DNA of 63,946 nucleotides, counting the filler, from Lenisia limosa (Eukaryota > Protista > Breviatea): the NCBI GenBank assembly GCA_001655205.1. It is 7 parts of 7 records of this genome, joined end to end, with 100 filler letters (N's around TTAATTAATTAA, not from the genome) between each part and the next. Parts side by side here need not be neighbours in the genome. Positions count along the whole stretch, not along the records: positions 19,375 to 34,789 come from LPNZ01008855.1; 6 more parts are not named here. One strand, 5' to 3'. The translations under genes were made by a program, and so were the position numbers. The notes under the pieces were generated by a model. The model ran no database searches. It saw only the letters and a program-made list of their open reading frames with translations, and was not told where the DNA came from. This document shows, in pieces, positions 1 through 63,946 of this stretch (positions within the stretch are counted from its first letter, which is position 1; every line of letters starts with the position of its first letter).

Positions 1-68
1 GATAAGTCTCGACCGATTTGATATATTTTACAAAGCAATTCGGTCGAGACTTATCCCGGTCACTGTAT
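1..68. mobile_element. Family C MITE copy, left end cut by the window edge
   Basis: Perfect 16-bp inverted repeat (1-16 / 40-55) followed by CCGGTCACTG|TA, matching the family C terminus. Confidence 0.55.
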
Positions 69-156
69 GTATGAATGAGAAAAAAAGGTAGCATCTGGAG
101 TCCACACCATCACGCTGTATGGTATGATATTAATTCACCCAATAATTTGCCTTTTC

Positions 157-3100
157 CTACAACTTTGTGCACACACGACCAAGGAGAAAAAGATCTACTC
201 CAACCACACCAACCTGCTGTCTAAGTTTGTCTTCCAAAGTTTCTTTCTCTTGACTGAACTTCTCCATTGTCAAGGACTGCTTGACCGAAGCTGACTTGGC
301 TTCAAGATCATTGAGCTGAGTGGTGATATGTAAGACCGGTGTAAACAACACATAACGTCGTTAAAGCCAATTGCCACCCTTAAACAGCGTTTATTTTCCT
401 TTAGCTATGATAAGAGCCATGGGAGAAGCCGCTAACTTCGTCCTTGTATTGTGACACCTCCAGTTCTCTCTTTCTATTGAGGCCTCGGATCTCAGGCGTG
501 ATCATTATTCTAGAGTCTGACTTGTCTGCCATCCTGCTAACTTCATAAAAAAGGCTTCAACATTTCTCAAGGTTTCATTTTTAAACACGCCAAAAATTGG
601 CGCAGCGCGTCAGAATCTCCAACCCCAGTCCCTTGTATGTGACCGTTGCAGAATCACAGGCTCATTTCTTATCTTATATCTTTGTATTGCAATTAGCATG
701 ACAATAGTGTTTCAGTGTTAGTGTTGTGATTCACATGTCACATAGTACATATTAGTATTAGCGCATCACTTCGGTTCAAAAACAACAGAGTAAATATCGA
801 TAGTTTTCGAAGATTTATCGAATATAACCATAACAATCTGTGATGTGACTGCGAGAAGTCTCGACACGATTACACGGTGAACTAAGGATACCTGTGTAAG
901 GTCAGTGTTCAATATTCCTCCTAGATCAAAATGAGACCACGACCAAGCTGGGCAATCCGCAATGAATAATACAATAACTAATAACAACATAAACATAATA
1001 CATAGTACAAAAGCTCCCCTCCCCCATAATGAATTCGAATTATTTACATGGGGGTGATGCACTCCACACGGCCGGTTTCGTGGTTGTACCGGCGGCGAGT
1101 CATGTCACAAGCTGGGGGGNNNNNNNNNNNNNNNNNNNNNNNNNNNNNNNNNNNNNNNNNNNNNNNNNNNNNNNNNNNNNNNNNNNNNNNNNNNNAACCT
1201 TGAAATCTTCTGAAACAAAAAAAGCCCAAAATCAACTCTGCTGTCTTGGGGGTATTTAAGATGGTAATTTGTTAATGCTATCCATCCCTACACACTTATT
1301 TATTTGTTTCCCAGAATTTAATTAATGTATCGTATGAGTCTTGTTCTCAGAATAAGATATTACGCCACATTGCAAGCTTACGTTTACAGAATTTTGTTGA
1401 TGGTATCCCTATGTATATATTTGTTGGGGAGGCGCGCAAAAATCTATGTGCACAGAGTTGTAAGGCAAATGATTGGGTGAATTAATATTATACTATAATT
1501 CAATATCTCTGATAAGCGTGATGGTGTGGACGGCTTTTGGCTAGATAAAAACTTGTTTTATTCAAAGAGTATTATATATATGATATACTATATATATTTG
1601 TTTCCCTTGATTGTAATATTATGCCACATTGCGCGCTTACGTGCACATAAAGTATCCCGGGTGGCTGTACATGGATCAAGAACCATCTCCGTCATGGGGT
1701 CACACCGTGTGCATGCTGGGGAGGGGGTGAGAAATAATAATAAATACTGAGAGAAAGATAATAATAGGGGAGAGGGAGTAAAATTGGAAAATTTATGAAA
1801 CAATTGTAAAATGAAGGAATTTCGATGAAGAATATTGGCGTAAAGGTAGTTTTCACGTACGTCTGCAGGTGAAATCCGAGGTACGGCAAAGGCCTGTGCG
1901 GTACTCGAAAGGGCCACAGATGAGGGTGCAGGCTNNNNNNNNNNNNNNNNNNNNNNNNNNNNNNNNNNNNNNNNNNNNNNNNNNNNNNNNNNNNNNNNNN
2001 NNNNNNNNNNNNNNNNNNNNNNTTGATCAAAATTGACAGTGAAACAGCATAAAACTGGTCGGATTTGATGCACTAAAACATACACTAACCGCGATAAATC
2101 TAGACATGGATATTGAGCCTACACTAACGCGGTCACTGTACAATGTATATAGATGTATTTGATAATGGTAATATTTAATATATCGATATCAGATATCATA
2201 TCACTTTTTCGGTCATTTTAACACGTGTGAACCAACAAGTCTCAAGGATACTCTAATCCACTCGGGATGAACCCTCGTGTTATCTTCGTTCATCATTTCG
2301 ACTCAAAAGTCGGCCATATGATCATATCACTTATGGATATGAGTTAACATATGATCATATCACTAGGTTCCACTAAGGCCCACGCTCGCAAGTCGGATTG
2401 TTATTGGTGCTGCAGGTGCCGCTGAGATATTGATTTGTGGAGCAAGAGGTTCGACAAGCTAGGGGGGGGGGGNNNNNNNNNNNNNNNNNNNNNNNNNNNN
2501 NNNNNNNNNNNNNNNNNNNNNNNNNNNNNNNNNNNNNNNNNNNNNNNNNNNNNNNNNNNNNNNNNNNNNNNNNNNNNNNNNNNNNNNNNNNNNNNNNNNN
2601 NNNNNNNNNNNNNNNNNNNNNNNNNNNNNNNNNNNNNNNNNNNNNNNNNNNNNNNNNNNNNNNNNNNNNNNNNNNNNNNNNNNNNNNNNNNNNNNNNNNN
2701 NNNNNNNNNNNNNNNNNNNNNNNNNNNNNNNNNNNNNNNNNNNNNNNNNNNNATGTGGGGTTGGAGGTACCCAGGCAAATTCCGCTGAGATAGTATCCTG
2801 TAGAGCAGGACGTCGTGCAGGCTGCGGGGTAAAAGAGAATAGTTATGAAACAAAAAACCCAAATGCTGACAACACACGAGGGTTAATAACAACAAAACAA
2901 ACAAAGCCNNNNNNNNNNNNNNNNNNNNNNNNNNNNNNNNNNNNNNNNNNNNNNNNNNNNNNNNNNNNNNNNNNNNNNNNNNNNNNNNNNNNNNNNNNNN
3001 NNNNNNNNNNNNNNNNNNNNNNNNNNNNNNNNNNNNNNNNNNNNNNNNNNNNNNNNNNNNNNNNNNNNNNNNNNNNNNNNNNNNNAACGAGGGGAAATTC

Positions 3101-5752
3101 GAGAATATTGGTGGGAGGGTTCGGGAATAAAATTAGAAAACTTATGACACAAAAAAAGCCCAAATCAACTATATTGGCTGATGGAACAAAAAAAAACCCC
3201 AAGGATAATAGGAGGGGTGCAAGCTACGGGCTAAGAGATTATGCGGGAAGGTGAAGGAAGACGAAACAAAAAGTTGTTTTGAAACCAACGACGCAAAATC
3301 CTCGATAATACTCTTCCCTTAAGGAACGTGGGCGCGGAGGTATGGTAATTTGTTGATGGTATCCCACTGTATTTATTTGTTTCCCAGATTTTTAATGTAT
3401 ATTATTTCTCTTGTTTAAACAAATTCTCCCCTGCCAGCCCACTCTGGCAAGTGGGGTTGCTGCTGCCGCTGCAAGATCCGCTTAGGTACTTTCCGGAGGG
3501 GCAAGATGAGGTGCAGGCTNNNNNNNNNNNNNNNNNNNNNNNNNNNNNNNNNNNNNNNNNNNNNNNNNNNNNNNNNNNNNNNNNNNNNNNNNNNNNNNNN
3601 NNNNNNNNNNNNNNNNNNNNNNNNNNNNNATACAAAATTTGAAAATGACCCGAAAAGAGAGAAGAAGCCGCAAAACACAAAAACATAACACGGAATAAGA
3701 GGTTTCTACTGGCAAGACGACAGAGGCGAAGCACAAGTGTATATTCGTAAATGGTTGAATTAGCAATATAGACTCGGAAATAGAGCAAATTGGTACATAT
3801 TAGTTAATTTTAGGTAAATGTGTGTCACGCTTTTCAGAGATATTGAATTATAGTAATATTAATTCACCAAATATTTGCTTGACAACTCTGTGCACAACTT
3901 CCTGCGTGCCTCCCCAGCATACATTATATAGTTAATATATGATATATGTGTTGTAAATAATACATAAATATCAAAATTCTTACTCTGGCAAGTCGGGTTG
4001 CTGCTGCCGCTGCAAGAGCCGCTAAGATACTGACCGGAGGGGCAAGATGTGGTGCAGGCTGGAGGAGTGAGAAAAGGCTGGAGGATGAGAAAAGGCTGGA
4101 GGAGTGAGAAAAATGAACAAAAAACAACAATTATAAATCAATGATATGATATGGTGAATGGGAGCAACTCTGATGCCCTCGTGATGAAACCTCGTATTAT
4201 CCGTTCAGCATGTCGACTCGAAAGTCAGTCATACCTATACGTTAACCCACACCCATACACACAGTGGATATGGGTCAACATACCATTCGTAATTCGCTCA
4301 ATCGCTTTACCTAACCTGGGCGCGAAAGTATGGCAATTTGTTTATGGTATCCCTGTGTATTTATTTGTTTCCCTAGATTTCTAATGTATATTATTTCTCT
4401 TGTTTCAAAAAAAAAACCGCACTGATTTTTCGATTCGTGAATAGTACCTTTACGCCCCAACAAACAAAGCCCAGGCCACTCGCTTCTGCAGCACCGCATC
4501 CCATTACTCCAACAAACAAAGCCCAGGCCACTCGCTTGCCAATATTCATCATCGAAATTTCCTTCGTTTTACTCCCCCCCCCCCCACTGGCGCAATATTT
4601 NNNNNNNNNNNNNNNNNNNNNNNNNNNNNNNNNNNNNNNNNNNNNNNNNNNNNNNNNNNNNNNNNNNNNNNNNNNNNNNNNNNNNNNNNNNNNNNNNNNN
4701 NNNNNNNNNNNNNNNNNNNNNNNNNNNNNNNNNNNNNNNNNNNNNNNNNNNNNNNNNNNNNNNNNNNNNNNNNNNNNNNNNNNNNNNCAAGCCATTCGCT
4801 TCTGCAGCACCGCATCCCATCACTCAGGTCAAAATGGAAGCTATTTGGATACACTCAGAATAGCCTCATGTTCTCTTCGTTCATTTCGACTCGAAAGTCG
4901 GTTTTTTTTAGTACATACTGTACATATAGTGGATAAGGGTCAATATTTGGTGGGGCTTACAAAGGCAAGTCGGGTTGCTACTGCCGCTGCAAGAGCCGCT
5001 AAGATACTGTCCGGAGGGGCAAGATGTGGTGCAGGCTGCGAGGGGGGGGGGGGTNNNNNNNNNNNNNNNNNNNNNNNNNNNNNNNNNNNNNNNNNNNNNN
5101 NNNNNNNNNNNNNNNNNNNNNNNNNNNNNNNNNNNNNNNNNNNNNNTTTTGAAATATATTAATTGAAAAATTAATTGCCAAATTTGAAGTTCTGTTGATC
5201 TTTAATATTTCTATTCGTAGAGCATAAGCCATTAATCACTATGCTCTTCCCTGTTGATGTAGTTCTTGAAGGTGAGCAGTCAAGAGATTTTTCATTGTAA
5301 ACCGCAGATGACAGTGAGATATATTGTTATGGGAACCACATTTCAGACACTTTAATTTCAAATTTTGTCACTTAATTCTTCAAAAAATTAATTGCACAGA
5401 GTCCTACAATCAATACTTAAGCAAAATTTGAGTGCCTCAATTTAAGGCACCAAAAACATTACTTCTTTAGTTAAAGAAGATAAAACAGGAAACTTAGACG
5501 AGGATGTTAAATATAGAACTAAACCAGTGTGAACAAATACATGCCACTAAGGCTTCACTTCGGTTCGGGAAAATATCGATAGTTTTCGAGGATTTATCGA
5601 GAAATTCAGTCTTTTTTTTCGAACCGAAGTGAATCCCTACATGCCCTCCCCCACTGGCGCAGTATTTGTTGCTGGTGCCGCCGCAGGTGCCGGTCAGATA
5701 CTTTCCGGAGGGGCAGGATGAGGTGCAAGCTGTGCAGGGTGAATAATTAATG
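157..5752 (-). CDS. Multi-exon Cys-rich (TNFR-like repeat) protein with a probable C-terminal coiled coil; 5' end missing, gaps inside
   Basis: Manually spliced minus-strand exons of ~75 nt each encode one repeat: CTSSCPSGKYLTGTCGGTSNKYCA (~5665-5750), CTTSCPSGQYLSGSCSGSSNPTCL (~4963-5037), CTTSCPSGQYLSGSCSGSSNPTCQ (~3983-4060), CTSSCPSGKYLSGSCSGSSNPTCQ (~3443-3520), CTTSCSTGYYLSGICLGTSNPT (~2753-2821), CRTSCSTNQYLSGTCSTNNNPTCE (~2385-2458), CTLICGPFEYRTGLCRTSDFTCR (~1860-1934), CTRCDPMTEMVLDPCTATRDTLCA (~1638-1715). Boundaries are ag|/|gt where not hidden by N gaps. Linking the coiled-coil exon at ~200-340 to this gene is inferred. Confidence 0.7.
2083..2138. mobile_element. Family C MITE (short copy)
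   Basis: TA|CACTAACCGCG ... CGCGGTCACTG|TA: imperfect TIRs with TA on both sides. Confidence 0.55.
5550..5637. mobile_element. Family A MITE in an intron of the Cys-rich gene
   Basis: TA|AGGCTTCACTTCGGTTCG ... CGAACCGAAGTGAATCCC|TA. Confidence 0.75.
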
Positions 5753-5847
5753 CATTTGTCTACAAACAAAATACAACTCTCTGCGACAAAAAAAAACAAA
5801 AAAAAATAGAAAGAAAAAGAAAATCCACGAACGAGAGTTGGAAACAA

Positions 5848-5947
5848 NNNNNNNNNNNNNNNNNNNNNNNNNNNNNNNNNNNNNNNNNNNNTTAATTAAT
5901 TAANNNNNNNNNNNNNNNNNNNNNNNNNNNNNNNNNNNNNNNNNNNN
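5848..5947. other. Artificial scaffold linker
   Basis: Exactly 44 N + TTAATTAATTAA + 44 N; the core has stops in all six frames and recurs identically six times. Confidence 0.95.
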
Positions 5948-6222
5948 AGCCCCTTCTGTAAGGCCGAGGTGTTTCTTTTTCTGTAAGGTCGAGGTGTTTC
6001 TCTTTCTGTGCTTTTTAAGCTGTTTTTTTGCCCATTACACCAGTATTCTTGTATTACTTCCCTCTACTTATACTCGATAATAATATCTAACATTGTTCTG
6101 AGTAGTCTTTAGGGGATCGTAGACAAACAGACTAGGATATCATGAATCATAATATAGGATGGTGGGGGGCGGGTCTAATGTTATCAATTCCCTCAAAAAG
6201 TCCACTGTACTCCGGGACAAAC

Positions 6223-8232
6223 CTGTGACACGAGTCCTGAGCTGCCGCTGTGATCTGAACCGATCAAATACTGTATAAAATACGTTCTTTGAAACAAATA
6301 ATATAGTGGTACCATATACAAAATACGAACCCAGTAAAGAGTAAAAGTAATCTGTTAAAAAGGACCCAAAATGCTTCCATCTTACCTGAGAGTTCCTGGG
6401 AAACGAAAACGTTCACTTTTCTGAAGAGCGTTCCGGCCTCACAGAGCTGCCGCACCTGCAGTGACAGTGTTAAGATTTCTATAGTTCTTGCATGTTTAGG
6501 TGAATGGTAGTTTTACAACTTTGACACCTTCTTTTGCCACATCAAAGGCTTTCAATACAATTATTATAATGATACTATTGAGGGAGACTGGATTTAAAAA
6601 CCCAAAAGAAGACACTCACGGCGACAAGTTCTGACACGATGGACTAAAGAAATATCCCTGCCAGGACTTATCGCGGTCAGTGTATATTTGCTGATGTATA
6701 CTGAAAATCAAGCTAGAGTATAAAGAGCAGTTTCGGAAATTCTGACAGAAAGATGAAGAATGAAGCCCTCCCCCACCATCTGTTCAACAGGCCGAGGAAT
6801 TTGATACTCCCTTTGACAGACAAAATCTGAACCGGACAACTGAATGACCTTGCCAGATATACCCTGGGGGATGGAGTGAAAATTGGCAAATTTAATAAAA
6901 AAAAAAGGCTCAAAATCAACTCTGTTGGCTGACGACACACGAGGGTTGAGAACAATAAAAAAAAACAAAGCCCAGGCCAGTCGTTTCTACAGCACCGTAT
7001 CCCATCACTCCAGCGTACGTGAAAAATACAAAATATTAGGGCAGACTGATCAAATAATATGTTGAAGCATTGGGACGTATCAACTAATACTCTTTTCAAT
7101 TGTTTACTCCGAGAAGCAGGGATTGCCAGCTTAAGTTTCATTTATCATAAAAGATACAGTCTCGTAGAGAGAAATGAAATGCTAAATCTCTCCTGAAAAC
7201 CAACTGCCCGATATCCCAAAATGACACACACCGAAAAAGGACCCAAAATAGTCAACCACCCCAACCTGGAACGCAAAAAGCACATCACGTAGTAAGTCAT
7301 CCTCAGTGATGCCTTGGCCAAACTCCATGTGTCCGGAGGGAGTCTATGGAGTTTCAAATGGGTGTTTTTGATGCCACATTTTAAAACGATGGACGTTCAT
7401 AGAAATGCCGAATTAAGATATATCAATGAGAATAAAAAACAGGGTTGGATTTGACCGAAGCCGTTCACACCATCACGCTTAGGAGATAAGCAGTATCATC
7501 AAAAATGGATTGGGGGTTTTGTTAACTTATAGTTAGCAAAACTATGATCCTAGTTTCTATTGAGACTTGACTGCAAAAAAAAAAAAAANNNNNNNNNNNN
7601 NNNNNNNNNNNNNNNNNNNNCCACTCCACCTGGTGCTGCACCATGGAGGAATCGGGGTGCGGACTAGGGGCAATACTCGATAGTTGAAGCGATTTTGGCT
7701 CATTGGCTGGGTCGGCCTGGGGGGTGGGGGGGATAATGGAAAATTAATGTAAAAAGAAAGCCCATAATCAGCTCTGCTGGCTTGCAACACACGAGGGTTG
7801 ATAACAACAAAACAGTGTTAAGGCTTCACAAAATTGGAAAATATATGTAAAAAAAACAACTCTGTTCCACAACAACAATAACTAATTATAAATGTCACCT
7901 CCATATTGTTCAATAAATCCATCCCTCTCCTCACTTTGTTCAATAAATCCTGAAGTTCCTGGGGGTGGCGAACAACAGCCGTCTGGCTTTTGGAGGAATG
8001 TGTCAATTGTTGGATCAATAGATCGACCTGATCCCTCTGTCCGCTTCCAACTAGAAATACATGAATTGGGGATGCAGAGGGATGGGTGGATCTGGTTATC
8101 TTTTGATTCTGGTTTCTGTTTCTCATAGCTATATTTTCTAATTCACATCCCCACCATACCCATTTTCCTCAGGGCCTCCACTTCCATTGTGAGATTTCGG
8201 TTGGCATTCTCTAATGCCGGGTTGGGTACAGC
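6223..8232 (-). CDS. TUBGCP3: Gamma-tubulin complex component 3 (Spc98/GCP3), N-terminal part; start not located, 3' end lost at the linker
   Basis: The spliced exons read ITEDDLLRDVLFAFQ|GISGKVIQLSGSDFVCQREYQIPRPVEQM|VRQLCEAGTLFRKVNVFVSQELS|DHSGSSGLVSQ. This matches the GCP3 pattern LRD.L..FQGI.GK ... L.E.G.L..K ... GLV.Q. Assigning the upstream exons (~7630-8232) to the same gene is inferred. Confidence 0.7.
6613..6682. mobile_element. Family C MITE in a GCP3 intron
   Basis: CACTCACGGCGACAAGTTCTG ... CAGGACTTATCGCGGTCAGTG|TA. Confidence 0.55.
6864..7005 (-). repeat. Family B dispersed repeat forming an intron 3' end (GCP3)
   Basis: Same sequence as copies at ~2822-2908, 7717-7815, 12988-13090, 45941-46075, 51800-51904, 59141-59240, 61795-61856 and 62148-62200; it ends at the acceptor at 6864. 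Confidence 0.8.
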
Positions 8233-8280
8233 CTAAAACGATCAATGGAGTATATAAAACGAGCAATGGAGTATATATAG

Positions 8281-8401
8281 TCCGTGCGATTAATTTAGAA
8301 ATTAATTAACAAAATTTGAAATTAAAGTGTCTGAAATGGAGTTCCCATGCCATATGGCTCACTACATATTCGGGAATTAATTTTTCAATTAATTGCGCGG
8401 A
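8281..8401. mobile_element. Family H MITE-like element
   Basis: Imperfect TIRs TCCGTGCGATTAATT / AATTAATTGCGCGGA. The internal ACAAAATTTGAAATTAAAGTGTCTGAAA recurs inverted at ~5340-5368. Confidence 0.5.
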
Positions 8402-9715
8402 TCCCCAATATATCCTCATAGCTAAAATACAGTTAATGAGTTTATTTACAGGTTAATGTGGGGAGGTATACGACCAGCCAAAACACTGTTAATGGGGCTA
8501 TAAAAATAACCTATCTTAAAAAAAACGTTTTCTGGAGGAATAAGGCATAAGTAACATTATGTTGGAGGGATTTGTCAAAGGAAGATAATTGAAACTGTTA
8601 GGTTCTTGCGTAATGAGGTTATATCAACTTGAAAACTGTTATTTATGGAGAGTGAGCAGGAGAGGGAGAGGGGGGGGGGCAGAGTTATGAAAAGTGTTTT
8701 GGGGAATAGAAGAAAAAACAGTTATGTTGATATAGCATTAAAACTGACGTGAAAGAAAAATAGGGAAGAGTATACAATGAGGACTCCAATATAACTTAGA
8801 TAATAACTGATATGGCAGATATTGCAAAAAAAATGAGAAATGCTGCATTACAGCAATGATAAAAGAATAATAATAATGGGAGATTGTCCAATACAAAGAA
8901 GCAAACGAGGTATTTTATTGTATAAAAAAGAAATATATACGGCAGTTTATTGCAACTTAAGAAGCTTCAGACAGACTCACCATTATGGCTGTTCCTCTCT
9001 AACGACTTCGGCAAAAACGTTGGTTTTCAGGTAGCCTTGTGTTGATGGTCTAATCTTCTTATAAAATGTTATAGGATGAAAAAGGAGCGAGAATGCAACT
9101 TTTTAGTAATATAGCAAAGTGCGGTAGCCGGAAGTTATCAAAACCGAAATTTTGTAAACTGAACGCCTTTCCCCCTCTTCATTGCGTAAATATTCATATT
9201 TTCTAATTTTAAACTGAATATCCTCGGAAAATACGCTTAAACAGTTCCCAACAGTCCGGGTCTCGTGAAGATCTCAAGAAGTATGGTGGTGGTGCTTATG
9301 AAGCAATTACTGGAGGGATAGTGATATGGTCAACGTAAAAATGGCATTTTAAGCTTTTATAAATTGATTCTCATCCTTCTGATTCAATTCTGTAGCCTTA
9401 TCTATCGTCTCTGTTATATCACTGGCGATTTATGATGCGTTTGTGTCTGAGACCGATGTCTGAAAAGACCGGTAAAATAAATTTATAGTATTTATTGAGG
9501 AACTATTTTGCAGTGACTCTTTTTTTTACCACTTTGTGCTGTGGAAAAGCCTTTTTATATATTATTATGTTGACGCTCTTGTTACCTTGTGTGTTAATTC
9601 TTGCCCGGTGTTTCTGAATGAGGTGATTACTTTCTACCTATCTAAAAGTCTGTCTGTACCGTATTATTACCTGATTTTCGTTTCCATTTTCAGTGATAGC
9701 CACGGGAAAAACTCT

Positions 9716-9840
9716 GTTATCTGAGTATCGCCGTTTAAGTGTATTCTGAGTGTCACTGTTTTAGTGCTATCTGAGTGTCACTGTTTTAGTGTTATCTGAG
9801 TGTCACCGTTTAAGTGTTATCTGAGTGTCACTATTTTAGT
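9716..9840. repeat. Minisatellite, 5 x 25 bp
   Basis: Consensus GTTATCTGAGTGTCACTGTTTTAGT, head to tail with no spacers. Confidence 0.9.
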
Positions 9841-10109
9841 GTCGGAAACGTCGGAAGTTCAGGTTAAGTCAGAGGTGAAATCCGAGCCGCTATATGAGCC
9901 GAAGGCTGCCTCGGTTTGCTTCTTTTTGAGATGTTTCATAATCTAGTGTATTTTGTCATTATTACCTTGATAGTAAAAGGGATTTGTTCCCTTATTGGGG
10001 AAGGGAGGACTTCCTATTTTATTTTTTTCACTCTCTCAGCTACCATAATGCCTGTAATGATATTCTATGATATAATATTGTTAAACAGAAGGGAAATCTA
10101 ATAACTTAG

Positions 10110-10193
10110 CTTCGAAAAAGACCGTGAAAATATCGTCATTTATCGAGGATTTATCGAGGAATTCTGTCTTTTTTGGGACTGTAGGGAAGCCCT
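10110..10193. mobile_element. Family A MITE (partial)
   Basis: TTCGAAAAAGACCG...TTTATCGAGGATTTATCGAG...GTAGGGAAGCCC|TA; a second partial copy lies at ~10224-10280. Confidence 0.6.
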
Positions 10194-10633
10194 ACTAATA
10201 CGGTCACCGTAACTCTCCCTATCAGGGCGTCACTTCGGTCCAACGCTAAATTTCTCGATGAATCCTCGATAAATAGTACCTTTGTTTTTCACATCACACA
10301 CTCATACACAAACTCGCTCACTCACTTACACGTACACACACATACACTCATACGCGAGCACACCCACAAACAAACACAAATGATGCTTCAGAAGAGCCCC
10401 GAAGTACCCGGGGGTGAAGATGAGCTGATTGCTGAAATGGACGTTTTCCTCAATTGCGACGCCTCGCCATATAGGTTAGGCGTTAAAATATATTATATGT
10501 AACTTCCATATTATTTTCTATTAATATCATTGTATGATATGGAACTTCCCTTCAGTCCGAAACAAGACGGGTTGATGTCGATATTATCCCAAATGTTTAC
10601 GTGAAGGTGTGGGTATGATCCCCCCCCCCCACG

Positions 10634-10733
10634 NNNNNNNNNNNNNNNNNNNNNNNNNNNNNNNNNNNNNNNNNNNNTTAATTAATTAANNNNNNNNNNN
10701 NNNNNNNNNNNNNNNNNNNNNNNNNNNNNNNNN
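10634..10733. other. Artificial scaffold linker
   Basis: 44 N + TTAATTAATTAA + 44 N. Confidence 0.95.
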
Positions 10734-11271
10734 CTCATGTCCTCCTTGAGGCAAGGGCAGATTCCTGCTGCCAGGCCTCCGGTGTGACTGAAAGGAGGGC
10801 TTTATTCCTGGACGAGGGTGTGGTGGTGGCAGGCGAGAAAGGCCAACAGGTGTCCAAAATGGCTCTCTTCTTGGTCTCCGGAGATGGGAATAGGAGCGCA
10901 TCCATGATTGGTCTTGATGGACGGGCCAATTTCCCGCCTTAGGTTAACCATTGTTGGATGTTGGCAAACGGAGAGCAGATGGCGGAGGGATTCCTGGTGT
11001 GGAGGAGATGGAGCTGGGCTCCGGAGGCGCATCTTCTCCCGCTTCCATGTAGGAGTTCGCTTCCCAGGCCGGGGTGTGGTTGGCATAGCACTTCTCGTTC
11101 TTGATTGGGTGTGGATGTGGTTCCTCATTAGGCTCAAATGGAGCCGGTGGCTGTGAGCTTCCGCTATCCTTGAAGCGTGGCCAAGGCAGAAGAAGGCTCT
11201 GGTTGTAGTACCTGGGGTACCTTCTGGGGATGAGTACAAGATGAGGAATCCTTGTGACCTGCTTTGAAAGG
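10734..11271 (-). mobile_element. Possible non-LTR retrotransposon 3' remnant
   Basis: About 540 bp, relatively GC-rich and intron-free, unlike local genes. The open frame contains ESLRHLLSVCQHP, resembling the ET..HLL..C zinc-binding motif of LINE ORF2 C-termini. No RT motifs seen. Confidence 0.3.
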
Positions 11272-11838
11272 ACAAGAAATGTTTTATCGAAAAATATTCA
11301 GTAAACACAAGATAAAAAAGATACATAGGAGAGCGGCGGCGGAGTGGACGGGGACGGAATGGAGGTGTGTTCACTTCTAAAGTGGTGCGGCGGGCGGACT
11401 TCTGGGCAGTGGGTAAGCAGACTAGAGCGNNNNNNNNNNNNNNNNNNNNNNNNNNNNNNNNNNNNTTGAAAGGACAAGAAATGTATTTATCGAAAAACAT
11501 TCAGTAAATCTTTTGAAAGAACAATAAAAGTATCTATAAAAAAAACAATCAATTAAAGAGAGAAAGACAGAAACAACGGGAACAGAAAATATCATATACA
11601 GTTTTATTTGCACGTTGGTGGTGGCGGGTCGGGCGGGGGTCAAATCCCAAGGATTGTGGCGGGATCTTGGCACTGGGAGTGCAAACCGTTTTACAGGTTT
11701 CGCCTATCACAGGATAGGGATGGAAATGAGCTTTGAAAGAACAATAAATGTATCTATAACAATAACATAGAAATGAGCGGCGGAGTCGATATTTCAGAAA
11801 AAACTTGCATCGGGTGTGAAATAGGTGGGTTAACTTTC

Positions 11839-11956
11839 GGCTACGGTCATACTCTGGGGGTCATCGCGCATCCCGTCCGCTCTGCGAACGCAAGCCCCAG
11901 CAGGCCTTGGTAGTACTGACGTCGGAGACGAGTCGGGAAGGCAGGGTACTGTAGTT
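11839..11956 (+). rRNA. 5S rRNA: 5S ribosomal RNA gene
   Basis: 118 nt, GGCTACGGTCATAC...CATCCCGTCCGCTCTGCGAA...GGTAGTACT...GGAGACG...GGGAA...GTACTGTAGTT. The terminal helix pairs (GGCTACGGT/ACTGTAGTT), helix II pairs (CTGGGG/CCCCAG), and a T-run follows. Confidence 0.92.
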
Positions 11957-11964
11957 TTTTTTTT
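11955..11964 (+). terminator. Pol III oligo-T terminator of the 5S gene
   Basis: Run of 10 T starting at the 5S 3' end. Confidence 0.8.
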
Positions 11965-12987
11965 CTTTTTTTTCTTTTTTCTTGTTTCTCTTTTTCTTGT
12001 TTTCTTTACAGTTCAGTTCTTTGCCACCGCCACAATCTGCCGCCTGCATCCAAAAGAGTCCGAGCCAATCACCCGCATCGACAGAGGGTGGGAGGAGGGT
12101 ATATCACCGGTGGTTCCGTATTATATTTGCACAGAGTTGTAAGGCAAATGATTGATATTATACTATAATACTCTTGGTGTGGACAGCTTCGGCCAGATAC
12201 TACTACCTTGTTTTTTTATATCATATTTGCCTGATAATTTTAATCGGCAATTTTATGCCATTAATTGATAGAAGGATTGATGTTATTTATCGATGAAAGG
12301 GGCAGTTGCTTGCTATATGTCTACCAGTTTTCACGCCCTTTAGGTCCTTTGATGTGGAGGACAGCGTCGTTGTTTCTGAAGGTACGGGGCTAAAGATTTT
12401 TTATAGATTATTTGATTNNNNNNNNNNNNNNNNNNNNNNNNNNNNNNNNNNNNNNNNNNNNNNNNNNNNNNNNNNNNNNNNNNNNNNNNNNNNNNNNNNN
12501 NNNNNNNNNNNNNNNNNNNNNNNNNNNNNNNNNNNNNNNNNNNNNNNNNNNNNNNNNNNNCCCATTTCTCACGCATTTTAGTACCGCGAAAACAAGAGCA
12601 AATCTCCGTTACAACTCTTCCATCTTTGCCTGGTTAGGGGAGGGTAAAAGCAGTAGGTGTAAGGAATATTGTGATAATAATTGCTATTCCTATTACAGAA
12701 AGCTGTGTATGCACATATAGTTGTAAGGCAAAAATGATTGGTTGAATTATTATACTATAATCCAAAATCTCTTATAAGCGTGATGATGTGGGCGGCTTCN
12801 NNNNNNNNNNNNNNNNNNNNNNNNNNNNNNNNNNNNNNNNNNNNNNNNNNNNNNNNNNNNNNNNNNNNNNNNNNNNNNNNNNNNNNNNNNNNNNNNNNNN
12901 NNNNNNNNNNNNNNNNNNNNNNNNNNNNNNNTCAGGAGACAAAACACAAAGTTGGAAATTTCTTCAGCTTGATAGCCATTTACATAA

Positions 12988-13090
12988 AGGGCTTTGTTTG
13001 TTCTGTTGTTATCAATCCTTGTGTGTTGTCAGCCAACAAAGTTCATTTGAGCTTTTTTGTTTCATAAATTTTCCAATTTTACTCCCCCAG
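12988..13090 (+). repeat. Family B repeat ending at a probable intron acceptor
   Basis: ...CAGCCAACAAAGTTCATTTGAGCTTTTTTGTTTCATAAATTTTCCAATTTTACTCCCCCAG| followed by an open stretch ending at a GT donor (~13178). The host gene is unidentified. Confidence 0.7.
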
Positions 13091-14463
13091 GCTGCACCTT
13101 ATGCCGCCATCGAGGGCGTGTGGACATATTCCTGGTCAGAGAAACAACCAACATTTCGCGAGACCTTGGAATGCGAGGGTTTAGGTAGGGGGGGGGGGGN
13201 NNNNNNNNNNNNNNNNNNNNNNNNNNNNNNNNNNNNNNNNNNNNNNNNNNNNNNNNNNNNNNNNNNNNNNNNNNNNNNNNNNNNNNNNNNNNNNNNNNNN
13301 NNNNNNNNNNNNNNNNNNNNNNNNNNNNTGGTTCACAACACGATGGTTGATAAACAAAACGGAGAACACATTTTATTTCTCATTCACATCCATTAACCCT
13401 CCCCTCGTTTAGCGGTTGCTCTTTGGTATTGCTTGTTTTTGTTTTTTTATTTTTTTGGAGTTTCAGATTATTCGATTCGTGATTAGTTCCTTTACCCCAA
13501 TATTCTTCATTAAATGTTCTTCGTTTTACTGTTTCATACNNNNNNNNNNGTCGAGCCCGAGTCCTGGGCGGCATGGCTGTTGTCAACGCCAACTACACTC
13601 GATGTGATATTACGCCTTATTCTGACCAGGTATGTTAGTGGTAGTGGTGGTGCTGGCCTCCGACCACTAATCATGTATAACAAACCCGGTTAGTGGTAGT
13701 GGTGGCATGGGGTATAACCGGGTTTATTGTTTCATATATTGATGGCGCATCTGGTGTTGTTGGCGTTGACAATGCTATTTGCTTTTTCTGTCTCAAAATA
13801 CTCTGGGCAACAACGTCATGTCACCCCCCCCCCCAGGCCTACGCTCTCNNNNNNNNNNNNNNNNNNNNNNNNNNNNNNNNNNNNNNNNNNNNNNNNNNNN
13901 NNNNNNNNNNNNAATTTAGGCAAGTTGTACTCCTGCGTTTGGTGTATTTAGGGTTCAAAGAAAGAACCCTTATGTTCTATGTTTTTGTTGTGAATTTTAG
14001 TATATATGCACGTTCTTCTATGGTATAACAAGGCTTTCTCAAATGCAAATGGGACAAATAATGAGTCAATTTACTCAAAAATCATTCGCATATCATGATA
14101 AATCCATCAAAGACAATAGGAATTAGGGAGTAGTTCCTCCTAAAGTGTTAAGAATTCTGAGAAAGTTAATTCATATGTATTATTATTAGGGCTATGTTTC
14201 TTTGTTTCCCTAGATTATATACTGAATATTATTCCTGCTCTCAAAGTCACGTTTAATGCCAGTCAACCGCCAGACCTCTATGATCCTAGTTTCAAAGGAG
14301 ACTTTACTGCGGGGTCATTCCTACCTTTCAGATTTCTTGGAGTAGCAAAACAGGGACTTCATTGTTTCTTATTGATGGCTTCTGTAGATGTAAATTGAAG
14401 TGGATTGCTACTTATAATTATATATCATATATTATAGAGCAATGGGAAATAAAAAAACAAGGT

Positions 14464-14563
14464 TGTATCTGACCGAAGCCGTCCACACCATCACGCTAAT
14501 AAGAGATATTAAATTATAGTATATCATATTAATTCACCAATCATTTGCCTAAAACTCTGTACA
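14464..14563. repeat. Family D dispersed ~100-bp repeat (best copy)
   Basis: GACCGAAGCCGTCCACACCATCACGCT...AATTCACCAATCATTTGCC..AACTCTGT. Related copies at ~100-170, 1443-1545, 3835-3897, 7452-7490, 12130-12200, 12712-12800, 27595-27625 and 63635-63660, in both orientations. Confidence 0.75.
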
Positions 14564-14610
14564 GGAAGCCATAAGCACCATGTGGTATGAAAAGGTTTTT
14601 ATGATACCTA

Positions 14611-14722
14611 GGGTTTCACTTCGGTTCAAAATAAGACTCGATAAATCCTCGAAAACTATCGATATTTTACCGATCTTTTTCGAACCGAAGTTTCAGTCCT
14701 TTTTTGGGACCGTGGGAATCCC
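14611..14722. mobile_element. Family A MITE
   Basis: TA|GGGTTTCACTTCGGTTC ... GGGACCGTGGGAATCCC|TA, 112 bp. Confidence 0.7.
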
Positions 14723-15035
14723 TAGTTCTACCCCCCCCCCCCNNNNNNNNNNNNNNNNNNNNNNNNNNNNNNNNNNNNNNNNNNNNNNNNNNNNNNNNNN
14801 NNNNNNNNNNNNNNNNNNNNNNNNNNNNNNNNNNNNNNNNNNNNTATTGCCACAAAAACCTGGGAGGGGGTCAAAAAAATATGAGGGAAAAGGCTACAAC
14901 CACAAATTGAATCCACAAAGATAAGCTCCTTTTGGTTGGTAATGATTCAATTTCCTCTCCTTATAGCCTCCCACAGTGCACAATAACCTAATATGCCATC
15001 AACCCTAATATGTATAGTTCTACCGTCTACACCTA

Positions 15036-15147
15036 GGGCTTCACTTCGGTTCGAAAAAGACCGTTAAAATATCGATAGCTTCACTTCGGGTAAATCCTCG
15101 AAAACAATCGATATTTTAACGGTCTTTTTCGAACCGAAGTGAAGCCC
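15036..15147. mobile_element. Family A MITE with perfect 41-bp TIRs
   Basis: TA|GGGCTTCACTTCGGTTCGAAAAAGACCGTTAAAATATCGAT ... exact reverse complement |TA; 112 bp. Confidence 0.9.
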
Positions 15148-15902
15148 TATCTACCCCCCCCCCCCCCCNNNNNNNNNNNNNNNNNNNNNNNNNNNNNNNN
15201 NNNNNNNNNNNNNNNNNNNNNNNNNNNNNNNNNTTCCCTCTTGACCCCATTGTGCACCATTTGGGCCGCAATACTCGGAGGTAACGAGGACTCCTCCATT
15301 CTGTGAAGTGAGTGTGATAAAACCCATAAAATTAGGTATTTGTTTTAGATAAGAGAAGAGAATCAATCCTATTTAAATTGGAATAACTTAAAGATATTCG
15401 AGATATAAGCCATCAATTTGAAAAGATAACTAGGTTCGTCCAACAAAGTCATGGTTTGAAACAATTACAATTGAATCCACACTCACTTTGATTCCTTAAA
15501 ATCACGATATCACTTCAAAATAAACGGGCAAAGGTATGTTCTGAGTCCCTTCAAATGTCTCTCGTGTGTTACTCCCTGCTGAGCTGTTCAGTGGGGTAGG
15601 GAGCAAATGGTGGTGGATATGAGTGAGTTTTCACTTCTTTGTACTTTTGTTGATTTAACTATTTATCTGCTTTTTCGTCACTTTTTCGTCGCACTTTCGT
15701 CGTCTCAAAAGTTCAGACAAAGTTCAGAAGAGAGGGGTGAAGAGGTGGTGAAAAAAACGTGAAAAGAGGAAGCGTAATTTCGAAACTGTGACACACCCCT
15801 CCTTTTCACCTGAAAATAAAAATTGAAACAGCCTTCCTGCATCCCCTTGGGATTATCAATATTATCACCCCCTAATTTCACTCCCCTCCAATAACTCTGA
15901 AA

Positions 15903-17766
15903 ATGGCAAGAGAACGTGGGTTTTGGCATAATTATTCCGATACTTATGCGTTTAGGCTTTGAAACCCATGCTCTGAACGATCCTATGGATGAAGGTGACT
16001 TCCAGACCTTCCAACAGGCTCTTCAGGTATGGCGCCTTTTTTACTGTTCCGCCTTTTTTGCTGAATCTAATCCTTAGACCACTGATGTGGATGCTCCTAA
16101 CGAATATGGACAAACTGCTCTTCATATCGCTGCCAAGAAGGGCCTTATCAAATACGTCCAGTGTCTGATCAACAGTGGTGCCAACCTTGATGCCCAGGTA
16201 TAGTGTTGTTTTGATGAATATTTGTCTTACATTCAGGATGTCAACCAAGACACTCCCCTTCATGCTGCCACTGCTGCTGGAAAGCCCTACATTGTCCAGT
16301 CTCTTCTCCAAGTAAGTTATTACGTGTATCAGATGTTATTAACGCCATTTAGGCAGGAGCAAACCCCTTCCTCCTCAACAAGTTCGACCACTTTGGAGAG
16401 ATCAAGTTTGTGGATTACCATTCGTAAATGACACTATTTGCTCAATAATTGGGTGTTTTAATCAGAGAGAAAAACAAAATGAATGATGAATGACTGCAAG
16501 GAAGAGTGGAATAAAGAGATGGAGTTGCATCGATGACAATATCTAGAGCAAAAATTCACCTCCAAAGGGCCTACAACAGCTTCATCCAGCGTCAGAGCAG
16601 CTTCAGTGACAACTTTGCCCACTGTGTTGATCTCCACCGCGAGGCTTGCTCCTTCTACACCAAGAATGGTGTTTACGGTTTGGGGATTAAATTAGCTCTT
16701 TGGAAAGTGGTTATGCTAATATCAACGAAAACAAAGTCTTTTCAGGTCTAGTGAATATTGTGTTGTAGTTTGTCATTTTGCAGATCAGAGAATCGTTAAT
16801 AATGAATGGGGGGAGGGTAATGTAAATTTATGAAAGCAATCCCACAATCAAGGTTTCAAAATAACGCAACCCCAGGAATGCCCTCGCGCAAGAGCCGTCT
16901 TAACCTGAACTCCACCCCCTTCCAATCCCCTGCGGCGTCTCCTGCAGCCTCCCCTGTCCCTAAGAAGAACTCCCCCAAGAATTCTTACACCATCACTCCC
17001 AAGCCAGCCAAGACTGTTGTGGGGGGGGGGGNNNNNNNNNNNNNNNNNNNNNNNNNNNNNNNNNNNNNNNNNNNNNNNNNNNNNNNNNNNNNNNNNNNNN
17101 NNNNNNNNNNNNNNNNNNNNNATGGGAAGTTAATTGAATTCTCTCTTTACACCTTGAGTGTTGTGAGTAAACATCTTGGTTGAATGCTATCTTTTGTTTT
17201 GTTTCCCCGTTCTGTTTTAGAAGTTATCAGAAAATTGTACCCCTCGTTCCACATCACATGCCTTGTACATTTTTCCATGAGTATTGATATTGTGATCCAG
17301 CATTGTCGATTTTGAAAAAGATAGAGTGAACAAAAGTAATCCACATAGTCTGCAGTCGCGCCGGCTGCTGAGGAGCAGTCTGAGACTGCCAAACTGGCTC
17401 AGGTCTCCAATCTGGACCAGGACATGGCTCGGATGATGTTGGAGTCACTTTGCCTTCGTGTTGAGTCTATCCAACAGGAGAGCTTTGAGAAAGATGAGGA
17501 GGTGGGGGGGGGGCAGCACAAAATTCGCCTTCATTTTACTCCTTGTATTTAATCGAGTATTGCTTAATCATACAATTATTATTATTGTATCTAACTCAAG
17601 AGAAGTATTTTTTTTGTTTTGCTTTTTGTTCCCAATGAACTAATCATATTTTTTGTTTTCGTTTACGGATCAGATCGCCCGCCTGAAGGAGGTAATCCAC
17701 AACCTCAACAAGCAAATCAACCAGAACATCATGGACTTTGCTCGCGGCGCTATCAATTCCCAATAA
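15903..17766 (+). CDS. Ankyrin-repeat protein with a Ser/Pro-rich linker and C-terminal coiled coil
   Basis: Spliced: MARE..FETHALND...DVDAPNEYGQTALHIAAKKGLIKYVQCLINSGANLDAQ|DVNQDTPLHAATAAGKPYIVQSLLQ|AGANPFLLN ... IARLKEVIHNLNKQINQNIMDFARGAINSQ*. Confidence 0.85.
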
Positions 17767-19274
17767 TCAGGTTCGGCCGGTTTATTTCTATTATTTTTAT
17801 TGCGTGCGTTGCTTTAACCAAATCTCTCGGTTTAGCGTCTCATTTCGTAGATTTATCCCCCTCGCAACCTCGCCGGATGCGAATCCCCCTCCCCCCTCCC
17901 CCATCCCTANNNNNNNNNNNNNNNNNNNNNNNNNNNNNNNNNNNNNNNNNNNNNNNNNNNNNNNNNNNTATAATTGATGCATTTTTGAAGCATCAAGGAA
18001 AATCTTGTTTTACAGACGATTGGCAGTTTTTTTTTGTTTATAAAGGTTAATATTGGGATGTTGGCAGGATGATGGGATAAGATGAAAATAAATAGTACCG
18101 GCACAGCCACCCATGGATACATTGATACATACAGAAGAGATTGGGTGAAAGTAAAAACCGGGCCGGAGAACTGGACTGGTTCTGAAAATTCGTAAATTTT
18201 TAATGAACCAGGATATCTTTTTCAGTATTTTGAAGCTTTCATCATTCTTATATAATTGCTTGTTTGCTTGTATATATTTTTGGGAAAAGAAAAGCAGTGA
18301 TCAGCATTGGAGCGAGTAAAAAAGTCGAGAAAAGAAAAAGTTGAATTACGTGAACGACAGATTTCCGTCATTGTCGTCTCCCTTGGTTTTTTGACTCAGT
18401 TTCGACACCGATATGCACAAATAAGCATCGGTAAGCACTGGGATAACACATATATTGCCTTCTTTCGAGGTCGTTCCACACCTTCTCTTCCTCTTTCTCT
18501 CGCAAAACACGTCTTTTTCTTGAAAACAATTGCCCTGAAAGAGGCGTCTCGTTTTGGGTTTTACATTTCTTTTTCAGCCAATCCTCGTCTTGATCTCCCC
18601 AAACGTCATAAACCTCACGCAGTATCCTAATCTCATGAGTTCCAAGTTCCTTATATTTCTATCAAGAGGATATAAAGCCCATTTTGTCAAAACTTTGCCT
18701 TCGGCCAGGCTATTTTCTCCGTTTTCCCAAATATCGGACCGGGGTTGTTGTCCTTCCTTATTGTCCTTCCTTCAGGCAAGCCCAGCAGGAGTAGCCAAGG
18801 GGTGAGGAATAATGTGCTTGCCGATATAAATGGCCTTTTAGTTTTAGTGCGATCTTACTGGAAAAATAAAAGAGGATTTTGAGTTTGCCAATTTTCTTTT
18901 CCGTGCGGATATGATATTTTGGATGCGGTGGAGAAATGGACTGGTCTGCCTGTTCTGCCTTGATTACAAACTCTTGCTAGTGTCCCAAGTGCTTAGCCAA
19001 TAGAGATGTTTTGGATTTTGGTTTTTTTCGTTTAAAATTTTTAAATTCTCTCTTATCTTTATTCTCTGTCCTCAAGTGCGGGGTCATTGACGGGTTATCC
19101 TATTTTGGTTTTTTTTTTAAAAAAATTATTGTCCTATTTTGTTTGTTTTTTTTTTAAAAAAATATTATTATATTGCCTATTTACCACTTCTGTGTTCTTG
19201 ATTAAATACTTGTTTGATAATTCGGCTTGTTATATATTTGTTCGCCGATCGCATTTCCTTCTCACACCCCCTCC

Positions 19275-19374
19275 NNNNNNNNNNNNNNNNNNNNNNNNNN
19301 NNNNNNNNNNNNNNNNNNTTAATTAATTAANNNNNNNNNNNNNNNNNNNNNNNNNNNNNNNNNNNNNNNNNNNN
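19275..19374. other. Artificial scaffold linker
   Basis: 44 N + TTAATTAATTAA + 44 N. Confidence 0.95.
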
Positions 19375-19541
19375 GGAAATGCACAAAGCTCGGCGCAAGG
19401 CTGCAAAGTTGGTTAGTTGGTTACAAGGTTGCAGCGTTGCTTGCAGCCACATTGTGCAAGGAGCAAACAAAAGGGTCTTCCGAGAAATTTCGAGTTTTTT
19501 TTCTCGAATATTTAAGTCCCCAAAATACAATTTTCTTCATC

Positions 19542-20318
19542 ATGTCATCTAAAGTCGTTATGGAATCTGTTAAGTCACTCCTCGCCAGCGCCACCTCCGC
19601 CAAGAAGGCTATGATCGTTTGAGGCGGTTTTTGTTTTTGTGAAAGTAGTTGTTACTCCCCGAACTACTTTTGTTCCACATTACAATGGCTATACATAATT
19701 TTATGACTTGATATTGCAAGCTCCTTCAATTTCATAGCTTTCAAATTTCTGTTTTCTTACTCTTGCAGTTCTCCAAGAGCTACTGCCCCGTAAGTGGAGT
19801 TCTACTACATTTAAAAAATTGTAAAAGATGGCAGCTTTCGCTAACTTGCCATTTTTGCTTTGTCCTATTCTATTCTCTGACTTTTGTTTTTTTCTTTAGT
19901 TCTGCGACCGTGTTAAACAACTCTTCAAAACCGAAGGCATTGCCTTTAATGCTGTTGAGCTCGACAAAGAATCTAACGTGGGGTTTTGGAGCTTGCTAAT
20001 CAATTCGCTATTACTAATCATCATTTCCTTCTCTTACCCATTAGGGAGCCGACATGCAAGCCGCCCTCAAGGTTATGTCCGGCCAACGCACCGTACCCAA
20101 CATCTACATTGGGGACACCCACATTGTAGGCATGGGGATTGGCTTGTGTACTGCAATTCTCCTCTTGCGTTTTACGTGTGTCTATTATGTTTGCCTCATT
20201 CAAATCGCCTCTGTTCTTGCTAGTTAGGGGGCTGATTTCCTGATTGACCGAACAGGGTGGTTGCGACGATGCCTTTGCCAAGAAGGCCTCCTTCAAGGAC
20301 CTTATGGCTAAGCTTTAA
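19542..20318 (+). CDS. GRX: Dithiol glutaredoxin (CPFC), 5 exons
   Basis: MSSKVVMESVKSLLASATSAKKAMI|FSKSYCP|FCDRVKQLFKTEGIAFNAVELDKESN|GADMQAALKVMSGQRTVPNIYIGDTHI|GGCDDAFAKKASFKDLMAKL*. It has the CPFC, TVP and GGCDD motifs. Confidence 0.95.
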
Positions 20319-20451
20319 ATTTTTATCTTGTTTCTAATGTAGTTTCCCCTTTTTCCATCCTGTGACACAGAACATAGCCGAAAGTTATGTTATTTGAAGC
20401 CTTATGAATGGTGGATCATATAAAAATACATTTTTTGGACTTGTCCAGGAC

Positions 20452-23400
20452 TTAGAGGCCGAAATCATCCTTGGGAGTTCCGCAGCCGGAGAGCTTGAAC
20501 TTCTCAACAAGAACCGCGAGGGCCTCAGGCTCAACAAAGGCAGGGAGGTCTGGGGGGGGGGGGNNNNNNNNNNNNNNNNNNNNNNNNNNNNNNNNNNNNN
20601 NNNNNNNNNNNNNNNNNNNNNNNNNNNNNNNNNNNNNNNNNNNNNNNNNNNNNNNNNNNNNNNNNNNNNNNNNNNNNNNNNNNNNNNNNNNNNNNNNNNN
20701 NNNNNNNNNNNNNNNNNNNNNNNNNNNNNNNNNNNNNNNNNNNNNNNNNNNNNNNNNNNNNNNNNNTCGATCACCCAAACGTACCTGTAAGGCGTTAAAA
20801 AAGTAAGGGAAATGTGAAAAAATCCGACTTATTAACGGTCACAACCCAATCATAACGCTTAGAGCCGTCCCAAGCATACGACCCCCGAGGGGATCAAAGC
20901 TGGATGGACAGAGCGTGGACAGACCAGACTGTAGAGAAGAACCTCCACAGACAATATGGTGTCAAGCAAACTGTGACTATTCTAAACCATACTGATACTG
21001 AGCAAAAAAGTTGTAATGATACAAAAAAAAAGGGGGGGGGGGTTGGCTGGGCAAAACACAAAGCANNNNNNNNNNNNNNNNNNNNNNNNNNNNNNNNNNN
21101 NNNNNNNNNNNNNNNNNNNNNNNNNNNNNNNNNNNNNNNNNNNNNNNNNNNNNNNNNNNNNNNNNNNNNNNNNNNNNNNNNNNNNNNNNNNNTGAGGAGA
21201 ACAGCAACAGCCTTCTGCTCAAACCTGAGGAATGAAAAGTAGTTAATAATAAGGGAGAAGTGGGAGTAATAACGGAGAAGTGGGAGTAATAAGGGACAAG
21301 TGGAATATTATACGGTATGTTGAAAATGAAAATGAGTATAAATGATATTAATTAGGAAACAAAAACGGTATAATAACACTCATCCGGCCAAACTCTGGGT
21401 ACATACAGCCCCCAAAAGTGGCATACCAAGAAATAGCGTAGTTGATAGGCAAGTCGTTGAGAGGCGTATCAAGAGCCTCGGAGAGGGCGGAAGCAATCTT
21501 GATGGCGCCGATAGCATCATTGCATTGGCCAACCTGGAAAAGTGAGCAGCAAAGAAGAAAACGACATGAAAAATAACCTGGAACTCACGTCAAGGAGTCG
21601 AGGAATGCCTGCATCGGTAGTGCCCCAGTCGAAGTCGTTGATACGGAACTGTGCTGGTCAAAGAGGGCAAGAGGTCTGTACTCAAGGGACACACAACACC
21701 AATGCCATGCTCCATATTTGTCAACTTGAAGGGCGAAGCTCACCTTGCCACATCCGAGGGTGAGACACACATTGTCCTTGGGGAGAGAGCGGGCGAGGTC
21801 GTTGAAGTAGTTGCGGCCCACACCGGCACCGTCACAACCGCCGATCACCCAGAATTGCTTGATATCACCAGTCTTGATAGAGTTGATCACCTGGGGGGGG
21901 GGGGGGNNNNNNNNNNNNNNNNNNNNNNNNNNNNNNNNNNNNNNNNNNNNNNNNNNNNNNNNNNNNNNNNNNNNNNNNNNNNNNNNNNNNNNNNNNNNNN
22001 NNNNNNNNNNNNNNNNNNNNNNNNNNNNNNNNNNNNNNNNNNNNNNNNNNNNNNNNNNNNNNNNNNNNNNNNNNNNNNNNNNNNNNNNNNNNNNNGGTCT
22101 TGTGGCCGAATCCGACGGTGTGACCGAGACGCTTGACCTGGGTGTCTTCCTTGGTGAAGCCTGATGAGGCCCTATGCCCGTAAGCTGACGGAAGCTTCAA
22201 ATGGATATTCATAAATTTTCGAGTGACAAGAACCAAATGAACTTCTTGGCCAACAAGGGCGCTCAAAATACGAAGCAAAGGAGAATAGCGAAGAGTACAT
22301 GCTTTCATTATTCCATTCCATCGCAGTCCCGCCCACTTGGCGGATTCAATGAGGGCGTCGAAGTTTTCTCCGTCACCAAGATGCTTGACACCGGGCCATC
22401 CGACCTCGTGAAGAGTGAAGATGCGGTCCTGATATGTGAGCAGTGCATTCTTCATTATTTTGCTTAATGTTTAAGAAGATTACCTCATAGGAGGGACGGG
22501 GCTTGATGAGACAGTTGCTAGTCAGAACAACAGCTCCGGGGAACTCAGCAAAATCGGTACGCTGCTTCTGCCAGGCGGAGCCCCAATGTCCCTGCAGCGT
22601 GACACAAACAAAGCCACCATTAACGCGAGGGATTAACGTACCTTGAGGTGTTCGTACTTCTTCAGTTCAGGGTAGGAGTGCGCGGGGAGCATCTCACCGC
22701 TGGGAAGGGTGGAGTCAAAAAGAAAACGAAAATCAATTCCATTGAGAGGGGGGTAGGAATTTAGTATTTATCAGTTCAAGTGAGAATCGAAATAGTTTTT
22801 AACCAAAAATCACAACCCATGTTCCCAGGATGACACAATGCCAAATCCATGAAACAGTCAAGTTCCAAGACGCATACTGGGTGTAGACGTTAACGTCCTT
22901 GTCCTTAGTGGCCTCGAGAATGGCCTAAAATATTAGGGTGATGAGAGTATGACACAGAAGAGCAAGGCAAGCGGGAAAATGCCCAACCTTGAGGTCAACC
23001 ATGTCGTGGCCGGAGACGAGGATGCACTTGCCGGGAGCGGGTACAGTGGAGACCGGGGTGGGCTCGGGGGTGCCAAGAACCTGAACTAGTCAAAATAGAA
23101 CAGTCGCCTGGAATATAGACATGTGGCACGTGAAAAAGAAGAGTATCCGAGACGTACCTTATCGTGGGCGTCGGAGAGCATTTCCATGACGTGGAGGTTG
23201 CATTCGCCAACCTGCTCACTTAGACTCAGACTGGCAAAAGTGTTCGAACTCACTCCCAACAAAAATTCGCCCCCAACCACCCACCTTGAGAGCCTGGCCA
23301 AGAACGGCGTTGAGGTCTTCGGCAGCAGGGGCTGGGAATGTCAAAACAGAGCGGACCACTATGGAATTGTCCACTTCTACGACTCTATTTCTGAACTGCA

Positions 23401-24902
23401 AAAGAGCCTCTTACAAGCAAGGAAGTCCATAGTCTCGTGCATGAAGTCGTAGACCTTTTGGTCAGTGCTTCCGAGGTTCTGGGCGTGCTCGCAGTAGGCT
23501 GCTGTGCCCTGGGGGAGGGGGGGGGGTCAGAACGTGCAATACTAATTAGAATCTCAAACGACATAACAGCAAAAAACACAACCACCCCTCCCCAAAAAAA
23601 AAAAGAAGAAGGCCAAGCGCACCTTGAGTCCGTAAAGAATGAGCTCCTGGAGGCCAGCCATGACCTTCCCACTCTTCTTCTGGCGGACGGGAATGGAAAC
23701 CTTCTTACCCTGTCGTAATAAGAAAACATGAGTATTACAAAATTGGGGTCATGTCTAACCAACCTCCTCAACAAGGTCGAGGATAGAGTCAGTGGTGATA
23801 GAGCGCTTAGCGGGGGAGGAAGCATCAAGCATTTTTTCGTCAAGGCCGGCCTAGGATGTGAGAGGGGTAATGGCCATATTGGAGATGCCCCTTTGCACAC
23901 ACCTTCTTGAAGAGATCATGGGCCTTCTCACGGATCTCAAGACCCTCAGCGATGTAATCCTTCGATTGTGAGAGGCATTACGCCAGATGATAAGAATCGT
24001 ATATAACCCTGCACCAACCTTCATGCGTTCGTCGTCAAAGTTGACGTTAGTGATGGTGGAGAAAAGGGCCTAATATCGTGATAAATGTAAACTTAGAGAT
24101 GCCTTTTCCTCGGGCCAACCTTGAGTTGGAACTCGTCAACTTCCTTGTCGTGGATACCCTTGGCGGCAGCAGGGGCGGCATATTGTCCAATGCCAAAAAA
24201 AATCAAAAAAAAAAAAAAAATCAAACCAAAAGTCATTTTTGAAGGTTGAAGGATTCATTACTTTACAATGAGGTAGCAGAGAAAATTACTGTGGCGGAAG
24301 ATTGGGAATATGGAAAACAATGAATGCAACCCTCCGCACCCGTAGCCAACCAAGCTAATCGATGTAACAACAAAGTAGTGCGGAGGAAAAGGAAAAGGGA
24401 GCGTAGGGAAGAAAAAAATCCTCCAAGCCAAAAGTGGTAAACCCTCGTAAATACCTTTGGAAACATCAATAAGAAGGTCTTGAAGGGCAGCAACATCAGG
24501 AGTCTTGCCACAGTTTCCCTTCCAGATGCAACCCTAGTAAGGTTAATGCAATTTACCATCAGAGGAAACCTACAACGCCTTCATCAGTCTGCTCGCACTG
24601 CATACAGAACATGTTCGCTGAATTATGTGAAAAAAGCAACACCTTAAATTGTAAAAATACCTTGTATACAACATTTTATAAATAATGGGAGCAAAGAAAT
24701 TGCTTTCCTTCAACAGCAAAGCCGACAACCAAAAAAAATAAAAGTCAACGAGATTCCAACTAACGTTCGTTAGCCATGGTTACGCTTGCTGAAAAAGAGC
24801 GAACAACATTGGGGAGGATTCTACGGCCAACGGCCGACAGGGCACTCTGAAAAATACATAACTTCCATTGCACAATGGATTCCTTACCTGAAGGGACAAC
24901 AT
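20452..24902 (-). CDS. hcp: Hybrid-cluster protein (hydroxylamine/NO reductase) with an N-terminal presequence
   Basis: Spliced: MLSLQ|[27 protein letters not shown]|[15 protein letters not shown]|[21 protein letters not shown]. Later motifs: [77 protein letters not shown]...DDFGL*. N gaps hide some sequence. Confidence 0.95.
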
Positions 24903-25239
24903 TGTTACTTAATAACAAAGCGTCAAATATCTTGATTTCGGAGGAAATTTTCAATATATATATTACATTAGTTAAATTAGTAACAGTAGTTGAACAAAAA
25001 GTGCTGTTGCGCTTTTGAGCTGCTCTCCTTCTGTATATTTAGTTTCATATTTGTAAGCTCAAAAGATATTGGGTTTTGAATTACCAACGTAGGATAAACG
25101 AAAAACTGCTCTTCTCCTACCTTTGAATATTTGATAATTTCCCTGGATATGTTTAATTCAATTCTAGTTATAAGAAAGGAGATGTAATTTGGGTTGGATA
25201 GACATTGACAAATATTCGCCGCGCAGCCTTTCAACTCCA
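24903..25239. promoter_or_regulatory. Short intergenic region between divergent hcp and Atg22-like starts (possible bidirectional promoter)
   Basis: 337 bp, AT-rich, between two inferred ATGs on opposite strands. Positional inference only. Confidence 0.35.
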
Positions 25240-27800
25240 ATGACCTCTCGCTCCCGCATCCATCGGCATATGCGAAATGCCACAGAAGAAGAAAGAATCA
25301 AAACAAGGAAGGCTGAAGGTAAGCCTCCCTCCCGTTTTTCAACCTCTTTTCTTTTTATAGTAGTTAGGTAATCTTTCTCACTCACTGCATAGCTCATGGT
25401 TTTATCTGGTATGCGGTGGCCAGGAGCCCATATTACGTCACAATTTCGGTGATCCTCTCGGCGCTCCTCATTAAAATGGGTCAGTGGGAGTTCAGCGATG
25501 TCAAATCTTCTTGGTTCGGCGGAACAGGCAATCTGGCCTACTTCTGCCTGCTACCCTTCTTCCTTTCGTTCCTCTTATGATGTTCCAATTCACTGTACTA
25601 TATTTTTTTACTGATTTTTTGGTGTTTATTTTGTTATATATTTTTAAAAGGAGGTGAGAAGAGTCATAATTGTCCAGGAGCACCAAAGTCATTTCTGTCA
25701 TACATGGCCTCTTTAGCCGCTCTGCTCGCAGCCTTTTGTTCACCAGTATGCCATTTGAATAAATCATTTCCTAATGTTTCAGTTTCTTGGAGCCCTCAGT
25801 GACCACACTAACATGCGGCGGCGGCTGTTTGCTATCACCTCACTTTGTGGTGGCACGTCAGCAATATCGTACATGTTCCTCCCCCCACATGCCTGGATGA
25901 TGGCAGGCGGCGTTGTCATTATTGGCGCGTTCTGCTACGAAGCTTCCCTCGTCTTCATGTGCGTCGGAGGTTCACCACCAATTAGGCCATTATGGAGTGT
26001 CCTGGGAACTACGGGGTGTACCTTAGCTGCTATTGATGATTCAGATACGCGTATCTTCCTGAGATTACAGAAGGAGAAAAAGAAGCTGGCAAGGTGTCTA
26101 CTCAAAGCCAAGCATCGGGTAACACTGCCCAGGTACGAAACGGATTTGGTTGTTGTAAAAATGATGATACAAAGCTGCATTGGTACTTTTATTTAGACAA
26201 CCAACAATCGTTCACTCAGTAGATTATTGTCTTGACGCTTCAAGTTGTGATTTTGATTTATCTTGGAAAGTAAGCGCCCTTTGTTTTTCATATTCATATT
26301 ATCAACAATAACATCATTTCATTTGAAATCAATTCACCAAACAATTTACGACTGATTCACAACGACAGGGAATCGCAATTAGCGCTTCGATTTGCAACCG
26401 CAGGTGCAGGATGTAAGCGGTTCTCCTGTTACCCTGTCATTTCAAATGGCATCAGTTGTTACATTGTAGTGTGGTGGGTGATCTTCAGTTTGGTATCAGT
26501 GTCACTGCTGCAACCGCGAGAAGCATCACGGCCATGCCCTGCAACATCCAATGTATTTACGGTCGGCTTCAAGCAGATCTTCCGAAGTACATGCCTTGTG
26601 GCCCAATGCCATCCCCATGCCGGTAAGCGGTTGCTCTAATTTAGTGATAAAACTAATAGTGACAAAAAAAATCAAAATACCTTTTGTGTATGGTTCATTT
26701 TGAGTTGTTGATGTTGCAGGTCGAGTTCTTCTCTCAATGATGTTCTTTCATGATGCTACACTTGGTTGGATGGAACCTCTCTGAGTATTGGTACTGGATG
26801 GACTTAGATGCGTGAAATGGTTAAAGTTGATATATTTACGTTAGTAGCGCTGATAGTGAATCTTGGGGGTTGGCTTCGTGAAGTCATGGAGTTCAGCGAC
26901 CCTGTCATTGGAGCACTGATGTTAAGCACACAGGTCTTCGGTATCATCGGTAGGACTTGGTCTGAATCTGTTGTGCTTTTACGTTTTCAGGTGCGGTCAC
27001 ATTCTTTCAACTTGCGAAGAAGTTTGGAACAAAGAAGTCTATGTGTATCGCCCTCTTTACCTGGGTACGTAAACAGCGTCAACATCACTCCAGTAACTTC
27101 TTAGATGATAATTCTTCCTGTCAGTTTCTTCCACATGGATCCCGATAAGCCTGCTCGTGCGGTTATTATCCTCTTCATTCTTGGTTGGAGGCTCGTTGAT
27201 GGAAAAGCTATTTTCTGTATATTAGCCTCTTCTATGAGATTCTATTTACACTGTAGGCATGGCATTGGGAGGATGTATCACACTCTATCGCTCGTGGTTC
27301 AGCATTCTCATTCCTCAAGGCTTCGAGGCCGAAGTGTGTTATTTCCCTGTCATTTAATTCACTATCACAATATCAATGATGTTTGTTTCATCTAACTTCT
27401 TCAGTTCTTCGGGCTTTATAATTTGTCTTCGAAAGTGACGTCATGGTCGGGTCCCTTAGTGTTCGCTCTCATTGTGGATGTCACTGGTATGCTTTTTGGC
27501 TACTACAGAGTACCACTACTATTGAGTCACTTATAGTTCCGATCTCCGTAGGACTTTTTCTCTCTCTTCGCTAACCCCAATATCTCATAACTGTGATGAT
27601 GTGAACAGCTTCGGCCAAATACACCTTATTTTTGTATTTCTCATTTCCAAATAATATTATATCATACAGTTAACAACTTTTCTCATTTTTCTCAGGCGAA
27701 ATGCGATATGGCATGTTGGCAATGACACTTATTTTTGCTGCGTCTCTGACAGCAGCCTTGTTTGTCAACACTAGGAAGGGTGTTGAGCAAGCTGGGTTCA
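25240..27800 (+). CDS. Atg22/UMF1-like MFS transporter; a low-complexity tail may extend to a stop at ~29268
   Basis: Exons read HGFIWYAVARSPYYVTISVILSALL, FLGALSDHTNMRRRLF, WWVIFSLVSVSLLQPR, FFGLYNLSSKVTSWSGPLVFALIVDVTG and RYGMLAMTLIFAASLTAALFVNTRKG, following the Atg22-family motif order. The 3' end is uncertain. Confidence 0.75.
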
Positions 27801-27822
27801 GGAAAAATATTACAGTGAGGGG

Positions 27823-28002
27823 ATCTTACCATCTTATTATTCAGTGCCATCTTATCATTATCTTATCATTCAGTACCATCTTATCATCCAGAACCATCTT
27901 ACCATTCAGTACCATCTTATCATCCAGTACCATCTTACCATCTTATCATTCAACACCGTTTTACCATTCAGTATCATCCATCTTATCATTCAGTACCATC
28001 TT
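27823..28002. repeat. Degenerate 18-bp minisatellite (ATTCAGTACCATCTTATC), probably intronic
   Basis: About 10 imperfect tandem units, visible directly. Confidence 0.85.
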
Positions 28003-29739
28003 CGAGATATTCCCCGTGAAGACTTGGCCATCCACCTGGTTTCCTCTGACGGAATACGGGCCTTGGATTTAAGAATACCGGCAAGCTACCTCCAGCCTTC
28101 TGTCATCAGGTTTGTTCAGTTTTCTCTGCGCGCTTCACTCTTCCTGTGCTCTTTACACTTAGGTACCCCTGTTCGCACCCAGCCATTACGCCGGAGACCT
28201 CACCTGCTATGATGACTTTCCTCACTAACTTGGTATCCCCTGTCCCTGTCAAACGTGGGTACCTCGTGCTAGGACTAACAGTTTCACAAACGGGATTAAT
28301 ATTGTAACTTGTCACAATGAACTTGACATTTCACATTCACGTTGTAGGGGATGGCCATCAGCTTCAGGAGGTGAGGGCAAAGAACTTGTGTCAATGATGT
28401 CAATTCATGGATTTATGTCTCACACTCCAGACAACAATAGTCACCTTCCCTAAAAATACGCCCATTATCATCTCGCCCGTTATCATCAGACCCGTGGTTG
28501 TTGACAACCAGTCCCCACCTCCTGCATATTCCATTCATGAGAAGGAGCTTGGCTTACCGTTGGGGGGGGGGGTAAAACTTGCTTGAGCGCAATTGTCTTG
28601 GAATATCTCTATTCCTTCCAACGGCATGATCACTAATTGATTTCACTAGGTCATCTACACGCCTCCTTCCACAGTACCAGGGCATTATACAACAAGATCA
28701 GGCATGTCGCAGCATGAGCGGGGCCCTCAGACCACGGACACCACTGAAGGCCTCGATTATGACGTCTCCGAGAGCGGAGAACAACGTATGCTCGGAGAGC
28801 GATATTCCTGCACGCCATATCAGGAAACTCTGATTATTTTTAATCCGCAATAATGTGACCAGATTGGCTTTGACGAGGAACCCATAAGGTCTCATAGAAG
28901 GAGTCATTCGTTGCCCCCTGGCTGGCATGTGCTTTCCGGTCAGTGGCAGATGGAACTCAAAAAATGCTCTCTAATTAATAGTATGGTTATACCCTCATAA
29001 GTCACTACTATGGTGGTACTCTCATCTTACCAATACAGTTACTCTGGAAGAGAATTCAGTCCTATCCCCGTCCCCAGCGACTTCACCATCAGATTACATA
29101 GATGGTTTTTTCCACCACCCAAAAGTACCGGTGCCAGCTGAAGTGTCCGTGAGTATTGATGACAATGAATTTGAATCCCTCCACGTCAGCGACGAAGCCA
29201 TTGCGATTGAGATGGAAGATGAACTCTTTAGTGTTCCTCTCACGCCAACTTCAACTGCTTCGATTTAGGTTCTGTATTGTTATGTTTTGTTTATGTTTGT
29301 TTCTTTCTTCTAATGGTATTTGGTGGTTAAGACTTTAATGCACGTGTTTCTTTTATTTCTTTGTCAATTTAACAATTTCATCCTTCAAATTTCAAAATTG
29401 AATTTCTGAACCTTTTCACGTTCTTATTCTTATTCTTATTCCTATTATTTAGCTCAAGCCATGCGATCCAGCTAGCCACCATAAAGTGAATAATAATAAA
29501 AAAACCCCTATAACTACATGCTGTCAATCATAAGTTACGGCGGCGCATTTTGTATTGATTTTTTTTTTTTCAAACATTTTGTATAAGTTGTGTATAAGCT
29601 GGCATTAAACTCTGGTAGTAATATATTAATGAGTAGCTAAACTCACTAAACCGATTAAGTGTTATATTCTGTTTTACTTTGATTTCTCTCTGTCCTTCTA
29701 AGGGTAGTTGAGTTTTCATTTCCTTTCTAATCACGTTTA

Positions 29740-32700
29740 ATGGCTCGCAAACAATCAAAAAAGGGAACAGTTTCGCCAAAGCCGTCCAAGCGTCAGTCTT
29801 CTTCCTCTGATCGTCAACCCTCACCCCCTCCCCCTGCCAAAAAGCCTTGCAAGGAGAAAGAAGAATCCTCTGAACCCAATCAGAAGGTTGAAGAGTCCAC
29901 TGCCCAACCATCCACAAGCAACTTCCAAGAAGGTTTCCTCCCTATTGAAGAAGAAGATCACCACGAAGCTTTTCCAGCCTTTCCAGAAGAACCGTTGGGG
30001 GGTTTTTTTTAGACATTGAATTAAATAACTTGTATTTTTATAAGTTTGTATATTTGGGTTTCTCACATTCTTTGAATTATTATTAATTATTGTTGGACAA
30101 ATTTTGATGGCCTCAAACACAGTTATAAGCTAATGACCCAGAATGGAAGACTTATTCGGAGGGTCAGATATCCCCCCGCAGCTCCGTGCCCTTCTCGGCA
30201 ACCTGTCGTTCATGCAACCCGCTAATGTACCGGGTAGGACATGTGATTTACTCAGATAATAGTTGCATCGCTTTGTTTCTCTTTTGCTGATTGACATTTT
30301 GTAGGTAGAGAAATGTTCAAGCGCTGGCTAGCCAACCTTGAAGTTGGAAAGGACGTTTCAATCCAAAGTGACACTCTGTATGCAACATGGGGTATTTGTG
30401 TGCTGCAGATTTTCTTGAAATTCTGAGTCTTTCCAATTCAAATTAATGTAATTTTGTAATCTGACAGATTGTTAGTCATTCCTCTTGAGTATAAACACTG
30501 ATGCTATTGGGGGTGGGGAATTGGGCACTCAGGAACAGCAGTGCAAAAAGATCAGCAATTCGAAACCATCTCACAAACTTAGGAATGAGCTCTGCAACCA
30601 TCTTTTGATGGCGAGTGACGAGAGCATGATGGGGTTCGACCTTGATGAATTCATCCCTCGTCTCGTGGCCCTTGTCAGATCCTCTATCGATATCGGAAGT
30701 ACGAGGCTATTCTGCCATCTAATCATTTTCAATTTTACATCTTTGATATCACTTTGTGTTTTTATGATCTAGTACTTGCCTGCCAAGCCCTCGCTAACAT
30801 TCTGAGCATCTTCCCTGAAGCAAACAGATCTATGTTGGTGTGGGTCAACTCGTTAACTTGATTTGACAGACTAAGTGAATTGTTATTGGTTATTTGAACA
30901 TGCCAATGTGAACTTTTTGACCGTGCAGGGAGCGTCATGGTGCAGTAGACGCTTTGGTCGAGAAAATCGAAACCATCGAATCGTCGGATATCACTGAAAT
31001 CGCTCTTTCGGTGGGTGGAGTCCAGGACTTGGGAGGGTAAGATTGACTGGTGTTTCATGAGCAAGATAGCGCGCTGATGATCTGACCCCCTAGGCCCTCG
31101 AGAAGATATCACAAACTCGGCCCAAAGCAGTGGTCAGCTCCGGTGGCCTTGGTGCTTGCCTCCAGTTCCTCGACTTCTTCCCCACTTGTAGGCAAAAAAG
31201 GTCTTCACGTAGCTCGCATTTCCACATTCGCTTGACAGCTCTTCAGGTGTGCAACTGTCCATAGCCCACATTGCCTGCAACTGCTGCTCTGCCGTGGAGC
31301 CCTCAAAATTGGGTAGTGACCAAGCCATCACCGTTGCCCCAGGTACGATGGAATATAATGTCTGTTGTAAACATGGATTAAGGCTATCAAGATATTCTTT
31401 TGCTCAGTCCCCTCCCCTTAGTATTTAACGTTCTCCTGACCCACTCTGACAAACGTCTTGTTGACCTTACTATTTCGGCCCTTCTGAAGTTGGCCAAAGC
31501 TGCAAGAAAAGGTTGGAGCCGAATTATCGTTACATCTGTGATCCCAGTACTTCAGTCTCATGTTTTTTCTCTTTGTTGGTTTCGCCCCATTGACTTCTCA
31601 GTTGAGGACCACAAGTTTGCCACATCTATTTTCCATGACTCCAGTGTGGCTGACACCATTTTCGGATTTGTGACCTCCCGTCCTGAGGAATTCACGTGAG
31701 GGGGGGGGGGTGCATTGGTCATTCATCAGAATTGCACTGATATAACTTTTGTTTGTATGATGGGGAGACATGCAGGAAGCTCGTCTGCAGTTATAATCCA
31801 AATATTTGTGAAATAACATCATCAAAAGCCGTATGGCGTTAACTGTATTGATCAGATTTACGTGTGTCACTCTATTCTGACGTAACAGAGCCGACCGGTA
31901 TGAAACAGTGCTCGAGTTAGCAGCTGAGATGCTTATGGCCTCTCCAGAGCTTGCCGCCGCACAGTTGGATCAGGATCTTTCCAAGGTGGCTGTCGAGCTG
32001 GTTTCCGCCGCCGCGGCTGGTGATTGGGATGTCCTTGATAAACATCGTTGTTTTTGATACAATGTTGGTAATAGTACCTGTTTGATGCTCCTTAGATTCC
32101 AACTCCACTATCGTTGTTCCCACTCTAAGTCTCCTTTCGGCCCTTATTCCCGAGGTAGGCTGTTTTAGGTTAATCGGTATGGGTTAAAAAGGCTGGAAAA
32201 TCCGTTTTCGCTTCACCCTTTGATTCATTCCTCATTTCCAAGGTACCAAAGGCTGGACTCGACACTCATGACCCTTCTACCCCTCAACCAGGTTCGAGTT
32301 GTCATACGATATCTCACTGGTCAGACTTTGAACTGAGATATATTGCTTGAGTAATTGCGTACCATATTTTCTTTTGCTACGAATATCACAGTTAATTTTG
32401 GCGTTTCTAATTTCACAGAATCTTCGGCTCCAGCTGACGCTCCCGAAAAGGAGAAGTCTGGCCCTAATGAAGGTATCAAAATCTGCACGAAATATCATTG
32501 GTCTTTCGCATGGGATGAGAATATTTTCTACCGCTTTTCTGCCACTTTTCATCTGCAACTGTTGCAGCACTCATGTTGTAGAAGAATCATCCGCCCGCGT
32601 TAATTTGTTAGAACGCCTCTCAGGACTGGAAGGTTTGCCATCCCCACCAAAGACTGAAATTTCCTCGATGCATGTCGCTGTTCACTGTCGTTTTGGACTG

Positions 32701-34789
32701 ATGAAACCCTAGTTAATTTTATTGAGTCGATGCTGCTAATGGACAGTAGATTTTCATTACTCCTTTAGAAGCAATACAAGAGGAGCTCAAAGAAGAGGAA
32801 GGGCATTCCGAAGACCTCAGCGGTGGGTTCATTGTGCCGTTATTGTTAATTTTGTTGCTGTAGAGCATGCAATTGATATCCTGGCCGTTTGTCTTGTCCT
32901 ATCTATTTCTTATCCACATTTATTGCTTATGATTCAGACGTAAATGACGAAATGGAGGACGATGAGGAGGAGGAGCATGACGACGACCACGAAGAAATGG
33001 ACTTTGTTGACGAGGAAAACAAATTCGTGGGAAGGGGACGATGGATGAGCAAATATCGTTAATTTAATATCGCGTAAGATGCACGAAATGAATATTCGCT
33101 TTTAGTGGTTTTGTATCCCAACAGTGTAGCAATGGGACGAGGAAGACGATGAAGACAATGATGAAGGGGACGCATTTGCTCAGAGTCTTCTGTCCCGTCT
33201 TGGCATCAATCTCAACAATCGCAAGGTCAATGAAGGACCCTCAAAAGAGGTCCGTCCTTGTTCCTTCAGACCTATCCCCGATAACCCCATTTTAACCCTN
33301 NNNNNNNNNNNNNNNNNNNNNNNNNNNNNNNNNNNNNNNNNNNNNNNNNNNNNNNNNNNNNNNNNNNNNNNNNNNNNNNNNNNNNNNNNNNNNNNNNNNN
33401 NNNNNNNNNNNNNNNNNNNNNNNNNNNNNNNNNNNNNNNNNNTTTCTCTCTTCTTACTGCATTCAAAAACAGTATCATCCCATGCCGCACAATATCTCAC
33501 GCACGTGACCACATAGGTGTTAGCTCGACGCCTAGTCAGCATGCAGGTGAGAGCAGCTGCATTGGAGGCTCAACGCGAGGCCTTCAGCAGCCTGGCCACC
33601 GCAGTTATTGAACCGTTGTCGCATCTGGCCACACATGTCACCTCCGAGGACCTGTCTCAGAAGGTTGGCCGTCCGTGTGACTCTCAAAACATCCGAAGAC
33701 TCTTACCTCCTCCCCCAGGCGAGTGTAATTCTGGACAAGATCTGCTACTATGCCGACAAGGACCTCGCGGACGTTTTACTGAAGTCGTCAATCCTGTGTT
33801 CATGCCTGGCGTCTCTTCTGTCATCTCGTGACCTCATTCGTCGCGCTCTCGGTACGCTCCAATCAAATTCATGTTCCGGTAGAAGCGCTGTAGAGTATCT
33901 ATATCGAATTAGGACGTTTCTTACAACTTAGGACTGCATTCATGCTTCACCCTCTTCGCCCAACTCACTACCAACGCCCACGAGGCCTTCTCAAAACACG
34001 GTATTTGGGTGTCAAAACCGGGCTGTTTGACGAGGTTTTCTGCATGTTAATGTTTGTGGCTTTAACTGACCTTTAAGGTATTCCCCATTGGGTGGCTAAA
34101 TTGGCCAATCCGGGCGCCCAATCCACTTCCACTGTGGGAGGGGGGGGGGCCAGAGTATTGTTGAGGATTTATCATGCATTTTTCTTTGAATTGCCATGGA
34201 TTTGAGGATTAATGGACCAGACTCCCAAGAAGCCAGCAAGCAAGCCTGCACCACGCACACCGTCCTGCTTTACCCCCGACTTCCACCCCAACAAAAGGTG
34301 GCCATCTCGAATACAATGTTTCTGCATTATTTTATTCCTGTACAATTACATCCCTAGATTTCTATTTATTTCTCTTGTTCAAATAAAAAAACTACATCCG
34401 AAAACGATTGGATTTCCTGGTTGACCCGACAGTGCAAGCCTGGCCTCGTGGGTCAAGAAGAAGGCGAGCCAACTTGCGGCGATAATGGAGCCGTCGGCTA
34501 CTGAGGATTCCGAGATCGTTAGATCGTTCAAGACCAGCATTGAGACCCTCAACACAGCTCAGGATAGGGAACAGGCTCAGGCGGCCCTGAAGGTTTGCCC
34601 TTTTGGTTCTGAACCCACGCCATGGGAACTAACTTTGTAGGAGTTGGCCAATATCATGTCGCACGACAGTGTGAGTGAGTTTGAAGTAGCGGAGTCAGGC
34701 GTGATTGAGAGTCTTGCCGCCTACCTGGGAGACAACACCGATGAAGCACGAAGATGCCTGAGGCTCACAGACTTCCTTGACGCCTTCGC
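29740..34789 (+). CDS. Ufd4/TRIP12/UPL3-type HECT E3 ligase, N-terminal ARM region; truncated at the linker, HECT domain not seen
   Basis: MARKQSKK... low-complexity N-terminus, then ELCNHLLMASDESMMGFDLDEFIPRLVALV, LACQALANILSIFP, GAVDALVEKIETIE, ALEKISQ....AVVSSGGLGACLQFLDFF and SVSEFEVAESGVIESLAAYL. Confidence 0.85.
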
Positions 34790-34889
34790 NNNNNNNNNNN
34801 NNNNNNNNNNNNNNNNNNNNNNNNNNNNNNNNNTTAATTAATTAANNNNNNNNNNNNNNNNNNNNNNNNNNNNNNNNNNNNNNNNNNNN
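34790..34889. other. Artificial scaffold linker
   Basis: 44 N + TTAATTAATTAA + 44 N. Confidence 0.95.
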
Positions 34890-35084
34890 AGCATTCATTT
34901 CAAGAGTTGAGAAGATGTACCGGGTGAACCCTTTCCATAACGTCGAGGTAAGTGGGCAAAATCATCTCTTTAAGCAGGGTGGTAATTCAGAAAATTGTCA
35001 CGGATGCGTTGTTAGACAATTGTTCTAAGATGCCTTCTTTGAAATGAATTACTTTTTTTGTTAATAACTACCGTTACTTCAGTT

Positions 35085-38000
35085 TGAAAGACTCCAAGCT
35101 TTGGCGTAAATCACGTTCAATATGCGCCAATCTTAGAGAAAATTGAACAAAATCCGTGTCATTTTTCTGAATTACCACCTTGCTTTAAGAGGAGTCTTGG
35201 TTTATTGCTCCAGTTCTGACTTAGAAACTGCATTTTTTCATATTCGCTTAACCATTCAGAGAACAGCTGACATGATTTCGTCTCTTCTTTCCTTGATACT
35301 CACCAACCCCAAACTCAGTGACCATCTTTCTCCTTTGGTGGGCCTTTGTTATTTTCACAGTCTTTTTGGATGGGGTTGGTTTTCTATTTGAGTTCCCTCG
35401 AACCAACTTGATCTCTCCAGGACAAATTGACCTTGGTACTTGGAGCGTTAGTGCGAGGAGTGAATCATCCTGCTGTTAACAACAGCTTCCTCATTACCTC
35501 CGCCCACGACCTCGCTATCAATTACAATGACAATGCTGTGGGAGGGCTAGGCTTCAATATGTTCACTATCGGAGAAGACTTTGTAAAATCCTCGATGAAT
35601 AGTATACGTTACCAACCTTTTGTTCCATTGGGATGTCTGTTTAAATGGTTACCATTAATCCAGCAACCAGTGTACCTAATACACTTGATTGGGTTGAAAT
35701 CTTTGGTGATACTCCTGATCAATGCGTCTCACACCCAGGTTATTGAAAACCACCAAGCCTCCAGCATCTTCCGCCTCCTCCAAACACGCTCTCTTAACTT
35801 CCTGACCAATCTCCTTCCTGCTGAGTGCGAGGGTTGTGCGTTTTTGGCGTTGCTTTTGTAATCCCTACGTAGCAGTTTTCAGCATGTTCTCATATATTAT
35901 GTACTGCAAGATTTACTTTGTAGTTATGGTTATCTCCGGCGTGGGGTCATCAACGTAGCCCTTTCCAGTGACCCCTCAAATTACACCCGAGTCATTTCGA
36001 AGTTCTCATCCCTCTCAAATCGATTCCGTAAGCTGCTCTCTGCAGTCTCAGAATACCCGTATTGTGTAGCTGGTGGTCTTTAACCTTGGAGTAACGCCGT
36101 AGCAAATCTCGAGGATTGGGTGACAGAAGATGACCGAGGCACATTGCTGAATATGATATTCAAAATCATGGAGTTCCATTATTCTTATCAGGTTTGTCAG
36201 CGCTTCTGTTTATGTCATGTCAGCTTTGTGGCATTATCCTCGCTGTTGTTTCTTGTACCCCCTCGCTTCATGTATCAACTCACTCGGTTTCAGGAGTTTA
36301 GTAAGTGCCAGGTCTGGACTCGCCTCTACTTCCAGGAAAGGAGACACCAGGGTGAGAATGGCGACAACTTCAAACAATGATAGACAAGGACCTTTCTCAC
36401 TTCCTAGCCACACGAGAACGAGACGAGGGTTTGGACCTTGGAACTCAGGAAGGAGACTCATCTGCTCACGTCTTGTCGCTCTTTAATTATATTATCCTTG
36501 TGGGCAAGGGAGGTGTCTAGAGTGTCTATCCTATATTGGGCTTTCACTTCTGGCCGAAAAAACACTGAATTTCTCGATAAATCCTTGAAAACTATCGATA
36601 TTCCCCGGTTTTTTCTGAACCGAAGTGAAGTCTGAATCCAATAGTTGTCTTTTGTCAATGTCTTTTCTTTTTCACATCCCCAGCCCTCACTACACCTTTG
36701 GAGTGCAGCAACCGAACTCTCGATTTCCCTTGTTACTCAGGTGAGAATCTGGGAATAGATGTGACGATACATTCCATGGGAGGGGGGCAGTATCTTTAAT
36801 TTTCACCTCTTACCATTTAGGCCGAAGATAACCTTGACCGATTTCGCTCTTTCACTTCACTTGTGGGAGGGATGGAATTCTGTGAATCTATTTGTAATAA
36901 GGCTCCACTTTTTTAAAAAAATATCAAATATATATCATATATCGATATTTCTCTTGGATTGATCGATGAGTCTTCTTGTGACCGAAGTGAAACACTCCAA
37001 CGTTTCTTTATCAGCAGGCTCTTCTTTGTCCTCATTTCCAGGATCTGACTTTTTAGAGCCAGTCCCCACTCCAGCCAACCCAATCCCCAACACCCAGCTC
37101 CACAGACTCCACCTCCAGCCCCCAATTCACGCTATTCAACACGCTCGAGGCGGTCAATAAAGAGCTGCATGATGAAGACGTTGAAGACTCCCTCTCCCGC
37201 AACTCAAGCGGACATAGTCTTGAGGATGAGTCAGCTTCCCCAACTTTGCGAATTACAGCAGAGCCGTCTTCAGAGGTGAGTGTTCTTATTGTGACCATGC
37301 ATCTGTGATTATTATTGACGATTCAGCCGCCACCAACCTCGTGTGTTTAGTTTTTTTCTTGTTTAGTTATATGTCGTTTCTTTGAGTTTCTTAATTTCTT
37401 GCCAATGTAATGGTATATGTTTTCTATATCCAGTCAATATCACTTTGGTTCTGATCTCCCTTGGTTCTGATTTTGACTTCCTTGGAGGGGGGGATCAAAA
37501 AAAAGTACCAGGCTGAAAGGACTGAGATCGGAGACTTTTTTTTTGTTTTTTGATATTTGATTATTTTTTTGGATATATTTTAAATATTTTTTTCATTGAT
37601 TTTTTTAATGCAAGTAGTAGAAACAAACTAAGAACAACAAGCAACAATGATCTGAATTCGGTGAAGCTGAAAGAATAGGGGATTAGCTCTAGTACACACT
37701 GAAATGGGAGCTCAGACCTCAACCTTGCTTAATAGCTNNNNNNNNNNNNNNNNNNNNNNNNNNNNNNNNNNNNNNNNGCTGGCGACAAGTTGCTTCCGGA
37801 TGACCCGCCTGTAGACTCTATAGAAGACCCAAGGCCTGCGTCTATTCAGAAAATAGCTTCAACTGACGAGATACCGCCAAAGAAGGCTTTTTCCGGTCTT
37901 CAAAAAGGATTTCTCAACGTTTCTTCTCGAAAGAAGGCCCCTTCAACCACCCCCAAGTCCGACGACGACAGCAATGATCTTTTTGAGGATGCAGTCGAGG

Positions 38001-41000
38001 AGACAGACGACTTCTTTCCCGACAAAGAAGACAGCCCACATCTTCTTGAGTGGAGTGAGCTTTGGGAAGCCTATGGTGTTCCAGCTCCCTCATCTTTGAA
38101 CCCTACGCTATGGAGTGTCAAGCAGCTGAAAACATTCATTTTGCAGAACAGTTTGCATGGATTTTGTACAACATTCCTTCCCCCTCTAATTCCAACAAAC
38201 CACCTATCGCTTTATTTTCTAGATTTGAAACCAGAAGGATGTATTGAAAAAGCCGATCTGAGTCATTTTGTCAACGCCAATCTTTCCCACCTTTTGAAGA
38301 ATTATTCAAAACGTGGGGATAAGGTGGAGTTTGTTTGTGTTTGAAACAGTTTTGTTTTAAACTGTCCAATCTCAACCCTGTCAATTTTGATCTATTGTTA
38401 TTATGTTTACGATTTAGCCGAACCTGAACCGCCAAATACCAAATCCACTCTATGGCCCGCAAATGTGAGCTTGTTTTGAGAAACCAAACAATTTGATTTC
38501 TTCAGAAAATTTGACATTCCAATCACGCTTCCAGACGGCAGAGCCCCTTCTTCTGCCCCTCCCGGTTGCGCAGCCTGTCTTGACCAATGTCCACCAAAAT
38601 CACTTCGATGATTTAAATCAGACTCTTCGTGGGGGGGTCTATTGAAATTGACAACATCGCAGTAGTTTTCAGGTTCAATGATTCACAATTATCTCGCACC
38701 CAATCATAATCCAGCTACTGTGACATCAGCTGATATTCGAGCGTTGCAATACGCCACAGAATCAGTTCTCAACGATGACATTCAAAAACTCAAGTAATTG
38801 GAAATTTTGTGTCGTTTTGTTACCTCCTCATTTGACCACCCAGGAAACATCTCCTCGATATCCCCCATGCCGTCCTCCACTACCCCTCTCCAATTGGCCG
38901 TTTGCCTATTTTAAATCTTGCCATTCGACACGGTGTGTGATTCTTGGTACTTGAAGCTTGAATTTTGCTTGGATGTATTGTCATCTAAGATAACCTTTCA
39001 TCCAATTCCTGTTTCAAATGCACCTATTAATAGTAACCCAGGAAATCCCTATGCTGTGAAGACTATCCTTGATCGAATGGAAACTATTGAGCCTTTTATT
39101 GTAAGTGGTGAAATATGCTATGCAATGATTCTGAACTTGTTGTGCTGTTTTTTCTCAATTCATGAACACGATTAATTTTTTCCATAGATGGAAAACACCC
39201 TCGAGAGTGTCCACCCCCTCTCTTTTGCTGTTCGAATAAGTCCAAAATCTGAGGGCAAAGAAGCTGTCACAGGTGGGCAAACACCCCAATCAATTGTGGA
39301 AAAGCGGCATATCCGATTCTGATGTTATCTTTCAGGGGAACACCACCTTCCAGCTGCCTTAGAGGCCTTGAGGAAAATGGCACATTGGGCTGCCACGGTG
39401 GGGGTTTGGGGTTTAACATGTTCAATATTCTTTTTTTTTCTTTTCAAAATGTTAGTTTCCATTTCATTTGCCTTAGTCGCTCCCACCCGGACCCACGTCT
39501 AGTGATGCAGATGGACCACTTTCCAAATTAGGAATGTCCAGTACCCGGACGAGCAGAAATGACGTTATCAAAGTTCTAGCTCGGCACCTATCCCTTCATC
39601 ACTTGCCCCTTGTTGGCTGGGTCTGTTTCATCATTTGCCGTTGTTGGCTGGGTCTGTTTCATCATTTGCCGTTGTTGGCTGGGTCTGTTTTATCATTTGC
39701 CCTTGTTGGCTGGGTCTGTTCCATCACTTGCCCCTTGTTGGCTGGGTCTGTTTTGTTTTGTTTGGACAGATTTTTCCTAGAGAATCTGAGTGTAAGGTTG
39801 CTGGTCTTCAAGTCTCAGTTTCTGTATTCCTGACTTTTTAGCCACCCTACGTCGAGGACACACCCCTCTTGGCTGCCTTAATTGACCCGTGGGAGGTGAA
39901 AGATCACTAAAGGATCTACTCTGATTTCCCCAACCAGATGTCTTCCAGTGTATTTTTCCTTTGTTGATCATGTCATTGTTGGGTGGGGGTATTCAGTGAC
40001 AACAAAGTCACAAAGTGACACCATAGGACCACACACCCAGTGTCCGTTCTTAGAGCAGTGCTTGAAGGCTATGGCGAGCGGTGTACCATGGGACCAATCC
40101 AGCTACCTGGCCTTCCGGTATGAGCCCCCCATGGTCATAAAGCCCTAAATCCTTTCCCTCTTGACACCATTAGGTGGCTACAGACCCCCTTGGCTTGGCA
40201 CTCCAGTATCTTCATAGTGGTAGACAGAACAAGTGAGGGGTGGATTTTGGCATGAATAGTCATTTATATGCTCACTCGTCAGCTCCTTGACCATCCCATT
40301 GGACATTTCTTCGCAGCACCCCCCGTTTGGGGTGGCTAATCGACTTCGCGCTATTCTCAAAGCAGGTGCCCCTGTACTGCACTATCATTGGTATGAGCGA
40401 TAAGTTTGCTTTGTTCGCAGTTGAATTGAAGTCATTTGCTTCTCAAGCAGGTATGTCACTGAGAACTGCCACGTCATCTGGACCAAAGTCGTTGAAATTT
40501 TGTGGATATTTCAATTTTTTTAAGTTGTGCTTATAATTTTTTAACAGTTTTAGAGAGTATTATTTTTGAGTTTTAAAATTTGGTGAAAAATTGCGTGAAT
40601 GTTGACAAAATCCGAGCCAAGTTTCTCAGACATACCTGCTTTCAGTATTTTATTTTCGGTAGCCTGATGGGCTAACTCATTGACCCCCCCCCCCCNNNNN
40701 NNNNNNNNNNNNNNNNNNNNNNNNNNNNNNNNNNNNNNNNNNNNNNNNNNNNNNNNNNNNNNNNNGTATCAACAGCCGCTTTGGTGGGCGATAGGAGACC
40801 CCCTTCTAGCTGACGTGTGCCCCGACGTGATCGAACATGTGAGCCGTTTCTAGCTTGGGTTGAATACCTCCAACACTTTTAGTTCCTGTTACAATTTAGT
40901 ATTGCGGCTATTACTACGTACTTACCATATTAGGCATCTCCTGAGGAAGTTGGTCTCTCGATTCCCAGCAGGCCAGGCATGACCCCTCTTATTTACAGTC

Positions 41001-44000
41001 TAAAATCGGGTGGGTTTTTCTTCTTCTTGTCTTCCTCTATGCAGTGACATTTTGATGATAAATAAAGCACCTTTGTATACATACAAAACTGTGATTTTTT
41101 TTGTGCAACCTTATAATGTGACTTTCAATTCAACCTTTTACTGTGTGGTGATACCCCAGAATCCCCTCTTGCGGTTGCCGCTCTTCTCGAAGCGGGTGCC
41201 CAAGCTCATGGAACAACAAAATGTGAGTTGAACATTCTTATTCCTCTACATTTTACCCTGGTTTTATCTCACCGCACAGCCGGATTGGCACCAGTAATAT
41301 ACGCGGTGACACTAGCAAACCCCTCCCCTCTGGCTGCTCTTATTGCAGGTGCAGGCAGGCATATCATCACAACTACAACCACGCATGGTGAGAACACCGG
41401 ATCATTTTATGGTATTCCGAGTTTTTGATATTTATTTACACGGACTTTGACAAAGTAGGCCAAAACGCGCTGCATGTTTTGATTGCACAAAAACGGTCGT
41501 CGCAGCAGCAGCAGAAGGAGAAGGACCGATTGGAGTGTCTGGCCATTGTTCTCACTGCAATATCGGAACTCTCGTTGGCTGGTTTCAACAACTAATTTCT
41601 TTGTGCCTATATCATCTCCCTCTCACCGAGCAGTCCCGACGACATTCCTGATGACTTTCCCGCATACTGCTGCCCATTTGTAAGTGCAATCAGTCCTGGN
41701 NNNNNNNNNNNNNNNNNNNNNNNNNNNNNNNNNNNNNNNNNNNNNNNNNNNNNNNNNNNNNNNNNNNNGTTTACGATCTAGATGGTGTGGACGTTGTTCG
41801 AAGAGCAACCGTCTCTGAATTGCGTCGAATGAAGACATCACTTCTAAAACAGGTATCAAAGGGGCATAATGGAACAAATGGTTACCATTTCACAGCATAA
41901 CTTCTTTGAAATATTTTATCCTCAAATTAGACTTATCAACTAACCCTTTAGACCCTTTTAAGCGGACGTGCAGGAGAGGATATGACCCCTCTTGGACTGG
42001 CTTTGGCTGAATCCGATATCGCAGCTGTTGAAATGCTGCTTTCCGTGGGGGGTGGGGGATCATTCATCACACATCCATTTTCCCTGACGACGATTTCTGT
42101 TCTTTTTCTCTCTTTTCAGCCCTTCCTCCTGATGTATTTAGGCCGGAGCTGACCCAGACGTCCGTTTCGGCCACGACTACATTCCACCACTGCATTGGAC
42201 CGTTTCAGAGGGCAGGAAGGCTGAAATCGAGGTGGGCAATGATATCATTTCTGCAATCACAGACTATTGAGGACGTTGTCTCATTTTTCCAGCTGCTCTT
42301 GGCAGCAGGCGCTAACGTGCATGCGGTCACGGCGGTTCCGGTCGACTTCAGCTCACACTCCAATACCTGTCAGGTTTGTGGGTATTAATTTCTTTGTTTC
42401 GACCTATCGTGTTATAGTTCCTCTTTATTCACTTTCTTCTCAATGCTCCCAATAACCACCACCCTCAGGATGAAGAACCCGTTGAAATTACAGAATCTGA
42501 AGATTTCCATGAAGTTGAGGGCAGTTTCGAGGAGCCTCGACAGCTTTCGAACAGTTCGCAGATGTCGAACCCCTTACCACTAGATGCCTTCTCGAAACAC
42601 TCACGGTTGCCCCGTACTGCGCTTAACTCAGAAGCCGCCGATGGCAAGGTTTGTCTCGATGTCCTTCTGACAGCTTGCTTTCCGTGCTTCGTTTCAACGA
42701 ACATTGAATACATTTTACATTATACGTAGAATTCAGCGCCACAATAATGTTTTACAGTTTCATTTCTTTTTGTAATGCTTATCTCACCACTCAGGTTGAA
42801 GCAACTGCATTGTTTGTCGCTGTTGTTCAGGTGAGTACACTTTGCTAACCTGTTGGACTTGTGGCTTTTTCAACTCCCAGAACTATTGCCTTTCCTTTGT
42901 CATCATTTTAATTACACTCCGCACAGGGACGAGGAGATCTCGTGTCGGCACTTTTAGACGCGGGTGCAGACCCCAGGGTGATTCCTCGAGAACTTGACGG
43001 TGAGAATCAATCCTGGAATTGAGTTCTGGATGTAAGAAATGATTTCCTAGGCGAAAGGCTTTTGCTCTATGCTACCAAAAGAGGCAATGTGGATGTATGC
43101 CGGGCGCTTTTATCACGAGGAGCCTCGCCCTACCCCTCACCAACGTGCACCTCTGAGGACGGCACTGTTGATGGTACGTGGCAGCAGTTTTTTTTGGTAT
43201 TCTCGCAAAGCTTACACCTGTAGATGCCAATTTCTTGCATCTTGCCGCCACGTTCTCGTGGGCCGCCTCGCTTCTTCCCCTCGCTCTGGACGCTGGGATG
43301 GACATCAACGCTGCGACAAAGGGACAGATCACCCCCTTGATGATGGCCGCCTATCACGTGAGGGAACCGAACTTTTCTTTTACATCCTTTTGGCTGCCTA
43401 TCACGTGAGATGATACTTTTACATCCTTTTGGCTGCCTATCACGTGAGATGATAGCTGAACTTTTCTTAGATCCTTTTGGCTGCCTATCACGTGAGGGAA
43501 CTGAACTTTTCTTTACATCCTTTTGGTGATTGGCACACAAGCAATGACACTTACCACCGTAGTCGAATGTGCCGTACATGAAGGCGCTGATCCAGGCTGG
43601 GGGTGAAGGCCCCTTCAGACCCGGGCATGAGCAGATCATTGTTGGGGGGGGGATTAGGGCGCTTTGGGCTTTTCTGACTCCCCAGCGACCTGAAATTTGG
43701 GAAATTATCAAGCAACTCGGTCTTGTCGAAAGTGGTAGCTCCCCTAATGTGCCGTCGTCATCGATACCAATGATTACTGTTGGCGGTGTAACGCGGTTAC
43801 CTGTCTGGGTATATTTAGCTATTGAAGGCTCTGTGACAGCTCTGTGATTGAGAAGATGTTTGCTTATTCCCAATTAGGAAGAACGAGAAGCGCCAACACT
43901 ACGTCTGTCTTATCCGTATCGAATTCCGCCCCAGGTGAGAGTTGCGCCAAATTTCAGGCTGTATTGTCAACTTGTTGCTCCGGTTCATGGCTTAAGTGAG

Positions 44001-44530
44001 ATAAGCCTTTCCCTTGAAACAAATGCGCAATACGTGTCACCACTCACTCCTCAGCCGTCAGCACCTATGGCACTTCTGTTCACATTACTCAGATCACAGC
44101 GGTCACTTGTCAATGGTGAGGGTGACTCTTTCTTCTTACCACAGAAAAGGGCTGTTCTGACACTTTCAGACTCGCTGTCTTATTCTGGCGATTTCCCGGA
44201 AGGAGGATCATGGCTTGCTTACAGAACGGTTGGTGTTTTTTGTACACATTCGAAACGTATTGGATAGGAAAGTCCCGTTGTATACTTACTCATCATCCCC
44301 CAATTCACCACTTCTAGATTTTAGAACGAGATCTGTTCTACGCTGCCGATCGAGGGGATGCTGGACAGGTTTGGAGAATTCATCGGTCATAATAAGGCGT
44401 TGTTTCATGTTAACCCTGGCAGGTGTCAGCACTTGTCAACGTTTTGTTTCCAAGCCTTGCCCCTTCAAGTCCTTCTTTAGCTTTTGCGTAATGATCATTT
44501 TTGGTGAATATAGGAATGAATATAGGTAAT
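35085..44530 (+). CDS. Large multi-exon ankyrin-repeat protein (possibly more than one gene; boundaries approximate)
   Basis: Chain of plus-strand ag/gt exons. Ankyrin motifs include GMTPLIYSLKSG, AVAALLEAGA, GQNALHVLIA, AGADPDVRFGHDYIPPLHW, LLLAAGANVHA, LVSALLDAGADP, LLYATKRGNVDVCRALLSRGASP and GMDINAATKGQITPLMMAAYH. A WSVKQLK..GCIEKADL motif lies at ~38110-38260. Confidence 0.65.
36538..36632. mobile_element. Family A MITE (intronic)
   Basis: GGGCTTTCACTTC...GATAAATCCTTGAAAACTATCGAT...GAACCGAAGTGAAG. Confidence 0.7.
39597..39753. repeat. Minisatellite, ~5 x 30-31 bp, intronic
   Basis: Consensus ATCA(C/T)TTGCC(C/G)TTGTTGGCTGGGTCTGTTT(C/T). Confidence 0.9.
43345..43527 (+). repeat. Four tandem copies of an exon-intron junction
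   Basis: GGC(C/T)GCCTATCAC|GTGAG starts at 43345, 43392, 43431 and 43479. Confidence 0.85.
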
Positions 44531-44952
44531 TGCACGGTAATATTGGGAAGAAACAACAGATTTATAGTTTTAGTTTTTATTTCGCAGTTATTTCGAGCAT
44601 GCTCAATTCCCAGTTAACTACGCAATGGATGAAATGATGTTGAAAGTTGGAAATGGGAGCTGGCCAAACATGGTGGCCTGGACCCCCAGGTAGAAACAAT
44701 TATAAAACAAACTACAAATTTTCAAAATAGCACACGCAACAAGACAACGGCTAGGGATAGTTCGTTTATTTGCTAGTTGTAATGTTAAGACTCCCATCCA
44801 TGCTTGCCCGTGTGGCAACAAGCGGTTTTTCCGCTACTCGTATGGCCTCAGCCTCATTACTGGGTGCTACTCGTACTTACACTGTTTGAGGGATAAAAAA
44901 AGAGTTAATTTTTCGGGATATGTTTCTTTGAGCAGGGTTAAACTCAACGATA

Positions 44953-52485
<7,533 letters not shown>

Positions 52486-52736
52486 TCCGTTTCCCTTTTG
52501 TTATCATTCATTTCACTGCCTTTCTTATTTGAGAGTACTTGACTTTTGAGCTCTGTTGACCCATTATTATTCTGTTATTTTAGGGGGTAAATAAATATAC
52601 CGTAATAGAGAGAATTTGGCAACCTGTGGCTCACTATAGTTCATCGTAATGCACCCGGCTGGAGGAGACTACGGGTGGAACCCCCATGATTATATAGTTT
52701 AAAAGTGGCCCGGAATTTTTTTACGAAAGAATTCAA

Positions 52737-55700
52737 ATGCTTGCCTTGTATGTTGTGTCTTGATTTCTATGAGTCTCTAACTAATTTAGATCACTAGCCC
52801 GTGTTAGTAGGCTAGTCCAAGGAAATGTTTTACGCGGTATGGCCTCTATGGCCTTTGCCAGCGGCAAAACCCCTCTCACAAACCGTATGTTTGCAAAACA
52901 ATCTGAATCGGATCAATTAACGGCCCCTACCGAGGTTGGTCTTTATCGGATCAAGTTGTATTTTCTCACCCCTCTTCTAGCCGTGTTATCTCGACGCCAT
53001 AGATGGCAACACCGCTGCTGCACATGTTGCCTACCACATGGCTGATGCGTAGGAGGCTTACAGTTAGACAAAATAATTCATCCGCTTTTTTATTCTTGTT
53101 CAAAATGAGCCACAGATGAGCACATCTTTCTTCACTTCTAGACAACTCGTATTCAGGCTTTAATAGTGGTAAATCTCAAATATTCCTGACGTTGAATTTT
53201 CCGGTGTTCATTTCCAGTTTTCCAAGCGTTTATATTGATCCAGCTCCTTTATCTACCCGATTACACCTTCATCTCCGATGGGAGAGCACGTTGAAAAGCT
53301 TTCTGCAGGTATAGTTGTTGCACTTGGTCATTTTTTATTTTTTTAGGAGGTGAAAAGAACATCTTCGGTGACACACATACTGTCAGAATGCTCCAGGTTT
53401 GTGATATAGGCGCCGGCTTGCTTACCGAGTAGTCCGAAGCTGGAGCAATTGGCGCTCTTCACGGAGCAGCAGCCTGTGGCACCTTAACGTCTTCTTATAC
53501 TGCTTCTCAGTACGTTATGTTATTTTAATTGACATTCGATTGATTATTGAATTTCACCGCTCTTTGCAAAGGATCATTCATCTTTTAGGGGTCTTCTGCT
53601 TATGATCCCTAACATGTACAAAATCGCTGGTTGGTGATTCAAAACTTTGCAACCCTCTGTATTTTTTTGCGTTATTTCTATTATATTATTTTTTGTTTCG
53701 TATATTGCTTATATTTTCTCTTTCCTTCAACCACCACTTACCATCGCTAGGTGAAATGCTGCCAACTGTTTTGCACGTGGCTGCTCGCGCCGTGTCAATG
53801 CAGGCCCTTTCCATTTNNNNNNNNNNNNNNNNNNNNNNNNNNNNNNNNNNNNNNNNNNNNNNNNNNNNNNTCCTGTTCATAGCGATTGGTGCGAATTGAC
53901 ATGCTTGTGGAATTCATCTATTCTTGAAGGTCTTGTCGGTACCGGTATCCCCAGTTGACTTTGCAGAGACCACTCTGACGTCATGGGAGTCCGTGCCACC
54001 GGCTGGGCATTGCTCGCTTCCGGCTCTGTGCAAGAGGTATATGTTCATCTTTGCGGGGGGTAAAAGTGTTCAATTCCATTAATATGTATCTACTGAATGG
54101 ACATGAGAATTGAATTAACCAAGTCAGGTAATGGACTTCGCCGCCATCTCGCACATGGCCTCTCTTGACACTTCCATCCCCTTCCTGCACTTCTTCGAGG
54201 GATTCCGTCTGTCCCATGAGGTGTCTTCTATCCAATGTCTCTCGCCCGAGGCTCTCAGCGTGGGTTGGGCAGTTCATTCATAGCAGTCCGAACAAAACTT
54301 GTATAAAAACAATATTTCAATCACTTGTATTTTATGGTTGTTTATTTTGAGTTGAAAGATATCCGGTATTGTTTACTGCTGTAGTGGCTGACTGACGCCA
54401 CGCAAGTTGAGGCGTATCGCGCCAACGCCTTGATGCCTGAGCGCCCTCAAGCACTTGGGCCCTCCCATCAACCCGAAACCAACTGGCAGGTTCGCTTCAA
54501 GGAGGGCTTTGGTGTTGGTGAAAGGGCTGATACTACTCTGATATAGTAGACAGTTTGCACACAGGATTTTCAAATTTCATTTAATTCTGAAACAATTTTG
54601 GAATTTTTTGGAATTTCCTCATTTTTTCTTTCATTTTCAGCTGAAATCTGAAATCTTGATTTCAATTTTCAACAAAATTACGAAATTATTTGAAAATTGA
54701 AATTTTAAAATCCGGTTTGCAAACTAATACGTATATCTGATATGCTGTTGATTATAGGTTTGATGTACATAATGATAATGATATGATGATACGGTAATGA
54801 TGACGATTCTAAAATGATTTATGCATTTGAGTCATGTTTCAGGTCATGGAGGCTTCCAACCCATGGTACATGGCCGTCCCCTCCAAAGTGGAAAGTGCCA
54901 TGAAGAAACTCGGTGAACTGACTGGCAGGTGTGATGGAGGGAAAAGGACTCCCTTTCACGGGTGAAAATGACTTTGTAGGCAATACGAGCTGTTCGACTA
55001 CTACGGCGCCGAAGATGCCGATCGCGTAGTTGTTGTCATGGGTTCCGGCGGCCCCGTTGTTGAGGAGGCTGTTGATTACCTCGCTAACAAGGGAGAAAAG
55101 GTCGGCTAGGCTGAGGCGTCCTAAAAGAAGATAGCATCCAAAATATTGCAATCACGTTCTGTTTTCTAAGTAATTGCTCTGATGATCAAGGTTGGAGTTC
55201 TGAAGGTCCGTCTCTTCCGCCCTTGGGATGCTGAAAAGTTCCTCAGCAAGCTTCCCAAAACGGTAAGGCACCTCCAATGGTTTGCTGGTGTTGACTTTTC
55301 AGGTGAAAACCGTGGCAGTTCTTGACAGAACCAAGGAACCTGGTGCTTACGGTTGGTCTGCCTCCTGTGGTACCTTTTCAGATTGCATGATATTGACAAC
55401 TTACAGGAGAACCTCTCTTCCAAGACGTTGCCATGACCATGCAGCAACATGAAGTCCCCGTCAAGGTTATTGGTGGAAGGTGGGGCGCTTTGGTCTTGTT
55501 GACGGTCAAGGTTCGGAATTGCCTCAAAGGAGTTCAACCCCTCTCATGCCAAGGCAGTCTTCGAGAACATCAAGGTGAGGTGAAATTTGGCCTTCATGCT
55601 GACAACGCAGTCCTCCACTCCTCGTAACCACTTTACCGTCGGCATCAACGATGACGTCACTCACACTTCTCTTCCTGTCAAGACTATTGACGTTCACACG

Positions 55701-57532
55701 TGAGCTGAACATGTGCAGAATTACTTGAAAAAACCAGAATCAGCAAAAAACAGAATTTTGAATGGGTTCATTCCTCCAGAAATTCCGACTTGGAGGTGAT
55801 TATGTACGGCCTCGGCTCTGACGGCTCGGTTGGTGTCGCCAAGACTCTCGCTAAACTCGCTCCTTCGGTCTCTCAAGGCAAGACGTACTCCCAGGTTGGT
55901 ATTGTTGAATGTTTTCTTTTCTGTTGACACATTTAGGGCTACTTCCAATACTCCGCTGATAAGGCCAACGCATTGACCCGTTGCTACCTCAGGTGAGCCC
56001 TTTAGCTCCTGGTCAATTCACTTCTCAGGTTTGCACCATCCCCGATCAAGTCACAATACAAGGTCACTGCCCCCAACCTTGTTGTGTGCTCCAAGCTGGA
56101 CTATGTCTCAAGGTATACGGGTTGCCACTATAATAATATACAACAAGTGAACTAAATTATTTGTATATTACATGACAATCATATCCATAATAGAGACAAT
56201 TAGAAATATATTATTATATTGTATCCTGCTGCTACACTCTATTGTTACTGCATAGGTATCAGCAACGCGATTTTCAATATTTTTCAATCGTACATCACAC
56301 ACCATATTGACCAGACAGGTTCGACCTTCTCGCTGGCCTCCGTCCTGGTGGCTCAGTGCTCCTCAACGCCCACTTCACTTCCGCTGCAGAGGCCGAGGCT
56401 GAGCTTCCCATCGAATTCAGAAGGGAACTGTCCAAAATCGGCGCCAAGCTCTATGTCGTTGATGCGTCCCGTATCTGCCGTGAATCTGGAATCCCCGGAA
56501 AGGTGAGTGAACTGCCTAAGGCATTTGCCCCTCTGATGCTTCAGGTTTCCGCTGTCCTGCAACCCGCTTTCTGCTACCTGACTAATGTTATTGGTGACTC
56601 TAACTCGTGAGAGGGGTGCGTGTCAAAATCAACTTGTTGTTTGACGGTTTTGTTCTCATTAATTGCAGTACTCGCGACCAGCTGTTCCACCACGTTGAGA
56701 AGGAATATGGAGGAAGAGGAGAGAAGGTTGTCAACTCCAACAAGACATGTATGGTCAATATTGTGTTCATATCCTGCGCAACTGTGATTTTGTGTAAAGC
56801 TTCCGCCATTTGAGATATCTACAGATCCTAAATGTAATTTCTCATTTCTCCATCCATATTTAACTCTCCAGGCATTGAATTGACGCAATCGTCACTTCTC
56901 GAGATCCCGGTACCGGCGTCATGGCAAGACGACGAGGGCGAGAGCAAAGCTGAAGGCATGCATGCTCTTCAGCATGAAATGGACCCCCATATGGCCGAGG
57001 TTTGCCCAGTTGAAAAGCTGTGCATTTATTTTTTTCGCCACCTTTTGTCTTTTTTATCTTTTAGGTTGGATTACCTTCTTTCCTCGCTCGTGGTGACGAT
57101 TTGTCAGTGTCCGAACTCGGCAAGTAAGCTAAAGACTGCATCATTAATACTGTTTCATAATAATTAACATTGTTTTTAGCTTCTGTGTTGGAGGAGTTAT
57201 GCCTTGTGGAACTACCAAGTGGGAGAAGAAGCGAGTCGGCGAGGCTATTCCCATCTGGTCCAAGGACGATTGCTCACAGGTTGGCTGATCAGTAATCATC
57301 TCTATAAATGAAGCCAACTATAATTTTTTTTGCTGCAGTCTTTTTTGGGGCAGGAAGCCCATGTAGTATGTCTGGTTGCTGTTTCCGATGCTTCCATTTT
57401 GACCAATTAGTGCTCGGAGTGCTCGTGGCAATGCCCGCATTCAGCCATCCGCCCCTTCCTGCTTACTGACGCGGAATCTGAAGAGGCCAAGAAGCTGGAC
57501 ACTTACACCGACTGTAGGGGGTCTGGTAGCTA
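52737..57532 (+). CDS. PFOR: Fused-type PFOR, copy 2, with an N-terminal presequence; truncated at the linker after the first ferredoxin motif
   Basis: MLAL|SLARVSRLVQGNVLRGMASMAFASGKTPLTNRMFAKQSESDQLTAPTE|PCYLDAIDGNTAAAHVAY, IYPITPSSPMGE, SEAGAIGALHG, TASQGLLLMIPNMYKIAGE, HVAARA....ALSI, GFRLSHE, TKEPG, GINDDVTHTSL, GLGSDG, CSQCSECSWQCPHSAIRPF. Confidence 0.94.
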
Positions 57533-57632
57533 NNNNNNNNNNNNNNNNNNNNNNNNNNNNNNNNNNNNNNNNNNNNTTAATTAATTAANNNNNNNNNNNN
57601 NNNNNNNNNNNNNNNNNNNNNNNNNNNNNNNN
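57533..57632. other. Artificial scaffold linker
   Basis: 44 N + TTAATTAATTAA + 44 N. Confidence 0.95.
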
Positions 57633-57656
57633 AAACAAAGGAGCAGTGTGCAGTAC

Positions 57657-58652
57657 CTTCTCAAGGGCATTTGCAGTGAGGCCTCGCTTGTCGCCTCCAA
57701 CATTGTTATTGAGCGAAAGATACTCAATTGTGCTCGACTGGAGGGTCAATATATAGGGTCTTTTTGTTTAGAGGACGAGGTTCAATCATTCATCCAATGC
57801 CTCTGACACACGCTCAGTTGATACACCATATTGTTCTTTGCCCCCCTCACATGGCTGAGTCCCTCGAGGACAGCCTGCATTCCTTCAGCATGGAACTTGC
57901 AGTCGTCGGCAATGAAGGTGTGCAGGTTTTGGCTGAATTGCAGCTGGGCTCCTAATGGCTTTGCGAACTTCACTCCAACGTCGTTGCCGGAAACGTTCAC
58001 AATAACCTACGGGGGAGGGGGTTAATGGGAGAACGTATAAAATGCGCCTGCACTATATATATCACAGGTACGTGAAAACACAACGAGCACAAGAGAAATG
58101 AAAAGAAAAGCAGCTAACTCTTGGGATCTGGGCATTGCTGAAGAATCTCGTGAGGACTTGAGAGCAGCTTTCGCCCTTAAGGCCACAGTTGGACAGGTTG
58201 AGGTCCGTGAGGGTGGTGGTGGTGGCAAGGCCGTCCTTCAGGCGATCTTCTCCACGAGGCGTGATCTAGTGGTGAATAAAGGTTGGAATTGGATGTCAAG
58301 AAACAACAACAGCAACAACAATAAAAACAGAGCGAGGGAGAACAGGGGTTTTAAAACGATTATTATTGAAACTGACACTCAGTGTGAACCAACCTTGTTT
58401 CTTGAAAGGTCCACATGCACAATGGGGTTGGGAGAGAAGAGAATGGCGTCAATGGCACGCTCAATGTCAAGGTTGCAGTTCGAGAGAATCTGGGGAGAGT
58501 TTAATAGCAAAATTAAAACAAAAAAAAGGGGGAGTATATGTAAATGTACATGCAACAGACAAAGAAGAGATTTGGCCCCTTTACCAAAGTGTGAATGTTC
58601 TTTTTGAAAGTAGACTCCAAGAAGGTGGCCATGGCCAGGGTCCCTTCAACAC
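57657..58652 (-). CDS. RNI-like leucine-rich repeat protein, internal fragment
   Basis: Exons read LSNCNLDIERAIDAILFSPNPIVHVDLSRNK, LTDLNLSNCGLKGES, IVNVSGNDVG...NLHTFIADDCKFHAEGMQAVLEGL and YLSLNNNVGG. Confidence 0.75.
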
Positions 58653-58718
58653 CTGTGCAGGTAAACATTAGGGTGATATCAACAATTTTGGTGGTTAAAG
58701 CTCAATACTATTACTTCC

Positions 58719-58818
58719 NNNNNNNNNNNNNNNNNNNNNNNNNNNNNNNNNNNNNNNNNNNNTTAATTAATTAANNNNNNNNNNNNNNNNNNNNNNNNNN
58801 NNNNNNNNNNNNNNNNNN
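58719..58818. other. Artificial scaffold linker
   Basis: 44 N + TTAATTAATTAA + 44 N. Confidence 0.95.
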
Positions 58819-59064
58819 GCAAGTACTGGAGAATGTTAGGGTGAGGAGAGCGTTATAGGGAAATGCGAGGGGAATTACGGGGAATTGCTACGGGAATGAA
58901 GGAACCCAGTTTTATTCTTCTTGTAATACTATGATAAGGAGACACGTAATTGAGTGTGAAGAGGACAGCTATGCCCCCTTACCCTCATCCACCCATGATT
59001 TCCCCCCACCCTCCCCGACTACCTTGGCAATTCCCTGTAAGTACCCAACATTTCCATGTACTTA

Positions 59065-62000
59065 CCTTGGCAATTTCAAGGTCCCGTTGAACGACGGAAG
59101 CCTCAGACTGGGCCAAAACGTCCCTGATACTCCGGTCAGCCTGAGGGTGGAGAGTAAAATTGGAAAATTAATGAAACAAAAAGCTCAAAATCAACTCTGA
59201 CAAGGGTTGATAGCAACAAAACAAAATAAGCCCAGGCAAAAATTAAAAAAGCATCTCACTAATCAGGATCATGATGTCTCCGGCCGACACCCCCGAGCAN
59301 NNNNNNNNNGCTGTGAAAAAATAATTAGATAATTGCCCCCCACCCATTCTACGATTTCTCTAATTTGCTCCTGTTGTTCCTCGGCTTTCATTTGGGCTGC
59401 TCCGATCTCGGAATCTGAGAACAGGATTAGAATTGTTGGGTCTATAAGTAAGGATTGTTGGTGGGTACAGAGAAATAATTATATTGTTTGATAAGGAATA
59501 TTGTAGCGGAGTAAGGATTACAGGTTGGGCTTCACATTGGTCTGGAAAATACTGGTAAAATATCGATATTGTTAGCTTATATAGACATTCATTCTTGTTC
59601 TGGACTGAAGTGAAGCCCTAATTAGTCAAGTAAGGATTTTAGGGGAAGATCAGGGGTATGAACATTATGAGTCACAAGAGGATTAAAATAGGAACAGTCC
59701 AGGAAACATCTTTCAAAAGAGAACACATTAAAAAGAGTCGAAGGAATGAAAGAGTGAGAAAATACAGAATTATGGAAATATAACCGGGGGAAATAAAACG
59801 AAGAAAAAACTGCTCATAAAAAGGGTACCGTGCAGAGATTTTGATAACAGAAAAATCAGTATTTCGATCAAAAATCTACTTTTTTTTTTAAAAAAATACA
59901 AATTTTGGGTAAAAAAGCACAAGTCACCACACACAGATCTTGGTTGGAGCAGCACTACCTCATGAGTCCTCTCAGCCCGGGCCGGGTCGAAGGTATTTGA
60001 GTATGGAAAGGTTAGTCAGTGTTTGTCTTGGGATGATATAACTCACTATTTAACGGATTTGTCGTGGCGGTGGTCATCTCATCGCAATAAAAGAAACCAA
60101 TCAAGGGAAGAGGAACTGGCGTTGATGCTGCTCCCGCTTTCACGTTCAATGGACAAGTTCCTTACTGCTCCCGTTGTGATTCAATGGACAAGTTCGTCAC
60201 ATCAACCCTCATTCTGTGATATCCTCCCGTATGGTAGTATCTGTTCTGCTGCTAATTGTTTATAAAACTTAACGAATTCAACACTGCAGTTAAGACATTC
60301 CAACGGTATGTTGTACTCTGATTTTAAATGATAACTGTATATTCGCCTTCTCTGCCTGCATCCAACATTGACCGCTTGTCATCAATTTCAAAAATTCCTA
60401 AAAATATGCAACATTGGCCAGTTGCGACAATTCAACGCAAATGTGCTGTTTGCGATAAAAGACCACGATTTCAATAATTCAATGAAAAACCTTCAGACCT
60501 CGGTGCCAATAGACAGAAAGCAACNNNNNNNNNNNNNNNNNNNNNNNNNNNNNNNNNNNNNNNNNNNNNNNNNNNNNNNNNNNNNNNNNNNNNNNNNNNN
60601 NNNNNNNNNNNNNNNNNNNNNNNNNNNNNNNNNNNNNNNNNNNNNNNNNNNNNNNNNNNNNNNNNNNNNNNNNNNNATGATATCAGTATCAGTTGCTTTG
60701 ACTATTATCATCTTTAAATAATTGTATTTGGGTAGAGATCCCTTTCCACCTCATCTTGAAAATCAGGCATTCTTATCGACTTTAGTTACAACCTTATCCT
60801 TTTGAAGACTGGTTAGTAAAGGTGTAGTTGATCTACCGGTCGAATGCGGCTTCAGGGAAGCAAAATTGTGGAATAAAAGAGGGGAGAAAGAGGAAAATAA
60901 AAGTGGGAACCGAAAGAGAATAAAAATATAAAAGCGGGCAGAAAAGGGAAATAAAAATCGGTACAAGAGGGAAATAAAAGAGAGGNNNNNNNNNNNNNNN
61001 NNNNNNNNNNNNNNNNNNNNNNNNNNNNNNNNNNNNNNNNNNNNNNNNNNNNNNNNNNNNNNNNNNNNNNNNNNNNNNNNNNNNNNNNNNNNNNNNNNNN
61101 NNNNNNNNNNNNNNNNNNNGTCAGGGGAAAGGAAAGGGATTAATTATAGTATGATAAACACTGACCGCGATAATCCTGATATGATTGGCTTAATCTCCGT
61201 GATAAGTCCTGGCATGATTGACTCAAGATAAAGCTCAATATCCGTATCATGACTAGTCGCGGTCAGTGTGTCTTTGGGGGGAGGGGTTCGGTTCTCTCAT
61301 ATAACACGTGTTTAAGCCTCCTTTGGTTCATAAATATATCGTCAAATACCTACCCACTTTTGGAAGCCAGTTGATTGTGGAGGTCTGCACTTTCCGCCCT
61401 GAGGGGTCATCGTGTGAAGATCATGGAAGTTTTTTTGATGCATATTATGTGAAGGGCTTCACTTCAGTTCGAAAAAAGACTAAATGAATTTCTCGATATG
61501 TTCTTGAAAACTACCGATATTTTACTGGTCTTTTTCGAACCGAAGTGGGGCCCTAATATACGATATGTTAAGACTCCGACGCATCAGGGATATTCTTCAT
61601 GATCTTTGGTTACACCCCTTTCCCATCTCTTCCAGATCCTGAAAGTGACCTCAACATTCCCCCNNNNNNNNNNNNNNNNNNNNNNNNNNNNNNNNNNNNN
61701 NNNNNNNNNNNNNNNNNNNNNNNNNNNNNNNNNNNNNNNNNNNNNNNNNNNNNNTCCCCCCCACCCCCTTCTTGTTTTACATTCTTTGACACCCCCAACC
61801 AACAGAATTGATTGTGGGCTTTTTGTTCATTAATTTCCAATTTTACCCCCCTACTTGGCCGCAACAAGCCGCTGCGTCAGACTTTGAATTTGGTTCCTCA
61901 GTTCACTGCAGTCCACCGCTTGGTTCTCCATTGCTTGAGTCGTGGCAGTGCTGGGGGGGGGGGGGGTTNNNNNNNNNNNNNNNNNNNNNNNNNNNNNNNN

Positions 62001-63762
62001 NNNNNNNNNNNNNNNNNNNNNNNNNNNNNNNNNNNNNNNNNNNNNNNNNNNNNNNNNNNNNNNNNNNNNNNNNNNNNNNNNNNNNNNNNNNNNNNNNNNN
62101 NNNNNNNNNNNNNNNNNNNNNNNNNNNNNNNNNNNNNNNNNNNNNNNTGGTAAAGCTGGAAAAATAATGAAAAAAAGCCCAAAATCAACTCTGTTGGCTG
62201 GAAGGGGGGGAGGCGATACTATTGTGTCAGTAAGAGACTGGAGAAAAGAGTCAATGGACAAGAATCACAAAAAAAAATATTGGCAGTACTGGGAGGGGGG
62301 GTGGAAGAGTGGGCCACTTGAAAGAGAACCGACAAAATCAAATATACTACTTTTTCCACTTATAATTTGTTTACCCACAGACGCCAAATATCACCCCATT
62401 AGATGAGCCGAAATACCCCACCTTCTGAGCAACTTATCTTCAAGAAGCCTATTTTTGGCCAAAGCTCGCTCCAACTCATTCTGACAGGCTTCTTTCTGCC
62501 TCTGATACTGTTCGGACTACGGCGTNNNNNNNNNNNNNNNNNNNNNNNNNNNNNNNNNNNNNNNNNNNNNNNNNNNNNNNNNNNNNNNNNNNNNNNNNNN
62601 NNNNNNNNATAAATCCTCGATATTTTGTCAGTCTTTTGGAACCGAAAGTGCTATGTAAGGATTCCGTTCGGCCGAAAAGACCAGAAAAATAACAATAGTT
62701 CCTGAAGATTTATAAGAAATTCGGTCTTTTTTTTTGGACCGTAGGGAATCTCTAGGTATAGCGGATCAGAGCTTGGAAAGGGAGAATTCTGAATTTGAAC
62801 ATGGCAAACCTCAGTGGATTGACGGGTCAATTTCTCCTTCGCTATCTTGGCATCTTCTTCCATTTGCGCTAGTGTCACTTTCAGGGCTGTAGAAACGTGA
62901 GTCTTTTGCTCGAAATCTATTCATATTCAAAATTATTTGCTCGAAATCACGGTATTTTCATCTTCATAATTCTAGAAATCAGATGAATACTTGTTCAAAC
63001 CACGCCGTTGATGGTGACTTGTGCGAACTCACATTTATAGAGTTTTAGAAAAATGGGAGTTTTGGTGTTAATTAATAAGACTGGTTTTCATTGCACTAAA
63101 TAAATAGTTCTGTTAGTACTTCAACCAAGACAGTTTTATGATATTTTATTATATCGATATCTATTAAAAACAAGACGGTTCACAGTTCAGCCATCCCACA
63201 ATTATTGTTCCTAATGGTCTCTTGGAGGGACTTGTTTGCTTCAAGTTGCGCCTGTTGCTCATCTTGATTTTTTGCGTGTTTTAACAGTAGGAGTTCTAAA
63301 ACATCATGTCGGTGATGGTGGTGGTATGATGATGGGATTATAAGTGAACTATGCAGAAATTAGAAACACAAAGGGGACTATCCGACCAAAGCCATCCAAA
63401 CCATCACCATAGTAACACCCTACCATGAGTCTTTTGGGCTTCAGAAAGTTGAGTGGTGAGTTCACGGATCTTGTCTTTCATTTCAGTAAAACGCTTCTAA
63501 GAATGTAAAAGGAGAGAGGAGCAACAATTATGTTCAGGAACTATTTCAATACCACTTTAGAAATAGTTTAAGTGCAAAATCTAAATTTGGAGAAAATACA
63601 TAAAAGCTCATGTCGCTTCATACAATATAGTACTGTGTCCACACCATCACGCTTATAAGGAAAAAAAGTCTTCCTACCAACCTTTTCATTCTGAAGTTCA
63701 TTCCGGCTTGCGTTTTGTTCGTTCTTCAAGGCAACGAGCTCAGTATTTAGCAATTTCTTCTC
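59065..63762 (-). CDS. Long coiled-coil protein, partial (start lies beyond the window)
   Basis: Heptad-rich exons: LLNTELVALKNEQNASRNELQNEK, RFTEMKDKIRELTTQLSEAQK, LKVTLAQMEEDAKIAKEKLTRQ, EQYQRQKEACQNELERALAKNRLLEDKL, CSELRNQIQSLTQRLVAAK, DRSIRDVLAQSEASVVQRDLEIAK. Confidence 0.7.
59527..59618. mobile_element. Family A MITE (degenerate)
   Basis: GGGCTTCACATTGGTC ... GGACTGAAGTGAAGCCC|TA. Confidence 0.65.
61158..61269. mobile_element. Family C MITE
   Basis: Perfect 13-bp TIR ACACTGACCGCGA / TCGCGGTCAGTGT. Confidence 0.7.
61454..61553. mobile_element. Family A MITE
   Basis: GGGCTTCACTTCAGTTCGAAAAAAGAC ... GTCTTTTTCGAACCGAAGTGGGGCCC|TA. Further partial copies at ~767-830, ~62610-62751 and ~63872-63936. 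Confidence 0.75.
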
Positions 63763-63946
63763 AGACTAATTTTATCAATTATCATTAGCCGCGTATGGTC
63801 ATGATCCAAATTGATTTCCCCCAAAGTAGTCAGACTAACTGAGTATTGGAATCTTCTCAACCTCCCCCCACCTCCTCGATAAATCCTTGATAAATATCTA
63901 TATTTTACCGGTCTTTTAGAACCGAAAGTGAAGCTCTTCCCATTGC

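Follow-up and report, generated by a model that had tools for sequence, protein, structure and literature searches.

The breviate Lenisia limosa carries a nuclear, intron-rich and expressed eukaryotic gene for the hybrid-cluster protein (HCP). With moderate confidence, and judging chiefly from the sequence ahead of its bacterial-type start, we propose that this gene encodes a precursor with a short presequence of the R-3 type, which would be imported into the hydrogenosome-like mitochondrion-related organelle (MRO), and that the public protein model is truncated at its 5' end. The gene lies on the minus strand of a 63,946-nucleotide stretch of Lenisia DNA (the window; seven joined parts of GenBank assembly GCA_001655205.1), within the part taken from LPNZ01008855.1 (positions 19,375 to 34,789), and all positions given are those of the window. 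Arrows within motifs mark cleavage or splice sites.

Identity and structure of the Lenisia HCP gene

A tblastn search with E. coli K-12 Hcp as query recovered matches resembling HCP between 24612 and about 20460, divided among many small exons and interrupted by three N-gaps. The gene comprises more than 20 small exons, ends with a TAA stop codon at 20454-20452 on the minus strand, and is cut in the window by N-gaps at 21907-22095, 21066-21192 and 20564-20766. The features that define the body of the gene are:

20452-24902, minus strand: coding region of Lenisia limosa HCP (tblastn, exact spliced match, PF03063, matches to HCPs in the PDB)
24574-24617, minus strand: exon 3, with the ATG of MFCMQC at 24612-24610 (Met35) and the first Cys of the N-terminal Fe-S motif
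24194-24454, minus strand: GT..TG intron of 261 nt (RNA contig joint ...CCAAAG↓GCATTGG...; the alignment of the public protein requires the same junction)

The exons encode exactly the 555-residue EukProt protein EP01086_Lenisia_limosa_P003625 (hereafter P0003), which contains PF03063, and an exact-match spliced alignment placed residues 1-498 of P0003, with 20 introns, on a gap-free ENA contig (L002). When compared with the PDB by phmmer, residues 7-553 matched HCP/hydroxylamine reductase structures with E-values from 3e-146 to 1e-124 (7de4, 3e-146; 1e2u and 1gn9, 1e-125). The N-terminal four-Cys motif, read from P0003 in exons 3-4, has the spacing C-x2-C-x8-C-x5-C, which we take to be that of a class-I HCP, and the motifs SGHD, THGEMLP, TSNC, GGCDGA, LGCGK, GQCNDA and SWFEQKA align with E. 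coli Hcp. These motifs carry the ligands of the hybrid cluster (His, Glu, Cys). With PF03063, an E-value of 3e-146 to solved structures and all visible cluster-ligand motifs conserved, the identification of the gene as an HCP, made in an earlier note from the DNA alone, is confirmed. A 111-residue query read through exon, intron and exon matched, apart from a spurious hit, nothing but P0001, an ORF call from this same genome. Exon 3 opens with CGAACATGTTCTGTATGCAGTGC, and the alignment to residue 1 of E. coli Hcp begins in this exon.

Two details of the assembly deserve mention. The 261-nt intron at 24194-24454 has a canonical GT donor and a 3' end of TG, not AG, following a T16-GA-T8 tract; the TG at 24194 could be a true non-canonical acceptor, or else the window, L002 and the DNA contig share an assembly error linked to the homopolymer. 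Each N-gap in the gene is flanked on one side by a poly-C run, and in L002, which spans the first two gaps (21907-22095 and 21066-21192), two introns end there in long C runs (CCCCCCCCCCCCCAG). It was probably these long C runs that broke the original assembly at the gaps.

Proposed mini-exons upstream of the bacterial-type start

The earlier note had claimed that two extra exons upstream of MFCMQC splice in phase onto the HCP core, and on the minus strand the coordinates, phases and peptide of this arrangement proved exact:

24954-24964, minus strand: TATA-like run ATATATATAT, 52-62 nt upstream of the first ATG (ATG1), read directly
24888-24902, minus strand: proposed coding part of exon 1, 15 nt, ATGTTGTCCCTTCAG, from the sequence; ATG at 24902-24900 and four further codons (MLSLQ)
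24847-24887, minus strand: proposed intron 1, 41 nt, CAG↓GTAAGG...TTTTTCAG↓A, GC 0.34, from splice position weight matrices (PWMs)
24765-24846, minus strand: exon 2, 82 nt, from the sequence and, from 24795 downstream, from RNA
24796-24846, minus strand: the first 51 nt of exon 2 (codons S6-S22), with an uninterrupted frame and GC 0.59; positively charged, amphipathic core of the putative presequence
24765-24795, minus strand: 3' part of exon 2 (F23 SASVT M29 ANE and 1 nt), RNA-confirmed
24618-24764, minus strand: intron 2, 147 nt, GTTAGT...AATTCAG, RNA joint 24617->24765

When these exons are joined the frame is continuous through a split Pro codon and N into MFCMQC, giving a 34-residue extension beyond residue 1 of the bacterial HCPs, and an in-frame TAA stands 9 nt upstream of ATG1 (24902). 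The 3' part of exon 2 contains both the predicted cleavage site (F23↓S24) and an internal start codon, the ATG of Met29 at 24777-24775. P0003 begins MANEPNMFCMQC, which is Met29 of the leader model, and is without the 28 upstream residues; since it starts at this internal Met (MANEPN...), the leader is hidden from the public protein model.

The transcript evidence comes from a single study, which supplied a polyA RNA run and a DNA run whose contigs were placed on 22137-26500. An RNA contig of 1637 nt (depth 94) contains 15 listed joints, each readable as GT..AG on the minus strand, among them 24617->24765, which establishes intron 2, the donor of exon 2 and exon 2 itself at least from 24795. 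Expression of the gene and removal of intron 2 and of about 15 other introns are thus directly observed. This contig stops at 24795, 31 nt into exon 2 and at the first base of the Phe23 codon, and among the contigs of the run none lies over 24796-25202, so that exon 1, intron 1 and the part of exon 2 upstream of 24795 are uncovered. At its other end the contig breaks off about 52 nt before reaching the stop codon (in record coordinates), and because this 3' end falls inside the last coding exon, its ends are assembly breaks and not transcript ends. The end at 24795 indeed looks like a break in the assembly graph. It falls 31 nt, or one assembler word, beyond the exon 2-exon 3 junction and beside the predicted cleavage site. 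None of five sampled words from 24796-24902 was found in the RNA run, a weak test in which about 1-2 words would be expected inside exon 2, about a quarter of the words in this interval falling wholly within that exon. A search of metagenome contigs with the confirmed exon 2-exon 3 junction gave no match. Of the two introns in the three-exon leader put forward by the earlier note, the RNA therefore bears out one, intron 2, through a joint in the depth-94 contig, while exon 1 and intron 1 lie beyond the contig end at 24795.

P0003 itself is a Trinity/TransDecoder ORF labelled 'complete' with its start at Met29. When an ORF is 5'-partial, TransDecoder may shorten it to begin at a Met further downstream, and the label therefore does not settle where the protein starts.

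For intron 1 we turned to PWMs built from the 20 introns and 19 GT..AG acceptors of this same HCP gene. The donor, with a score of 6.9, lies in the middle of the range of the gene's 20 introns and ranks among the top 6% of GT sites overall. The acceptor is poorer: its score of -0.6 falls short of every one of the 19 GT..AG acceptors, which score 3.5-12.3. The branch-site match, GTTAT, does not reach the quality of the usual CTCAC/TTGAC, and the length of 41 nt compares with 40 nt for the shortest confirmed intron of the gene. An alternative 3' splice site inside exon 2, TTTTTCAG↓CAAGCG, is not the form seen in RNA, the contig running 7 nt further with no loose end.

Base composition along this region follows the proposed structure. 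GC is 0.24 in the 100 nt upstream of ATG1, 0.47 in exon 1, 0.34 in intron 1 and 0.59 in the 51-nt 5' part of exon 2; the parts of the gene mapped by the P0003 alignment have values of 0.46-0.66 in exons and 0.31-0.52 in introns. This is the pattern expected of a promoter, exon, intron and exon in succession, and it would be unexpected if transcription began near 24795. At the thresholds used, a single in-frame ATG model, that starting at 24902, is possible in the genuine 405 nt upstream. Among 2000 dinucleotide shuffles of these 405 nt, 23% allow some model and 15% an extension of at least 15 residues, and a single shuffle gives an extension resembling a mitochondrial targeting sequence (MTS; no acidic residue in 28, at least 3 basic residues, amphipathic moment of at least 0.8), a figure that is indicative only, because these thresholds were chosen after seeing the data.

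The TATA-like run at 24954-24964 is a possible core promoter, and as read from the sequence no ATG lies between it and ATG1. The transcription unit would most likely start some 25-60 nt upstream of the ATG at 24902. Low-depth RNA contigs (depth about 0.5-4) at 25203-26500 belong to a neighbouring transcribed gene, which begins about 300 nt upstream of ATG1 of the HCP gene. With this neighbour occupying the sequence from 25203, any HCP promoter would have to lie within 24903-25200.

A leader with the properties of a matrix presequence

The 34-residue leader contains three Arg, no Lys or Asp, and a single Glu at residue 32, which is its first acidic residue, giving a net charge of +3 over the first 24 residues. 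Its maximal amphipathic moment over 11 residues is 0.86, a value reached by 55 of 5000 shuffles, and it includes the processing motif R21-S22-F23↓S24-A25, which fits R-x-(F/Y/L)↓(S/A). The earlier note had described a leader rich in Ser, Leu and Arg, free of acidic residues until its end, with the R-x-F↓S motif. In composition, charge, amphipathicity and motif the predicted peptide is that of a matrix presequence. A signal peptide was also considered for the leader and rejected, there being no long hydrophobic core. The broader claim, that the leader is of the presequence type, is upheld by its charge, amphipathicity and motif and by similar leaders on other eukaryotic HCPs (see below), and is qualified by the splice of exon 1 to exon 2, which falls outside the RNA.

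The end of the RNA contig at 24795 lends itself to a different account, the chief rival of this reading, which we consider possible but on balance unlikely. The leader may stand outside the abundant mRNA, either because transcription begins in the 3' part of exon 2 or slightly ahead of it, or because exon 1 and intron 1 are untranslated or unspliced; translation would then begin at Met29 (MANEPN) or Met35 (MFCMQC), HCP would be cytosolic, and the resemblance to a presequence would be a coincidence or a relic. That the depth-94 contig ends 18 nt upstream of the ATG of Met29, with the next RNA contig upstream only at 25203, is what such an account predicts, and it gains further from the five sampled words missing from the RNA run (weak as that test is), from the public ORF labelled complete at Met29, from the poor PWM score of the intron 1 acceptor, and from the position of Met29 in ACCATGG, a context close to the optimal eukaryotic one. 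The contig, however, breaks off before the stop codon as well, which deprives its ends of meaning as transcript ends. Moreover, the 51 nt upstream of 24795 are exon-like in GC against the AT-rich sequence further upstream, and their reading frame stays open, specifying an MTS-like peptide of the kind that shuffling reproduced once in 2000 attempts, with an R-x-F↓S-A motif common to other eukaryotic HCP leaders. A putative cytosolic isoform from the internal Met29 is compatible with the data, and it is possible that organellar and cytosolic forms of HCP occur as a mixture.

It is also conceivable that the leader is translated without directing import into the MRO matrix, as a non-functional extension, a signal for a membrane or another compartment, or a regulatory N-terminal tail. 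The shortness of the extension would agree with this, and its hydrophobic stretch LSLQSALSAV is open to other readings, but the leader has no hydrophobic core of the length that a signal peptide or an anchor requires, its Arg residues are distributed over a single face of an amphipathic helix, and a classical R-3 cleavage motif follows, as it does in the HCP leaders of other eukaryotes. We consider this reading very improbable.

If the leader acts as a presequence, the pathway could be as follows. Two mini-exons would be spliced onto a bacterial-type HCP core, adding the 34-residue N-terminal extension and giving a protein of 583 residues; about 23 residues of the extension would form the presequence, an amphipathic helix rich in Arg, Ser, Leu and Ala that ends R-S-F↓S-A. 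This would be recognised by the TOM/TIM-type import machinery of the hydrogenosome-like MRO and removed by the processing peptidase, leaving about 11 residues ahead of MFCMQC. Inside the organelle, HCP may reduce NO or hydroxylamine, or remove peroxide, alongside Fe-S enzymes sensitive to oxygen and NO. P003625 would start at Met29 only because the assembled transcript is without its 5' end, and leaky scanning or a downstream transcription start might yield a cytosolic form from Met29.

Relatives and origin of the Lenisia HCP

The best matches of P0003 are 50-55% identical and mostly bacterial, including Planctomycetota and other PVC lineages; among them there is no HCP from another breviate. 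Transcript-derived HCPs of 595-622 residues also appear among the matches of P0003 and of its best match, P0004, two of them being from Echinamoeba exundans (P0129) and Flabellula baltica (P0149). These eukaryotic HCPs have basic N-terminal extensions of 38-69 residues in which Ser, Thr and Ala are abundant, and a motif R-x-[FYLI]↓[SAH] occurs 7-39 residues before the conserved start in 10 of the 11 eukaryotic HCPs with extensions. In one of these leaders the site reads RKF↓SAS, compared with RSF↓SAS in Lenisia. The basic extensions and the motif in 10 of 11 show that organelle-type leaders recur among eukaryotic HCPs, a pattern which the Lenisia leader fits, although its predicted length (about 23 + 11 residues) is shorter than that of other eukaryotic HCP leaders.

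In a tree of 60 HCP sequences, inferred under LG+C20 with a careful search, the extension-bearing eukaryotic proteins form a clade of 14 (96/91) together with three shorter, probably truncated entries. The Lenisia HCP groups instead with two sequences from uncultured bacteria, P0007 and P0014 (97/94), on a very long branch (1.45). Constraining Lenisia into the eukaryote clade lowers the log-likelihood by 8.0 and is not rejected (p-AU 0.265). P0014 lies on its contig (L005) in a dense gene neighbourhood of bacterial type. Both P0014 and P0007 (the latter on L006) have a short extension of 10 residues (M.L..FADAE) before MFCYQC. The named genomes nearest to P0014 share 50-61% identity with it (best 80 in a species-representative set), and they belong to Planctomycetota, Verrucomicrobiota, Melainabacteria, Methylococcales, Anoxychlamydiales and others. 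The phylogeny, which the earlier note had hoped would find the donor lineage, thus sets Lenisia beside two bacterial sequences with support of 97/94 and names no donor, the nearest relatives being 50-61% identical across several phyla. The Lenisia gene might represent a separate and relatively recent bacterial acquisition, in which two new mini-exons arose upstream of a retained bacterial start and Met1 and Met29 would direct the protein to the MRO and the cytosol, respectively. If so, it would capture a laterally acquired gene in the course of gaining its presequence; we think this scenario doubtful.

Comparison with known organellar HCPs

HCP has been found in mitochondria and related organelles before. 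In Acanthamoeba castellanii the protein (ACANB09472) is mitochondrial, as seen by microscopy of the HA-tagged protein, and is induced under anoxia (Cell 2026, PMC13632651), and the same work reports HCP homologs with predicted mitochondrial localisation across diverse eukaryotes (PMC13632651). HCP is also listed among the hydrogenosomal Fe-containing proteins of Trichomonas vaginalis (PMC3669245). Breviates, including Lenisia, are described as having MROs whose proteins carry N-terminal targeting sequences, and the breviate MRO proteomes were predicted from transcriptome ORFs with targeting sequences; HCP is not mentioned in that preprint (bioRxiv 10.64898/2026.01.29.702055).

Against these systems the Lenisia protein can be placed as follows. 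The Acanthamoeba HCP resides in an aerobic mitochondrion and was localised by microscopy, whereas that of Lenisia is predicted to reside in a hydrogenosome-like MRO. T. vaginalis resembles Lenisia in having HCP in an anaerobic organelle derived from the mitochondrion (as predicted for Lenisia), but belongs to a different eukaryotic supergroup, and the comparison is one of descriptions. Trichomonas presequences are typically much shorter. Comparable leaders are found on the HCPs of the Tubulinea amoebae E. exundans and F. baltica (P0129, P0149) and of related transcripts (P0004, P0031, P0125-P0127, P0131, P0185 and P0188), which belong to the same HCP subfamily as the Lenisia protein (53% identity to P0004 and 52% to P0031) and, like it, have R-x-[FYL]↓[SA] shortly before a conserved M-x-C-x-Q-C start. 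Their extensions are 38-69 residues long compared with 34 in Lenisia, where the leader is split over two mini-exons; the other proteins are known here from transcripts. The bacterial class-I HCPs (1e2u, 1gn9) are of the same fold family and have the same C-x2-C-x8-C-x5-C spacing as Lenisia, and E. coli Hcp (7de4) represents the HCP class with longer Cys spacing. The motifs GHD, HGEM, SNC, GGCDG, GCGK, GQCND and WFEQK are kept between the bacterial proteins and Lenisia; bacterial HCPs start at MFC.QC, whereas the Lenisia gene encodes 34 further residues in front of this point and is interrupted by more than 20 spliceosomal introns.

Since HCP in mitochondria and hydrogenosomes is already established, the gain here is incremental. 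If the leader is used, the Lenisia organelle would hold an Fe-S enzyme detoxifying NO, hydroxylamine or peroxide that the breviate MRO preprint does not mention, and the public Lenisia protein set would carry a 5'-truncated model that conceals a targeting signal. The 2026 Acanthamoeba work raised the question of whether eukaryotes had organellar HCP from the beginning or acquired it repeatedly, and the gene would add a data point from a breviate, within Obazoa, to that question. There is a practical warning as well: where a presequence sits on a very small 5' exon, an MRO inventory drawn from the ORFs of a transcriptome misses it.

Just downstream of the HCP stop codon, reading by eye and the ORF list point to a convergent, intron-containing glutaredoxin-like gene on the plus strand, at about 19542-20320, with the pieces MSSKVV..., ..FSKSYCP.., ..TVPNIYIGDTHI.. 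and GGCDDAFAKKASFKD.
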